Positions 1-64,000 of a stretch of DNA of 64,000 bases are shown in pieces. Source of the stretch: an uncultured Methanosarcinaceae archaeon (lineage in GTDB: Archaea; Halobacteriota; Methanosarcinia; Methanosarcinales; Methanosarcinaceae); the NCBI GenBank assembly GCA_963833425.1, contig CAWHXP010000004.1, positions 1-64,000 on the forward strand, written 5' to 3'. Each line of letters opens with the position of its first letter. Positions within the stretch are counted from its first letter, which is position 1. Both the position numbers and the translations under genes were made by a program. The notes beneath the pieces were generated by a model. The model searched no databases. It was not told the origin of the DNA and worked only from the letters and a program-made list of their open reading frames with translations.

Positions 1-82
1 TCTATGCATAAGAAAGCTGTTTATATTCAAAACTTAATCCAGGAAAACGGTAGTCATAACAATTCAGCTTGGATAAAAAAGC

Positions 83-290
83 ATGACAAAAATTACCTTT
101 AATCAATTTGCATTGAAAACTGTTTTAATTCTTATCCTTACACTACTAAGTGCTTCTGCTACATCAGACAACCTTCGAGAGCTTGATATAATAAAGGAAT
201 TAGTCGAGTAAACTAAGCAAATTAGATGAAGCCATAAAAGCATATGACAAAGCAATTGAAATTAAGCTGCTGTTTTCAAAGTCAAGGTAA
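83..290 (+). pseudogene. TPR-protein remnant
   Basis: Encodes DEAIKAYDKAIEIK at ~226-267, matching the TPR repeats of 39010..39855; no intact ORF. Confidence 0.5.
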
Positions 291-568
291 CTAAACACTG
301 ACGTCTGAAATTTAATATAAAAAGCTTCAAAGAACAGATTAAAGAGAAAGATTTGAATAAGAATCCTATTAAAAATAAATCAGAGGTATAATCCTCTGTA
401 AATTTGTTGAATTTTTATTTGGTTGGAGCTCCAGGTGCTGGAGCTCACGTTTGAGTTCCAGTTTGATTTTAATTTTGGTCTTGGGTTTTCGCGTTCTTAA
501 GTTCTTATTTTTTACCAATTTATAATAATTTATATAATTTCGTAGCCGAGACTTAACATTTAAATCGG

Positions 569-790
569 TTACCAGCCCCAACTGCCGTAGCCGCCCCAGG
601 GATCGTACCAAGGCCAGCCGCCGTAGCCACCATAGCCACCAAAACCACCCCAGCCACCATAGCCGCCACCACGACCGCCAAAGCCGCCGCCGCGTGCTTC
701 AACTGCTACTGATGTCAACGATACAACAAAAAGTACTATCAGCGAAATCGCAAGTACCTTTTTCATTTTACTAGACGATTGTTTCAACAT
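569..790 (-). CDS. small secreted Gly/Tyr/Trp-rich protein
   Basis: Signal-peptide-like MKKVLAISLIVLFVVSLTSVAVEA followed by GGY/GGW repeats; AGGTGA RBS upstream. Confidence 0.75.
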   Translation of the reverse strand: MLKQSSSKMKKVLAISLIVLFVVSLTSVAVEARGGGFGGRGGGYGGWGGFGGYGGYGGWPWYDPWGGYGSWGW

Positions 791-992
791 TTATTTCACC
801 TATTTTATTTTTTCATCATTTTGTACTCAAATTTATCTGTTATATCAAAATCGATATTAACCAACTGATTTTTTGTAGGTTGAATAGTTACATCTGCTAT
901 TTTATGTTCAAGTATATATTTGTCTGATAAAATCACATACTCTCTAATGCGTGTTTTATTTATGGCATTATTTTATGAATCTTCTAACTTTT

Positions 993-1916
993 TTATATTG
1001 TTTTTACTTGTACCGGTAAATTTGCAACAAAGCTAGCATCATGCATACCTTTCCTGACAGATTGCACTACAGCCGGTTTCACTCCCGCTCTTCTGGCAAT
1101 TTCGTCATCACTTAAGCCGCTCTTTCTGATGCCAACGAGTATGTCGTCCAACTTGAGATAAGATAAACCAATTAACTTTTCGTTTGGCATGCTGTCCCCA
1201 AACAGGTCAGCAGAAGATGCTTTGTTTACGATGTGATCAGGTACCCCAATATGCTTAGCCAGCTGTTTAATCTGCGTTTTGTATAGATGCGACATGATAG
1301 AAATGTCACAGGCACCATCACCATACCGGTCGTACACGCCCATAGTTAACTCGGAATTGTCATCGGTGCCCACAAGTAGGTAATTTTTGAGAGTGGTATA
1401 GAAATATAATATAGTCATCCTAAAGTGTATTTTTGCTGCCCCAACAGCCATATAGTCCTTAACAGATGTGGAACATGCACCTACAGTAGCCGCTTGGTTG
1501 AATTTTTCAGGCACCTTATCACTGACTATGGCAACGTTTTTGAAGGCCTGCTCTATGTCAAGACCTTTTTCGCGAGAAAGGATGTCGTACGCACCCAGCT
1601 CTTTTAGAAAAGGTGAGATAACGATCTTCTGGTGAGGTATTCCGAGGCTCTTAGCCAAGTTCATACCGTCGTCTGTGTTCTGTGGCTTAGTATCACGATC
1701 GGGCAGTATAAGACCGAAAACCTTATCCTTGCCTAGTGCTTCAACACACAGGTACGCAACTGTCGATGAATCAAGCCCACCAGAAAGGCCAACCACTACG
1801 CCATCTTTTTTAAAATTTTTTACCTCTTTCTTAACAAATTCAACGATTTCCTTCCGGGTCTTTTCTGCGTCAAATTTCAGATATTCCGGGAAGCCTAATT
1901 TTTCTGTTTCTGTCAT
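993..1916 (-). CDS. nadE: NH3-dependent NAD+ synthetase family protein (divergent)
   Basis: GLSGGLDSS PP-loop, LVGT..SE..G..RYGDG, LYKTQI, SADL motifs; no glutaminase domain; start at MTETEK after GGAGATGA RBS. Confidence 0.85.
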   Translation of the reverse strand: MTETEKLGFPEYLKFDAEKTRKEIVEFVKKEVKNFKKDGVVVGLSGGLDSSTVAYLCVEALGKDKVFGLILPDRDTKPQNTDDGMNLAKSLGIPHQKIVISPFLKELGAYDILSREKGLDIEQAFKNVAIVSDKVPEKFNQAATVGACSTSVKDYMAVGAAKIHFRMTILYFYTTLKNYLLVGTDDNSELTMGVYDRYGDGACDISIMSHLYKTQIKQLAKHIGVPDHIVNKASSADLFGDSMPNEKLIGLSYLKLDDILVGIRKSGLSDDEIARRAGVKPAVVQSVRKGMHDASFVANLPVQVKTI

Positions 1917-2051
1917 AAAATCATCTCCATATAGTTTCAATTTTCTCACACACTGAATCTACAGCAGGACTTACGCGCTTAGATATATAATCAACAGCAA
2001 TAGGCCAATAACTTTCTAATCCTGCTATAGATAAAAATAATAAACAAAGAT

Positions 2052-2083
2052 TATTTAAACATGTTGTTACCATTGTGGTGACA
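2052..2083 (-). promoter_or_regulatory. palindromic operator TGTTAC-N7-GTGACA plus TTTAAATA TATA box facing nadE
   Basis: Same motif and 5-nt spacing to TATA as at 3344-3375 and 4719-4750. Confidence 0.65.
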
Positions 2084-2256
2084 TTTGTTTTAAGATAAAT
2101 CTTCAGTTAATTTGTAAACTTGAAAAGCTCGAGCTAACCGAAAATGAAGAAAAAAATGTAGCAGTTTAGATGTTAAAAATATGAACAAAATACGTTGGCA
2201 GAATTCTTGGGAGGAGATTTTAGCTTACTTGAATATTCGGATCAAATGTATTAATT

Positions 2257-2409
2257 TGCCTTTGTAGCAAAAATAATATTTCGGCTGTTTGTACCATAAT
2301 TCTTACCATTAAATTTTATTTTTCCGGTTATGAGAATTATTATTTTTTTTCCTTATTGTGAAGGTTTACACTGATTTTTTAATAGAGTCAGATTTTTTGT
2401 ACCAGAACA
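2257..2409. mobile_element. degenerate IS6-type MITE
   Basis: Ends TGTAGCAAAAATAATATTT ... CAGATTTTTTGTACCAGAAC resemble the ends of the MITE at 10074-10193. Confidence 0.45.
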
Positions 2410-2573
2410 GATTAGTCACGGTTAAGGTTACTTCCCTACTAATACTATCCTATTTCAAATGTCTCCTGCAAAACTTACTATTTTCAGTGAATTCCTCTCA
2501 TAATTTTTTATAACTAAACACTTGCAGAAGAGTTAAGAAATTTGAGAAATTTGGTTAACTCTAAAAATAGCTG

Positions 2574-3344
2574 TTACCTGTCTTCTATGATATAACTTGG
2601 CTCAATTAGTCTTTCATAGATTGATTTTTGTAAATAGGCTACCATAGGCAAGTTAATTATCAAGCCTTCTCTTTTGTTCCCTGGTCTGTAAACTGTTATT
2701 GATACCTTTCCATCAGCAATCATAAAAAATTCTTCTTTATACTGAACACCGTCAATTGCAATTTTATTCATAAAACTTGTAAACTTTTTTGAAGTTTCTC
2801 TGAAATCAAGAGACATTGATGTGAACTTGTCCAGTTTATCAACGATAAGCTTTACACTATAAATTTTTTCTACTTTATTTATCTCGGGCTCTAACTCCTT
2901 TAGAAATTCGGGATTGGTAGAATAGATAATCAATTCTTCCCTAATTCCGTCTATGATTTCACGTATACGGGTCTTCAGTACACGGTCACTCTGAATATAC
3001 CAAACAGGAGAATTTTTTGGGAGTTCATAGTTTAGTTCCTTGAACTGGTTAAGTGTATCGATTGAGCAGTTTAAAAAATCGTCTCTTATTTCTTCTATTA
3101 CATTTTTGGGATCAACTGCTCGGAAATATGTTGGAGATCCCTGCCTCACTTCAAGATAGCCTTTTTTCGCAAGCGCGTTAAGAATCTCATAGACTTTAGA
3201 TCTCGGAACATTTGTAACTTCATGAATCGCACTAGCCGTAGCTTCTCCCAAACTCACAAGTCCTACATATGTTTTTGCTTCATTTTCGGTTAGCCCGAGC
3301 TTTTCAAGATTACGAATTAACTGAAGATTTATTTGTGGATGCAT
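2574..3344 (-). CDS. TrmB-family transcriptional regulator
   Basis: LEKLGLTENEAKTYVGL...VPRSKVYEILNALAKKGYL winged HTH; C-terminal FMIADGK effector domain. Confidence 0.9.
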   Translation of the reverse strand: MHPQINLQLIRNLEKLGLTENEAKTYVGLVSLGEATASAIHEVTNVPRSKVYEILNALAKKGYLEVRQGSPTYFRAVDPKNVIEEIRDDFLNCSIDTLNQFKELNYELPKNSPVWYIQSDRVLKTRIREIIDGIREELIIYSTNPEFLKELEPEINKVEKIYSVKLIVDKLDKFTSMSLDFRETSKKFTSFMNKIAIDGVQYKEEFFMIADGKVSITVYRPGNKREGLIINLPMVAYLQKSIYERLIEPSYIIEDR

Positions 3345-3375
3345 GTTACCACCATAGTAACAACAAATTTAAATA
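3344..3375. promoter_or_regulatory. palindromic operator TGTTAC-N7-GTAACA plus TATA; probable leaderless trmB promoter
   Basis: Operator 3344-3362 abuts the trmB ATG; TTTAAATA at 3368-3375. Confidence 0.65.
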
Positions 3376-3427
3376 ACTTTCTGTTTTATTGTCTGTATCC
3401 TATTAGTATAAACTAAACAAAGTGGTA

Positions 3428-3540
3428 GGATTCAAGGTTAGTGAAAGTGAAAGAAACATCAAACTTTACCAGACACAACATGGTGAAGTCGCATATAATA
3501 TTTGATTGACTACAGGTAAAGGTTTACCTGTATTTTTCGA
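3428..3540 (+). pseudogene. amtB 3'-end remnant with its terminator hairpin (duplicate of ~6303-6410)
   Basis: GTTAGTGAAAGTGAA...CATGGTGAAGTCGCATATAA...TACAGGTA..TACCTGTATTTTTC is shared with the amtB 3' end. Confidence 0.85.
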
Positions 3541-3583
3541 AAAACCTCTCAATTAATAAGTAGAGATAATAGGAAGTGGTAAC

Positions 3584-4117
3584 ATGGCTGAAAGACAAGT
3601 TGAAAATGTGGTTATCGAAATCCCAAGAGGAAGTCGGAATAAGTATGAGTATGATAGAGACAAAAAAGTTTTCAAACTCGATAGAGTGCTTTTTTCTTCA
3701 ATTGTGTATCCATGTGAATATGGTTTTTTTCCAAATACTTTAGCACTTGACGGAGACCCTTTAGATGCACTTGTTTTAACATCGGAACCTACATTTCCGG
3801 GATGTGAAATAGATGTGTACCCGGTTGCATTGTTTGACATGGAAGATTATGACGGAAGAGACCAGAAGATACTATGTGTTCCAAAAAATGATCCATTATG
3901 TAACATTGTAGAAATGCTTGAGAAAGTTCCCCCGCATTTATTAGCGAAAATCACTGACTTTTTTGAAAATTATAAGAAATTAGAGAAAAAAAAAGTGATA
4001 GTTATGGGTTGGAAAGGTCTCGAAGAAGCTGTCAGCATACTCAATGAAACTAAATCTCGATATCTGGTAGCATATAAAAATATGGAGAGTGAAATGAATG
4101 TTGAAACAATCATCTAG
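3584..4117 (+). CDS. ppa: family I soluble inorganic pyrophosphatase
   Basis: IEIPRGSRNKYE, YGFFPNT, DGDPLDALV, D.KILCVP, FFENYK motifs. Confidence 0.93.
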   Translation: MAERQVENVVIEIPRGSRNKYEYDRDKKVFKLDRVLFSSIVYPCEYGFFPNTLALDGDPLDALVLTSEPTFPGCEIDVYPVALFDMEDYDGRDQKILCVPKNDPLCNIVEMLEKVPPHLLAKITDFFENYKKLEKKKVIVMGWKGLEEAVSILNETKSRYLVAYKNMESEMNVETII

Positions 4118-4121
4118 TAAA

Positions 4122-4370
4122 ATGAAAAAGATACTGGCTATTTTGCTGGCAGTTTTTTTGTTTAGTCTGTGACAGCAATGGCAGTGGGTGCACATGGCGG
4201 CGTTAGATATACTAACGGTTATGGAGATGGGTATGGTTGAGTATAGTAGCGATTATGGCCAAGGCGGTATTTATAATACCCTATATTATGCTGGGAACCC
4301 TTACAGAGATTATACAGCCGCAAACCAACCAAATTACGCAGGTTATATCTATTAATCATGGAGAGCTATC
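4122..4370 (+). pseudogene. frameshifted paralog of the small secreted Gly/Tyr-rich protein
   Basis: MKKILAILLAVFLF then a frameshift to VTAMAVGAHGGVRYTNGYGDGYG. Confidence 0.55.
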
Positions 4371-4529
4371 TCTAGCTATTTAGGACTTACTCAGTTTAAA
4401 TAAGTAAAGATCACTTATTGCGCTGAAAAATTTAATATTGAACATATCGACCAAGTTCTGTTTTTTTCACCAGAACTCTATGAACTATTTTTTTAAGGTT
4501 ACTCCCTTACCTATACCCTCCTATCTTTT

Positions 4530-4718
4530 TATTTTGGGCTCAAACTCCTGCAAAAATTTGGGACTAGTAAAAGATAATCAATTCTTCCCTAATTCCGTCT
4601 ATAATTTCACGAGCTGTAGCTTCTCTCAAACTCAAAGTCCTACCTACGCTTTTGCTTCATTTTCGATTTGCTCGAGCTTTTGAAGATACGAATTAACTGA
4701 AGATTTATTTGCAGATAT
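4530..4718 (-). pseudogene. internally deleted trmB duplicate
   Basis: Blocks match trmB 2885-2963 (GATAATCAATTCTTCCCTAATTCCGTCTAT) and 3235-3340. Confidence 0.85.
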
Positions 4719-4750
4719 TGTTACCACTAAAGTAACAACAAATTTAAATA
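4719..4750 (+). promoter_or_regulatory. operator TGTTAC-N7-GTAACA plus TATA upstream of glnK-amtB
   Basis: TGTTACCACTAAAGTAACA at 4719-4737; TTTAAATA at 4743-4750. Confidence 0.65.
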
Positions 4751-4823
4751 ATTTTCTGATTTATTGTCTGTATCCTATAAAGTACAAACTACGTATGTAG
4801 AACATCTATTGGTGGTGATTTCT

Positions 4824-5174
4824 TTGAAATATATAATCGCAATGATAAGACCTGAAAAGCTTGATGCAGTCAAAAACGAGCTTCAAAAAATTGAAGTAAA
4901 TGGACTTACAGTGTCATCCGTTTCAGGCTACGGTTCTCAGAGAGGATATTTGGAATTGGATAGAAATAAAGCTCAAAATTACGAAGCACACCTGCTTGAA
5001 ATGATCAAACTTGAGATTGCAGTTAATGATTTTAGTCTTCAAATGACGATGGACGCAATCAAGAGAGGAGCAAAAGACGAAGACGGCTATGTCGGGAGCG
5101 GAAAAATATTCGTACTGCCTTTAGAGAATGCAATCAGAATTCGTACTAGTGAAAAAGGATCCGATGCTATTTAA
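4824..5174 (+). CDS. glnK: PII nitrogen regulatory protein
   Basis: KYIIAMIRPEKL, GYGSQRG, GSGKIFV, IRIRT motifs; TTG start after GGTGGTGA; directly upstream of amtB. Confidence 0.9.
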   Translation: MKYIIAMIRPEKLDAVKNELQKIEVNGLTVSSVSGYGSQRGYLELDRNKAQNYEAHLLEMIKLEIAVNDFSLQMTMDAIKRGAKDEDGYVGSGKIFVLPLENAIRIRTSEKGSDAI

Positions 5175-5187
5175 GTGGTGATCGAAA

Positions 5188-6381
5188 ATGACTATTGTAG
5201 CAGCAGATACTGCGTGGGTATTGATTTCTTCAGCACTTGTATTATTAATGCTTCCTGGGCTTGCACTATTCTATGGAGGGCTAGTCCAGCGTAAAAATGT
5301 CTTGAGCAGCATGATGCATTCATTTGTTGCAATGGGCGTCATAGCTGTTGAATGGGTGATACTAGGTTATTCGCTTGCTTTTGCGCCGGGAAACTCGTTC
5401 ATAGGCGGCCTTGACAATATCTTTTTAAGAGGCATTAATCCTTACACTTTAACAGGTACCATCCCAACATATGCGTTTATTGCGTTTCAGGGTATGTTTG
5501 CAATAATTACTCCCGCCCTTATTTCAGGTGCTATTGTGGGCCGTATCAAATTCAAGTCTTATATTACATTCATCTTATTGTGGGGTATCCTCGTCTATGC
5601 TCCTATAGCTCATTGGGTATGGGGTGGTGGATTTCTCACGGGAAAGGACCTTGACTTTGCAGGTGGCACGGTTGTCCATATATCATCCGGTATATCCTCC
5701 CTTGCAATTTTAACTTATCTGGGCAAGAGAAGGGGATATGGAGTGGATTCGCTCAAACCTCACAACATCACATTCACTCTAATTGGCGCTGGGCTACTCT
5801 GGTTCGGATGGTTCGGGTTCAATGCCGGTTCTGCCCTTGCTGCAAACGAGATCGCAGCAGTTGCATTTTTGACCACTTTAGTGGCACCAGCAACTGCAGG
5901 CCTTTGTTGGATGGCTCTAGAATGGCATCACTTAGGTCATCCAACATCGCTTGGTTTTTCAACAGGAGTTCTGGCTGGATTAGTCGCAATCACCCCTGCA
6001 GCTGGTTACGTCACACCCGCAGCAGCGATTCCAATTGGTCTAATAGCAGGTATCATATGTTATAAAGCTGTGGAACTCAAAGGAAAGTTTGGATACGATG
6101 ATTCCCTGGATGTTTTCGGCGTCCACGGGGTCGGTGGAATGACAGGGGCACTTTTGACTGGTGTATTTGCAAGTGTAGGGGCATCAGGGCTCCTTTTTGG
6201 TAATTCTAGTCAAATGATAACTCAGCTTGAAGGTATCGTTGCATCAGCTGTATATGCAGCCGTCGGCACATTGATTATCGGATTTGTGATCAATAAAACG
6301 ATGGGACTCAAAGTTAGTGAAAGTGAAGAAAACATCGGACTTGACCAAACACAGCATGGTGAAGTCGCATATAACACTTAA
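5188..6381 (+). CDS. amtB: ammonium transporter
   Basis: DFAGGTVVH, WFGWFGFNAGS, DDSLDVFGVHG; twin-His retained. Confidence 0.95.
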   Translation: MTIVAADTAWVLISSALVLLMLPGLALFYGGLVQRKNVLSSMMHSFVAMGVIAVEWVILGYSLAFAPGNSFIGGLDNIFLRGINPYTLTGTIPTYAFIAFQGMFAIITPALISGAIVGRIKFKSYITFILLWGILVYAPIAHWVWGGGFLTGKDLDFAGGTVVHISSGISSLAILTYLGKRRGYGVDSLKPHNITFTLIGAGLLWFGWFGFNAGSALAANEIAAVAFLTTLVAPATAGLCWMALEWHHLGHPTSLGFSTGVLAGLVAITPAAGYVTPAAAIPIGLIAGIICYKAVELKGKFGYDDSLDVFGVHGVGGMTGALLTGVFASVGASGLLFGNSSQMITQLEGIVASAVYAAVGTLIIGFVINKTMGLKVSESEENIGLDQTQHGEVAYNT

Positions 6382-6382
6382 G

Positions 6383-6410
6383 TACAGGTATACCTTTACC
6401 TGTATTTTTC
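6383..6410 (+). terminator. hairpin + T-tract after amtB
   Basis: TACAGGTA-N6-TACCTGTA-TTTTT; the copy at 3511-3537 keeps the stem with a different loop. Confidence 0.65.
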
Positions 6411-6451
6411 AAATTTTGGTCATGGACATCTAAAGACTTTTCTCAAAACCA

Positions 6452-7231
6452 ATGATTCCAGAACAAGCATCACTTTCGGTTATGGTGACTGGCATGGATC
6501 TAAAAGATGTTATTTCAATTGTATCACTTATATTAACTGTAATAATAGCGACGTTTACCTTTAGACTTAATAGTGAGCAAACAAAAATTAAGCACGTTTT
6601 AAAGCATGACATCATGAATCGTTTTTTAAGTTGTTATAGGGACATTAATCAACTTAATGACTACATTTGGCTTGCTTATAAAATTGGTGCACCTATAAAT
6701 AGAGATTTTGTTTTAGAGTTTTACTCAAAGAAAGCATTCGAACTTAGTGATATTCAAAGCACTGGTCATTATTTCTATATTTTTAAAGTGATAGAAATTT
6801 TTATGATTGGAACAAATATTAAATCAGAAAAACAAAATATAATAAAAAGCTACGAGTCGTATGTTAAAGCTTCAAAGGCGGAATATACTTATGATGTGAG
6901 TCCATTCTTAAATGATTATTTGAACAAAAACAGTAATAGAGAAGTTAATGATATACTGAGGGAGCTTATATACAACAGTTGGCATCATCTTCTTTGTATA
7001 ATTCAAAAGTTAAAATCTGAGCCCAACTCTATTGAAGACTCTAACCTCATTAAATTTACAGGAATGGAGATTAATACCCAAGAAGACCGCGAAAGAGCAT
7101 TTATCATGTACACCATTTTGAATAGTTATAGTAAAAATATTAAATTTTTGTTAAGTTTTTTATATTGTTATGAAAACTCACTTAAAAAACAAGTTGATAA
7201 AGTGGTAGACTCTACATTGCTGCCGTTTTGA
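6452..7231 (+). CDS. hypothetical protein with N-terminal TM helix
   Basis: 259-aa AT-rich ORF; hydrophobic VISIVSLILTVIIATFTF; start may be MDLKD. Confidence 0.65.
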   Translation: MIPEQASLSVMVTGMDLKDVISIVSLILTVIIATFTFRLNSEQTKIKHVLKHDIMNRFLSCYRDINQLNDYIWLAYKIGAPINRDFVLEFYSKKAFELSDIQSTGHYFYIFKVIEIFMIGTNIKSEKQNIIKSYESYVKASKAEYTYDVSPFLNDYLNKNSNREVNDILRELIYNSWHHLLCIIQKLKSEPNSIEDSNLIKFTGMEINTQEDRERAFIMYTILNSYSKNIKFLLSFLYCYENSLKKQVDKVVDSTLLPF

Positions 7232-7593
7232 TTAAGTAAAAATAATATTAAAGTTAGATTTTTAGACCGTAATCTGTTGTAACATGGTTAGGCCCCTTTG
7301 TAAAAATTACAGTACAAGTATGTAAATTATGGATGACGAACAAAAGTCAAAATATCCGAGGGAAATTTATCAATATTATAAACCTGTTCCAAATAGCTGA
7401 TTTATATATATGACTTCACCAAGAACAGAGTAATTTAAATTATTGATTTGTTCTTTTTTAATCACATCCAAAGCTTCAATTACTTTTAAAGTCTTACTTA
7501 AGAGCAAGAATCCTGAAAGCCTAGCTTTTAGTTTTTTTTAAATACTCTAACATTATTTTTTTCTTATTTTTCCTATTTATATTTAGAATTTAG

Positions 7594-7705
7594 GCTAATT
7601 AATTTCAGTGTTCTATGAGCTCCATATGTTCTATAAGTTATATAAGTTGTATAAGTTCTATGAGTTTCCTGAGTAATAGATTAGCAATATTTTCTCATTT
7701 TGAGT
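7594..7705 (-). repeat. 9-bp-unit array module, inverted copy
   Basis: Reverse complement aligns with 16665-16755; about 8 units of CTYATRGAR. Confidence 0.75.
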
Positions 7706-7707
7706 GA

Positions 7708-7858
7708 TGCACAGTTTTTGTAATAAAATCTATGAATTTCCTAAATGCCATCAGTAATAAGAAAACATTGCTAGTCTAGGATTCGTAGAACACATGGAGC
7801 TTATATGACTCATAGAACATGTAGAGCTCATAGAACATGTGAAACTAATTAAACTAAC
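7708..7858 (+). repeat. 9-bp-unit array module
   Basis: Leader TTTTGTAATAAAATCTATGAATTTCCTAAATGCCATCAGTAAT shared with the copy at 8761; 7 units at 7782-7844. Confidence 0.8.
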
Positions 7859-8100
7859 CACAGTCCAAAATTCAAATTTGCAATTCTGTAAAAAAATTTG
7901 AAAAAAACCAATAAAAACGACTTTTATTTTCATGCTCGATAACAAAATTAAGATGAAGCAAACAGTAGATTTTATAGTTAAAGTCATTATTTTCGTTGTA
8001 TTTTTGAGTATTTTAGTAGGATTATTTGCTTTTTTTACTTATTGAAATAGACTTAATATTAGGACCAGAATCTAATCCGCTTACTAATTAGTTTTTGTTT

Positions 8101-8234
8101 TACTATTTAGAATATATGCAAAAAATATATATTTAGTAAACTCTATCGTAATCATTGGTATCCAGTACTTCGCTGTAGATTTTCCAGCAGGCTGCAGGCA
8201 AAGACCCTCTGCAGCTACAAGATTAAACTTTCTT
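8101..8234 (+). ncRNA. candidate promoter + ~80-nt hairpin RNA, copy A
   Basis: Aligns with the reverse complements of 13166-13301 and 19204-19341; stem GCTGCAG/CTGCAGC. Confidence 0.5.
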
Positions 8235-8315
8235 GGTATAATAGAACACAACCAATTATTTTCAGGAGTTTGGGTTATTACCAAAAAATATTGTAAAATA
8301 AGGAGATATTTCAAC

Positions 8316-8541
8316 ATGTGTCAAGAACATTCTATGATAGAACCAGGATCTATAATGGAAACCGCTATGGAAGAGATGGGAGCTTCTGAGTGAAGAACAG
8401 AAAAAAAAAGTTGCAGTAATGAGAATGGATAAGTTATTAAAAATTTTGGAAATGAAAATCTCTGCTATGGAAAAGATGATAGAGATTAAAATAGAAGCTA
8501 TCGCTGATATTAAAAAAATTCAGGAAATGCTTGAAGAATAA
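8316..8541 (+). pseudogene. small Met/Glu/Lys-rich coiled-coil protein, frameshifted
   Basis: AAGGAG RBS; MCQEHSMIEPG...EEM / ELLSEEQKKK / VAVMRMDKLL...QEMLEE*; frame breaks, one in an A-run. Confidence 0.6.
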
Positions 8542-8760
8542 AAATAAATTCAGTAGAAGAAGATAAAAGAATTGAGTTCTGTATAAATTGTCTCAAATAC
8601 CAAATTAATGTACCTATTCACATAGCCTTCAAAGGCTAATTTTTTTCTAAATAAAACTTATTTTCCTATAAATTATTTCAGCATCCAACAATAATTTTAT
8701 ATTCATATTTACTTATTATTAATTTCAGAGTAAAGCTTCTATTTCTGTTATTTTAATTTG

Positions 8761-8897
8761 TGCACAACTTTTGTAATAAAATCTATGAATTTCCTAAATG
8801 CCATCAGTAATGAGGAAACATTATTGATCTCTGACTCATGGAGCTCATGGCACTCATCGAGCTTATGGAGCTTCTAGAACATTTGAAACTAATTTAT
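8761..8897 (+). repeat. 9-bp-unit array module
   Basis: Six units CTCATGGAG CTCATGGCA CTCATCGAG CTTATGGAG CTTCTAGAA CATTTGAAA at 8835-8888. Confidence 0.8.
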
Positions 8898-9049
8898 ATA
8901 AAGCGCCGTCATAGATAGTAAAACTTCAAAACGTTACTGCCACTGGTCATAGGCCTAATATATTAGAATACCTACAATCTATATAGTCAAAAATATGTAT
9001 ATGTATCTTTGATTCAAAAGATATATATTAGATCACATTCAACTATACG

Positions 9050-9290
9050 ATGATCCATGAATGCACTATTGCATAAATCCAAAAATAAAACGTTTGAATG
9101 TAGAGTGTAGTTATGCATCTAAAAGCAAAAAAATTATTAAAGATCTCTTCGATAAATAGTAAGTCTTACCCACAACTTACAAGATCTATTTTTTTTGTGC
9201 ATCACTAATGCTCATAACACTTCATTTATTCATTACTGCTGGCTTCTCTAGGGTATCACTGTGGTATCAGAAGCTGCAGAATCTCAAGGA
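9050..9290 (+). repeat. ~250-bp dispersed repeat, copy 1
   Basis: Shares ATCCAAAAATAAAA, AAAGATCTCTTCGAT, TCTTACCCACAACT and GCTGCAGAATCTCAAGGA with 17121-17379. Confidence 0.8.
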
Positions 9291-9371
9291 AGCAGATTTT
9301 ACATAACTTTTGGGACGCTGCTTTATAGAAAACTGGGCATGTCTCATTTTGAAAATATCACCGGTGATAAT

Positions 9372-10037
9372 ATGAATGAAAATTTTGATGATTTTAATCT
9401 AGAATTATATCATAAATATATCACAGAGAGTTATGCCAGACATTTAAAAGAGATCCCTGATAATAGTACTCTTTTTTATATTTATGGGCAATGTGGTAAA
9501 GTTTATGATGAGATATTCAATCTAAACATTGATTATGATCTTTGGAAGAATCAAAATGAATTTGACCATACATTAGTCTATCTAATAGCTGGGTGGGTCA
9601 AAGATAATGTTAAAAATGATAGTTTAACCCATCTCAGCCAAAAACAAATAGCAGAAGGGATCACTGGACAAATTTTGTCGTTTATTCAATGCGATAAAGT
9701 TACTCAAATGAAATACAATGAACGTATCAAAATGATTTATGCAACATATTTATCTGAAATTCCTAGAAATAGTGATGTCTCTTATATTTATAGTCTATCT
9801 GGTAAAATTTATGATGAAATAACTAACCTTAATGTGCAGGTTGATCTTTGGGACAGAACCAGCCGTTTTGACCCTACGCTAGTTTATTTAATAGCTGGCT
9901 GGGTTAAAGATAATATCAAAAATAGAAATTTAACTAATCTTAGCCAAAAACAAATAGCAGAAGGTATCACTAATCAACTCTTTTCTTGGCTTGAATTTGA
10001 AGAAGAATCATCCACTAATCCTGATTATGATAATTAA
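9372..10037 (+). CDS. hypothetical protein with a tandemly duplicated ~95-aa domain
   Basis: Two copies of GK.YDEI.NLN...DLW...FD.TLVYLIAGWVKDN.KN..LT.LSQKQIAEGIT; GGTGA RBS before ATG 9372. Confidence 0.8.
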   Translation: MNENFDDFNLELYHKYITESYARHLKEIPDNSTLFYIYGQCGKVYDEIFNLNIDYDLWKNQNEFDHTLVYLIAGWVKDNVKNDSLTHLSQKQIAEGITGQILSFIQCDKVTQMKYNERIKMIYATYLSEIPRNSDVSYIYSLSGKIYDEITNLNVQVDLWDRTSRFDPTLVYLIAGWVKDNIKNRNLTNLSQKQIAEGITNQLFSWLEFEEESSTNPDYDN

Positions 10038-10073
10038 ATTGTTATGCGAAGTAATCAATTAGTAGTGGAACAG

Positions 10074-10193
10074 GGTTCTGTTGCAAAAATAATATTTTCG
10101 CAGTTTGATACTAGAATTCATACATTCAACTTACCTAATTATGAATATTTAAACTAATTTTATAACCGAGCCAGATTTTTTTGTGCCAGAACC
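10074..10193. mobile_element. IS6-type MITE (120 bp)
   Basis: GGTTCTGTTGCAAAAA ... TTTTTTGTGCCAGAACC imperfect TIRs; no ORF. Confidence 0.7.
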
Positions 10194-10226
10194 ATTCTTA
10201 AGTATTTTTTCTGTATAGGTCATTAT

Positions 10227-10991
10227 CTATGAGTCCCCATACTCATTAAATGCTGTCCTGTAGCTTGTGAGAATGCTAAGGGTTACACTTAGAAGAGTTG
10301 AGACATAAATTGCTATCATGATGGTAATTTGATACTTGATTGCAACTAGTGGACTTGCTCCTCCAAGAATCTGTCCTGTCATCATCCCAGGCAAAGCGAC
10401 AATACCTATGGATGCAATATTTGCCAAGGTAGGCTTTACTGCAGCTTTAAGGCTTTTTCGCAAGTATGGGAGAGCAGCTTCGTACAGACCTGCTCCAAGA
10501 GAGAGGCTATAAAGATAACGATTTTCGTTTCGCTTAATCTCTTTATAAAAGTCACCTATTCCTACTACATTCCCACTAAGTGTATTTCCTAGCAACATAC
10601 CTGCTATAGGGATCAGGTAGCGCGCATCAAAAAGGTTCTCCAGATCGATCACGAATTTATTGATATATAATAGAACTTCCAGATTTGAAAAGGCAATGGC
10701 CAAAATAATCGGTATAAAGAGTTTTTTTAAATTCAGCTCAGCACTTTTTATTGCAGTATAAGACGCAAAAAAAATCATTAATCCTACCCAAGCAAGGTTC
10801 AAAAGTTTATTATTCAGGTTAAAAATAAAATTTAGAAACAGACCTGCAAAGAAGAGCTGGACTGACATCCTGAAAACAGCTTCAAGAGTACTTTTTTCGA
10901 GTTCAAGCCGAATTTCCCGACTTATAATAATTGGGATTGCGAGTAAGAATAAACAGAAAATTAACGAGATATAACTTATATCAGTCGGCAT
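10227..10991 (-). CDS. ABC transporter permease, FetB/YbbM (UPF0014) family
   Basis: RYLIPIAGMLLGN, GIVALPGMMTGQILGGASPLVAIKYQI. Confidence 0.88.
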   Translation of the reverse strand: MPTDISYISLIFCLFLLAIPIIISREIRLELEKSTLEAVFRMSVQLFFAGLFLNFIFNLNNKLLNLAWVGLMIFFASYTAIKSAELNLKKLFIPIILAIAFSNLEVLLYINKFVIDLENLFDARYLIPIAGMLLGNTLSGNVVGIGDFYKEIKRNENRYLYSLSLGAGLYEAALPYLRKSLKAAVKPTLANIASIGIVALPGMMTGQILGGASPLVAIKYQITIMIAIYVSTLLSVTLSILTSYRTAFNEYGDS

Positions 10992-10993
10992 TT

Positions 10994-11689
10994 TTAGTCT
11001 TCTTGAAATTTGTGTTTCTCTTTTTTTGTTTGATAATTGATTTCGGAAGTTTTCAAAGACCTGTTTTCAAAATTTATTATTTTTATCCAGTTGCGCTCCC
11101 ATTCCCTATCGTGGGAGATGACCAGAAGTGTCAAGTCTTCCCGAGCAAGAAAATAATCTGTGACTTTCTTTTTTAAATCCATATCAAAGGCAGAAGTGAT
11201 TTCGTCGAGCAGGTATATGTTCCTATTTAGGAGTAATGAAATAAGGATTCCTATTCTCTGTTTTTCTCCACCCGAAAGCTCTTGAAAATGCTGGTTAAGA
11301 ATACTGCCTTCCAGTTCAAGTTCCTGCATGAAAATCCGCAATTTTTCGTGGTCAAGTTTTTCTTTATTTATTTTGTAAGAAAAGATATCATTTAACAAAT
11401 TTTTTACCTTACCTTCCCCAAGGTCTGTATCCTGTGATACATAAGATATCCTCTTTCTGGTTTCCCAGCATGTTTTTGAGTCAATTTTCTGATCCTGAAA
11501 ATAGAGAGCGCCTTCAGTAGGTCTTATAAAGCCAAGCAGCATCTTAAAAAGAGTTGTCTTCCCAACTCCAGATTTTCCTCGCAAGAGAACTTTTTGATTT
11601 TTCTTTATGCTTAGATTGAAACCTGAAAGGATTTTTTTATTTTCAAATGAAATTCCTATATTTTCATATTTTATCAATTCGCTATTCAT
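10994..11689 (-). CDS. ABC transporter ATP-binding protein (FetA-like)
   Basis: GKSGVGKT, LSGGEKQR, LLDE, ISHD. Confidence 0.9.
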   Translation of the reverse strand: MNSELIKYENIGISFENKKILSGFNLSIKKNQKVLLRGKSGVGKTTLFKMLLGFIRPTEGALYFQDQKIDSKTCWETRKRISYVSQDTDLGEGKVKNLLNDIFSYKINKEKLDHEKLRIFMQELELEGSILNQHFQELSGGEKQRIGILISLLLNRNIYLLDEITSAFDMDLKKKVTDYFLAREDLTLLVISHDREWERNWIKIINFENRSLKTSEINYQTKKEKHKFQED

Positions 11690-11804
11690 TATGATCGTAT
11701 TATAATCCTACCTTCTGTACTCATACTTGTTTCGTTGCAAGAATATCAAAATAAATTCAAATTTGTCTTTTCATCCATGCATAGTTTCTATGATTGAACA
11801 TATG

Positions 11805-12659
11805 GGTTCCGTTGCAAAAAATCCTTTCTACTGATACAATAGAATAAAAAGAAAACCAAAGATAGTAATATGCTATCTAATTCCTTTAAATGGAAGCATT
11901 ATGAAGGGGAAATTATCCTATTAAATGTAAGATGGTACTTAAAATATGCATTAAGTTATAGAAATTTAAAGGAAATGATGGCGGAAAGTGAAGTAAAAGT
12001 CGACCATACAACAATCATGAGATGGGTACATCAATATTCCCCTGAAATAGAAAAGAAGATAAGAAGACATTTGAGACCAACAAATGATTCGTGGAAAATT
12101 GATGAAACCTATATCAAAGTAAAAGGTAAATGGAAATATTTTTACCGAGCAGTTGACTCAAATGGAGATACAATTGATTTCATGTTAAGTTCAAAACGGG
12201 ATAGAAAAGCAGCAAAGAGATTCTTTAAGAAAGCTTTAAGTTCTAATCACAATCAAATTCCAAGAGTAATAACTGTTGATAAGAACCCAGCTTATTCACC
12301 TGCTATAGATAAACTGAAAAATGATAAAATACTACCTAAAAACGTAGGCATTCGACAAATCAAGTATTTGAATAACATTATAGAACAAGATCACAGATCT
12401 ATAAAGCGAATCGTTAATCCAATGTTAGGATTTCAGTCTTTTCGATCTGCTAATAAGACTTTAAAAGGAATTGAAGCTATGAATATGATCAAAAAAGGAC
12501 AAGTAGATGATCTAAATTACTCTATTTTTAATGAAGTCAAATACATTAATCAATTGTTTGGTATAGTTTTATAATGTTAGTACATTTTTCTTGAATATTT
12601 TGATTTTTATTCGTTACTTATAGATTTACATATTTTTTTGAATTTTTTGCAACGGAATC
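11805..12659 (+). mobile_element. IS6-family insertion sequence
   Basis: TIRs GGTTCCGTTGCAAAAA / TTTTTGCAACGGAATC flanking a transposase. Confidence 0.92.
11870..12574 (+). CDS. IS6-family DDE transposase
   Basis: FKWKHY, WKIDETYIKVKGKW, TVDK, YLNNIIEQDHR. Confidence 0.95.
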   Translation: MLSNSFKWKHYEGEIILLNVRWYLKYALSYRNLKEMMAESEVKVDHTTIMRWVHQYSPEIEKKIRRHLRPTNDSWKIDETYIKVKGKWKYFYRAVDSNGDTIDFMLSSKRDRKAAKRFFKKALSSNHNQIPRVITVDKNPAYSPAIDKLKNDKILPKNVGIRQIKYLNNIIEQDHRSIKRIVNPMLGFQSFRSANKTLKGIEAMNMIKKGQVDDLNYSIFNEVKYINQLFGIVL

Positions 12660-12772
12660 TAAATGAGATGCTTGTAAGCACGCTGCTAATGTTCAAACGC
12701 TAACACGGAAACAAAGATAAGTAAAGCGTGAATGATTATATAAAAATAGGAAAGAATAAGCTGTATGGAATT

Positions 12773-12988
12773 TTAGGTATTGTTTAATGTCTTAATGTAA
12801 AGCATTATGAACGTTTCTGCATCCTCACACTCATCCGAATTTTGCATTAAAGTAAGTATATCATTTGCTGTTTTGTGTTCAAATGCTTCTTTTGTTGCCT
12901 CTGTTACTTTTTCCATTGCAACAGTAGGCTCTGTTTTCCTGATTATCTGCTCTTTACTTCTTGATTTTAGTGTATCATCATTGCTCAT
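12773..12988 (-). CDS. small hypothetical protein
   Basis: 71 aa; AAGGAG RBS upstream; lies downstream of RNA copy B. Confidence 0.55.
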   Translation of the reverse strand: MSNDDTLKSRSKEQIIRKTEPTVAMEKVTEATKEAFEHKTANDILTLMQNSDECEDAETFIMLYIKTLNNT

Positions 12989-13165
12989 TTCTTTTTCTCC
13001 CTTTTATTTTCTTAGGATACTTTTTCCCCGTCTCAAATTTCACCTTTTGGCTTGAAGGGCATCTGGAAAATTAAAGAGAAGTAAAAATAGTCTGGATATG
13101 TAAAACGTCAGAATTCACTTTTTCTTTACTATTAATTGATGTGAGATTATTGATTTTTTAAGTCT

Positions 13166-13301
13166 AAAAGTTGATCTTATGAGCTGCAGGTGACGAGATC
13201 CCTGCAGCCAGCCGGAAAGTTTACTGCAAGGCACGGGAATACCTCAAAATTATAACTAGATTTCATTTGATATATATTTTTTGTATATATTCTAAATAGT
13301 A
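13166..13301 (-). ncRNA. candidate promoter + ~80-nt hairpin RNA, copy B
   Basis: Stem GCTGCAGG/CCTGCAGC (13183-13208), then AAGATCAACTTTT. Confidence 0.5.
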
Positions 13302-13739
13302 CTACCTTACACTAATTAGTATGGGGATTCTTTGGTTCTGATATCATGATTAGTATTTAAAATCGTTTTGTAGTGCAATTTACAATTACCTTCCCGATTA
13401 TTTTAAATTAATTATACAAAAAATAGTTTAAAAACAAAAAATAATCTCGCATCAGATTTTTCACAACCAAGAAACAATTAAATATTAATAATGATTTTTT
13501 ATTATTTAAGAAATCTTAGTTCGATTGGATAATTATTTTCAAAATACACAAAATAGCAGAGAACTAAATTTTTAACCAGTAAGTAAAATTTGACATTTTA
13601 TAAATCAATTTTTTTCATTTGATAAAATAGTGATTAATATAATATTGATACATAGTTTTTGCTGTAAAGCATATGCATTAATTATCAAATAGTCAAAAAA
13701 AAAATGATGAGCCAGTTTGGAAAGTTTATTGATATCCGC

Positions 13740-14453
13740 TCATTCGTTAGGTTCTTCAAAAAGGATAGAGTACGTCTCTTTTAATGGTATGAGAAGTTTT
13801 TCGTCTAATTTAGTGTCATAAAGTGTTTTCACTTTAGAAAGTTGTTCAAATGTTAAATAGTGAGCTTCTATTAATTTAGCTCCTTCAAGGTCAGCTCCTT
13901 CGAAGTTAGCTCCTTCAAGGTTTGTCCACCTAAGGTTAGCATCTTCAAGATTAACCCTTATAAGATTAGCCCATTCAATATTAGCTCCTGTAAGGTTAGT
14001 CATTGCCATATAAGACTCTAAAAGATTAGCCCCTCTAAGTATAGCCCAATTAAGATCAGCTCCTTCAAAGTTAACTCCTCTTAGATTAGCTCCTTCAAGG
14101 TTAGCTTCTCTTAGATTAGCTCCTTTAAGGTTAGCTCCATCAAGATCAGCTCCACTAAGATTAACTCCTCTAAGATCACTTTCTATAAGATTAGCTTCTC
14201 TAAGGTCAGCTTCTTGAAGATTAGCTCTTCTAAGGTTAGTCCATTTAAGGTTAGCTTCTCTAAAATTAGCTCCCTCAAGGTTAGCTCCTTCAAGGTTAGC
14301 TCCTCTGAGATTAACCCCTTCAAAGCAGGACTTTTTTAAGTTGGCCTTTATAAAGTCAACTCCTATAAGATTAACTTTCTTAAAGTTACTCTTGTTACGG
14401 TTAACTTTTGTAAAGTTAGCCTCATTTATGTTAATTTCCACAATTTCCTGCAT
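13740..14453 (-). CDS. pentapeptide-repeat protein
   Basis: Dozens of A(N/D)L(E/R)(G/E) repeats; C-terminal QLSKVKTLY..KLD; AGGAG RBS before MQEIV. Confidence 0.9.
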   Translation of the reverse strand: MQEIVEININEANFTKVNRNKSNFKKVNLIGVDFIKANLKKSCFEGVNLRGANLEGANLEGANFREANLKWTNLRRANLQEADLREANLIESDLRGVNLSGADLDGANLKGANLREANLEGANLRGVNFEGADLNWAILRGANLLESYMAMTNLTGANIEWANLIRVNLEDANLRWTNLEGANFEGADLEGAKLIEAHYLTFEQLSKVKTLYDTKLDEKLLIPLKETYSILFEEPNE

Positions 14454-15170
14454 ATCATAACTCCTTTCCTTTTTCACTAAATATTGTTTTCTGGTATTAA
14501 CTACAAATTACAAGAACGGTTATTTACACAATTATAAATATACTGACATGTTAATATATTTTTTGCATATATACTATATAGTAAAAACAAAAAAGTATAT
14601 TAAGTATGAATCTATCTATGAACTGAAAATTAGAAAAGATGTCTCTAACGATTAGAAGATAATAAAAATGTTTATACGAAATTTAAAGTATTCATAGGAC
14701 TATCAGAATTCCAAAAAGTTGATGGTTAAATGATCCCATGTATGAAGAACCTAATAATATACAGTATGCTAAAATTTAACTTTGGATTTACAGCGAATAA
14801 CGACACTACCAACTTTAACTGGGAAATAAATAGCATTAAACATCAAACTGTGTAAATAGTGAAATTGACAATATAATTCGCTGAACTTGTTTTTATACTC
14901 AGGGGTGTAAATCCTAACAACTTTTAACTTTTTACCTGCTGTTTAATTATTCGTTTAGTTTTTTAGGAGATAACTTTAATGTTATTTAAAATGTACAAAA
15001 TGCATGTTCTTTTTTACTCTTACTAAATACTTTATGAGAATATATACATATATTGAGCATATTGAGTAAACTTATATATAATTATATAGGAGATTATAAT
15101 AATATTTATATCGATCTAATTATTAATATATTTATACTGTACAGTAATTATTATAAGGAGTAAATGTAAC

Positions 15171-16041
15171 ATGGTAAAAAAATTTACAAATCAAACGATC
15201 TTCATATTACTAGCTATTGGACTTGTAGTTTTAGGAATTGGGTGTAGTGTAGCGGCTGCTGAGCAGAAAGCTACTTCATCTCAAGCACATAGCATTTCGG
15301 TGAAAGGTTCTGATAGCGTTCTGACTCTTGCACAGGCTGAAGCTGAAGAATTTATTAAAGAAAACCCCGGGAAAAGTGTCTCAGTTACTGGGGACGGATC
15401 TGGCATTGGAATTGCAGCTCTTATTGACGGGCAGGTAAACGTTGCTACTGCATCCAGAGAGATGGAAAAAGATGAAATCAAAAAAGCTAACGCAAATGGA
15501 ATCAACTCAGTAAAGTATATAATTGCTTATTACGGCATTACAGTGATTGTAAATCCCAAAAATCCTATTTCTAAACTTACCTTTGATCAGCTTCGAGGTA
15601 TCTATGATGGAAGTATCAGTAACTGTAAGCAAGTTGGTGGTGAGGATAAACCAATTGCCATAATTTTTAGGGACAGCAGTTCTGGCACTCATGCAGACTT
15701 CAAGAAAGATATTGGATTTGAAGAATACCGACCTGATGCGCTTACCCAACCTACTACGGGAGGAATAGTCAGTGAAGTAACTCAAAACCCCAATGCAATC
15801 GGGTACATTGGCTTCGCATAGTCAATAAAGACATAAAGGTGTTAAGCTGGATAACGGAAAAGACTCTGTATTGCCGACTCCTAAAGCCATTCTAAGTGGT
15901 GAATACCCAATCTCTAGAACACTCCAGATCTATACGAATGGGGAATCATCAGGACTTACAAAAGAATTCTGCGATTTTATGTTGAGCCAAAAAGGGCAGA
16001 GAATTGTGAGTAAAGTTGGGTACATCCCGCTGAAGGAGTAA
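15171..16041 (+). pseudogene. pstS: phosphate ABC transporter substrate-binding protein, frameshifted
   Basis: KGSDSV, GSGIGIAALIDG, RDSSSGT, NAIGYIG; C-terminus (YPISRTL...VGYIPLKE*) continues after two frameshifts at ~15820-15846; no pstCAB follows. Confidence 0.85.
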
Positions 16042-16188
16042 AAAATAAAAAATTTCATCTTTCTCAGACATTATGCAGGGAAATATAATAAAAACAAAAG
16101 TTGCTAAGTCTGTCAGCAGAATGAGTTAAACAATTAGGGAAAATAAGCTTTAGGGCACTGGTTGATCATCTCACTGACTATATAAGCA

Positions 16189-16325
16189 ATATTTTATTGT
16201 TGTTAACTTCATTTTGATAGTTGGGATCTCAATGTATAATCTAAAAGAGTTGGGCATCTAATTTCCAGGGAGATAATGATATTCCTTAAGGTAATCTATG
16301 TTTCCCTATTTCTTTTTTGAATATT
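16189..16325. repeat. ~135-bp dispersed repeat, copy 1 (copy 2 at ~20095-20230)
   Basis: Shared core ATGATATTCCTTAAGG and collinear flanks. Confidence 0.7.
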
Positions 16326-16627
16326 TTACAGTACTTTTGAGTTCTTTGATTCGTTTATTTGGTGAGAATGCCCTACGTATCATTTCTGAATAGGATTCTG
16401 GGGATATGTGATGAGAATAGATTAAATTAAGTTCTAGCTTTGCAACAAACAAAATAAAATAATGTTTAGTTATATAAAAATTAAATTTTATAATCTTATA
16501 AGAAGATTTAGTTGGAGAGATGAATTGGATCACAAAAAATTAGTGAATATTGATTTGTTTGTGTAATCCTTTTAGCAGGATCGTTTGCTGTAGGAACTAA
16601 TTTATTATCTGATGATTAATACATTAT

Positions 16628-16850
16628 TTTTGTATAAAAATCTATGAATTTTTCCAGTTCCTTCTAAATAAGAAAAATTGCTGATCTATTACTCATAGAG
16701 CATATGGGACTCATAGAACATGTGGAACTTGTGGAACACCTGGAATTAATTGACCTAAATCGTTATCATAAATAGAAATATAATAAAAATAATTATTAAG
16801 TACTTTAAACAGAACTAAAACTATGAATAAACTGAATCTCGAACTTGATT
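16628..16850 (+). repeat. 9-bp-unit array module with downstream TATGAATAAACTGAATC block
   Basis: Six units at 16692-16745; tail shared with 18637-18775. Confidence 0.75.
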
Positions 16851-17120
16851 TTTTGGTACCATAGTCTTATTTAAAAAGTTTCTAACAAATTTCATCATCA
16901 TTTAACTTTCTGTAAAAATGAGCTTCTTAATACGTTTTGCCATACTGTTTACTTTTTTATACATAGATATCAGTGGAATACAATCTTTCATCCCAAAAAG
17001 TTGCTGTAATAGTCCTTGGGATCGGAATTACGTATATGATATAGTATGTAGTTAAAAATATTACTATATATTATATATGCAAAAAATATATGATCTACTA
17101 CGTCCAATTAATACATATTG

Positions 17121-17379
17121 ATTCATAAATGCACGATTGCATAGATCCAAAAATAAAATGTTTGACTTTAGAAGTGTAATTATGTATCTAAAAGTAAATA
17201 AATTGTCAAAGATCTCTTCGATCAATATTGTATCTTACCCACAACTATAAGATCTATTTTTTTATACTTCACTGTTGTTCATAACCCTTCAGTTATTCAC
17301 TGCTTCTGTCTTGTTACGGCTTGAGTTCCATATTTCTAGGGTATCCGTGCAAAGTCAGATAGCTGCAGAATCTCAAGGA
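17121..17379 (+). repeat. ~250-bp dispersed repeat, copy 2
   Basis: Collinear with 9050-9290. Confidence 0.8.
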
Positions 17380-17751
17380 TCAAAAATGATATCAATCTTT
17401 CAAATAAGAGCGTGCCTTTAAATAAAATCAACTTTTACAATTGTATAATGAGCGAGCTTGACTTTAAATGCTGTACTGTACATTCTGTGTGTTTATTCAC
17501 AGTACTTTAAAAAAAACACAGTTACACACAGTGTAACAAATATATGGCAGGACAAAAACTTGACTTAGAATATTAATTAAATCGATGATTGAAGAATAAG
17601 ATTGTAAAAATAAAATATACCCATATTCAAAAATTTCCTTAATATTGGTAGCATCCACTATTGCAAACTTTAATTATTAATTAGAATTTGAATGATTATT
17701 CCTAATAACAAAACCAATTCTTTTATTACTAATGATCCCTACGTAAATATA

Positions 17752-18389
17752 TTATTCCGTAAAATTCTTGAAATTATTTAGGACATGAAGGATGGATAAT
17801 TGCTGATTTTCTTTAGAATATTCTATTAATTTTGAGACAAATTGCTGTGTAATTCTAATGATACTTTTATCGGCATATATTATTATAATATTAGCAGTTG
17901 GTTGGTATTCAGACCAGTTTTTGAGTACTTCTTTAAAGGCTTCAAAAAATTTAAATGCCGTATATTCAGCAGCAAAAGGCTTCATGAATACTTCTAATTG
18001 ATTATATAATTTACAATTAAAGTCTTTTTTCCCCACAACACCTTCTAAAGTCAATGGCTTTATTGAACCTTCTGGCAGTACCATATATATTTCATCATAA
18101 AAACGCTTACATTGATCTTGTCAATATTTTGACAAATTGTCTACCTTATCTGGCTGTAATATAATTTGAAAGCTGCTTTTATTAGAAATTTGCATTTTAC
18201 GAATCCCAAATCTTTGAATAAACAACTACAGTAAGTTATTAACCCTTGTCCAATAATTTCAAAAGCAGATATACTTCCTTTAACCTTATTAAATAATGAT
18301 AGACAACCTAGCTGTATCTTTTTCAGGAAATATGATTGCACATATATATATTTATATCTAGCGTATGAATACGAAATTTTTGTATACAT
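17752..18389 (-). pseudogene. fragmented hypothetical gene
   Basis: Two successive same-strand ORF pieces in different frames; no family recognised. Confidence 0.35.
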
Positions 18390-18636
18390 CTATGGCAAGA
18401 GCAAGCCATTTGCAAGTTTTCTTTCATATTATTTGAACGTTCTTGATAAAGGTCTGTTCAAGGAATTTCGCAGCATGTTGCATTAACAGCTCTGAGTAGA
18501 ATCTCAGATCAATGACTTCAATTGTATTCTCTGTGATTTCACAAATGCACCGTTTTTGTGATCAAATCTCTGAATTTCATAAGCTCCATCTGAAATAAGA
18601 AAATATTGTTGATATATGACACCTGGAGAGAGTGTG

Positions 18637-18775
18637 CTAATAGAGCATATGGAGCTCATGGAACATTTGGAACTAATTAACCTAAAAAACAACTATAAAT
18701 AAAAAATAAGAGAAAAAAACAATCACATAGTATTCAAAACTAGAAGTATGAATAAACTGAATCATAGACTAGTTA
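18637..18775 (+). repeat. 9-bp-unit array module, 5'-truncated
   Basis: CTAATAGAG CATATGGAG CTCATGGAA CATTTGGAA CTAATTAAC. Confidence 0.7.
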
Positions 18776-18929
18776 CCTGCTCAGTAAATAGCAAAAAAGA
18801 ATTATAATATATAGAAATATATTTAGTATATTTTGACACCAGTTAAGTATATAATTAATTAATTATTCTATGAAGTCTGATTGGTTTGTCAGAATTTGAT
18901 AATGCATTTGAAATAATGTGATAGAATAT

Positions 18930-19090
18930 AAAGGGCGGCGCCATAACTTGGACCACCACATGCCGGAAACTGCTACTGAAGCTACTTTTACCATTGCTGT
19001 GGATTACACTAACCACTGTAGCTGCCAATGAAATTAAACTAAGACTACTAACAGAATAATGATTGTCGTTTTAAATTTAATTTATTTTTT
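18930..19090 (-). pseudogene. remnant of a small secreted protein
   Basis: KTTIIILLVVLVLISLAATVVSV signal-like segment followed by a Ser/Gly-rich tail; no intact start. Confidence 0.4.
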
Positions 19091-19203
19091 TACATAATTA
19101 GATTATATAGCAACTTTTTGGCTTTTTAATGTAATAATGGCCTTGTTTGAGACCAACTTTTTTCTTATTATTAACTCATGTTGTACAGTTGATATTAAAT
19201 GTC

Positions 19204-19341
19204 AAAAAGTTGATCTTGTGAACTGCAGGTGATCAGATGCCTGCAGTCCGATAGAAGGGCTGGGTTGGAGCCACGGGAGAACCCATAAATTAGAACTAGA
19301 TTTAATTTATTATATAGTTATTGCATATATGTTATATAGTA
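19204..19341 (-). ncRNA. candidate promoter + ~80-nt hairpin RNA, copy C
   Basis: Stem ACTGCAGG/CCTGCAGT (19222-19247), compensatory versus copy B; AAGATCAACTTTTT. Confidence 0.5.
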
Positions 19342-19577
19342 CTTTCTTAAACTCCATGGTTCCTAGATTATGTCTACCTGATCGCATGAATTACAACTAA
19401 TGAAGCCTTTCTCCGTCAGTCAATTAAGGACTTCAAAACTAACATTAGAAATTTATCAATGAATATTTCATATTCAATATATTTATTCTGATAAAATTTT
19501 TTAACTAAATAATATATAATCAGTACCATATCTAAAAAACTAATTTAATTAAGACTTATGCATTGATCATATTATTG

Positions 19578-19982
19578 ACAGATACAACCGCAGTAAGCTC
19601 AGAGCCTGTTGTTGTTTAAGAGAAGAACATAGATCTGAAGAACACGGACTTGAAGGACATGGACTTGAAGGAAAAGAAAAAGGAAATGAAGACTGAAAAG
19701 AAGACAGATACAACCGCAATAAGCTCAGAACCTGTTATTGTTAAAGAGAAGAATATAGACATGAAGAACACGGACTTGAAGGAAAAGAAGAAGGAAATAA
19801 AGAAGGGAATGAAGAAAGAAAAGCTGGACAGGGAAATTGAGAAAAAGGAAACGAAGCTGAAGGATAAGATTAAGGACCTGGAAATGGAGAAAAAAAAGAA
19901 GACAGAAAAGTTGGAAAGGGAAATTGAGAGAAAGGAAACGAAGCTGAAGAACAAGATTAAAGACCTGGAAATGAAGAAGTAG
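19578..19982 (+). pseudogene. Lys/Glu-rich repetitive coiled-coil protein fragment
   Basis: Duplicated DTTA.SSEPV.VKEKNID.KNTDLK and EKL.REIE.KETKLK.KIKDLEM; TAA in the first repeat. Confidence 0.55.
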
Positions 19983-20094
19983 CAAACGAACAATATGTAA
20001 ATGAAGTATATAGATTAAGATATTGAAACTGACGGTGGCTAGTACTAATCTGCGATGCATAGACAAATTAATTATCTAACAAACTACATAAATA

Positions 20095-20230
20095 ATATTT
20101 TATTATTGTTAATTTCATGTTGATATTTGGAATCTCCATGTATATTCTGAAATGGTTGGCCACCTAGTTTCCATGGAAATGATGATATTCCTTAAGGCAA
20201 TCGATATTGTCCTATTTTTTTATTGAGTCT
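20095..20230. repeat. ~135-bp dispersed repeat, copy 2
   Basis: Collinear with 16189-16325. Confidence 0.7.
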
Positions 20231-20521
20231 TTCTAATTCTATGCATAGATTTTGTATCTAAAACCACTATATTTTTTCAAATTTTAGCCTAAATGATAGT
20301 ACATTTTGTATATGAATTTAAGAGAAATACATATGTTTTGTTAAAATCAATTGATAATTACTAACTAAAAGCTTACTGTCAAATTGAAATAAAGCTCCAT
20401 CTTGGATCATAGGAAACTCGCATGTAGTAATAAAAATGATAACTAAAAAAATTAGGGTACAGAGCAGATTTTACAGAAAATTATTCACACTGCCATATAC
20501 TTTGGAAAAAATATACCAGCT

Positions 20522-21229
20522 CTAAAGTAAAAGCCCTTTTGCAATTTCAAGATCATTTTGAGTTTCTGCGTAGTCAACTGGATATTTTTCAATTGTATAT
20601 ACTTCTAGAGCTTTTTGGTAAAAATCAATAGCATACTGAGCATTTACTTCCATGTCTCTAACACCAGCTAAACGACTATATGCATTTCCAAGATAACTTT
20701 GAGTTTTTGCATAGTGAACTGGATACTTTTCAAGTGTGTATACTTCTAGAACTTTTTGTAAGGCACTAATAGCATTTTGAGCAGTTACTTCTGTATTCCT
20801 AACACGAGCTAACGGACAATATGCAGCTCCAATATTAATTTGAGTTCTTGCATATTCAACTGGATATTTATCAAGTGTGTATACTTCTAGAGCTGTTTGG
20901 TAGGCATTAATAGCGTGTTGAGCATTTACTTCTGCATCTTTAACATCAGTTAAATAACAATATGCATTTCCAAGATTGCTTTGAGCCGATGCATATTCAT
21001 TAGGAAATTTATTGTGTGATAATTCTAAAATCTTGTCATATTTAACAATTGCTTCTTTAAATTGGCCTGTTTTCAAAAGATTATCTGCTTGAAGAAAATC
21101 AGAATCAATATCATTTTTTATTTTTTTCTTATCATACCACGGCAAAAGTATTAAATATGTAACTAACACCGCTAAAAGTCCTACAATTAGTTGTTCAATA
21201 TAATCCTTAATTGTGTCAAATACTTGCAT
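20522..21229 (-). CDS. membrane-anchored TPR-repeat protein
   Basis: N-terminal TM helix; ~45-aa repeats YA.TQ.NLGNAY...AI.AYQ.ALEVYT.EKYP. Confidence 0.85.
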   Translation of the reverse strand: MQVFDTIKDYIEQLIVGLLAVLVTYLILLPWYDKKKIKNDIDSDFLQADNLLKTGQFKEAIVKYDKILELSHNKFPNEYASAQSNLGNAYCYLTDVKDAEVNAQHAINAYQTALEVYTLDKYPVEYARTQINIGAAYCPLARVRNTEVTAQNAISALQKVLEVYTLEKYPVHYAKTQSYLGNAYSRLAGVRDMEVNAQYAIDFYQKALEVYTIEKYPVDYAETQNDLEIAKGLLL

Positions 21230-21747
21230 ATAATTTGTCTCATATACTGATACAATTTATGTTTTTAAAATACTGGAAACACTCAAATGTTGGTGAATGT
21301 CAATAATTCTTTCAAACTCAATTTCTCATCGATAAACGGACTACCTAAATTTTATTTAAACAGTTTATGATCCTAAATTTATTTTTAGTAGAGCATAATA
21401 CTAGTATGTTTTGTTCCTTATTTAAGTATGAATTAATTATATGTAGGATTATATAAATGAAGGTGATTTTGTAATTAGCTTTAAAGTCTGAACTCCCTTA
21501 TGAAGGAAAAATAGCTGAAAAATGAGACAATATTTAGTATCAGATTGGAAATGGAAATGTATTTCTCGACACTATTGAGCTTGTTATTTAGACTCACATG
21601 TTCGAGAATATAGCTACATACATGAATCTAGAGATAAGAGTAGGATCTATCCTATGATTTTTTTATAAAATAAGCAACCTTAACCAGATAGTAACCATTT
21701 ACATACGGTCAAACAGAAATTCAGAACATGAATAGATATTTTTACAA

Positions 21748-21896
21748 GGTTCTGTTGCAAAAAATCTGGTTATTTTACAAAACCATTGAAAAACATCACA
21801 AATCGGATATTTATACACTCTAAACAGATCAATAATTATACAAAAAGCAATAGTCCTAGCCTAAAAAGGAAGTAAAATTATTTTTGCAACAGAACC
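21748..21896. mobile_element. IS6-type MITE (149 bp)
   Basis: Perfect 16-bp TIRs GGTTCTGTTGCAAAAA / TTTTTGCAACAGAACC; non-coding interior. Confidence 0.85.
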
Positions 21897-22220
21897 CATC
21901 GATAATACTATAATCAACAATTTAAGGCTGGATCAATTATTTTTTTTGTATTATACCCACCTTAAATATATATTAATTATTATTACTCATATTTACGCTT
22001 TTTGAGTAATGTAATTCCGCGCTTTTAGTAAATTTGATCTGGAGCTCGGTTTGGAGCTTGTTTGAATATCTCCCTGGGCTGAAGTTGCAGGGGCCGGAGC
22101 TGGAATCGTTTAAGGTACTCCTCCGTATACTCAGTATGAGGGGCAAAACCATTGCACTGTAATCCAATAAAAGTGTTTTTCTGTTGTGTTGTTCCTTCTG
22201 CTCTCGGTAGTCTACAGATT

Positions 22221-22994
22221 CTATTGCTTTTCACGATTGGGAAATGCCAATTGCGGTCTCCGAATGATAAACGAGGAGTCGAGATTTTTTACCATTCTTC
22301 CGGCCATATCAGCAGGAATACCTATCGCCATCATTTCTGGAAGAAGGGAATGGTTCTGAGTGGGATCCTGCGGACCCACGAAAGCGGTGTCGTGCGGTGT
22401 TTTGTCAGCAAGACCCGCCGGAAATGTGATATATGTTGAACAGGCTGATCCCCATGGTATGACCACAGGTGAGAAAGGATCGTCCCGATCAAAGTGAATG
22501 AGCGCTGCCATATTCCTGATTTGTTCGGCTGTGCCAAAGCAGCACAGGGATCTGATAGCAGGCTCAGGATCTGGAAGGGTTTCACAGTCCTGAACGACAA
22601 GATATTTTCCCAGTGGATGGATCGGTCCAGCCGCCAACATACAGCGTTCTACAAGCTCCGGATCTGACTTCAGGTATTCAGCTGCTCCGCCACGAATATC
22701 TTTCCTGCCGGTCGATATAAAATACTTGATTTCATCAGGTACCGGAGTATATCCCACGTGGTAGAGTCCACCAAGGCAGCAATTTTCACTTGTGTTGTCA
22801 CTGACATAAATTGCTGATACCTCGTTTCCTGTGGCCATCCGGTACAGGGAAACAGCAAAGCATCGATTCACTACGGTCATCGGGGAAATATCTACTGGCA
22901 GGACTTCCGATCCGTATACTGCAAGAGGGCGGGTCGAAAGCCTGAATGCTGCCTTCAGCTTTGCCCCTATTTCCCTGAAATCTGTGTCTGTCAT
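22221..22994 (-). CDS. DUF169-family protein
   Basis: L.TRPLAVY, C..GLYHVGY, PWGSACST, A.VGPQDP, MAIGIP pattern. Confidence 0.75.
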   Translation of the reverse strand: MTDTDFREIGAKLKAAFRLSTRPLAVYGSEVLPVDISPMTVVNRCFAVSLYRMATGNEVSAIYVSDNTSENCCLGGLYHVGYTPVPDEIKYFISTGRKDIRGGAAEYLKSDPELVERCMLAAGPIHPLGKYLVVQDCETLPDPEPAIRSLCCFGTAEQIRNMAALIHFDRDDPFSPVVIPWGSACSTYITFPAGLADKTPHDTAFVGPQDPTQNHSLLPEMMAIGIPADMAGRMVKNLDSSFIIRRPQLAFPNREKQ

Positions 22995-23006
22995 GATCAC
23001 TGCACT

Positions 23007-23519
23007 TCATGCTCTCAGCGAGCTCTTTTCAAATCTGGCGTCGAATATACCATCTTTTGACTTCTCTTCCGTTTCCTCAAAGAGCGAAAATGGCATAGCA
23101 GACGTTAACATGTTCTTTGGGATGATTTTTTTTCCACGTTCGCCCGTGTGGCAAGGTCCACCTACCCAAAGTATTGCCCGTGGATATACTGCACTGTAGC
23201 GAACTAGGTCTCTGAGTTCTCACTACTCTTTTTACCCCTTACTAAGAATGCTGACATTATTCAACACCATCACAACTGAATGAATCTCAATAGCTGTTTC
23301 CAAAGCCAAGCTTTGCACAGGCACTGGGAAACCACGATTCTCCCGGTCAAACAGTGTTGTCTTTCTCTCCATTGTAACCTGTGCAAAAAAATGGCATGTT
23401 GCATGACTGTCAGTGTGTTTTGATGCAGTGCTTCTTCGGGTTTTGCATTGCTCCAGAGAATTGCCACAGGTTCATGGTCAAGCAAGAGCTTTTTTACGGT
23501 TATACTCTTATTTCGTTCA
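23007..23519 (-). pseudogene. DUF169-family pseudogene
   Basis: LDHEPVAILWSN.KPEEAL start and SAMPFSLFEE.E end; multiple frameshifts and deletions. Confidence 0.6.
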
Positions 23520-23784
23520 TATGTTAATTTACCATTTTATCTGACGCACTAATATATTCATGGTCGAACCGTTAAATGTTCTATTTCACCGACTGGCAGA
23601 AATATGCTATACCCTGCCTGTGAGTGATAGGTTGTTTCTCCTATATTCCTTAAGGAAACAAGTTTTCTTTGGTAATCTATCCATCGTCAAGAAGGCGTTA
23701 TTAGTGGCTAAAGCCTTCCGCTTCACCATGGTTAACGTGGTTAACTCTCATTATTTATATTACTTGTACACTTTCATCCTGTTA

Positions 23785-24789
23785 TTATAGTCTTAGGAGG
23801 AGCTCTGCGTTTCCATGTGCTATCTTATTCTTGTCCACAGGGCTCACAGGGAGTTGATCCAGGAAGTTGCGTGCTTGCGCCATCGGGCTATAGGGGTAAT
23901 CGGCAGAGAACATTATCCTGTCGGCTCCGACTTGAAGATACAGGTTGAGGAACGTCGGAGTAAAGTTGAAACCGCTGAACGTATAGTAAATATTATCTCG
24001 GAGGTAGTCTGCAACAGGATGATTAAGCTTCGTTACGTTTGGAGATAAAACTTTGTCGATTCTGGGCATCATAAACGGGAGAGCCTCACCCATGTGGCCA
24101 ATCACTATCTGAAGGCCCGGAAACTGGTCGAAAGCTCCACTGACAATAAGGCGGAGAATATGGACCGCTGTCTCGATATGCCAGCCCCATGCAGCCCTGG
24201 ATAACCCGCTTGTCACCTCTGGTGAGAAGCCTGCATAGTAAGCCTCAATCACTGGTTCCGGTGGCAGTGTTGGATGGATGTAGAGTGGAACCTTGAGCGC
24301 TTCAGCCCGCTCCAGGATCGGCCAAAAGAATTTGTCATCCAAATAGCGGCCTCGTGTGTGGCCGTTGATATTTCCTCCTTTGAAGCCATGTTCATTAACC
24401 ATGCGCTCCAGCTCCTCGGCAGCGATGTTGGGATCAGCGGTCGGTAGAGTGGCGAATCCAGCGAAACGCTTTGGATAACGCTGCATTGCCTCTACGAGAT
24501 AGTCGTTAGCTTCGCGAGCCAGCTCTACTGCTTCTGTTGCGTCGAGTTGCTGCACTGAGGGAGCGGTCAGAGACAATACCTGCACGTCGATACCTGCGGA
24601 ATCCATTTCTGCGATTCTCTTATCGCCGAGATCGGACAATTCTTCGATAATCTTCCCATAGCCAAAGTGCTCTGCCATCTTGACTTGTTCATTGAGCTTT
24701 CTTCCCGGGCCATCCAGAAATGCTGGGGTAGCATAGTGCTCTTCAAGAGTGATAGTTCGCATCATTTCGCGATTATCAAGTTTTTCCAT
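23785..24789 (-). CDS. amidohydrolase-2 family protein (metal-dependent decarboxylase-like)
   Basis: ITLEEH, MDSAGIDVQVLS, PLYIHP, IGHMGE, MFSADYPY. Confidence 0.9.
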   Translation of the reverse strand: MEKLDNREMMRTITLEEHYATPAFLDGPGRKLNEQVKMAEHFGYGKIIEELSDLGDKRIAEMDSAGIDVQVLSLTAPSVQQLDATEAVELAREANDYLVEAMQRYPKRFAGFATLPTADPNIAAEELERMVNEHGFKGGNINGHTRGRYLDDKFFWPILERAEALKVPLYIHPTLPPEPVIEAYYAGFSPEVTSGLSRAAWGWHIETAVHILRLIVSGAFDQFPGLQIVIGHMGEALPFMMPRIDKVLSPNVTKLNHPVADYLRDNIYYTFSGFNFTPTFLNLYLQVGADRIMFSADYPYSPMAQARNFLDQLPVSPVDKNKIAHGNAELLLRL

Positions 24790-25447
24790 AATCATTATTC
24801 CTTGTAAAATCCTTAAATAATTTCTCATTGATATTTGTTTAGGAGAACTAGAACGTTTTATTACCCTACCAACCAAAAAATCTGATGCCTGCCTATACCA
24901 GGATAGTTTATTGAGTGACTTCACCAACTCTTTATTTAGATCGAAAGGAAAGTAGGGAACATGAAAATCAATTTTGAAATAAGCCGTTTCATATATTGAT
25001 ACTCTATAAGAAAACGGCTAACAATCAAAAAAATATATTTAAATGATCAAGATAAATAAAGTCGGAACAGTTGTTTATAGAGACTTTCAAGAATGATTCA
25101 GCTATTAATACGTTTCGTACAACCATAAAAAATATTAGAAATTGGAACAAGTATAGATTATTCAACAGTATATGTGGCTACATTAACTAAGGATGTCGAA
25201 ATTCTCAGACACGATACCCATGGATTGACTCTTAGCAATGGTATCAAGCTGATATAATGGCCTCAAATATTTACGGTTTTATATGTCGGTCTGATACTCC
25301 GATCAAAATACAAAATGATAATGGTTTTTACAGCACCATTGGAACACAAAAACCTAAAAGTTTCTACTTTGCCAACTGTGAAGCTTAATTTTATGTTCAT
25401 CAATGGATTTTTGGCACTGAGTCTCATAAATACCAATTTTACAATAA

Positions 25448-26083
25448 TCAGCGTCGCGCAGACAATGCATAAATTGCATAGAGTGACACAAATTTAGTAT
25501 TGAACTCTATCGTTTTCAGTTCTTGTATGTCAAAATAAGGTGAAAAAAGATCATGTATTTCGGATTCCAAAGAGAAATACAGTACTGTCCCAAGATGAGT
25601 TTTCCGGAATTTACCCACACCGTCAAACTGTGGATCCTTCTCAGAAAAACAGACTGAAAAGTACTGTGCTCCTGGCTTCAAAATATTATACACATTTTTT
25701 ACATATTTTTCTCGGTCTTCTGGAAATATATGGTGCAAAAAATCCCAGTCGTAGCCAAAATCAAATGTCTTTTTTACTTCATGCAGGTCACCTAGAAGAT
25801 CAGCGACAATAAACTTGCACTTGACTCCTTGTTTGTGTGCGTTTTCGTTAGCGATCTTTATTGTGGTGGGGAAACTATCGACACCTATTACCTCAAATCC
25901 CTGCCCTGCTAGGTATATTGCATAGTTACCAGCGCCACAACCGAGATCAATCGTCTTGCAGGGCCGGATTTTCCCACTTTGCACAGCTCAACAAGCTTAT
26001 CTGGGGGTGTCTCACTATTCCAGGGAATTTTATCGAGCGGTACTGTCTGGTAAATTCTGTCGACATCGAAGTACTTAATGCAT
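25448..26083 (-). pseudogene. class I SAM-dependent methyltransferase, 5' frameshifted
   Basis: IDLGCGAG motif I; upstream IYQTVPLDKIPWNSETPPDKLVE lies in another frame. Confidence 0.75.
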
Positions 26084-26118
26084 GATACCCCCGTGAAACG
26101 ATCTAATGTCTCTACTTA

Positions 26119-28311
<2,193 letters not shown>

Positions 28312-28331
<20 letters not shown>

Positions 28332-29451
28332 AGAGCATCCCCTTAAACAATCGAGAGCGGAGGAGATCTTTGTTCTCAAGTGCCTGTCTGACTAGAGCGG
28401 AGATGTTCCTAATTCCCCGGAAGCCGTACTGGGGCTGAAACGATGGGTTCATGAGTGTTAAGTTCACCACTGGACAGGGAGGAAACCGGCCTGAATTCCC
28501 AAAGAAGATAGGGTTATCATATTCCTTAACAATCGCCTCTAGCTCGGCCTCGGTCTCTTTGGACGATCGAAGGCTCCCTAGCCGGAAGAGTCCTTTTGTC
28601 AGAATAATCTCCGGGTTAACCCCGGTTTCCAGGAGAAACTTGATGCTGGGCATACGTTCCTTGATTGTATATGGATGGACGTTGATCACGACAGGATGGG
28701 CACCAAACTCTGCTGCCATCAGTGCATGGAAAGCGCTCGTATAGGCCCTGGAAATTCCGATATTTCTACAATAGCCGTTTTTTCGGAGAGAGCCTGTCTT
28801 AAATATGTAATTCCCGGTTCTACTTCCTGCATCTCTCGTTTAATCACTTTAATAGCTGCTGCCTCCATGCCAAGAGGTGTTGCCACGCCAAGCAGCCATT
28901 CCTTAGTAGCCTCAGGGCCGTAGGGCTGCCCAGTCTGGCTGTAAGGAATGCCGAAAACCGTTCTTGCATCAAGTCACCCAGCTTCTGTCCCCAGTCAAAG
29001 CACCCGGCAGCCAACCAACTTCTCTGCCTCGCGAGCAATGCTTTCGACGTCATCACCGATGATCCCGGAGCAGCAGCAAGAGAGAATGACGATGAGATTG
29101 GGTGGTACTTAGCGTATGCTTCCTTTACTGCTTCCAGTAGTTTTCCCTCACCCCCGTATGACATAGCTTTCGTCTAGCGAGGTGCAAGCTGTGGGTTCTA
29201 ATGGAACTCCACGGATCTCGCAGCATTCCCGTGTCCTTACAAAATCTGACATGTACAGCGGACACCCGGTCGGACCGTGGACCAGGGGAACTACATGACG
29301 GATCCCGCTGATGACGTAATAGGCTGTAAAAAAATTTGCACATTGGAGAGTGGGAAGCCTGAAGCTTGGGGATCATCTCTCCAGTTTCCACTTTTTCCAT
29401 TAACTGCTGCAGATTACCGTGAAAAACTATGAAATCCTTTTCCTGTTTCAC
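28312..29451 (-). pseudogene. nitrogenase component-1-like alpha (D-like) subunit, frameshifted and internally deleted
   Basis: PMCKF, PLVHGPTGC, SYGGEGKLLEAVKEA, SCCSGIIGDDVE, PYG.EAT.EWL, PQYGFRG fragments. Confidence 0.8.
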
Positions 29452-29642
29452 AAATTCTCCATGTCGAGTGTTGATAAATATTTTTTTGAGTCCAAGATGA
29501 AGGAAACCCTAAATACAGAAATGTAGATTTAGGATGAATTCAACCAAACAAGATCATTTTTGGCAAAAATGGTATTCCACTATGAGATTATTTTTTTTTC
29601 GTTAATTTCAGATGTCTTCGCCAGTTAAAATTTTTTGATTTC

Positions 29643-30422
29643 TCATTCGTTAAACGTTCTGTAAAGATAGTTTGCGATTATCTGGAATATTAGGATGAAG
29701 ATCAATAGCATTATCATGTCCATAAGCGGGGGAAATAGCGATTTATCAGTATATGCATACTCGATCAGATCACTTCCATATGTAAGCGGTGATATAAGTG
29801 CGATTTTCTGACCTATTTGAGGCATAGAAGATATTGGGACGAAGACACCCGAGATAAAGATCAGCGGTAGCCTCACTGTATTAAGCATAGACATAACCTC
29901 ACCCACATTCTCTGTAGGATATGCAGCGAACAGTGTTCCAAGCGTAGCAAAACAGAATGCTGTGAGGATCATGGAAATCACAAGGACAGTTGTATGTACA
30001 ATAGTTGTACCGAAGAAGGTCACACCAATGACCAGAGGAAGACATGCTATGCCGAGACTATAAAAAAATCCACTCAGGCTCTCACCTGATACCAACGAAT
30101 ACAATGAAATAGGTGCCGATAGCAAACGTTCAAAAGTTTTTACTCGCCTTTCGATAGGTATTGAAACTGGCTCTATTGATGAAGCCGAAAACAAGAGAGT
30201 AATCGAGATCAGCCCCGGGATAAGGGTGCCTGGAGCTGTGTTCTTTCCAATAGCAAAAGCTAGGAACATAAAAAGCGGAAAGAATATACCGGAAACGATG
30301 ATATTTGGCTTAAGGTAATAAATCCGCATGTCTTTTTTGGCGATTGCCCATGCAGCAGATATTTGGCAGGAAAGATGTTTTCCCCATCTCGCAGGTTTAA
30401 TCGATTGCATGGATTCCATCAC
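29643..30422 (-). CDS. ABC-2 type permease
   Basis: IERRVKTFERLLSAPIS, FISGVFVPISSMP, SPLTY. Confidence 0.9.
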   Translation of the reverse strand: MMESMQSIKPARWGKHLSCQISAAWAIAKKDMRIYYLKPNIIVSGIFFPLFMFLAFAIGKNTAPGTLIPGLISITLLFSASSIEPVSIPIERRVKTFERLLSAPISLYSLVSGESLSGFFYSLGIACLPLVIGVTFFGTTIVHTTVLVISMILTAFCFATLGTLFAAYPTENVGEVMSMLNTVRLPLIFISGVFVPISSMPQIGQKIALISPLTYGSDLIEYAYTDKSLFPPLMDMIMLLIFILIFQIIANYLYRTFNE

Positions 30423-31353
30423 CAGCCCGCTGCAGACCAGTCAACTTTACAAATACATCCTCGAGGCTAGGTCCTAGAGTAGTGATACTGATTATTTTAA
30501 GATCATGCATGTGAGCATAAGCTACTACGGCATCAATAACTTCAGCTGGATCTTCAGTATAAAGCTTAAACTTGTCACCTTTTTTTTGTGCGTCATTAAC
30601 CATGGAAAAACGGCTTAATGCGCCCAGGTGATCAATATCGTTATGGTCAAAAGATACTTCTATGGACTGCGAACCTTTGATCGTCTTTTTCAGAGATTCC
30701 GGTGCATCGATTGCAATGATATTTCCTTTATTGATGATAGCCACCCGATCGCACATGACATTTGCCTCCTCAATATTGTGTGTAGTTAAAAAAACAGTGA
30801 CTCTGTTGAGGATTAGATCTGAGATCACTTCACGAATGATGAGATTACTCTGTACATCAAGCCCTGAGGTTGGTTCATCCAGGAACAGCAGACGCGGGCT
30901 ATTGACTAGCCCCATTGCAAGAGTCAGACGTCTTTTCATCCCCTTTGAAAAACCGTGCACTTTGTCATTGCGACGTTCGTATAACTCGAACTTTTTGAGC
31001 AATTCGTTTGCCTTTTTTTCTCTCTCATTTCGTCCGACATGATAGAGTTCAGCGGAGAACATCATGTTCTGCCATGCAGTCAGATCATCGTAAACGTTTG
31101 AATTTTCGGATACAATACCCATGGACTGTCGTGCATTGATGGTATCGTGCTCAATATCATGGCCAAAAATGGTTGCAGTTCCCGAAGTTGGTCTTGATAC
31201 GCCGGTCAAAATACGAATGGTAGTAGTTTTTCCGGCACCATTGGGACCCAAAAAACCAAAGGTTTCTCCTTCGCCAACTGAGAAACTGATATCATTGACC
31301 GCGGTGAGAGAGCCGAATTTTTTGATGAGATGAGATACTTCAATTGCTTGCAT
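30397..31353 (-). CDS. ABC transporter ATP-binding protein (DrrA-like)
   Basis: GPNGAGKTT, FSKGMKRR, LFLDEPTSGLD, TTH, PSLEDVF. Confidence 0.93.
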   Translation of the reverse strand: MQAIEVSHLIKKFGSLTAVNDISFSVGEGETFGFLGPNGAGKTTTIRILTGVSRPTSGTATIFGHDIEHDTINARQSMGIVSENSNVYDDLTAWQNMMFSAELYHVGRNEREKKANELLKKFELYERRNDKVHGFSKGMKRRLTLAMGLVNSPRLLFLDEPTSGLDVQSNLIIREVISDLILNRVTVFLTTHNIEEANVMCDRVAIINKGNIIAIDAPESLKKTIKGSQSIEVSFDHNDIDHLGALSRFSMVNDAQKKGDKFKLYTEDPAEVIDAVVAYAHMHDLKIISITTLGPSLEDVFVKLTGLQRAGDGIHAID

Positions 31354-31905
31354 ATAATGTCTTAACTCAAGTATATTTTTAATACTTAAATCAATTGGTA
31401 TAGATGCATAGCATTTTGGGACTTGAATAGTTGATATCCAAAATCATGCTCTGTCAATGCTCTAAATTGCACTGATCCCCCCTAATTAAAGATCATCATT
31501 TCGTACCTGCATTTTAAGTATAGATAATTCCGATAAACTTCTATGCTCATTTTTTTATGAAATTTTGAATTTTTGAATAAATAACTACATCAATTCTGAA
31601 CCAAATTAACCAATATATTCAAAGAAGTTTTCTATTTTTTCAAAGGCACTTAAATTTTTCATAATCTTTTAGTGTTTATTATTCCACCTTCTGTGAGGCA
31701 AAGGCAGAGATGCTACAATAAATAAATATATAGCGTTCATTACACTGAAAGCTTAATCATGAAGACATCACCCGTTAATGGTACTATCATTGCTTTTAGA
31801 AAGTAACGTAAGTGTAAGCAACATCTTCAAAAACAGTATTTACTTAGAACTATTCCAAATATTTTTATAGTTCTATTCTGTTTAAAGAATGAGAGGTATA
31901 ATGGA

Positions 31906-32463
31906 ATGAAAGTGATAGGTATTGTAGGAAGTCCCCGCAAAAATGGAAACACGAACACTCTTGTCCAGCAGGTTCTTGAAGGAGCGGTCGAAGCTGGGGC
32001 AGAGACTCGGACTTTTCTCCTCAACGAAATGAAATACAGTGGCTGTCAGGCCTGTGACTATTGTAAGTCACATGAGATGTGCAAACTTGAAGATGACATT
32101 GCAGAGCTTTTAAAAGAAATAGGAAAGGCTGATGGCGTTATTTTTGGGGCTCCTATTTATTTTGGTCAGTTTTCAGGTCAGATGAGGCTCTTCCTGGACC
32201 GCTGCTATTCTCTGGTAAATCCAGATCATTCTGCCCGCCTTCCATTTGGGAAAAAAGCCATAATTGTGGTAGCTCAGGGTATGCCTGATCCTGCAGCATA
32301 TAAAGGGGTCTATGAAGAATTCGGGGAACAAATTTCCCGTTTCATGGGAATGGATGTAAAGGATACTCTTGTTGCAGCTGGGTACCATACTCCAGAAGAA
32401 GTAAAGAATGATTCAGAGCTTATGAAAAAAGCGAAGGATGCAGGCCGGAACCTGCTCAATTAA
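31906..32463 (+). CDS. iron-sulfur flavoprotein (Isf)/NADPH-dependent FMN reductase family
   Basis: GSPRKNGNT; CQACDYC-X5-C; APIYFG. Confidence 0.9.
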   Translation: MKVIGIVGSPRKNGNTNTLVQQVLEGAVEAGAETRTFLLNEMKYSGCQACDYCKSHEMCKLEDDIAELLKEIGKADGVIFGAPIYFGQFSGQMRLFLDRCYSLVNPDHSARLPFGKKAIIVVAQGMPDPAAYKGVYEEFGEQISRFMGMDVKDTLVAAGYHTPEEVKNDSELMKKAKDAGRNLLN

Positions 32464-32680
32464 CGACAAATTGAAAAATAGTTAGAAGGAACCTGCGAGA
32501 CGTTTATCATTTAGATTTTTCTGGAATAGGTAAAGGGAGTCTTAACACGGATAATGCTATGTTTCAGACGATTGATTGTTTTATTGAAATACGGCATATT
32601 ATACAAAAACATAAACTCGAAAGTATGTGACGACCAATTAGTTATGTACTTTCTTCCCAATTGAGATAAAGGACAGAGTG

Positions 32681-34583
32681 TTATACTTGGTCAATAAAAA
32701 TATCTATCTCCTTTTTCAGCATTTGGCTAAGAATTTTTCCATCTAATGTACCTCTGTACTCCTTCATAACGATACCCATGAGGGGGCCGAGAGCTGCTGA
32801 GCCTTTATCCTTGATGAAATCTCCTTTTTCTCGTACCATTTTTTTGATGAAGTTTTCAACTTCTTCAGGATCAAAGATACCGATTCCGAGCTTTAAAATA
32901 ACTTCCTGAGTGGTAGATTCAGGTTCTTTTGCAAGTGCAGTCAACAGGTCCTGAATGGCTTCTTTAGCTATTTCCTGCTTTGAAATGGCTGTAAAAAGTC
33001 CTTTGAAATGATCGTCTCTAAGTTTATCTGTCTCAACTCCATTTCTCCGAATTTCCGGGACTATCCCCACAAGAGTCCTGGCAATCAGGGTTGAATTTAC
33101 GTTAGGGTCTTTGCTGTAGATTCCAATTAAATTTTCAAATAGGGGAAGATATCTTGAATAAGCTATTTTTTCTGCAAGCTCTTTATTCAGACCATTGTCT
33201 GAAACAAAACGTTTTGCTCTGTCTGTCAAGAGTTCAGGGGTTTCAATTGAATCGAAGTACTCCTGAGATATTTTTATTTGGGGAACATCGGTTTCAGGAT
33301 ACATTCTTCCTGCGCCTGGAAGAGGACGCATATAAGCAGTGTTTCCATCTGGAAGGGCTTTTCGGGTTTCTTCTGGGATTCCTTCAATGACTTCTCTTGC
33401 TCTTGTAATAACTGATTCAATTGCAAGCCTAGCTTTTTCGGACTCTTCAGCAACTAGTATTATGACGTCATCTTCGCATGCAACGATCGCATTTCTTACA
33501 GCATGAACTTCTTTTTCAGTTATTCCATAATTAGGAAGTTCATCAGTGTGGAAAATGCCTCCTACACCTGCAGTCTTAGCCCTATCTGAAAGTTCGGTGC
33601 CGAGCCTTCTTCCGGGCTGAACTTCTCTGCCTATGAGCCCCTTGAATTTTCTTAGAAGAGCAGCCAAAATAGCTCCTTTATCTACAAATTTTTGCAGGAC
33701 TTTAGACCTTGTGTCTATGAACAGCTCTGTTACATCATATATATCCCCACAGACAAAGGCCTTTCTTTCCATGAGTTCCTGCCGGATTAAAAGAAGGTTC
33801 AGCTGTCTTTCAACTTCCCTGCGAACGATATCTTCTATAAGATCAAGAGATTGTACTCCTTTTATCTCTACTCTTGCGCCTTTTGCAATTGAGATATTTA
33901 CATCTTGTCTGATTGTGCCCAGCCCTCTCTTTACTTTTCCAGTTGATCTGAGAACCATTCCAATCTGTTCGGCAACTTGTCTTGCATGTCTAGGGGACTT
34001 GATATCCGGCGCAGTTGCGATTTCCACCAATGGAATTCCCAACCTGTCTAGGGAATATACGATTGAGTCCTCTATTTCCTCTATTTTCTGGGCAGCTTCC
34101 TCTTCTATGCAGAGACTTTCAATTCCACAGAGACCTTCTGACGTTTCGATATATCCGTTGTTTGCCAGAAAAGCGGTTCTCTGAAAACCGCTAGTATTTG
34201 ATCCATCCACCACTATTTTCCTCATGACATGCATCTGGTCGACAGGCTTCATATGAAAAAGCTTTGCAATCCCAAGGGAAATATCAAGGGCTTCCTTATT
34301 GAGTTCCCTCGGAGGCTCTTCATCGTTTTCTATGAGGCAGGTTGTGTCATAAGCTATTATAAATGAATTTCCTCCTTATTTTGGTCTGCTCTACAGCAGC
34401 TCTGTCCTTTTCTCCCATCTCGCTTTCTGTAGCTCTGAGATATCTGAAAAATTCAAAGTCCGAATCCCCTATGTACCTGATCATAGTCGGACATCTGCAA
34501 AAGAGTTTCTCCTTTGAATCAATTTGTTGGTGAATTTCAAGCCCGGCTTTCAGTCCAAGTTCATTATAATCGTATTTCTCCAT
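32681..34583 (-). CDS. gatE: Glu-tRNA(Gln) amidotransferase subunit E (one +1 frameshift at ~34357)
   Basis: [18 protein letters not shown] in the first frame; [32 protein letters not shown] in the second. Confidence 0.93.
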
Positions 34584-34752
34584 ATTTTCACCCGAATCTG
34601 ATCAGTAGGCTCCATAGTATTTCGTTAATGCACTTCAACTCTAATTGAAGCCCAGTTCTTTTTGTTCTTCCTTCGTTTTTAAGTCATCGGCTCATTACCT
34701 CGTTTTTGTTTGGAAATGGCAAGGAAAATGTTAATTTCAATAAAATCATTAT

Positions 34753-34843
34753 GGAGGATTCCGATAAAGCTCTAATTTTCGCGAGTCATATAAAAGCTAT
34801 TTGTATGCATACTACGAAATATGGGGGTTTATCGGAAGCCTCC
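34753..34843. mobile_element. 91-bp IS5-type MITE
   Basis: TIRs GGAGGATTCCGATAAA / TTTATCGGAAGCCTCC resemble the ends of the IS at 48284-49412. Confidence 0.7.
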
Positions 34844-34928
34844 AAAAATGATAATCATGTGCATAAACATGTCTTATCAAAAAATTAACTCCCCTCATAG
34901 AAGCAAGTCTAAAATTAGTTTTTCTTTT

Positions 34929-35978
34929 TTAATGTCCAGTTTTGAGTAACCTACAGATATTTTCTACTTCAGTTCTGAAATTATCCTGGGAGATTCCATA
35001 TCGGCCTGCAAGATGCATGGCACCACCGGCACCTGCTCCTTCCTTGATTGTGCCTGTCTCGTACCTTTGAAGCCCCTTTAAGGAGGACTTCCCGAAACCT
35101 GGATCAGCGACATAAACTGTAGGTACACCAAGAATTTTGGTGAGTTCAATAAAATTTGCAGATTTATCGTCTACTACGTAACGGGTAGTAGCGATTGCAA
35201 TTTTTTCAGTATTAAAATTCAAGTGTTTTATCAAGGCGTAAACTGCTACCATTTGAGTCCCACCAGCAAGAATAATACTTATTTCTGTACCCTGAAAGCC
35301 TGCTACAAGGCCGATGACAGCAGGCATCATGGGATCCCCCATACAGGTAATGGCTTTCATAGGATCGTTTTTCAGACAACCAAATCTAAGGCCTGATGCT
35401 TTCATGCCTTTTTCAACAACCTGTTTCTTGATCTCGATGGGGTTTTCATTTGAGCTGCTGCTAACATTTCCTTTATATCCTAAAGCCGTTAGAACTCCCA
35501 TTGCAGTTGTTGTGCCCCCTGGGATGCTTTCTCCGATGATTACATAATCTATCTGATTTCGAAGTCTTCTGGATAGTAATTTTGCCCTTTCAAAGATTTC
35601 TTGTGCACCTCTTACTGCGATCTGCTCGCGTATGTCTTCTCCAGGTTTCGCTTTCATATCCATACACGGGACATAGGGTGTTACAATGAGGCCAGAATTA
35701 ATGAAATTGTATGGAACGCCTGTTAGCTCCAGTGCCGAACGAGTTATTATTGCAGGGGTAGGCGTGCCATATGGAGGAGTCATAGGGAGCACTGGCACGC
35801 TTATGATGTCTCCAGTTTCTATAAGTTCTGCATCACCTGCAGGTGTAAAGTCTGTAAGTTCAGCCGTATTCCCTGCGGCTGATATCTTCGGGATGTGCGC
35901 GGTTTTAGTATTTGACAGCACGCATAAAAACATAGGTTTTTGGGGTTTTTTGGTTATTTCCGGTTCTATCCAGGCCAT
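34929..35978 (-). CDS. cobT: archaeal nicotinate-nucleotide:dimethylbenzimidazole phosphoribosyltransferase (TIGR00303-like)
   Basis: [39 protein letters not shown]. Confidence 0.88.
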
Positions 35979-36156
35979 ATCATATCTCCTTCACGGGGTA
36001 ACATGCAGATTAATCCCAAAAATATTTATCCCGGGATCGGATTTCGTAAGAATTCTGGATTTTTAGAGTTACCAATTCTGAAATAAAGACAACTTCTCTG
36101 GAATCCGATGAGAATTCTCCAACTTACTATTTAGTATTTATCCGCAAATGAACACA

Positions 36157-36246
36157 GAGGATTTTCGATAAATTTTTGATTTCCAAGGGAATTTATATAG
36201 ACCAAATATATGCATAGAACGAAATCTAGCAACTTATTATAATTTA
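36157..36246. mobile_element. degenerate IS5-type MITE
   Basis: GAGGATTTTCGATAAA left end; interior TATGCATAGAACGAAAT resembles the copy at 34753. Confidence 0.45.
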
Positions 36247-36433
36247 ACACAATGTTTCAAAAATTACAAAATAATTCGGTGTATTCTATCCATGATCTTG
36301 ACATCATAATTCTACACCATTGAATTTTCTAGAGATGACTACAAAAAAAATGGAATTAAGATTTATAGCTGATGTTTTTTGTGGGTATCGAGAACAAAAA
36401 TTGTAACCAAATAAGAATAGTCATTCATAACTA

Positions 36434-37633
36434 CTAAAAATCGGAACTAATGTCCATATTTGTAGGTTTATAGAACGGGGAAATGTCTCTCAGCTTTTCT
36501 ACAGTTTCAGGTAGTATTTTGAGAACATAATCTATATCTGCTTCCGAGTTCGCATCCCCCAGGGTCAGGCGAAGAGATCCTTGAGCTATTTCCGGTGGCA
36601 AACCTATCGCCCTTAGCACGTGCGAGGTTTCAAGGGATCCGGAAGAGCAGGCACTGCCTGTGGAACTGTAGATACCCATCGCATCAAGCATAAGAAGCAA
36701 GGATTCCCCTTCAATGTATTCAAAACTGAAGTTGAGATTCCCAGGAAGGCGCTTATCCGGATGCCCGTTCAACCTGCAGCTGGAAATCTCTAGGATTCCA
36801 GATGACAGACGGTCTCTCATTTTTTTGATCTTTTCATTGTGATCTTCAATATTTGTTGTTGCAAGTTCAATTGCTTTTCCAGTACCTACTATGCCTGCTA
36901 CATTCTCAGTCCCTGCTCTTTTTCCTCGCTCCTGTCCACCTCCATGAATGTAATTATCTATCTCAGTTCCGTTTTTGAGATAAAGGGCTCCAACTCCTTT
37001 TGGTCCGTAAAATTTATGAGAGGACAAAGAGAGCATGTCCATGTTTCTGTGCTTATGTTTCATATCAAGGGGTACACTCCCAATAACTTGCACTGCATCG
37101 CTATGGAATAAAATATCATTCTCCTTTGCAATCGCACCTATTTCTTGAATCGGTTCTATGGTTCCAATTTCATTATTTGCATACATGACCGAGATAAGAA
37201 CAGTATCCTTCTTGATCGCAGCTCCCACCTTTTCAGGGTCTACAAGCCCGTAGCTGTCTACTGGTAGGTAGGTTACGTCGAAACCCTGTGTTACCAAATA
37301 CTCACAGGAATGAAGCATCGCATGATGTTCGATTGTTGTAGTGATTATATGCTTCCCTTTCTTTCGCTTGGAAAAGGCGGTTCCCTTAACAGCCCAATTA
37401 TCGGATTCGGTTCCTCCTGAAGTGAAATATATCTCTTCAGGTTTAGCTCCTAGGGCTTTTGCGAGCTGCTCGCGAGCTTTTTCAACTGCTTCTTTTCCCT
37501 CTCTGCCTATTGAATATATTGAAGAAGGATTTCCAAAACGTTCCTTCAAAAAAGGTAGCATAGATTCAGCCACCTCAGGTTTTGTGAAAGTTGTGGCTGC
37601 GTGATCCATATAAACAAAGCGCTTTTCTCTCAT
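36434..37633 (-). CDS. iscS: cysteine desulfurase
   Basis: YMDHAATT, FTSGGTESDN, SSHKFYGPKG, STGSACSSGS. Confidence 0.95.
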   Translation of the reverse strand: MREKRFVYMDHAATTFTKPEVAESMLPFLKERFGNPSSIYSIGREGKEAVEKAREQLAKALGAKPEEIYFTSGGTESDNWAVKGTAFSKRKKGKHIITTTIEHHAMLHSCEYLVTQGFDVTYLPVDSYGLVDPEKVGAAIKKDTVLISVMYANNEIGTIEPIQEIGAIAKENDILFHSDAVQVIGSVPLDMKHKHRNMDMLSLSSHKFYGPKGVGALYLKNGTEIDNYIHGGGQERGKRAGTENVAGIVGTGKAIELATTNIEDHNEKIKKMRDRLSSGILEISSCRLNGHPDKRLPGNLNFSFEYIEGESLLLMLDAMGIYSSTGSACSSGSLETSHVLRAIGLPPEIAQGSLRLTLGDANSEADIDYVLKILPETVEKLRDISPFYKPTNMDISSDF

Positions 37634-38249
37634 CAGAACACCCTATGAAATTAATGGCTTGCGCAATACGAATCTATTGTGCAATATTTCTTTTTCCTGA
37701 ATTACTTTTAAATAGAGTTTCTCAATGGCTACTTAATCTTAAATCTCTGTCAAAAATCCATATTGATATTATTTGAAATTAGTGTTAACTTCATATGCAA
37801 CTGGTCTTTTTATATTCTTTTCTCGTTGCTTATTTTGAAATTCTCAAATAAATTTTCTAAATTGGATGTATGATCAAGAGAAATCGTATAGCACCAGTTG
37901 GAAAATCGGAGTTATCTAGGCAAAGCCATTATACTTTTATTGTAGGACTTAATTAATTATTCATATTTATAAAAAACATAATTATTTTTTATATGGATAT
38001 TTTTTTGATCAAGTCGTCTAGGCTGTACTACTGCAGAAAGCATGAAAAAATGAAGAAGAGGTAAAAAGATTCCTTTTCTTTCATTTTTTTCCCCCTGCGC
38101 TTTACTACTTTCCAGTTTGCATTTATGATTAGCAGAGAGATACATTGTTAGACGATAAATATGTTTATCCAAGTTTTTGAAATGTTAATTTTTATTGTGA
38201 GGACTCTAATACAAAGAATCCTGTAGAAGTTTATCTTCAGGCACGAGAC

Positions 38250-38350
38250 TTCAATTGTTTGAACCAATACAGGAGCTGCTCGAGATGATTTAAGTAAATA
38301 GGATGAAGCAATACAAATCTGTGTCAAAGTAATTGAAATTGACCACAATT
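38250..38350 (+). pseudogene. TPR remnant
   Basis: TNTGAARDDLSK*DEAIQICVKVIEID. Confidence 0.4.
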
Positions 38351-39009
38351 GTTTAACTTTTTGGTTTAATTGTGTATGTATTTATTCTCTCAGGAATACT
38401 AAGGATCGATAAACTTTAATTTAAAAAACCCATCTAATTTTATTCATTGGTAAACACACCACAAAAAAAAATGGTGATTTTCTAGGAATGTTAACGAATG
38501 AACAATTTAAGAAATTATAAATAAAAATAAAGAATAAATTCAACTATTTACACTTAAGACACTCGGAATTCCATGGTCACAAAAAAATTGAACTATATGG
38601 AAAAACTTTTTATTTAGTACTTTTTGTATCTTCTATGCTTCATTTTCAAGTTTAAAATCCGAAAGAAAATTTTGACATTTCACAGATCCATTTTCCTCAT
38701 CTGATAAAGTAGTGATTGATATAATCATAATACACATATTGTTTTTATTGTCAAAATCTGTGCTTTTCTTATTTTTCTGCTGAAATAATTGGATTTTTTA
38801 CCTGATTGTACAGAAAATAAGTAGTTTTTATTAAAAATGTATTATGTAAAATCCAAAAAGTTGTTATTTTACCTCGTGAAAGATAAAAATAAATTAAAAT
38901 TGTGCAACTATTCAACTTGCAAATTGGTTTTATTCAATCTATTTAGATTAAGTTTTTTTAGTGGACCAGTCGCCTGTTATCCGATTTATTTTATTTGAAT
39001 AAATTATTT

Positions 39010-39855
39010 TTATTGTGCCAAGCTTCTTTGTTGTGGGTTAGTTTCAGTTGCCTTCATAAACGCTTTCATTGCTTCATCGAACCTGCGTAATTTAGCCAGA
39101 GCTAGGCCTTTACTGTACCAAGCTTGTGAATTATGAGGGTCGCTTTCAATTGCTTTGTCATATGCTTCCATCGCTTCGTCTGACTTACCTAATTTATTAA
39201 AAGTAACTGCTTTATCGTACCAAGCTTCTGAATTCTGCGGATTAATTTTAATAACTTTGTCATATGCTTGTATTGCTTCATAGGGCTTGCCTAATTTCCC
39301 TAAAGCAACGCCTTTTCCGTTCCAAGCATCGGAGTTCTGTGGGTTGATTTCAATTGCTTTGTCATATGCTTTAACTGCTTCATCTAACTTGCCTATTTTA
39401 TCTAAAGTTACACCTTTATTGTTCCAAGCATTTGAATTCTGCGGTTTGATTTCAATTGCTTTGTCATATGCTTCTATGGCTTCAGTATACTTACCTAATT
39501 TGCTTAAAATGTTCCCCTTTTTGTACCAAGCATATGATTTCTGCGGGTTAATCTCAATTGCTTTGTCAAATGCTTTTACTGCTTCATCTAACTTGTCTAA
39601 TTTAGCTAGAGCAAGTCCTTTATTGTACCAACCATCTGAATTCCGTGGGTTAATTTCAATTGCTTTTTCATACGCTTTTATGGCTTCATCGTACTTTTCT
39701 GAGCTCATTAGCTCGCTTCCTTTATGGTACCAAACATTTGTAGATTGTGCCGCGCTTGCAATACTCACTAGCATCAATAGCGCCAGTGCGGTGATACCTA
39801 GAGTTGTTATGATCGTATGTTTTCTACTTGCTTTATTACATTTAGTTTCGTTCAT
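39010..39855 (-). CDS. secreted TPR-repeat protein
   Basis: Signal LGITALALLMLVSIASA; seven AWYNKG..L..LGK.DEAIKAYDKAIEINPQNS repeats. Confidence 0.92.
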   Translation of the reverse strand: MNETKCNKASRKHTIITTLGITALALLMLVSIASAAQSTNVWYHKGSELMSSEKYDEAIKAYEKAIEINPRNSDGWYNKGLALAKLDKLDEAVKAFDKAIEINPQKSYAWYKKGNILSKLGKYTEAIEAYDKAIEIKPQNSNAWNNKGVTLDKIGKLDEAVKAYDKAIEINPQNSDAWNGKGVALGKLGKPYEAIQAYDKVIKINPQNSEAWYDKAVTFNKLGKSDEAMEAYDKAIESDPHNSQAWYSKGLALAKLRRFDEAMKAFMKATETNPQQRSLAQ

Positions 39856-40034
39856 TTTAATCCTCTTGATATGAATTTGAATATTCAAAACGGGGTTTTT
39901 AAATGCTTTTATGGCTTCATTTACTTACTTTGTTTGTTTAGTGTGTCCCTTTTATTGTACCAGCTATTTAATTCTACGGTTTAATTTCAATTTTTTTGTT
40001 AAATATTGATGTTAATTCATCGGATTTGGTTCTT

Positions 40035-40185
40035 CTTGATTGCAATCCGATCTCCCGGGCATTGGCCAAAAAATGCGTGAGACTTGCCATTTGATCAGTA
40101 GTTTGTTCGCTTGGACGAAAGTTCCCCGCAGGGAGAACTTCATTGAAGGAGAAGCTCTTGCATTCATCCGTACCCGTTGTCTTTA
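40035..40185 (-). promoter_or_regulatory. candidate structured 5' leader upstream of the secreted TPR gene
   Basis: GC-richer block downstream of TTATAAAT; hairpins at 40119-40140 and 40059-40076. Confidence 0.45.
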
Positions 40186-42003
40186 ATCATAATTACGTTT
40201 TAATGTTATTTATAACTTCATAAATTAATTAATTTATGTGAAGAGTTAACGTCTACATCACATTTAATCGGATTGACGAATATCCTCATTCAGACAGAAT
40301 GATCGTCGAGTTTTTTAAATTGGTAACCTGGATAAAAGAGTTAAAATAAATGTTGATAAACACAAATTGTGTTCAATAACTTTAGTTTCAATAGCATGAT
40401 TTTAATGTTGGTATTACTACGGTTGCATCTCCATATGTATATATTCCAAACTTTAGCAGCAACAATGTTTTTGTAAATGACTCAACATCAAATTGAGTTA
40501 CAGCCTCAGTAAATTAGGACCATGGCTTTATAAAGTTACAGTAACCCCGGATGAAACGAAAGTATGTTTTTCGAATTGAACTGCAACATTATCTCTGTAA
40601 TTAACACAAAAAAATAACACTGTTGTGTCCAAAGTTTTTTAGAAAGCAACCTTGATGGAGTTGCAAAATCAGTAATATTTTTACTCTAATTTAAGTTATT
40701 TATATTTTTATAAAATTAGCTTTCTGATTTTAACAATCTGAAATAAAAAGCAGATCATTTTGCCAGTCAGTGATTACTTTGATAGCTTTCGTGTTTCCTC
40801 GGTATAACCTTTCTTTGTTCATGTGCCTGTAAACTCAATCATTCCGCTTCATCTGAAATATGCTACTCGTGACCGATTAAATGCCTTTAAATGTAAAAAG
40901 TATTGAACCCCCGTGATGTTCATCGAAGGATCTAGGTTTATTCCAATTTCCTCTTACAACCCTTATTTTTTGAAAAACCGATAAATTTAGCGACTTCAGA
41001 AATAATTTTGTGTGTCTAACTTCTTCCTATTTACATAGAATGAGAATCTTAGTTTCGGCTTATCATTGTCTTATTCCTTGTTTATTTAAGATAACGAGGC
41101 AGTGAATCCAAATCTGAAGAGGGAGCATCCTACTTCATAATCATGAAAATAAAACAACATTTCGTATTGGACTTGTAAACAAAAAATTGTTAAAAATGAA
41201 GATGAATATTGTGCTTGGGAAATCAGTTTCATTATTTCTTATGTTAATTAATCTAACGTTCAGTGAATAATAGCGTCAGGTAGGCAAAAAAGTAGGCATA
41301 TTCTACTATAGGCTGTTATACATTTCTATATCGAAAAGATATTTAGAATAATAGTAAGCTGGCGTAAAAATAAACTTATGAAGCGATGGGAAATACTTGG
41401 TTTCGGATAATTCCTTTATGTAGAAGTGGTGCTAATATATCTAATGCTCACAGAGGAGTTTGATATCAAAATTGTAATTCTCTTCATCCATATTTTTTAA
41501 CTTTTTTTTGGCAATATTTGACACACAGGAAAACTAAATTTTCAAAATTTCGGTTTATTTTTCTTCTTGAAGAGCTGCGGCAAGTACTCTAAGAGGGAGA
41601 TTTAGTGTGTAAAATTTACATTGTATGGTGTGACAAATTGTTATGATGCAGGAACCTATGAACAAGCGAGACTAATTTTCACCTTATGGAAGTGTTTTTT
41701 GAAATGAGAATGATAACTTATAAAAAATATATCAACTTTGTTCAAAATTATAAGGTATTTTCCTGGGCTCTTTATCCCAAAAGCATAAGTTCAACCGTTT
41801 TTATCAAAGGTTCTGCTAATTCAATTACTTTTCAGTCATTACTCTGCTGCCAAGTTGGTTACAATAGATTTAAATAACTGTCATTCCTATTAATTTTTGG
41901 GAGTTTATTTTGTAAGGCATATTAACAGTGTTGATTTCATTTGGTTTGTAATCCTTTGAGATAGATAAATTAATTCTGGAATCAAATTAAGAGGTAATTC
42001 TAA

Positions 42004-42969
42004 ATGAGTGACGAGATGCTTACCACGAAATGCTTAAATATACAAAAAAATAAGGGGAATCGGAGGGCAACCTCTCAAGTAATAACTATAATACTTCCAG
42101 CTTGCGATGCAGAAGAGTCAATTGGAAGTCTCATTTTGCTCACTAGACTTTATGCTGACAACGTGATCGTTGTTGATGACGGGAGTGTCGATCGAACAGC
42201 AGAGGTCGCCAAAAAAGCCGGAGCTAATGTTATTGCTCATGGGGAAAGGAAAGGAAAACGTGAGGCTCTTAAGACCGGCTTTAAAGCAGCATCTAACACT
42301 GGAGCTGACATTATTGTAACTATGAATTCAAATTGGCAGCACAACCCTGCTGACATTCTTATGCTTGTTGAGCCAATTATTGAAGGCAAAGCTGAAATGG
42401 TTACTAGTAGTCGGTGTCTAAATGGTATAAGCAAAACCGCTTCTATATACTGCCATATGGATCATACTCTTCAAAATACTACTGCTCAAATCAATTCGGA
42501 CCTTACGATCACTGATCAATATAGTGGCTTTCGAGCTTTCTCAGCCTCTTCAAAAAATATTTTCCGCTTTGATTCTCAAGACATGGCTATCGAGCGCGAA
42601 ATGCTTGCAGAAGCGGGAAAAGCTGGCATCTCCATAAAAGAAGTTGAAATTGGCGTATGTCACGATTTTGAAGGTCCTCTCAGAAATCCGATTAAGCGCA
42701 TTGTGAGATTCTTAAAAACTGTAGTAGAGGATATAGAGGCAAATAAATTACTGTATTACAATTCAGTGCCAGGTTTTGCTCTTGCAACATGCAGCTTTTA
42801 CATGGCCTTCAAGTTTCTAGAAGCTTATTTTCTTGGAATAGGTAGTTTGAGGGTCGGTCCTATGGTCCTGATGAGTTTATTGGCTATTTTTGGAATATAT
42901 ATGACCTTAAGAGGGATTATTATGCATTCTTTAGTAGGAATGAGAATGCAAACCGAATCAGCTCAATAA
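42004..42969 (+). CDS. glycosyltransferase family 2 with C-terminal TM helices
   Basis: IILPA, IVVDDGSVDRT, TD..SGFRAFS; the expected DxD reads MNSNWQH. Confidence 0.85.
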   Translation: MSDEMLTTKCLNIQKNKGNRRATSQVITIILPACDAEESIGSLILLTRLYADNVIVVDDGSVDRTAEVAKKAGANVIAHGERKGKREALKTGFKAASNTGADIIVTMNSNWQHNPADILMLVEPIIEGKAEMVTSSRCLNGISKTASIYCHMDHTLQNTTAQINSDLTITDQYSGFRAFSASSKNIFRFDSQDMAIEREMLAEAGKAGISIKEVEIGVCHDFEGPLRNPIKRIVRFLKTVVEDIEANKLLYYNSVPGFALATCSFYMAFKFLEAYFLGIGSLRVGPMVLMSLLAIFGIYMTLRGIIMHSLVGMRMQTESAQ

Positions 42970-44399
42970 TATATTTTTGTAAACTTGATATTTGAAACTA
43001 TTATCTCCGAAAAAATTGAGAAGCATAGCTAACAGCCAGAAAATAAGCGAGTTCATACTTCGTAAATCGGCTCCGATACTCCGTAGAATTCCACCAATTT
43101 TTTACGATTACTTTTGGATCTCCTTTTCTTACTGCAACTTTTTCAAAATAGTTCTTACTTTTGCTTCAAGTTGCTTTTTCTGCAAAGATTCCGATAACTA
43201 AAAGTGATTAATGCTACTCAATTTTACGATTTGTGTCTCATATTGTCTTTTCAGGCATCCATATGTTAGACTTTTTCTTATCAAATTTTTTAATTAACAT
43301 CGTCACATGTATTCCTTTTCATGAATTAAGGTACTTATCTTCTTTTTTTGCAAAAGTCCAATCCAATTTGCCTATTAGATCATAGTCAAAAATGATGAGG
43401 AAGCCCTTTAAATGTCAATTTTTTACCCAATTATAACGTCAAAAAAGCTGTAAATCGAGAAATTTACCTCTATTCAATGTAACTCAACTAGATGTTTCTG
43501 TTGGTCTCTTGAGTTCATTCACTCCAACTGTTTTTATTGACTATTAGGTCTATGATCTCCACCGTGTTCCTGGTCCAAGTCTAGATTCAGTGTGTTGATT
43601 AACTATACTTGTCCAATCCAAATTTGGACCAATTTTCTCATGACATGAACAGAGGAAAATTGCTCAGAATATTTTGTATTTTTTTGCCCCATGATTTCAA
43701 TAGTCAGTAAAAGGCTCTTTATAGATTTTTCAATTTTTATGATGTCTATAATTTCTTCTTATTTAGCTATTTGTCAGCTCAGTGATATCGAAATTATCTG
43801 CGAGTTTAGAGCTCACTAGCCTTTCGATAGATTATTGAGATCCACCTACTCTCCTTCCTACTTGCTAAAAATCTCACAAAATTTAAGTTTTTCATAAGAC
43901 GATTGATAACAAAAATTAATTTGATAGAAACGTATATATTTTTGTTAGGAATTTAAGGGAATGCTTTATTTATTTTGTTTTTACTCTTCGGAAGAAATAT
44001 AACAAAAGAGGTATGCTTATTTCTACTCAAATGTCAAATCGAATAGAAAAAGAGGAATCAGTTATAAAATGATGACAAATGTGAAGCTGTTAATGAAATT
44101 ATTTTGTACAGTGCTCCAAAGGTTCCGAAAATACCTGAATAATTAAGATAATTCTTTATACGTTTGTCTTGAAATACATTTTCTTTTTTGGTAAGTGACA
44201 GAAATCCCTACACCTAAGCAGTTTATTACCAAAAAATATATAAAGTTTACAGGACATAAAATAGTGTTGGACAGTCTGTAAAAAATTAGTGTGAAATGAG
44301 GGATAAGTTAATAATTCCCAATTTCTTACTTTTTTTTTGTTGAGCTTTAGGGTCTAAGTTAAGGAAAAAAATTCGAAATGCTATCTAAATATATTTAAT

Positions 44400-44750
44400 A
44401 TGGGTTTAAAAAGTGATAGTTTGGTGGTAATATTGGGAGACATTACTAAACAAGCAAAAGTCCCCAGAAAAATATTTGAGCCTACTAGCAAAATAGTAAA
44501 AGCTGGTATATATAAAGACGAAAGAGAAGTATTACACTGGCTTTTGCAGAATCAGGCTGAGCAAAAGATTAATTACTATGGCAAAAAAATAGCCGAAATG
44601 AAGCAAAAATACGATATGGATTTTTCGGCTTTTGAGAACCGAGTCTACTTGGGGGCGGTGGAAGAAGATTTTGAAGAATTAGATGATTTTACACTTTGGG
44701 AAGGTTATGTAAAAGCATACAAATACTGGAAACAGTATTTACAATCATAA
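44400..44750 (+). CDS. hypothetical protein (possibly an orphan antitoxin-like protein)
   Basis: KQKYDMDFSAFE...DDFTLWE pattern; no partner ORF downstream. Confidence 0.6.
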   Translation: MGLKSDSLVVILGDITKQAKVPRKIFEPTSKIVKAGIYKDEREVLHWLLQNQAEQKINYYGKKIAEMKQKYDMDFSAFENRVYLGAVEEDFEELDDFTLWEGYVKAYKYWKQYLQS

Positions 44751-44799
44751 GTATCTCATTTTTTCATTTTCGTAATCTTCACTCTAGCTTAGAATTCCA

Positions 44800-45914
44800 G
44801 AGGATTTCGAATAACTTCTATGCATTTGAGCGTTTAAATATTTTAGCAGTAATTTTTACTGACTAAACATCTTACTGATTTTGCTTTAAAAAATAAAAAC
44901 TTCTTCAACAAGTTGAAGACAAACTTGGTTAAATTGGTTCCGTAAGTGATTGAAATTTTTTTCGTATCATCTTTGAGCTTATATATTTTAACAAAATATT
45001 TTTTGAGGCAGATCTTAAGATGATGTAGTCTTTATGTTTAAAATGCTTTTTTTACAGCAATGTATTATCTTTCGGACTTTAACTTGAGAAGCAATAGATA
45101 GATTGAATTTTCTAGGAAATTTCTTGTTTTCCTGAGCACATACCAGACAAAATACAGTCTTACTTCCGTAAAAAATTATTGATTACTCTAAGAATAATAA
45201 ATATAGAGACAATTTCGAAACAAAATTAATTTCCCTGATTTGAAAATGAAAGCGAGAATTATTCTGCAGGCTACTTTTATTTGTTCAAATCCTAGACATG
45301 CAAAAATGATAAACCTCACAAAATGGAGTAATAAAAGAGCATTAGGGGCGAAACCTGAACAAAAAGAGCGGTGATTCAAGCTCTGGATGTGAAATTCATA
45401 ACATAATAAACATAAATTATAAGCTAATCAGAAGGTTCAAATAGAAACTTTATCACTTCATTATTCGATTTTAGATTTCTCTGAAAAAAATCAAGTTATT
45501 TACATAGACAGAGAATACTTTTGAGCAAAATCAACATGTTATAATGTAAAATGAAAATAGCAATAAAAGAATATTTTCTGGGATAAGAGGCGTATTAAGG
45601 ATAGAGAATTATGCTCAATAAATATCATGGGATGGAGTTTATGCATTAATTAAAAAAATATTAAAGTAAGAAAAATTTTTGTCATTAATATTCAAAGAGT
45701 GAATCTAAAGATGTTGTGTCAAGCTTTTTGTTATAATTTCTAACAGTTGATGACCTTCCAGATAAAAGGAGTATTTTAATGATGGAGGGAGAATCTTTAA
45801 AATCAAAGAATACTAGGCAAGAAAAAATAAAATAAGATCAAACACAGAAATAAGCGGGACAAATTTTGGACAGGATTCCTTCGAGAAAAGAATACTAGAT
45901 TAATCTTAGTCCTC
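44800..45914 (+). mobile_element. highly degraded IS5-family element
   Basis: Left end GAGGATTTCGAATAAC; interior collinear with 48284-49412 (e.g. GACAGAGAATACTTT, GCTTTTTGTTATAAT). Confidence 0.7.
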
Positions 45915-46344
45915 TATACTTAGGTTCTTTGACCTGCTCAAGTTAACAGGCTCCAAACTTTTGATAGCAATAAATTTGTTCAATTAGCTTTATTCAGTCC
46001 TAAATATTTTTTAGCTGACCCGTATTTGCACCCATAAGAGGCTGTTAATTGTCTTCAGCGTGTTCTTTTCACTATCAATTAAATTCGGTGAGATGATATC
46101 TCTTGATTCATCTATGTTGAATGTCTCGTCTCAATTCGTAGTCCGAGAAATGATCCGTCGAATATTCTACCGTTGATCTTCGAAGTAGAACTGGATTCAA
46201 CCTAAATTATTTAATGCGAACGATTTCCCGGGGGAAATACCGTTTTTCTCTTACCGATATACATTTATACTACACATTCAATTACAATAGTTGAAGATGT
46301 CAGAAAAGACAAAAAGTAGCACCCAAAAATATAGTCTTCTCTGC

Positions 46345-46419
46345 GGGGCCGTAGGGTAGCTTGGTCCATCCTGCAAGACTGGGGGTCTTGCGACTTGAGT
46401 TCGAATCTCAACGGCCCCA
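46345..46419 (+). tRNA. tRNA-Pro (GGG)
   Basis: Acceptor GGGGCCG/CGGCCCC; anticodon arm CAAGA-CTGGGGG-TCTTG; T arm TTGAG-TTCGAAT-CTCAA; CCA not encoded. Confidence 0.97.
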
Positions 46420-46987
46420 TCAAAATTTTAATTTAGTTGTTAGATATTTTTCATGGATTTACACTTGTTACAAGTCAAAAAGAAAATTTTGATTAATTTC
46501 TAAATTTCATCAGATTCGTATAATAGCGCATAAATTATTCGTTTAAATTAGCTAGAATTTAGATGAACCTCTGAGTTTCACTTATTATATGCGCTCTCTA
46601 TAGACATACCATGAAAGATGGAAGTCAATAGGAATTCTCTTCTGTCCAACTTTGTGGTTAATCAAATCTTGGCTGCCCTATAACACTTAAGAGGCTTTTT
46701 GGTTATATCTACAGTCGCATAGTGTCTATTTTAATTAGTTCTCTAGTTTTGAATGTGTCTTTTTCACAAACCCCATTAAGAAGTTACAGCATCCTGTTAG
46801 TGTTTGATATTCTTCATGGAAACTGACGATGAGCTAGAGATTTTCATCTCATGGGAAACTAATAAATACTTTTGAAACTGAAATGATTGATTAAGCGAAT
46901 ATCTATCGAGGTACTATTTATTGAGATACCTTACTGCAATCTTGCTTGCTAGATATTGCAATTACTAAAATTTATGAAGGTATGTAC

Positions 46988-47122
46988 ATGGCAATGTCGA
47001 AAAAAGATATGGATAAGAAAAAGAACGCTAAGAAGGAAAAAATGGAAGAGCTGGAAAAAATGGCTTCTTCAGGAAGCAAAGACGCCAAAAAGAAGCTTAT
47101 AAAGGAAAAGAAAAAAAAATAA
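46988..47122 (+). CDS. 44-aa Lys-rich small protein (absent from the ORF track)
   Basis: MAMSKKDMDKKKNAKKEKMEELEKMASSGSKDAKKKLIKEKKKK*; GAAGGT RBS. Confidence 0.7.
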   Translation: MAMSKKDMDKKKNAKKEKMEELEKMASSGSKDAKKKLIKEKKKK

Positions 47123-47971
47123 TTGCTAACGGATATTTCTGTTCTTCATGATTATTAGAAAATAGAGAGTTAATCGTTCTGATCCGATCAAATTATTATT
47201 TGATAAGGTGTAAGAGTGGGTGGGTCTAATTTAGTTCGGTATTAGGGAATATAAAGATTGTATTTTTTTTCTTGCCAGAAGGTATTTATTTTTTTTATTT
47301 AAATTATTAACTTTTTATACAATTTAGACTAAATACTAGTTAAATATCATTGTACGATCATTATAAAATAGGGATCAAATCTCAAAGCTTTAAGATGATG
47401 AAAGAGATGTAGAAGGGAGCTTGTTGAAGAACAAACTGCTCAAAAAAAATGCTCCAAAAATAAAAAAATATAATACGTTTTACTCCAGTAGAGTACCAGT
47501 AGCTGCTGAGGAAATAATATTTTTCCAAAATATCATTATTAACTAAATGATTTATATTTTAAGTTACTTTCGCACTGTAACATGGAACGAAGTTTTGTAA
47601 ATATTTGTGTCTGTATATAGACATCGAATTTTAAGAGATTACATTTTTTTCTTCATGTAAAGATATAAATAATTCAAAGATATAGATCCTGAAAAAGGTT
47701 CTAAAGATAGTATTTTTGATTCCATTTATGTTTTTAACATACGTTATTTGTAAATGCTGTGCTTAAGTCGGTGAAAAATTGTATATTCCCATAAGCATGT
47801 AATGATCCAGTTCGTAAAAATGTAGCTATGAAGCAAGAAACACTTGAATATTTTTCATTGCGCATATTTTAATTTACTAAAACTCTGCAAAAGCAAAATT
47901 TTTGTCAACGACGGTTAAGAATTTACTATTTTCTGTGGTTTAAAATTCCTTAGTTCGTAATTCTGATCTTC

Positions 47972-48122
47972 TTTTTGGTGCCCACGTTACATGACCTTTG
48001 TTCCATTTGGGTTGACTGCGCCTCCATAAGGAGCGATGTTCTACAGGTACGCTGGCCGTAACTATGTTAGATGCTGTTAACATGGACGTACTGAAATATG
48101 GAGGGCCATCTCTTTTTATTTC
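47972..48122 (+). ncRNA. candidate structured sRNA
   Basis: GC-rich block in an AT-rich gap; TTTAAAAT upstream, T-tract at the end; nested complementary segments. Confidence 0.4.
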
Positions 48123-48283
48123 CTAGCTTTTTAACATTCGGCAGTAATTATTTAAGTTTTTTAATATCTGAGTGAAATAATTTAGTGCATTTAAGATTAA
48201 TGTTACTCTACATCCACCGGTTCTGTCACTAGGATTAAGGACTTCGTTACATTAATTGGAACAGTCGCTTATGTTATATTATA

Positions 48284-49412
48284 GAGAATTTCGATAACCT
48301 CCATGCTCTTGAGCATGGTTGACTTTAAATTTGTCAATATTTATGTATATTCATGAAAACTCTTACTGATTTTACTCTTAAAGAAGAGTATAAACATCTT
48401 GAATCTGTTGGAGATAAGCTTGTTGAAATTGATTTCTTAATTGATTGGAAAACTTTTCGTATTATTCTTGAGTCTATGTATATTAACAAAACCGTTTCAT
48501 GAGGGAGACCTGAAACTGATGTCATTGTGATGTTCAAAATGCTTGTTTTACAACAATGGCATGAGCTCTCTGATTTTGAACTTGAGAAACAGTGTATAGA
48601 TCGAATTTCTTTTAGGAAATTCCTTGGATTTCTGGAATACATACCTGACAGTACTACTGTATGGCTATTTAGGGAGAGAATTATCGAAAATTTCAAAGAA
48701 AATATGGGAAAAGTTGCAAAGCCAACTTGATACTCTGGGTTTCCAGATAAAGCATGGACTGATTCAGGATGTTACTTTTATCCATTCAGATCCATGACAT
48801 GCAAAAGCAGAGAGATGAGGCAAAAACAAGAAGAAACAGAGACGGAACCTGGACAAAGAAGGGAGGTAAGTCTCACTTTGGATATAAGCTTCATAATATA
48901 ATAGACAGAGATTATGAGCTGATCAGAAGATTCAAACAACAACTGCGTCAGTACATGATTCGTATGTAGATTTGACAGAGGAAAATGAAGTGGTTTATAA
49001 GGACAGAGGATACTTTGGAGCAAAAACTAAAGGGTATAATGCAACAATGAAAAGAGCAGTCAAAAGACATACTCTGGGAATAAAGGATATATTAAGAAAT
49101 AAGGGAATTAGCTCAAAAAGAGTCAAAGGGGAAAGAGGTTGTTCAGTAACTAAAGAAATTTTCAAAGCAGGAAGAGTTTTTGTTACTACTGTTAAAAGAG
49201 TAAATCTAAAAATGTTGTGTACGGCTTTTTGTTATAATCACCATCAATTGAGGAAATTGAAAAAAAAATATATTGAAGATAGCGGAAGCTATATTTAAAA
49301 TCAAAGAATTGAGAATAAATAAAGCCAAAAAGAGGAATTAAATAGAGAAATTGAGGGGAAGATATGATAAATTACATCTAAGAAATAAAATCCGAAGTTT
49401 ATCAAAATCCTC
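48284..49412 (+). mobile_element. IS5-family element with pseudogenised transposase
   Basis: TIRs GAGAATTTCGATAAC / GTTTATCAAAATCCTC, TA on both flanks; MFKMLVLQQWHELSD, DRISFRKFLG, PDSTTVWLFRE, KSHFGYKLH, YKDRGY fragments. Confidence 0.9.
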
Positions 49413-49455
49413 TATTAGATTATTAGTAGATCTCGGCCGCATACATCATACCTAA

Positions 49456-50394
49456 TTATTTGACAACTGCACACGCAAAATACCCATGCTCTTGTGCATG
49501 ATATCCATCAGTGCGTCCTTGGAAATAACGCTCCTCGATGTCTTCTGGGCTCAAGTTTTCAAGGAGATGGAATCCTAAACCCGATAGGTCTTCGGCTAAA
49601 GTTGATGGATTGAAACCAGTTAACATTGGTTCTCCTATATTCCGCAAAAATTCCAATGATTCTTTCATCTTTGGAGACATTTTTTCTGGAATAAACGCAT
49701 AGGTATCTAAGTAATCGAAAACAACTATACTACCTGCAGGGGCAACCCCAGAAATGGAACGCAGTGTTCTGAATACTTCATCTAGGGTCAAGAAATAAGT
49801 GACACCAAGCCAATTAAAAAAGCTTTTAATTTTGGGGTCATACGATGATGAGCTAGTCAGTGCTGTTACTAGGCTTTCCTTCGTGAAATCCATGGGAATA
49901 AAATGTAATTTTGCTGGATGTTTCCATCCCAATTCGACAAGTCGATGAAGCTTAAATTCTTGTGTGGCAGGATGATCAACCTCAAATACTTCCAAGTGTT
50001 CCATCATTTCAGATTGCCTGAATGCAAAGGTATCCATACCCGCTCCAAGAATTACATACTGTTTTACACCTTGATTGACGGCTTTTTCTAGGGCATCTTC
50101 CGCATATCGCGCACGGCTGCTGAAAGTGCCAGCAAATTCATGAGCTGCTTGTTCTAACGATTTTACGGTAATTGTTTGTCCTGAGTGCGATGCAGTAGTC
50201 TCAGTATCATTTAACTGTTGATCCCAAGTCCAACATTGGTCAATCCAATATTGTTCAATTAATGCAATTTTTTCATTGGGTATCAAATTATAAGCTAGGT
50301 AATCATCAAAGATTTTGTTTTTAGCATGCAGAGAGTGATAGGCACGCATGTAGGCCACCGACATCGCAGTGAAGCTAGCTTGGTCTTCTTTCAT
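49456..50394 (-). CDS. SAM-dependent methyltransferase (LCM/TIGR00027-like)
   Basis: QYVILGAGMDTFAFR, FEVDHPATQ, WLGVTYFL. Confidence 0.9.
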   Translation of the reverse strand: MKEDQASFTAMSVAYMRAYHSLHAKNKIFDDYLAYNLIPNEKIALIEQYWIDQCWTWDQQLNDTETTASHSGQTITVKSLEQAAHEFAGTFSSRARYAEDALEKAVNQGVKQYVILGAGMDTFAFRQSEMMEHLEVFEVDHPATQEFKLHRLVELGWKHPAKLHFIPMDFTKESLVTALTSSSSYDPKIKSFFNWLGVTYFLTLDEVFRTLRSISGVAPAGSIVVFDYLDTYAFIPEKMSPKMKESLEFLRNIGEPMLTGFNPSTLAEDLSGLGFHLLENLSPEDIEERYFQGRTDGYHAQEHGYFACAVVK

Positions 50395-50492
50395 TCAATT
50401 ACCTCTTTTTACAGTTTTCTTTCACAAATTGATATGTTTGCATATTAAAAATTTATACTTGCATATTTAGTAATAATTTTATTCCTTCATAC

Positions 50493-50681
50493 ATGATAAA
50501 TTTTGCATACTTCGTCATAATTTCTCACATAATTTCTTCTTTGATTTTAATCCACAGCTTAATAGGAATTGTGGCTTTAGCTATGGGATTTATATATACA
50601 ATAAATATAAAAGCTTGGAAACCAAAAGAGGATGAAAAACTGAAAGAAATATCCACATTTTTGAAGCTTTTTGGATTATAA
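50493..50681 (+). pseudogene. small membrane-protein fragment
   Basis: LILIHSLIGIVALAMGFIY hydrophobic segment; appears truncated. Confidence 0.3.
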
Positions 50682-50810
50682 ACTTGATATCAGGCACTTT
50701 TATGTGTTAATTAGTTTGTTCAGTCACTAGGTTCGTTGTAAACACAATCGCATTGAAATGACTACTAAAAGGGCAGATTGAGGATTCCACTACGACACGC
50801 ACGATAGGTA

Positions 50811-51266
50811 TTATTCCAAGCCTTGGATCTTTTCAAATTTCACGGGTGAAAATCCCTTTTCTTTATTTGCAACTCTTCTAACAGAAACGCCTTCTACCTC
50901 GAGGACAAATGCTTCAACGACCATAAAAACCTCGGTTTGACCTCTCAAACATCCCAATTTGACACTATCTTCACGGCCTGCTCCTACATGCAAGTGGATC
51001 TTCGGTTTTCCGTCTTCAAGAAATATGTTCCCGATTCCAAGAATCTCATGTACATCATCAAAACCAGACCATAGAGGGTCTGGAGGTATAACGCTTTTTT
51101 TTGGGCCTGTAACAAGTTTACCCTCTTTTGATGCACCGATCAGTGTAAAAAAAGCTGACTCAATATGTTCCAGTTCTGCAAATTTGATCAGTTCCATAAT
51201 CAGGTCATCTTTATGATCAATCCTGACTGTAAAGACCCTGCCTATTCTACATGTTGCATACTCCAT
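50811..51266 (-). CDS. PPC-domain (DUF296) protein
   Basis: RIDH.DDL, EILGIGNI, PKIHLH, EVFMVVE. Confidence 0.88.
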   Translation of the reverse strand: MEYATCRIGRVFTVRIDHKDDLIMELIKFAELEHIESAFFTLIGASKEGKLVTGPKKSVIPPDPLWSGFDDVHEILGIGNIFLEDGKPKIHLHVGAGREDSVKLGCLRGQTEVFMVVEAFVLEVEGVSVRRVANKEKGFSPVKFEKIQGLE

Positions 51267-51608
51267 ATTTTATCCTCATTGATCAATAATAACTCAGAGT
51301 TCCAGTTGGCATATCGTATGAATAAGAATGCTCTTGCCTGAATCTGTAACTCAATAATTACCTTGAATCCCTCTTTTTAATTATTCGATTCACATCGTCA
51401 AGTACACTAAATTCAATTCAATATTTATAAATTAGTGCACGTTCTTTAGCTAGATAATTGAACGTTCTTCTGGCATGTTTTTTTCACGTCTTCAAAACCA
51501 TTGTATTAAAAATAGAGGATCTCTTAAGTAAAGAGCTTTTGGGCGGATATTTATACCGAAACTCTCTTGAGTCAAGGCAGATCTCTTGCTTTTCAAATAT
51601 CGAATATT

Positions 51609-52494
51609 TTATTTACTCCGATCCCTTCTACTTACAATATAAGCAGCTGTGATAATTAAACAGCAGCCTATAAGAGTTGAGAGATATACTGAATTTTTTA
51701 AAATAGTAATATCAAAAAAGATTCCTGAGACTGGTTCTAAAAGAGCAAAAATACTACCTGTTTGTGCATTTATTCTTGAAATTCCTCTGAGATAGATAAC
51801 AGCAGCGAATGTAATAGTAAAACCGAATATCACCAGAGTATTAAGATTTTCAATGAAAAGGGGGAGAGGAGTGAAAAGTGCAGACTGGAAGCATAATGAG
51901 GAGACTTATAACAGTAATCCAAAAAGTCTGAGTTATCGCTGTGTAATCGTGCCTCAGGTAACGGGCCATGATTATAGTTGTACCAAATGATAGCCCTGCC
52001 AGTAGACCGAAAATAATGCCTTTCGGGAAATTGGATCCTGTATCCACGCTCATTAGAACTTCTCCAGGGCGGGCAATAAGTAACACTCCTGTAACAGCAA
52101 GTAGAAGCGGTAAAAAGCTTTTTCTACTATTTTTTTCCCCGAGAATCGTGGGAGCAAGCAGACTAACATACACGGGAGCTGTATAAAGCAGAAGGACTGC
52201 AACGGACATCCCACTATATTTTATGGAAGAGAAGTAGCATATGCCTGTAATTGTATTCAGGAGACCCAGTAGAATTAGGTACCGTCTATTTTCCCTAAAC
52301 CTAAGCTGGCCTAGCCCCCTACGGAATAACAGGTAAACAAAAATCATGCAGAGGCCAAAAAAAGATGTTGAGAAAATGATAGATTCAATAGACAGTCCCT
52401 GTAACTTATTTAGGAAAACGCCTATAGAACCGTAGATAATACTGCTAATTACAACTTCTGAATAGGGCTTATAAGAACCTTCCTTCACAGACAT
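51609..52494 (-). CDS. EamA/DMT transporter (one +1 frameshift at ~51885)
   Basis: AVLLLYTAPVYV..LAP.ILGEK and ALLEPV in two frames; removing one G restores MLPSALFTPLPLFIENL. Confidence 0.8.
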
Positions 52495-53221
52495 ACTCGA
52501 GGATTAAAGGACCGCAGATTTATATTTTTTGGACACGATACAGGATCATGAGTAACAAAAGTTTTGGCAATTGAAAAATCTGGAAAGAAGACATTGTTAC
52601 AAATGCGGAAATTGAAAACATACGCTTTGCTACAAAATCTGTGCATCAATGAAACAACAAAGGCATAAACATTGTCATCACAACTATTGACTCTGCATCC
52701 GACTTTTTATGGCGAAAGAAAAAAGATATAAAGTCAATCAGATTTACAGAACTTTGGGTATACTGCCTAATTACTTACTTGCATAGGACTTTTTTGACTT
52801 GCATGGCTATTTCCTCCAAATACTTTGGATCGGCATCGGAAACTTCTAAGAATGAAAAAAATCTAGTTCTTCTGTATCTTTTTCTAGTTTTAGGCCGGTT
52901 GCTTGATCAAGAACCAGAGCACATTGACTACTAAATTTGTCGCCTAGTTTTAGCACATAATTACATCAGGTGCATCTCTCTTGTAACGTGCCTTTCATCT
53001 CTGTTTTGAGTCCATATTTCTCAAAAATGCTGTTATTGATTCCCTTATCCGTGAAATTTGCATAAATTTTTAACATTTGAGTACTACCACAATAGGTTCT
53101 CTGCTCTGTGTTTGGATCCATTCAACAGAGTAGCACAAATAAAGACATCTTATTACTTAACATATAAAATTTGGACGTGAGTATCCTGGCTTCGTTATCA
53201 ATCTCCACACGATACACGACT

Positions 53222-54244
53222 TTAGTCTGTGTATTCCCCTACTATAGGAATATTCTCTCCACATGTGGGACATGTCTTTTCAGGTGTGATCTCGTATTTT
53301 TCTATTGCGAATAAACCGCGTGATATCAATATTTTCCCACAATTAGGACAGAAGGTATTATTTCGATCACTCCCTGGAACGTTGCCCAAGTAGACATAAT
53401 TCAATCCTTCTTCATTTGCAATTTGACAAGCTTCCTGCATGGTTTGCACAGGTGTCGGAGAGAGATTTTGCATCTGATACTGGGGATGGAAACGGGTAAA
53501 GTGTAGGGGAGTTTCAGGTCCCATATTTTTGTATACCCACCGTGAAAGTCCCCTCAGCTCTTCTAAGGAATCATTGATTCCAGGAATAATAAGAGTCGTA
53601 ATTTCTATGTGGATTCCCAGCTTTTTTGCAAAGGCAGAAGCCTCAAGTACAGGCCCTAGTTTTGCGCTGGCAACATCGTGATAAAACTTTTCATTGAATG
53701 CTTTGATATCGATATTAGCCGCATCTAGATAGGGAGCTATATGAAGGAGAGCTTCAGGAGTCATATACCCGTTTGTCACATATACTGTTGTAAGTCCTAC
53801 ATTTTTTGCTAATTTTGAACACTCATAAGTGTATTCGTGCCAGATTGTAGGCTCATTATAAGTCCAGGCAATTGATCTTGATTTTGTGATAAGTGCCTTT
53901 TCTACCAGCTCTTCAGGAGGAATATCAATTGTGTAAGAATCCTCCAGGCAAGCCTGAGAAATCGACCAATTTTGGCAATGTTTACAGCGGAAATTACACC
54001 CTATTGACCCGACTGAATAGGCATAAGACCCTGGATAATAGTGATACAGGGGCTTCTTTTCTATAGGATCAATTGCTTCGCTTGATACAGTACCGTAAAT
54101 AAGAGAATACAAACTCCCTCCTCTGTTTTCCCTGACCTTGCAAAAACCTCTTTTTCCGAGTGAAATTTTGCAACTATGAGCACATAGACTACAGTGTACC
54201 CTATTGTCTTCGAGTTTTTCGTACAACATGGCTTCTTTTATCAC
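53222..54244 (-). CDS. amrS: AmmeMemoRadiSam system radical SAM enzyme
   Basis: C..CAH.C, DPIEKKPLYH, GCNFRCKHCQNW, TYNEP, C-terminal CP.CG pairs. Confidence 0.9.
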   Translation of the reverse strand: MIKEAMLYEKLEDNRVHCSLCAHSCKISLGKRGFCKVRENRGGSLYSLIYGTVSSEAIDPIEKKPLYHYYPGSYAYSVGSIGCNFRCKHCQNWSISQACLEDSYTIDIPPEELVEKALITKSRSIAWTYNEPTIWHEYTYECSKLAKNVGLTTVYVTNGYMTPEALLHIAPYLDAANIDIKAFNEKFYHDVASAKLGPVLEASAFAKKLGIHIEITTLIIPGINDSLEELRGLSRWVYKNMGPETPLHFTRFHPQYQMQNLSPTPVQTMQEACQIANEEGLNYVYLGNVPGSDRNNTFCPNCGKILISRGLFAIEKYEITPEKTCPTCGENIPIVGEYTD

Positions 54245-54842
54245 ACGAATCCCAATTGGAGATTGTTTCCAAGTATAATAATAGTTGTTGTCATAATTTT
54301 TTTATAAATTTTAATATCTTCTGAAATCATCAAAATTTACCACTAATATCACTGATAATTGAATGCAATCAATACAAAAAACAAGAAATGAATCAAAACT
54401 TCGGTGGCTCAGAACACACAATTGCTTGCAGCGGAGTGGCCAACAAAATTTTGATCTTTCAATGCAATATGCCTATAAACACCTATATCTCCCCTAACTA
54501 TGTGACCCTTTTCTGGTTTGCCAGTATTAGGATATGCTTTATAGTTGGTTCTCTGGATCTTTTATTTCTTTCTTCACAAAGCCCATTCTGAAATTTACCC
54601 CATAATCTTCAAATCTTTGATAATTTTATACATAATATTCAATACACCAAGATCCAAAGACCATGATTCTTGGGACCTTCCAAGACAACTTTTAAGATAG
54701 TAGCAGAAAGCTGTGAATAAGAGGCAACAGCCGTATTAAAGGTCATTGAGAAAATATATTGCATTATTGTATACATCGTAGAAGACGAAAAAAAAACCAT
54801 ACTCAGGAATTAGTTTCTTATCTTGACATGGGGTTAGACTGC

Positions 54843-54933
54843 AGAAGATTTCGATAAACCATTGATTTTTACCATTAATTTATGACCTACTAATGAGTAT
54901 ATTGCTAAATATCGAAATTTATCAAAATTCTCT
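54843..54933. mobile_element. 91-bp IS5-type MITE
   Basis: AGAAGATTTCGATAAAC ... ATTTATCAAAATTCTCT. Confidence 0.6.
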
Positions 54934-55115
54934 GTATATTTGTGTACATCTGCAGAATTTCGAATTTTTTAAAATCACAACAACAAAATAATTTATCTGT
55001 ATAACAAATTGATACAGGAGTATCAGGATCTGAAATGCAAGGAAAAATTGGCTTTCATGGTGGCTCTTCTGAGACTTTATGAAGCACTATTAGGATAAAG
55101 AGCCTTCCAGAGCTA

Positions 55116-56471
55116 TCATAATCCAAGAGTTTTTAAACCGACAGAGATAATATCCCTGGGATCAATCCCAGTAATCTGCATTATGACATAGCCTCCAAGT
55201 AAAGCACCAGCTATGCTTCCTATATTCGCGAAGCTAGCGACGAGAAGGATCCTCATTACCCTATTTTTGAATATATCACTGAAAGATTCTACTGCTAAAA
55301 GAGCTTTTATATCTGATGCTTTAGGATTTTGATGTTTCGCTTCCACCAGGCCAGCAAACCAACCTGCGTGTGGAGTTGTTATCCATGCAACCAAAAAGGA
55401 TGTCAAAATAGAGTTACGATGGCCTCCGGCGAGCAAAGTACCCAATGCGCTCAGGATTCCGGTGATAATGAACCAACATACAAAAGCTATCAAAAAAAGT
55501 TTAAGTGGGATGCCAGAAAGAAGCATTAATAAAAAAAATGCAACTATAAGACCAACAAAAATAAAGCCAATTATTTTACTAATGCCAAAGCTTTTCTTGG
55601 GAATTTCCATGAGAGTATCCAGGGGAGGAATATCTTTTGGATTTTTTAGATAGTTCATCACTCCGACTTTGTGTCCTGCTCCGATTACTGCAACGACAGT
55701 TTTGTTTCCGCCCTCGGCAGCTTTAATGATATTTCCTGCAAGATATGCATCCCTTTCATCAATTAGAACACTGGCTGCAGTAGGAGCAAAGCCTCTTAGC
55801 TCACTAACAAGTTCAGCTACAAAATCCGGCTCTGTAATATGATCTATATCGATATCTGTCCCTTTTCCAATCTCTATAAGGCCGCCTAGCAGTGAGCCGA
55901 TCATTCTTATTTTCTCCAAGAACATCATCTTCCCCCAAAAACGTTGAAGTGTCACTTGAATTTCTCGGTCAACCAAAGCAACCTCAGCAGAAATAGACTT
56001 TGCTTCCTCCATCGCTAAAAGCATCTCAGCACCGGGTTTTACTTTCATATCCTCCCCTATTTTTTTCTGCAATTGGGCAAGTAACCAGTGAATAAAATAG
56101 TAATAGATCTTCCCACCAGAAAGAAGTTCCTTAATCAGAAGCTGGTCTTCCTGCTCATTTCCCTCTAGAGAATCATAACGTCCTCTGCATAGCTCAACAG
56201 CTACGACATCTGGTTTTAGATTTCTGATAACAGCCTTAACATCGGCAATACTCTTCTCCGAAACGTGGGCTGTACCTACGAGCACGATTTTTGAAACCTG
56301 AGACTCACATTGGTATCCATCAAGAGATTTTGTACTTGAAGAAATTGAAATTTCCGAAGCCGACTCAGGAAGATGTTCTGAAAGGAATTCAGAGCTATTA
56401 TTAAGCCTTTCTTCAATCTTCTCTGGTTTTACTGTGAGTACCGGAACAGAAACCTCAGTTTCTTCAGGCAT
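55116..56471 (-). CDS. TraB/PrgY (pheromone shutdown) family protein
   Basis: LVGTAHVS, VAVELC..R, PGAEM, LIDERDAYLA, AVIGAGH; C-terminal TMs. Confidence 0.9.
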   Translation of the reverse strand: MPEETEVSVPVLTVKPEKIEERLNNSSEFLSEHLPESASEISISSSTKSLDGYQCESQVSKIVLVGTAHVSEKSIADVKAVIRNLKPDVVAVELCRGRYDSLEGNEQEDQLLIKELLSGGKIYYYFIHWLLAQLQKKIGEDMKVKPGAEMLLAMEEAKSISAEVALVDREIQVTLQRFWGKMMFLEKIRMIGSLLGGLIEIGKGTDIDIDHITEPDFVAELVSELRGFAPTAASVLIDERDAYLAGNIIKAAEGGNKTVVAVIGAGHKVGVMNYLKNPKDIPPLDTLMEIPKKSFGISKIIGFIFVGLIVAFFLLMLLSGIPLKLFLIAFVCWFIITGILSALGTLLAGGHRNSILTSFLVAWITTPHAGWFAGLVEAKHQNPKASDIKALLAVESFSDIFKNRVMRILLVASFANIGSIAGALLGGYVIMQITGIDPRDIISVGLKTLGL

Positions 56472-58195
56472 TCATTGAATTATCAGAGAGTCTTAGACAT
56501 CTCGACAGAAACAACGCTTTCTGTGGATTCGGATACAGATTCGTCCATAAAATATATTAACTCCTGAAATGAGCTATGAAAATTATAGTCAAGGTCCTTC
56601 CCCTGAGAATAAGTAATTTCAGTTTTGATCATTATCAATCTTTCTGCTCGATGAATTAAAGGTGATGATGAGAACAAATCACTGATAGAATGTATTTGCG
56701 GATCTTCAATACTTTTATTTCATTTATTCGAATGATATAAAATTTTTGAATAAAATTTGATAGCTATTCGACCTGAGCAAAACAATTCCTATACCCTCTT
56801 TACGAAGATTTACTGAGCAAATTTAGGTGGGCTGATTTTCTTCAACAGTCAGCTATTGATCATTTATTTTATTACCTCATGAGTTAGTAATTCAGAATTA
56901 TCTATAGCGTCAAATGGATAACTTAAACAGCTTTTATGAAAGCTGATAGTTACGAAATTCGAATTACGTAAAGCAGAATTTGACTTCTTCACATTTCCTT
57001 CCAAAATCTATCGCGAATTAAATTTGTACTTCTATTTATTTTACATGCTAATAAATACCAGAATACTCTGCTAAGTCAAACTATAATTCTACAGGGAAAT
57101 ACTTTTCTGGAAAGAATCTTCAGCATTTCACTAAAATCTAATCCTTACCTTTACTCCATCCATTTACCTCATATATTCATCTACTATCTGACCTTTTAAA
57201 TGTAATCTCAGCCATTTCTCAATGAAAAGCACAAACACATCAAATCTAAACTTTTTGTGATCTACTGCATTATGTTCTCGTTCGATAAACACAATATATT
57301 TTTTATTGAGGTATAACCATATGTTTCTGAGTAGGAAAGATATCATAGCATAAAATATATGAAAGTTGCATTTTAGATAAAGTTCTTGGTTTAAATACAT
57401 TTCCTATCCTGTACAATGATTTAATAGCAAATCTTCTTCTGTAAACCATAATAATCCCATTTGGAGATCACTTGACTCCAAAAGCTACAAAACCAAGCTT
57501 CACATCTCCTATCCATTTTTGTTCTATAATGATACTTGGCATCACTAACCATATTCGAAAGAATCTTTTGTAGGGAATTTCATAATATATTATCCACTAA
57601 GTACCTTATTCCCCTCAAGGATCTGTTTTTACTGCCTTCCATTTTTATCTCTAGATTATGGATAATCACGAATGCAACATTTTTTAGGCAGGGAATGAAG
57701 AGAATCCTTAGATACTTCTTTTTTCTTTGACCTTCTGAATCATCGCTTCTTTGTAAGATTAGTTTGTTTTTGGCGCATAGTCCAAGTTGTGTTATCATCC
57801 CTTAAAGAGACTGATAGATTGAATTAAACAATTTTATCCACGACTACAGTCCGATAATTTATCACATCGTTTTGATTCCTCTCAAGTAGAAATACAATAT
57901 ATTTTTATCCAGATAAATTTATTTCTTCATATTACTTCAGTTAAGAACAGAAATAATTTCGGTTCAAATAAATGAGAAAAGCCGCTATAAACCCACTTCT
58001 GCAGAAGTAAGCAAGAATGCTATCTATTTTTCAATATAACAATGGCTTAAAAATTAATCTAGCTTCCAATCAATCAAGGTGTGAAAATGGGCAAATAAAT
58101 TATACATATGTGTACATTTGCAGAATGTAGATATAAACAATTGAAGCTGAATAAATACCGTTAAAAGAAAAAAGGAACCCACTTTTCTGCATTTC

Positions 58196-58504
58196 TCAGG
58201 GTTCAGAAACTTCCTTTGGCTTCTCAGCGGATCTCTGGATTTCGTCAAGAAGCTGGTCGTCAGTTTTATCCTTTATATCAATTCCAAGCTTTTCAGCTGT
58301 TTCCTGTAATTTGGTCTTCTTTAAAGTTGTGGATTCACTTAAAGATTTTTCAAACTCTCTCAGGTTTCTTTCGGATTCCGTCTGGGCTTTTTTAAATTCT
58401 CCCATGGAGCTTCCCATTGATCGGGCTAGTTCTGGAAGTTTGTTTGCCCCAAAAAGAAGTATAATTACTCCAAAAATCACTATAAGTTCAGTTGATCCGA
58501 TCAT
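58196..58504 (-). CDS. tatA: twin-arginine translocase TatA/E subunit
   Basis: IG.TELIVI...LLFGANKLPELARSMG...EFKKA. Confidence 0.92.
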   Translation of the reverse strand: MIGSTELIVIFGVIILLFGANKLPELARSMGSSMGEFKKAQTESERNLREFEKSLSESTTLKKTKLQETAEKLGIDIKDKTDDQLLDEIQRSAEKPKEVSEP

Positions 58505-58792
58505 AGCTTGACCTCAAATATTTCGTTTTCTTAAATAGATTTAATGTTTTAGATGGTTGATTTCTGATCTGAAAATTGTTGATACCATCAAGTTGCATTA
58601 ATATTTTTTTAGTTTAATGTAGTTTCTATTTTTGAAGTATTTTATTTTGAGTTATTATTTGGCAATATTTTATACTAAATACTCCTTTATATGTAATTTT
58701 TTAATTTTTCCGTCGTATAAATTTTCATTTTAGCTTTATCCCAGAATTCAAGTCGTTCAGGAATTTCCCCATTTTTTAGATGAATTACTTCA

Positions 58793-58881
58793 ATCGGATT
58801 TCGATAAACTTCTAATTTTCACAGACCAATTACCCACATTTATAAGCGTGTACAAAAATTAGGGTTTATTGACAATCCCCT
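58793..58881. mobile_element. ~90-bp IS5-type MITE, degenerate
   Basis: GGATTTCGATAAACTTCTAATTTTC...GGGTTTATTGACAATCCCCT, collinear with 34753-34843. Confidence 0.6.
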
Positions 58882-59032
58882 TTAATGTATTTTCCTTGTT
58901 TGATTTTTGGAGTGTCCATTAATCATTGACAGATTGTGAAAAACGAATACTATTCACTGAGTCGGGGGAAACGAAAAGAGATTAATATACTCACTGTTTT
59001 CTGTAACTGGTGGACAACACCTATTTTTTAAT

Positions 59033-59320
59033 TTATTGCTTTATGCTGTTTTCAATTTCTTTTTTTTCATTTTTCTCTTTTTCTTGGAGGTTAGTTTCGT
59101 ATTTCTCTTTGTCCTCCTCTTTATTGTTGAGAGTTATTTTATTTTCGGCTTTTCGAGTATAGGCATCGAATTCCGTCAGTTGCATCTCACTAGCACGCTG
59201 TGCTTTTTTAAACTCCCCTACTGCACTCCCGAGAGATCGCGCAAGCTCCGGAAGCTTCTGTGGACCGAATAGGAAGAGAGCAGCAATTAGGATTACGATC
59301 AATTCGGTATAGCCTATCAT
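59033..59320 (-). CDS. tatA: twin-arginine translocase TatA/E subunit
   Basis: LFLFGPQKLPELARSLG..VGEFKKA. Confidence 0.92.
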   Translation of the reverse strand: MIGYTELIVILIAALFLFGPQKLPELARSLGSAVGEFKKAQRASEMQLTEFDAYTRKAENKITLNNKEEDKEKYETNLQEKEKNEKKEIENSIKQ

Positions 59321-59449
59321 TATTTGTTACTATCAGCGTTCAAATATAAAAATTCTTGTAAAATGATTGGCAGACAAACCTATCTGGAAATTTTATTAAA
59401 AAGCTTGCTTTTTTAATAAAATTCAATTTTTCAAATCGACAAATTGTAT

Positions 59450-60226
59450 TTAAAATAGCCTGATCAGCACTAGGCTGAACTCAAACAGGACTACTAATAA
59501 CAGCATTACAACAATCTGGGCAATGAAAGTAGGATCAGGAGAAAGGAAAAGGGAAAACGCTACAATTGCGCTGTAGATTAACATCCGCTGCTTTTTGAGA
59601 GTCTGATACTTTACTAGCCCCATCTTTACGGAGAAGATCACTAAAATAGGAAGCTGGAATACTATTCCGAAACCTGATAGAATTGTTGTCACAGCTGAGA
59701 GGGTACCCTGGACGGAAAGCTGCGCTGTAGCCGTCTCTCCAGAGTAGAAAAGAATATATTTGAACATTGCAGGAAGAACTAAAAAGTAGCCTATTGCAGA
59801 TCCTAAAATAAAGAGTAGGAAAGATACAGGGATAACCTTGAGAAAAAAGCGCCTCTCATTAGGATAAAGTCCTTTACCTGCAAACCTGTAGAGCTGGAAA
59901 AAGAACTGTGGGACTGAGATAGCCAGCGCAAAGACTAGGGATAGCTGGAGGCGAGCGAGCATCCATTCAAGAGGCGAGTACGCTGTCATGTTCACATTAG
60001 GGTTCATGAACTCCTGCCAGATCAGCATCAACCCTATCGCCGAAAAAGGATAAGCAATAAAGACTCCCAGGAAGAGCCAGATTAAAACAATTGCCAGCCG
60101 ATCTCTAAGCTCAAATAAGTGGGCCATAAGAGGTTCTTCAGTATCGCCCTGGACGCAAGAATCGGACGATATTCCCAATGAACCCTCTGTAGAGGAGGTT
60201 CCGCTGGCTTTATATTCTGGATCCAT
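59450..60226 (-). CDS. tatC: twin-arginine translocase TatC
   Basis: PLMAHLFELRDRL, GLYPNER, FGIVFQLP, SPDP. Confidence 0.92.
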   Translation of the reverse strand: MDPEYKASGTSSTEGSLGISSDSCVQGDTEEPLMAHLFELRDRLAIVLIWLFLGVFIAYPFSAIGLMLIWQEFMNPNVNMTAYSPLEWMLARLQLSLVFALAISVPQFFFQLYRFAGKGLYPNERRFFLKVIPVSFLLFILGSAIGYFLVLPAMFKYILFYSGETATAQLSVQGTLSAVTTILSGFGIVFQLPILVIFSVKMGLVKYQTLKKQRMLIYSAIVAFSLFLSPDPTFIAQIVVMLLLVVLFEFSLVLIRLF

Positions 60227-61164
60227 TTTTTTCTCAGCTTTTATACCTGATTAGTGAATATATTGATAATTAAATATAACGTTAATTTACTAGTATGGAA
60301 CCTTCTCGAGATTCTTAATATTCAGATGAAGTACATATCCAAAATCGACCTTGTGACGCATCTTGAAAATACATTTATACTATATCACATTATCTGACAG
60401 ATAAATTATCTGAATTATTATGTAGTTAAATTAGTATGAATCGATCTAACCAAGAAATTAATATAACTTAGCTAATATACCATTATTTACCGGATTCTGG
60501 CAGTTGATCCCATTGTTTCTCACTCTCTAGCTATGCAGTTTCCGAATTATTTAGCTATTATAAATAAGCTTATTGATGTTTTTTGGAGATTTTTTAATCG
60601 GATATATAGTAGCCAAAATTTATCACCAATTTTATCAGCAACTGCCTGCAATCAATCAAAAATCCAGAAAATGATAAAGTTTCTGGCTTTGAGTTGCCAA
60701 AAATATGTAATTGCAAACCCATAAAAACTGAGAAAAAAACTGAAGAAACAACATAAAAAAAATCAGTCATAAAGATATATTTTGATGAAATATGATACTT
60801 TGATTACTAACGATGAAAACAAAAAAATCAATAGATGACAGTTAAATAAAATCAATCCATCTAAATTTGCTCACTGAAAAAAGTTTAAAATAACTTACCA
60901 TTAAATCTTAAAATACAACAGCTAATGATTTTTGCCCAATCTGAACAGATAAGTAGTTTCCATCAATTGAATTTCTTCCTGAATTGCAAGTAATTTTAGG
61001 AAGACACGTGAAAAAAATAAAAAATTCAACTAATTTGAATAAACTGAAAGGAAAAAACAAAATAGATAAAGGGAAAATTGACATTAATATATATCTGCAA
61101 TGGATAGAGTTTCCTAAAATATGACAACAAATTTTCCTCTTGCTTTTCCGGATAGGTACTCCAT

Positions 61165-61951
61165 ATGTCTGAAACCATTGAAAATCTGAGTGTAATACTA
61201 CTGGCCCTGCGGAAAAAACTGCTTGTAATCGCTACGGTTCTCTGCATAGGTGTTATAATCTCGTTACAGTTTACTGGTCCTCTAATAAATAGAATAAAGC
61301 ACGACCTCCTGCCTGAGGGTGCAAAGCTGGTTTATCTGTCTCCTTTAGAGGTAATGATGCTGCAGCTAAAGATCTCGATGATCATAGGGCTGCTCATTAC
61401 CCTGCCTTTCATTGGATTTTACATTTATCGGGCCATTTCGAAGAGATATCCAGTTCGAATTCCAATATATAGTCAAAAAGGGTCAGTTGTTTTTATTGAG
61501 TATAGCTATCCTCTCCATGTTCATGCTAGGAGCTTCATATTCTTATTTTTTCATGCTGCCCATCTTTCTTAAGTTCCTCTACATTGATGCAGCAGCCTCA
61601 GGGGTAACTGCAACTTATTCTATTTTCAATTTCATCTCATTTATAGCAACAACCACAGCAATCTTCGGTTTGGTATTCGAACTTCCAATAGTTCTCACCG
61701 TCCTTATCAGAAACGGATTTGTAAAATATGATACCCTTGTGACCTACCGTAAGCATATTTATGTCATCATCCTAGTTATTGCAATGTTTATTACCCCCGG
61801 AACAGATGTCTTCAGCCAGATGATGTTTGCAGTGCCAATGACAATTTTCTTTGAGATCAGCATGTTGATTGTTAAAATAATTGGAGTGAAAAATAAAATA
61901 TCCAAATCTGATTCCTCTGTATCTGCAGCCAGAATTTCAAGAAAAAGTTAA
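61165..61951 (+). CDS. tatC: second TatC (one frameshift at ~61468)
   Basis: LSPLEVMMLQLK in frame 1; FGLVFELP, YRKH, ITPGTD..SQ in frame 2; break in an ATATATA run. Confidence 0.85.
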
Positions 61952-62315
61952 GGTATTATTGAGAACGAAAAAGGATAAAATGAGTACCGAAGAAAGCAAT
62001 ACAATTTTTCTTCTTTGAATTACTTCTGGCGTACAGAGGATCATGAATACCTAGTCCGTTATGCAGAGTAGGGAGTGAAATCCACCCTGTTTTGACTCAG
62101 ATTACTTCTTTAAATCATCGCCTATTTGTAAAATCATTTCATTTTTAGCGCTATGATTAGAGGTGGTCCCCCAGTTCTAACAGAGATGATAGCATAGGAA
62201 TTAAACAGTTTTAGCTATAGCTATACTGTTAGAGCCCCATTACATTAGTTGATGTTAAATATCAAGAAAATCTAATCGACAATAATCGAATAAAAAAATT
62301 GCTATTTATCATATC

Positions 62316-63010
62316 GAGGATTCCATACACCTCTTTTTTTTCGCGGAAAATCTTGTCATATCTTTCTTGCTAATTTCGATATTTTACCCAATTTTTCTTT
62401 TCTGGTTCATTATTCTTTGATTATAAAGATAGCCCTATCATTAGAATACCGTTTTTATATTTAATGTCGTCAACTGATAGAGATTATAACAAAAAACTTA
62501 CATAACATCTTTTGGCTCACTATTTGAACTATAGTGACAATCTCTTCCTCTCCTTTGAACATTTTTAGTTACTGCATAAACTCGTTCTCCTTTCCTTTTT
62601 AATCTATCCTCTTGTTTCATAATATATCACAAATTCCCAGAAAATTTTTTACTTTATTTTCATTGTTGCAGCAGAACCTTTTGATTTTGTCCCAAGATAT
62701 CATGTGTCCCTTTAAACCACTTCATTTTTTCTGATAGATCTACCTGAAATAATAAGTGATGCATTTGTTGTTTTGATATTCTGATAAGCACATAATGTCT
62801 TTCTATCACGCTATGGAGTTTGTATTCAAAATGTGAGTTACTACCTTTTTTGTCCAGTTTCATCTCTGTTTCTTTTTGTTTTTGCTCCAGTTTCTTGATT
62901 ATTATCCACGTTTGCATATCCAGCATCTGAAAGATAGAAGTAGCTCCCTGAATCAGTCCCGTTTTATTTTCAAATTAAAGCAAAAAGTTGGTTTTGCAAA
63001 TGTCCTCATA
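62316..63010 (-). mobile_element. degraded IS5-family element
   Basis: GLIQ, KKGSNSHFEYKLH, VDLSEK fragments; end GAGGATTCCATACAC. Confidence 0.7.
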
Positions 63011-63074
63011 TTTTGTTTTTTTGCAGTTATCAATAATTCTTTTTATGAGTAATCACATTTGATACTGTCTTGTA

Positions 63075-63560
63075 AATCCCAGGAAAACCAAAACTCTTGT
63101 AGTTTATTGAAAAACCTAAAAATATTCAAAAATGAATAGAGAATAAAAGCAAATTCTAACTCTTTCTATGCTCAAAATGGCAACAAAGTATCCATTTTGA
63201 AGAGAGTTATAAGGCAAAAAATACATGTAAATTTTCAGAAAGATTAAGTGAAGAAAATAATTATGAAAATAATTTTGATACCATCGTTTTTACTAGATAA
63301 ATCAAAAACAAATTATGCAAAAATTAAGATCAAAAAAGCGAAACAATTGAGTGTGATATTAGTATCCTGCCACTATATTAACCCGATATAAATCCATTTG
63401 AATTTATTCTGGAAAAGTATAAAAGAAATACATTTCAGAAGAATTCATCGGATCAGTTACGAGACTCAGAGAATTGGTATGGTAGATATAAAGAATTATC
63501 TAAATCAAAATTATTTTCTAATTATTGAATGAAAATATTGATGAACAAATAAAAAATGTA
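63075..63560 (+). mobile_element. degraded IS630-family transposase
   Basis: IVLLD and LPLY*PDINPFEFI-WKSIK, resembling the IS630 LPPYSPDLNPIE..W motif. Confidence 0.65.
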
Positions 63561-64000
63561 ATTAATTGCTAGTTGATTATAATGATAGTTCACAGGACAA
63601 CGAGTTCAAAAAGTACATTGAGAATTAAGGATTAAGCCGATACTTGCAAGGGTAAGACATCCTAGGAGAAACTAGAATATTCAGAAATAATTCTATACAT
63701 GCAAGAGATCAAGTAGAGAATTTTGAAAGCTTAGCGAAGTTCATTCAATGATACAAAAGAAGGCCTCAAAAAGCTATGAAGATTGAAAAATTGGAATATC
63801 CAGAAACTACTTTTCTGGAACGGATTGCAAGTAGAAGCAGAATTATAGAATAGATTTATGTTTTTTTGGTTGTGAAAATATAATAAATTAAAACGATTTT
63901 ATAGACTAAATCATTTCAAGACAAAAAAACAACCATACCTGATTATAAGTTACCCTTTAAAAACAACAAGCGAAATATATTTTAGAGTTAAAATCATCGA

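Follow-up and report, generated by a model that had tools for sequence, protein, structure and literature searches.

The DNA analysed here, referred to as the window, is a 64,000-nucleotide stretch from an uncultured Methanosarcinaceae archaeon. Near its beginning, a nadE-like gene and a trmB-like gene on the minus strand are followed by ppa, glnK and amtB on the plus strand, and the gene identities proposed in the initial annotation are borne out by Pfam matches to the NAD_synthase, TrmB, pyrophosphatase, P-II and Amt families. Between the genes lie three copies of a short palindrome, each accompanied by a TATA box, together with remnants of trmB and amtB (Table 1).

Table 1. Features of the trmB region, by position in the window.
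Feature	Position	Strand	Description
nadE-like gene	993..1916	-	307 aa from ATG at 1916; accessory NAD-synthase-family PP-loop enzyme
Conserved ~135-nt region, TATA to nadE-like ATG	1917..2051	-	putative long 5' leader, 12-14 bp stem
TATA box, module copy 1	2052-2059		TATTTAAA on +, TTTAAATA on -; from module alignment
Operator copy 1	2065-2083	none	arms TGTTAC / GTGACA, one arm mismatch
Decayed trmB 5'-end remnant	2084..~2165	+	start codon lost, frame broken; from DNA alignment with intact trmB
trmB-like gene	2574..3344	-	256 aa, intact; wHTH, linker, PLD-like C-terminal domain (TrmBL2-like architecture)
Operator copy 2	3344-3362	none	overlaps trmB start codon (CAT at 3342-3344)
TATA box, copy 2	3368-3375		palindromic core ATTTAAAT; trmB promoter, possibly bidirectional
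amtB 3'-end remnant	3416..3541	+	includes hairpin and T-run (3511-3537); direct repeats D1, D5
ppa, inorganic pyrophosphatase	3584..4117	+	PF00719, E 8e-54
Internally deleted trmB remnant, module copy 3	4493..4718	-	direct repeats D3, D4, D6, D7, D8
Operator copy 3	4719-4737	none	both arms perfect
TATA box, copy 3	4743-4750		AACAAA just upstream
Decayed proximal glnK promoter	4774..4803	+	TATA-like ATAAAGT and degenerate canonical box
glnK (P-II)	4824..5174	+	116 aa from TTG at 4824, preceded by GGTGGTGA; PF00543
amtB, ammonium transporter	5188..6381	+	PF00909, E 1.5e-120; passes TIGR00836

The trmB product matches the full TrmB winged-helix profile (PF01978, residues 13-80; 87.2 bits, cut-off 25.6, E 7e-25). 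Its recognition-helix residues and the pair Y52/E53 are invariant across 22 homologs. By approximate placement along the protein, this pair corresponds to Y50/D51, which a review lists as DNA-binding residues (PMC4158304). The match to PF11495 is weak and covers profile positions 2-97 of 233 only (23.7 bits against 22.2), and the sugar-binding second subdomain of that profile is absent by length. TrmBL2 was the best hit in a PDB sequence search (E 1.3e-10) and also in a Foldseek search with an AF2 model of the protein (pLDDT 74; TrmBL2, E 2e-14; TrmB 3qph, 1e-9), in which the predicted PLD-like domain resembles that of TrmB 2f5t and TrmBL2. Profile searches against the named equivalogs TrmB, TrmBL1, TrmBL2, halobacterial TrmB and MreA all scored far under the cut-offs (76.5/650, 61.3/500, 47/530, 45.7/600 and 22.5/100 bits, the TrmBL1 score being given first), so that the protein is a separate subfamily. 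Nearly all source-named sequences among 172 hits are labelled Methanosarcina, to which the subfamily thus appears almost confined.

The 19-bp sites originally reported were recovered as exact matches to TGTTACCA-N5-GTRACA at three places in the window, compared with none in 100 shuffles of the window. These three are also the only matches in the whole 4.07-Mb genome. As first described, a spacing of 5 nt separates each operator from TTTAAATA, read on one strand or the other; the directions once assigned to these boxes, however, cannot be read from them, as the TATA core ATTTAAAT is a perfect palindrome. The site at 3344 overlaps the trmB start codon and lies between the TATA box and the expected trmB transcription start. 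The relaxed palindrome TGTTAC-N7-GTAACA occurs at four places in the genome against 0.47 expected from base composition, whereas allowing up to one mismatch gives 20 places against approximately 17 expected, and such palindromes outside the module copies are at chance level. The right arm and spacer (GGTGGTAAC) also have a likeness to a Shine-Dalgarno sequence.

The shared arrangement of the three sites has a common origin, as each is, judged by alignment, a copy of one module in which the operator stands between the 5' end of trmB and the palindromic ATTTAAAT TATA. The stretch from 2084 to ~2165 aligns base for base with trmB codons 1 to ~27, sites 2 and 3 are joined by direct repeats, and contig C10 has a fourth copy, flanked by paralogs of trmB and of the nadE-like gene that form an intact divergent trmB2-nadE2 pair with the same cassette (C10:31944-33822). 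Because the flank of site 1 is a trmB 5' end and C10 holds the intact arrangement, the three sites and their 5-nt spacing are shared by descent, and the nadE site, formerly taken to lie outside the duplication and to provide independent support, does neither. One of the three window copies carries an intact trmB and two carry dead remnants, with copy 2 having evidently lost glnK-amtB by deletion. The module adjoining glnK-amtB and the nadE-like gene was found in one peat subclade only. Full palindromes in three genomes of this subclade belong to cassette copies except at C17:10369 of genome G000, where the palindrome stands without a cassette, and at its one-strand counterpart, G019:C51:1070.

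Conservation of the palindrome is most evident at trmB itself. Orthologs of trmB were present in all 24 other sampled genomes of the genus, and the palindrome lies between BRE/TATA and the ATG as an exact match at 19 of 20 ortholog loci, with one mismatch at the remaining locus (L002), and is found in 6/6 further named loci as well. Its position is 0-2 nt before the ATG and approximately 4 nt after ATTTAA(A/G)T, and the TATA box with a BRE-like AGAAAAG is kept at every one of the 20 loci. TrmB-family operators are described, in the accessible text of the review, as inverted repeats that activate from a position upstream of BRE/TATA and repress from one downstream of it that covers the start site (PMC4158304). 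As read from these promoters, the Methanosarcina arrangement would be the autorepression geometry of a near-leaderless gene, and the proposal that trmB regulates itself through the palindrome is strongly backed by the genus-wide conservation of the site between TATA and ATG. The usual neighbours of trmB in other species encode an MMPL-like transporter, an MBL-fold protein and Rpr2 rather than nitrogen proteins.

The nadE-like product matches PF02540 (192.5 bits, E 8e-57), with the match split in two by an insertion, and passes TIGR00552 (185.9 bits against 63.65) while falling below the cut-off of the equivalog NF010587 (226.7 against 255). A canonical nadE is encoded elsewhere in the genome (C3:12403-13131). 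Five other Methanosarcina genomes yielded only ~30% identical matches, and the nadE-like gene was detected in 10 of 59 genomes of the genus. Upstream of the gene, the ~135-nt leader region is near-identical in six copies; RNAalifold predicts a stem with no compensatory pairs, and an Rfam search of the region gave no match near any gathering score.

In other genomes, the glnK product is matched over its full length at 68-74%. An alignment of glnK promoters from six loci of other species and from the paralog on contig C8 of the same genome identified a canonical Methanosarcina box that differs from the palindrome. At copy 3, the BRE-like AACAAA with its adjoining TTTAAATA reproduces exactly the BRE/TATA found before glnK on C8. 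The proximal canonical box retained before glnK shows progressive decay over the four subclade copies. The NrpR operator in Methanococcus is GGAA-N6-TTCC, and the earlier remark that no such box precedes glnK holds even at one mismatch or fewer. Neither is there a GGTA-N6-TACC, the NrpR operator reported for Methanosarcina mazei in the excerpted source (PMC3177094), before glnK, which therefore lacks an NrpR operator of either form. The two matches to that motif, at 3515 and 6387, correspond to the hairpin of the amtB terminator and to a duplicate of that hairpin. Two NrpR-domain proteins are encoded in the genome.

Whether the palindrome accompanies the proposed target genes elsewhere thus has a divided answer, positive at trmB throughout the genus and negative outside the subclade, where it was found at none of seven NadE-like loci (at one mismatch or fewer) and none of six glnK promoters. 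No operator was found at other nitrogen genes of this genome, and the regulon initially envisaged is not supported past the physical copies of the module. Because the operator is absent from outside NadE-like and glnK loci and the usual trmB neighbours are not nitrogen genes, there is no evidence of an ancestral nitrogen link for this regulator family.

We consider it fairly probable that the palindrome is the self-operator of trmB and that the cassette containing it was copied beside glnK-amtB and the nadE-like gene, where it may now exert control as well. At trmB, an operator between the ATTTAAAT TATA and the ATG would leave the mRNA leaderless or nearly so, and the regulator, once bound, would keep RNA polymerase from transcribing trmB. 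In the subclade, which is represented by peat and soil assemblies, trmB has departed from its usual neighbourhood and the cassette has multiplied by segmental duplication, coming to lie in divergent orientation beside glnK-amtB and beside the nadE-like gene. Given the symmetric TATA core, which has A-rich, BRE-like sequence to either side, the cassette probably fires both ways, such that the nitrogen-related gene on the far side would come under the same regulator, acting from a site abutting the BRE of that gene. Control of both genes is suggested by the retention of arms and TATA where trmB is dead and, for glnK, by the match of AACAAA and TTTAAATA to the C8 promoter and the decay of the proximal canonical box. 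Among 12 cassette copies, seven have a dead trmB, and in these the arms are changed at 1/84 positions and the TATA at 1/56, compared with 17/49 in the spacer, 9/21 in the former start codon and 59/420 in the remnant coding sequence. This persistence amid decaying flanks suggests that the cassette has been co-opted by the gene next to it, and it is plausible that this TrmB controls the nadE-like gene and glnK-amtB. Because the copies share ancestry and some are orthologs in different genomes, the contrast represents perhaps four to five independent lineages and is only suggestive. RNA contigs from relatives only 90-95% alike give no transcription starts.

A possible, though on balance unlikely, alternative is that the palindrome operates solely in trmB autoregulation and that the other copies are by-products of duplication and deletion without a role, in which case glnK would be transcribed from the proximal promoter that belongs to it and the nadE-like gene from an unrecognised one. 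Every copy is indeed a homologous cassette, the operator is missing at orthologs outside the subclade, and the proximal glnK promoter is still recognisable as homologous to canonical ones and might still be the working one. With the remnants just ~14% diverged, little time has elapsed, and the dead copy near 7288 of locus L047, which faces only an amtB 3' remnant, has perfect arms and TATA in the absence of a target, so recency alone could explain some of the conservation. Against this stand the much better preservation of arms and TATA than of their flanks, the lack of any other evident TATA-like box in the 166-nt trmB2-nadE2 intergenic region, and the degradation of the proximal glnK TATA and box in three of the four subclade copies.

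An extension of the favoured explanation, in which the cassette acts as a regulator-operated direction switch that has spread in peat Methanosarcina and turned a TrmB-family protein into a nitrogen regulator, is speculative and rather doubtful. A dimer next to the symmetric ATTTAAAT would here block the trmB-facing complex while favouring the opposite complex from the BRE edge; the cassette would have replaced NrpR-type control of this glnK-amtB copy, and the accessory ammonia-dependent amidating enzyme would have joined the same circuit.

The model first put forward, in which TrmB represses itself and activates nadE, ppa, glnK and amtB as a module that takes up ammonia, uses ATP for amidation and removes pyrophosphate, appears improbable as a whole. 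Its biochemical logic is in keeping with established enzymology, as NH3-dependent NAD synthetase yields AMP and PPi, and ppa is near amtB in two related loci (L045 and L047). A site upstream of BRE/TATA with respect to the target also corresponds to the activation geometry given for TrmBL1/Tgr in the part of the literature at hand. However, with a canonical nadE located elsewhere, NAD synthesis is only a presumed role of the nadE-like enzyme, and the site held to be independent is a further cassette copy. Activation, moreover, is one of two readings, as a site abutting the BRE and 5 nt from the TATA would be as likely to occlude TFB as to recruit it. The inclusion of ppa among the targets is not supported, since the copied amtB 3' end, with the 9-bp hairpin and T5 detected by a terminator scan (3511-3537), separates the cassette from it, and in L045 ppa is simply downstream of amtB; ppa is probably a neighbour that is not under the operator. 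That the palindrome instead binds a different factor, or functions as a hairpin in DNA or RNA, for instance of terminator type, is very improbable. Although 2065-2083, with the T-rich sequence after it, was scored as terminator-like in the scan, the palindrome accompanies this trmB at every locus examined, lies upstream of the expected start in both directions and would hence be outside the RNA, and combines conserved arms with a variable spacer in the manner of sites for dimeric DNA-binding proteins.

Sequence analysis by itself thus yields a precisely defined, testable operator for a regulator that is uncharacterised and encoded in every Methanosarcina genome examined, probably including those of model species. 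If co-option is false, ordinary autoregulation and local duplications remain. If it is true, the locus would clearly illustrate natural copying of an archaeal promoter-operator cassette, with nitrogen genes rewired away from NrpR control and a single symmetric TATA serving two directions under one repressor/activator.

Among characterised systems, TrmBL1/Tgr of the Thermococcales is likewise a TrmB-family wHTH protein with a hexamer inverted-repeat operator (TGM, TATCAC-N5-GTGATA), for which the accessible text describes repression at the start site, activation upstream of BRE/TATA and a proposed autoregulation (PMC4158304). The arms here are instead TGTTAC/GTAACA with a spacer of 7 rather than 5 nt, the 256-aa protein lacks the sugar-binding C-subdomain and reaches 76.5 bits where the TrmBL1 equivalog requires 650, and there is no glycolytic regulon, with sites found only in copies of the gene's own promoter. 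The best match, by sequence among solved structures and also by fold, is TrmBL2, a chromatin protein of Pyrococcus/Thermococcus (5box, 5bqt) of similar length that likewise has two domains, the C-terminal one PLD-like, although identity is ~19-20% and the score is 47 bits against an NCBIfam equivalog cut-off of 530. TrmBL2 is described, in the partial accounts available, as binding widely to coding and intergenic DNA, unlike the one sharply defined, conserved palindrome seen here. NrpR of M. mazei controls the same target operon, glnK1-amtB1, in contrast to the present glnK, which has neither NrpR box and a degenerate canonical box. Within the same genus, MreA (MA3302) of Methanosarcina acetivorans is a TrmB-family regulator of 139 aa that comprises the DNA-binding domain only and for which the available portion of the source gives no defined motif (PMC3419521). 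The MreA profile, with a cut-off of 100 bits, gives the 256-aa protein only 22.5. Short paralogs of ~45-51% identity, which may be the MreA-like ones, also turned up in the ortholog search.

The window holds three matches to TGTTACCA-N5-GTRACA, at 2065-2083 (site 1), 3344-3362 (site 2) and 4719-4737 (site 3), each lying 5 nt from TTTAAATA or its complement, and no further match was present when the full assembly was scanned (4.07 Mb, 36% G+C). As 100 shuffles of the window yielded none, the operator pattern described in the initial annotation is real. All three belong to copies of a single cassette made up of the 5' end of trmB, the operator and a TATA box with a palindromic core. Direct repeats pair 3225-3403 with 4603-4778, and site 3 is therefore a copy of the trmB promoter, its trmB surviving as an internally deleted remnant (4493-4718); the amtB 3' end (6292-6413) is likewise repeated at 3416-3541, and the copy at site 2 has therefore lost glnK-amtB and kept the amtB tail. 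Site 1 had been taken to lie outside this duplication and to count as independent support, which did not hold, as its flank from 2084 to about 2165 is a trmB 5' remnant that aligns with the first approximately 27 codons, with the start codon gone and the frame broken. A fourth cassette, intact and located on C10, another contig of the same genome (G000), separates two divergently arranged paralogs, one of trmB (85% identical) and one of the nadE-like gene; its palindrome lies at the ATG of that trmB and is 5 nt away from the TATA box. Because this intact cassette has the same spacing, the identical 5-nt distance is inherited rather than convergent.

The genes first assigned to the locus (NAD_synthase, TrmB, ppa, P-II and amtB) were identified correctly and are listed below.

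Genes of the trmB and glnK-amtB region of the window
Gene	Position	Strand	Remark
NAD_synthase family (nadE-like)	993-1916	-	initial call confirmed
TrmB family (trmB)	2574-3344	-	initial call confirmed
ppa	3584-4117		initial call confirmed
P-II (glnK)	starts at TTG, 4824		start placed by homology and a GGTGGTGA ribosome-binding site
amtB	5188-6381		initial call confirmed

Downstream of amtB, a 259-aa ORF (6452-7231) without a Pfam or NCBIfam match is 95% conserved at L055, a related locus in which the remains of an amtB 3' end and of trmB again precede it. The reading frames at 569-790 (-) and 4098-4355 (+) encode small secreted proteins that are rich in Gly and Tyr and begin with the signal-like MLKQSSSKMKK; near 4170 the second copy is interrupted either by a frameshift or by a TGA in frame. 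At least 12 additional paralog matches are scattered across the genome, and one usually follows a nadE-like gene.

The 256-aa regulator contains a Pfam TrmB wHTH domain and a weak match to the initial portion of the TrmB effector domain, and it scores far under the cut-offs of the NCBIfam equivalogs TrmB, TrmBL1, TrmBL2, halobacterial TrmB and MreA. TrmBL2 is the closest solved structure by sequence (E 1.3e-10) and also the closest fold (Foldseek E 2e-14, from an AF2 model with a mean pLDDT of 74), the model having a PLD-like C-terminal domain without the second sugar-binding subdomain. We identified 172 homologs at E <= 1e-8, and nearly all of those carrying a source name are labelled Methanosarcina. 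The protein is distinct from MreA, which the portion of PMC3419521 consulted describes as a TrmB-type regulator of M. acetivorans with only 139 aa. In the openly accessible literature searched, neither this regulator nor any TrmB-type protein regulating nitrogen genes in Methanosarcina has been described.

Orthologs of trmB were found in all 24 other genus genomes drawn, and the promoter layout is shared by 20 of 20 loci including that of the window: AGAAAAG (BRE-like), ATTTAA(A/G)T, approximately 4 nt, TGTTAC-N7-GGTAAC, 0-2 nt and ATG. The operator arms are exact in 19 of these and carry one arm mismatch in the other (L002), and six further named loci have the same layout. The first T of the TATA box lies 31 nt from the trmB ATG, and the usual archaeal TATA-to-start spacing would put the transcription start at or just before that ATG; trmB is thus predicted to be leaderless or nearly so, with the operator standing between its TATA box and its start. 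From this position TrmBL1/Tgr, like other archaeal repressors, keep RNA polymerase from being recruited, and autoregulation has been proposed for the TrmB family (PMC4158304). Across the loci the arms are invariant and the spacer is variable, as would be expected of a dimeric helix-turn-helix protein. Bound between TATA box and start, the TrmB-like protein would repress its own gene, and such predicted autorepression is the well-supported part of the model. The autoregulation put forward initially was thus the right interpretation, with the operator between TATA and ATG in 20/20 loci. Judged from sequence, the element is a sharply defined, putatively autoregulated operator of the TrmB family, new within a known class.

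The relaxed palindrome TGTTAC-N7-GTAACA has four exact places in G000 versus 0.47 expected, three of them accounted for by the cassettes, while allowing one mismatch gives 20 places versus approximately 17 expected, so that it is specific only when exact. At this tolerance the places outside the cassettes are in coding repeats or lack promoter context, and in 10 other genomes the matches to the strict 19-bp pattern outside trmB cassettes are mostly in coding sequence, the rest again lacking promoter context. A wider regulon was rejected on these grounds, the non-cassette palindromes being at chance level. The sole exact palindrome outside trmB cassettes (C17:10369-10387, on another contig of G000) is matched in a related genome by G019:C51:1070; after it, its first 13 nt are repeated in tandem, and TTTATAATA comes next. 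No ORF of at least 70 aa lies within 2 kb on its downstream side, and about 0.5-1 such sites are expected by chance. Within the window, AGTTACACACAGTGTAACA at 17520-17538 is a one-mismatch palindrome preceded by an A-run.

The genomic setting of trmB bears on its link to nitrogen. In most species trmB precedes an MBL-fold gene and Rpr2, with an MMPL-like transporter operon, the obvious candidate for an ancestral target, approximately 500 bp upstream, and no nitrogen genes are nearby. Only in a small subclade (G000, G019, G064, G067 and the named loci L045-L048 and L055, which overlap the genomes in content and are not additive) is trmB back to back with glnK-amtB, with a cassette also before the nadE-like gene; the TrmB proteins of this subclade are 85-88% identical. 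In G000 the MBL-Rpr2 pair is on contig C9 without a trmB before it, and the canonical nadE is on contig C3. The nadE-like gene, present in 10 of 59 genus genomes and represented in five other species only by relatives approximately 30% identical, is an accessory paralog. Another NAD_synthase-family frame of G000, C11:74108-74967, is broken by TGA stops and is a probable pseudogene of a further NadE-like paralog. The operator was found in none of seven NadE-like loci outside the subclade (at most one arm mismatch) and in none of six glnK promoters of other species (125 nt read), and for the other glnK, amtB, ppa and canonical nadE copies of G000 the best upstream matches carry 3-5 arm mismatches. 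Because the operator is absent from these orthologs and copies, the sites do not form a regulon of independent recruits; it was found only where a piece of trmB physically persists. One of the seven NadE-like loci, L082, has a two-mismatch palindrome overlapping the start of its NadE-like gene. Lineage-specific duplication of the cassette may have rewired nitrogen genes.

Use of the copied cassettes was assessed in an alignment of 12 cassettes from G000 and four related loci, five with intact trmB and seven remnants, in which each remnant was scored for departures from the intact-copy consensus. Changes affect 17 of 49 positions in the operator spacer and 9 of 21 in the three bases where the start codon used to lie; the operator arms changed at 1 of 84 positions and the TATA box at 1 of 56, in contrast to 59 of 420 in the first 60 nt of remnant coding sequence. 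For arms against coding sequence the nominal Fisher p is 1.7e-4, which is overstated since some copies are orthologous pairs, with perhaps 4-5 independent lineages. That the copies are relics with no regulatory role nevertheless draws support from a remnant in L047, near 7288, that faces only an amtB tail yet has perfect arms, and from the youth of the remnants (approximately 14% divergence).

Further observations concern the promoters themselves. The TATA core, ATTTAAAT, is perfectly palindromic; AACAAA precedes it on the glnK side, and the resulting 14-mer recurs unchanged as the BRE/TATA of the canonical promoter of a glnK paralog on contig C8. In other species the proximal glnK promoter consists of TTAAATA, 8-9 nt, an AGGATA..GGATACC box and then the SD; its homolog has decayed in the window and in both L046 and L047, and to a lesser extent in L045. 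This canonical box resembles, but differs from, the M. mazei NrpRI consensus GGTA-N6-TACC as given in the part of PMC3177094 consulted. In the first 8 kb, GGTA-N6-TACC occurs only at 3515-3528 and 6387-6400, in the amtB terminator hairpin and its duplicate, probably by coincidence.

Given the kept arms and TATA box, the palindromic core, the C8-identical BRE/TATA and the decayed proximal promoter, we favour co-option, in which the cassette TATA would fire toward glnK and the nadE-like gene and the operator would stand immediately upstream of the BRE. On the divergent side 5 nt separate the operator from the TATA box, and the operator shares roughly one base with the BRE position. TrmB-family sites upstream of BRE/TATA accompany activation in the sections of PMC4158304 cited, but an operator this near could equally exclude TFB, and we therefore leave the sign of control undecided. 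Of the control initially proposed for the nadE-like gene and glnK-amtB, the regulatory link is plausible and the activation is unsupported. The boldest reading, in which the cassette would serve as a direction switch on its symmetric TATA box, seems unlikely. The claim that ppa is an operator target found no support, as the copied amtB 3' end, with a 9-bp hairpin and T5 at 3511-3537, intervenes between the cassette (3344-3375) and ppa, and as ppa follows amtB in the related locus L045 it is an old downstream neighbour of amtB and probably not a gene put under the operator.

Among public runs, the best DNA share of the stretch was 0.36 and RNA runs reached 0.05-0.06. Contigs from four peat metatranscriptome sets are mostly 90-95% identical to the window, nearly all below 99%, and hence derive from relatives, in one of which two joints reflect a different cassette arrangement. 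They display neither transcript starts nor ends and so carry no information on where transcription begins or how it is regulated. These RNA contigs accumulate on 4028-4211, with a summed word depth of up to approximately 4900.

Finally, the stretch of approximately 135 nt that leads from the cassette TATA to the ATG of the nadE-like gene (1917-2051, -) is almost identical in six copies, in a comparison that took in L045-L048, C10, L081 and L082. A 12-14 bp stem, CTATAGCAGGA...TCCTGCTGTAG, is possible; RNAalifold on five of the six leader copies, C10 left out, gave a stem with 0 compensatory pairs, and Rfam, searched with 1-8000 at E values as high as 5, gave chance-level matches only, none near the gathering score. 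A GCGTAAGTCCT-like word also occurs upstream of more distant NadE-like orthologs (once in L081, twice in L082), and the leader may be a structured one or a second regulatory element.
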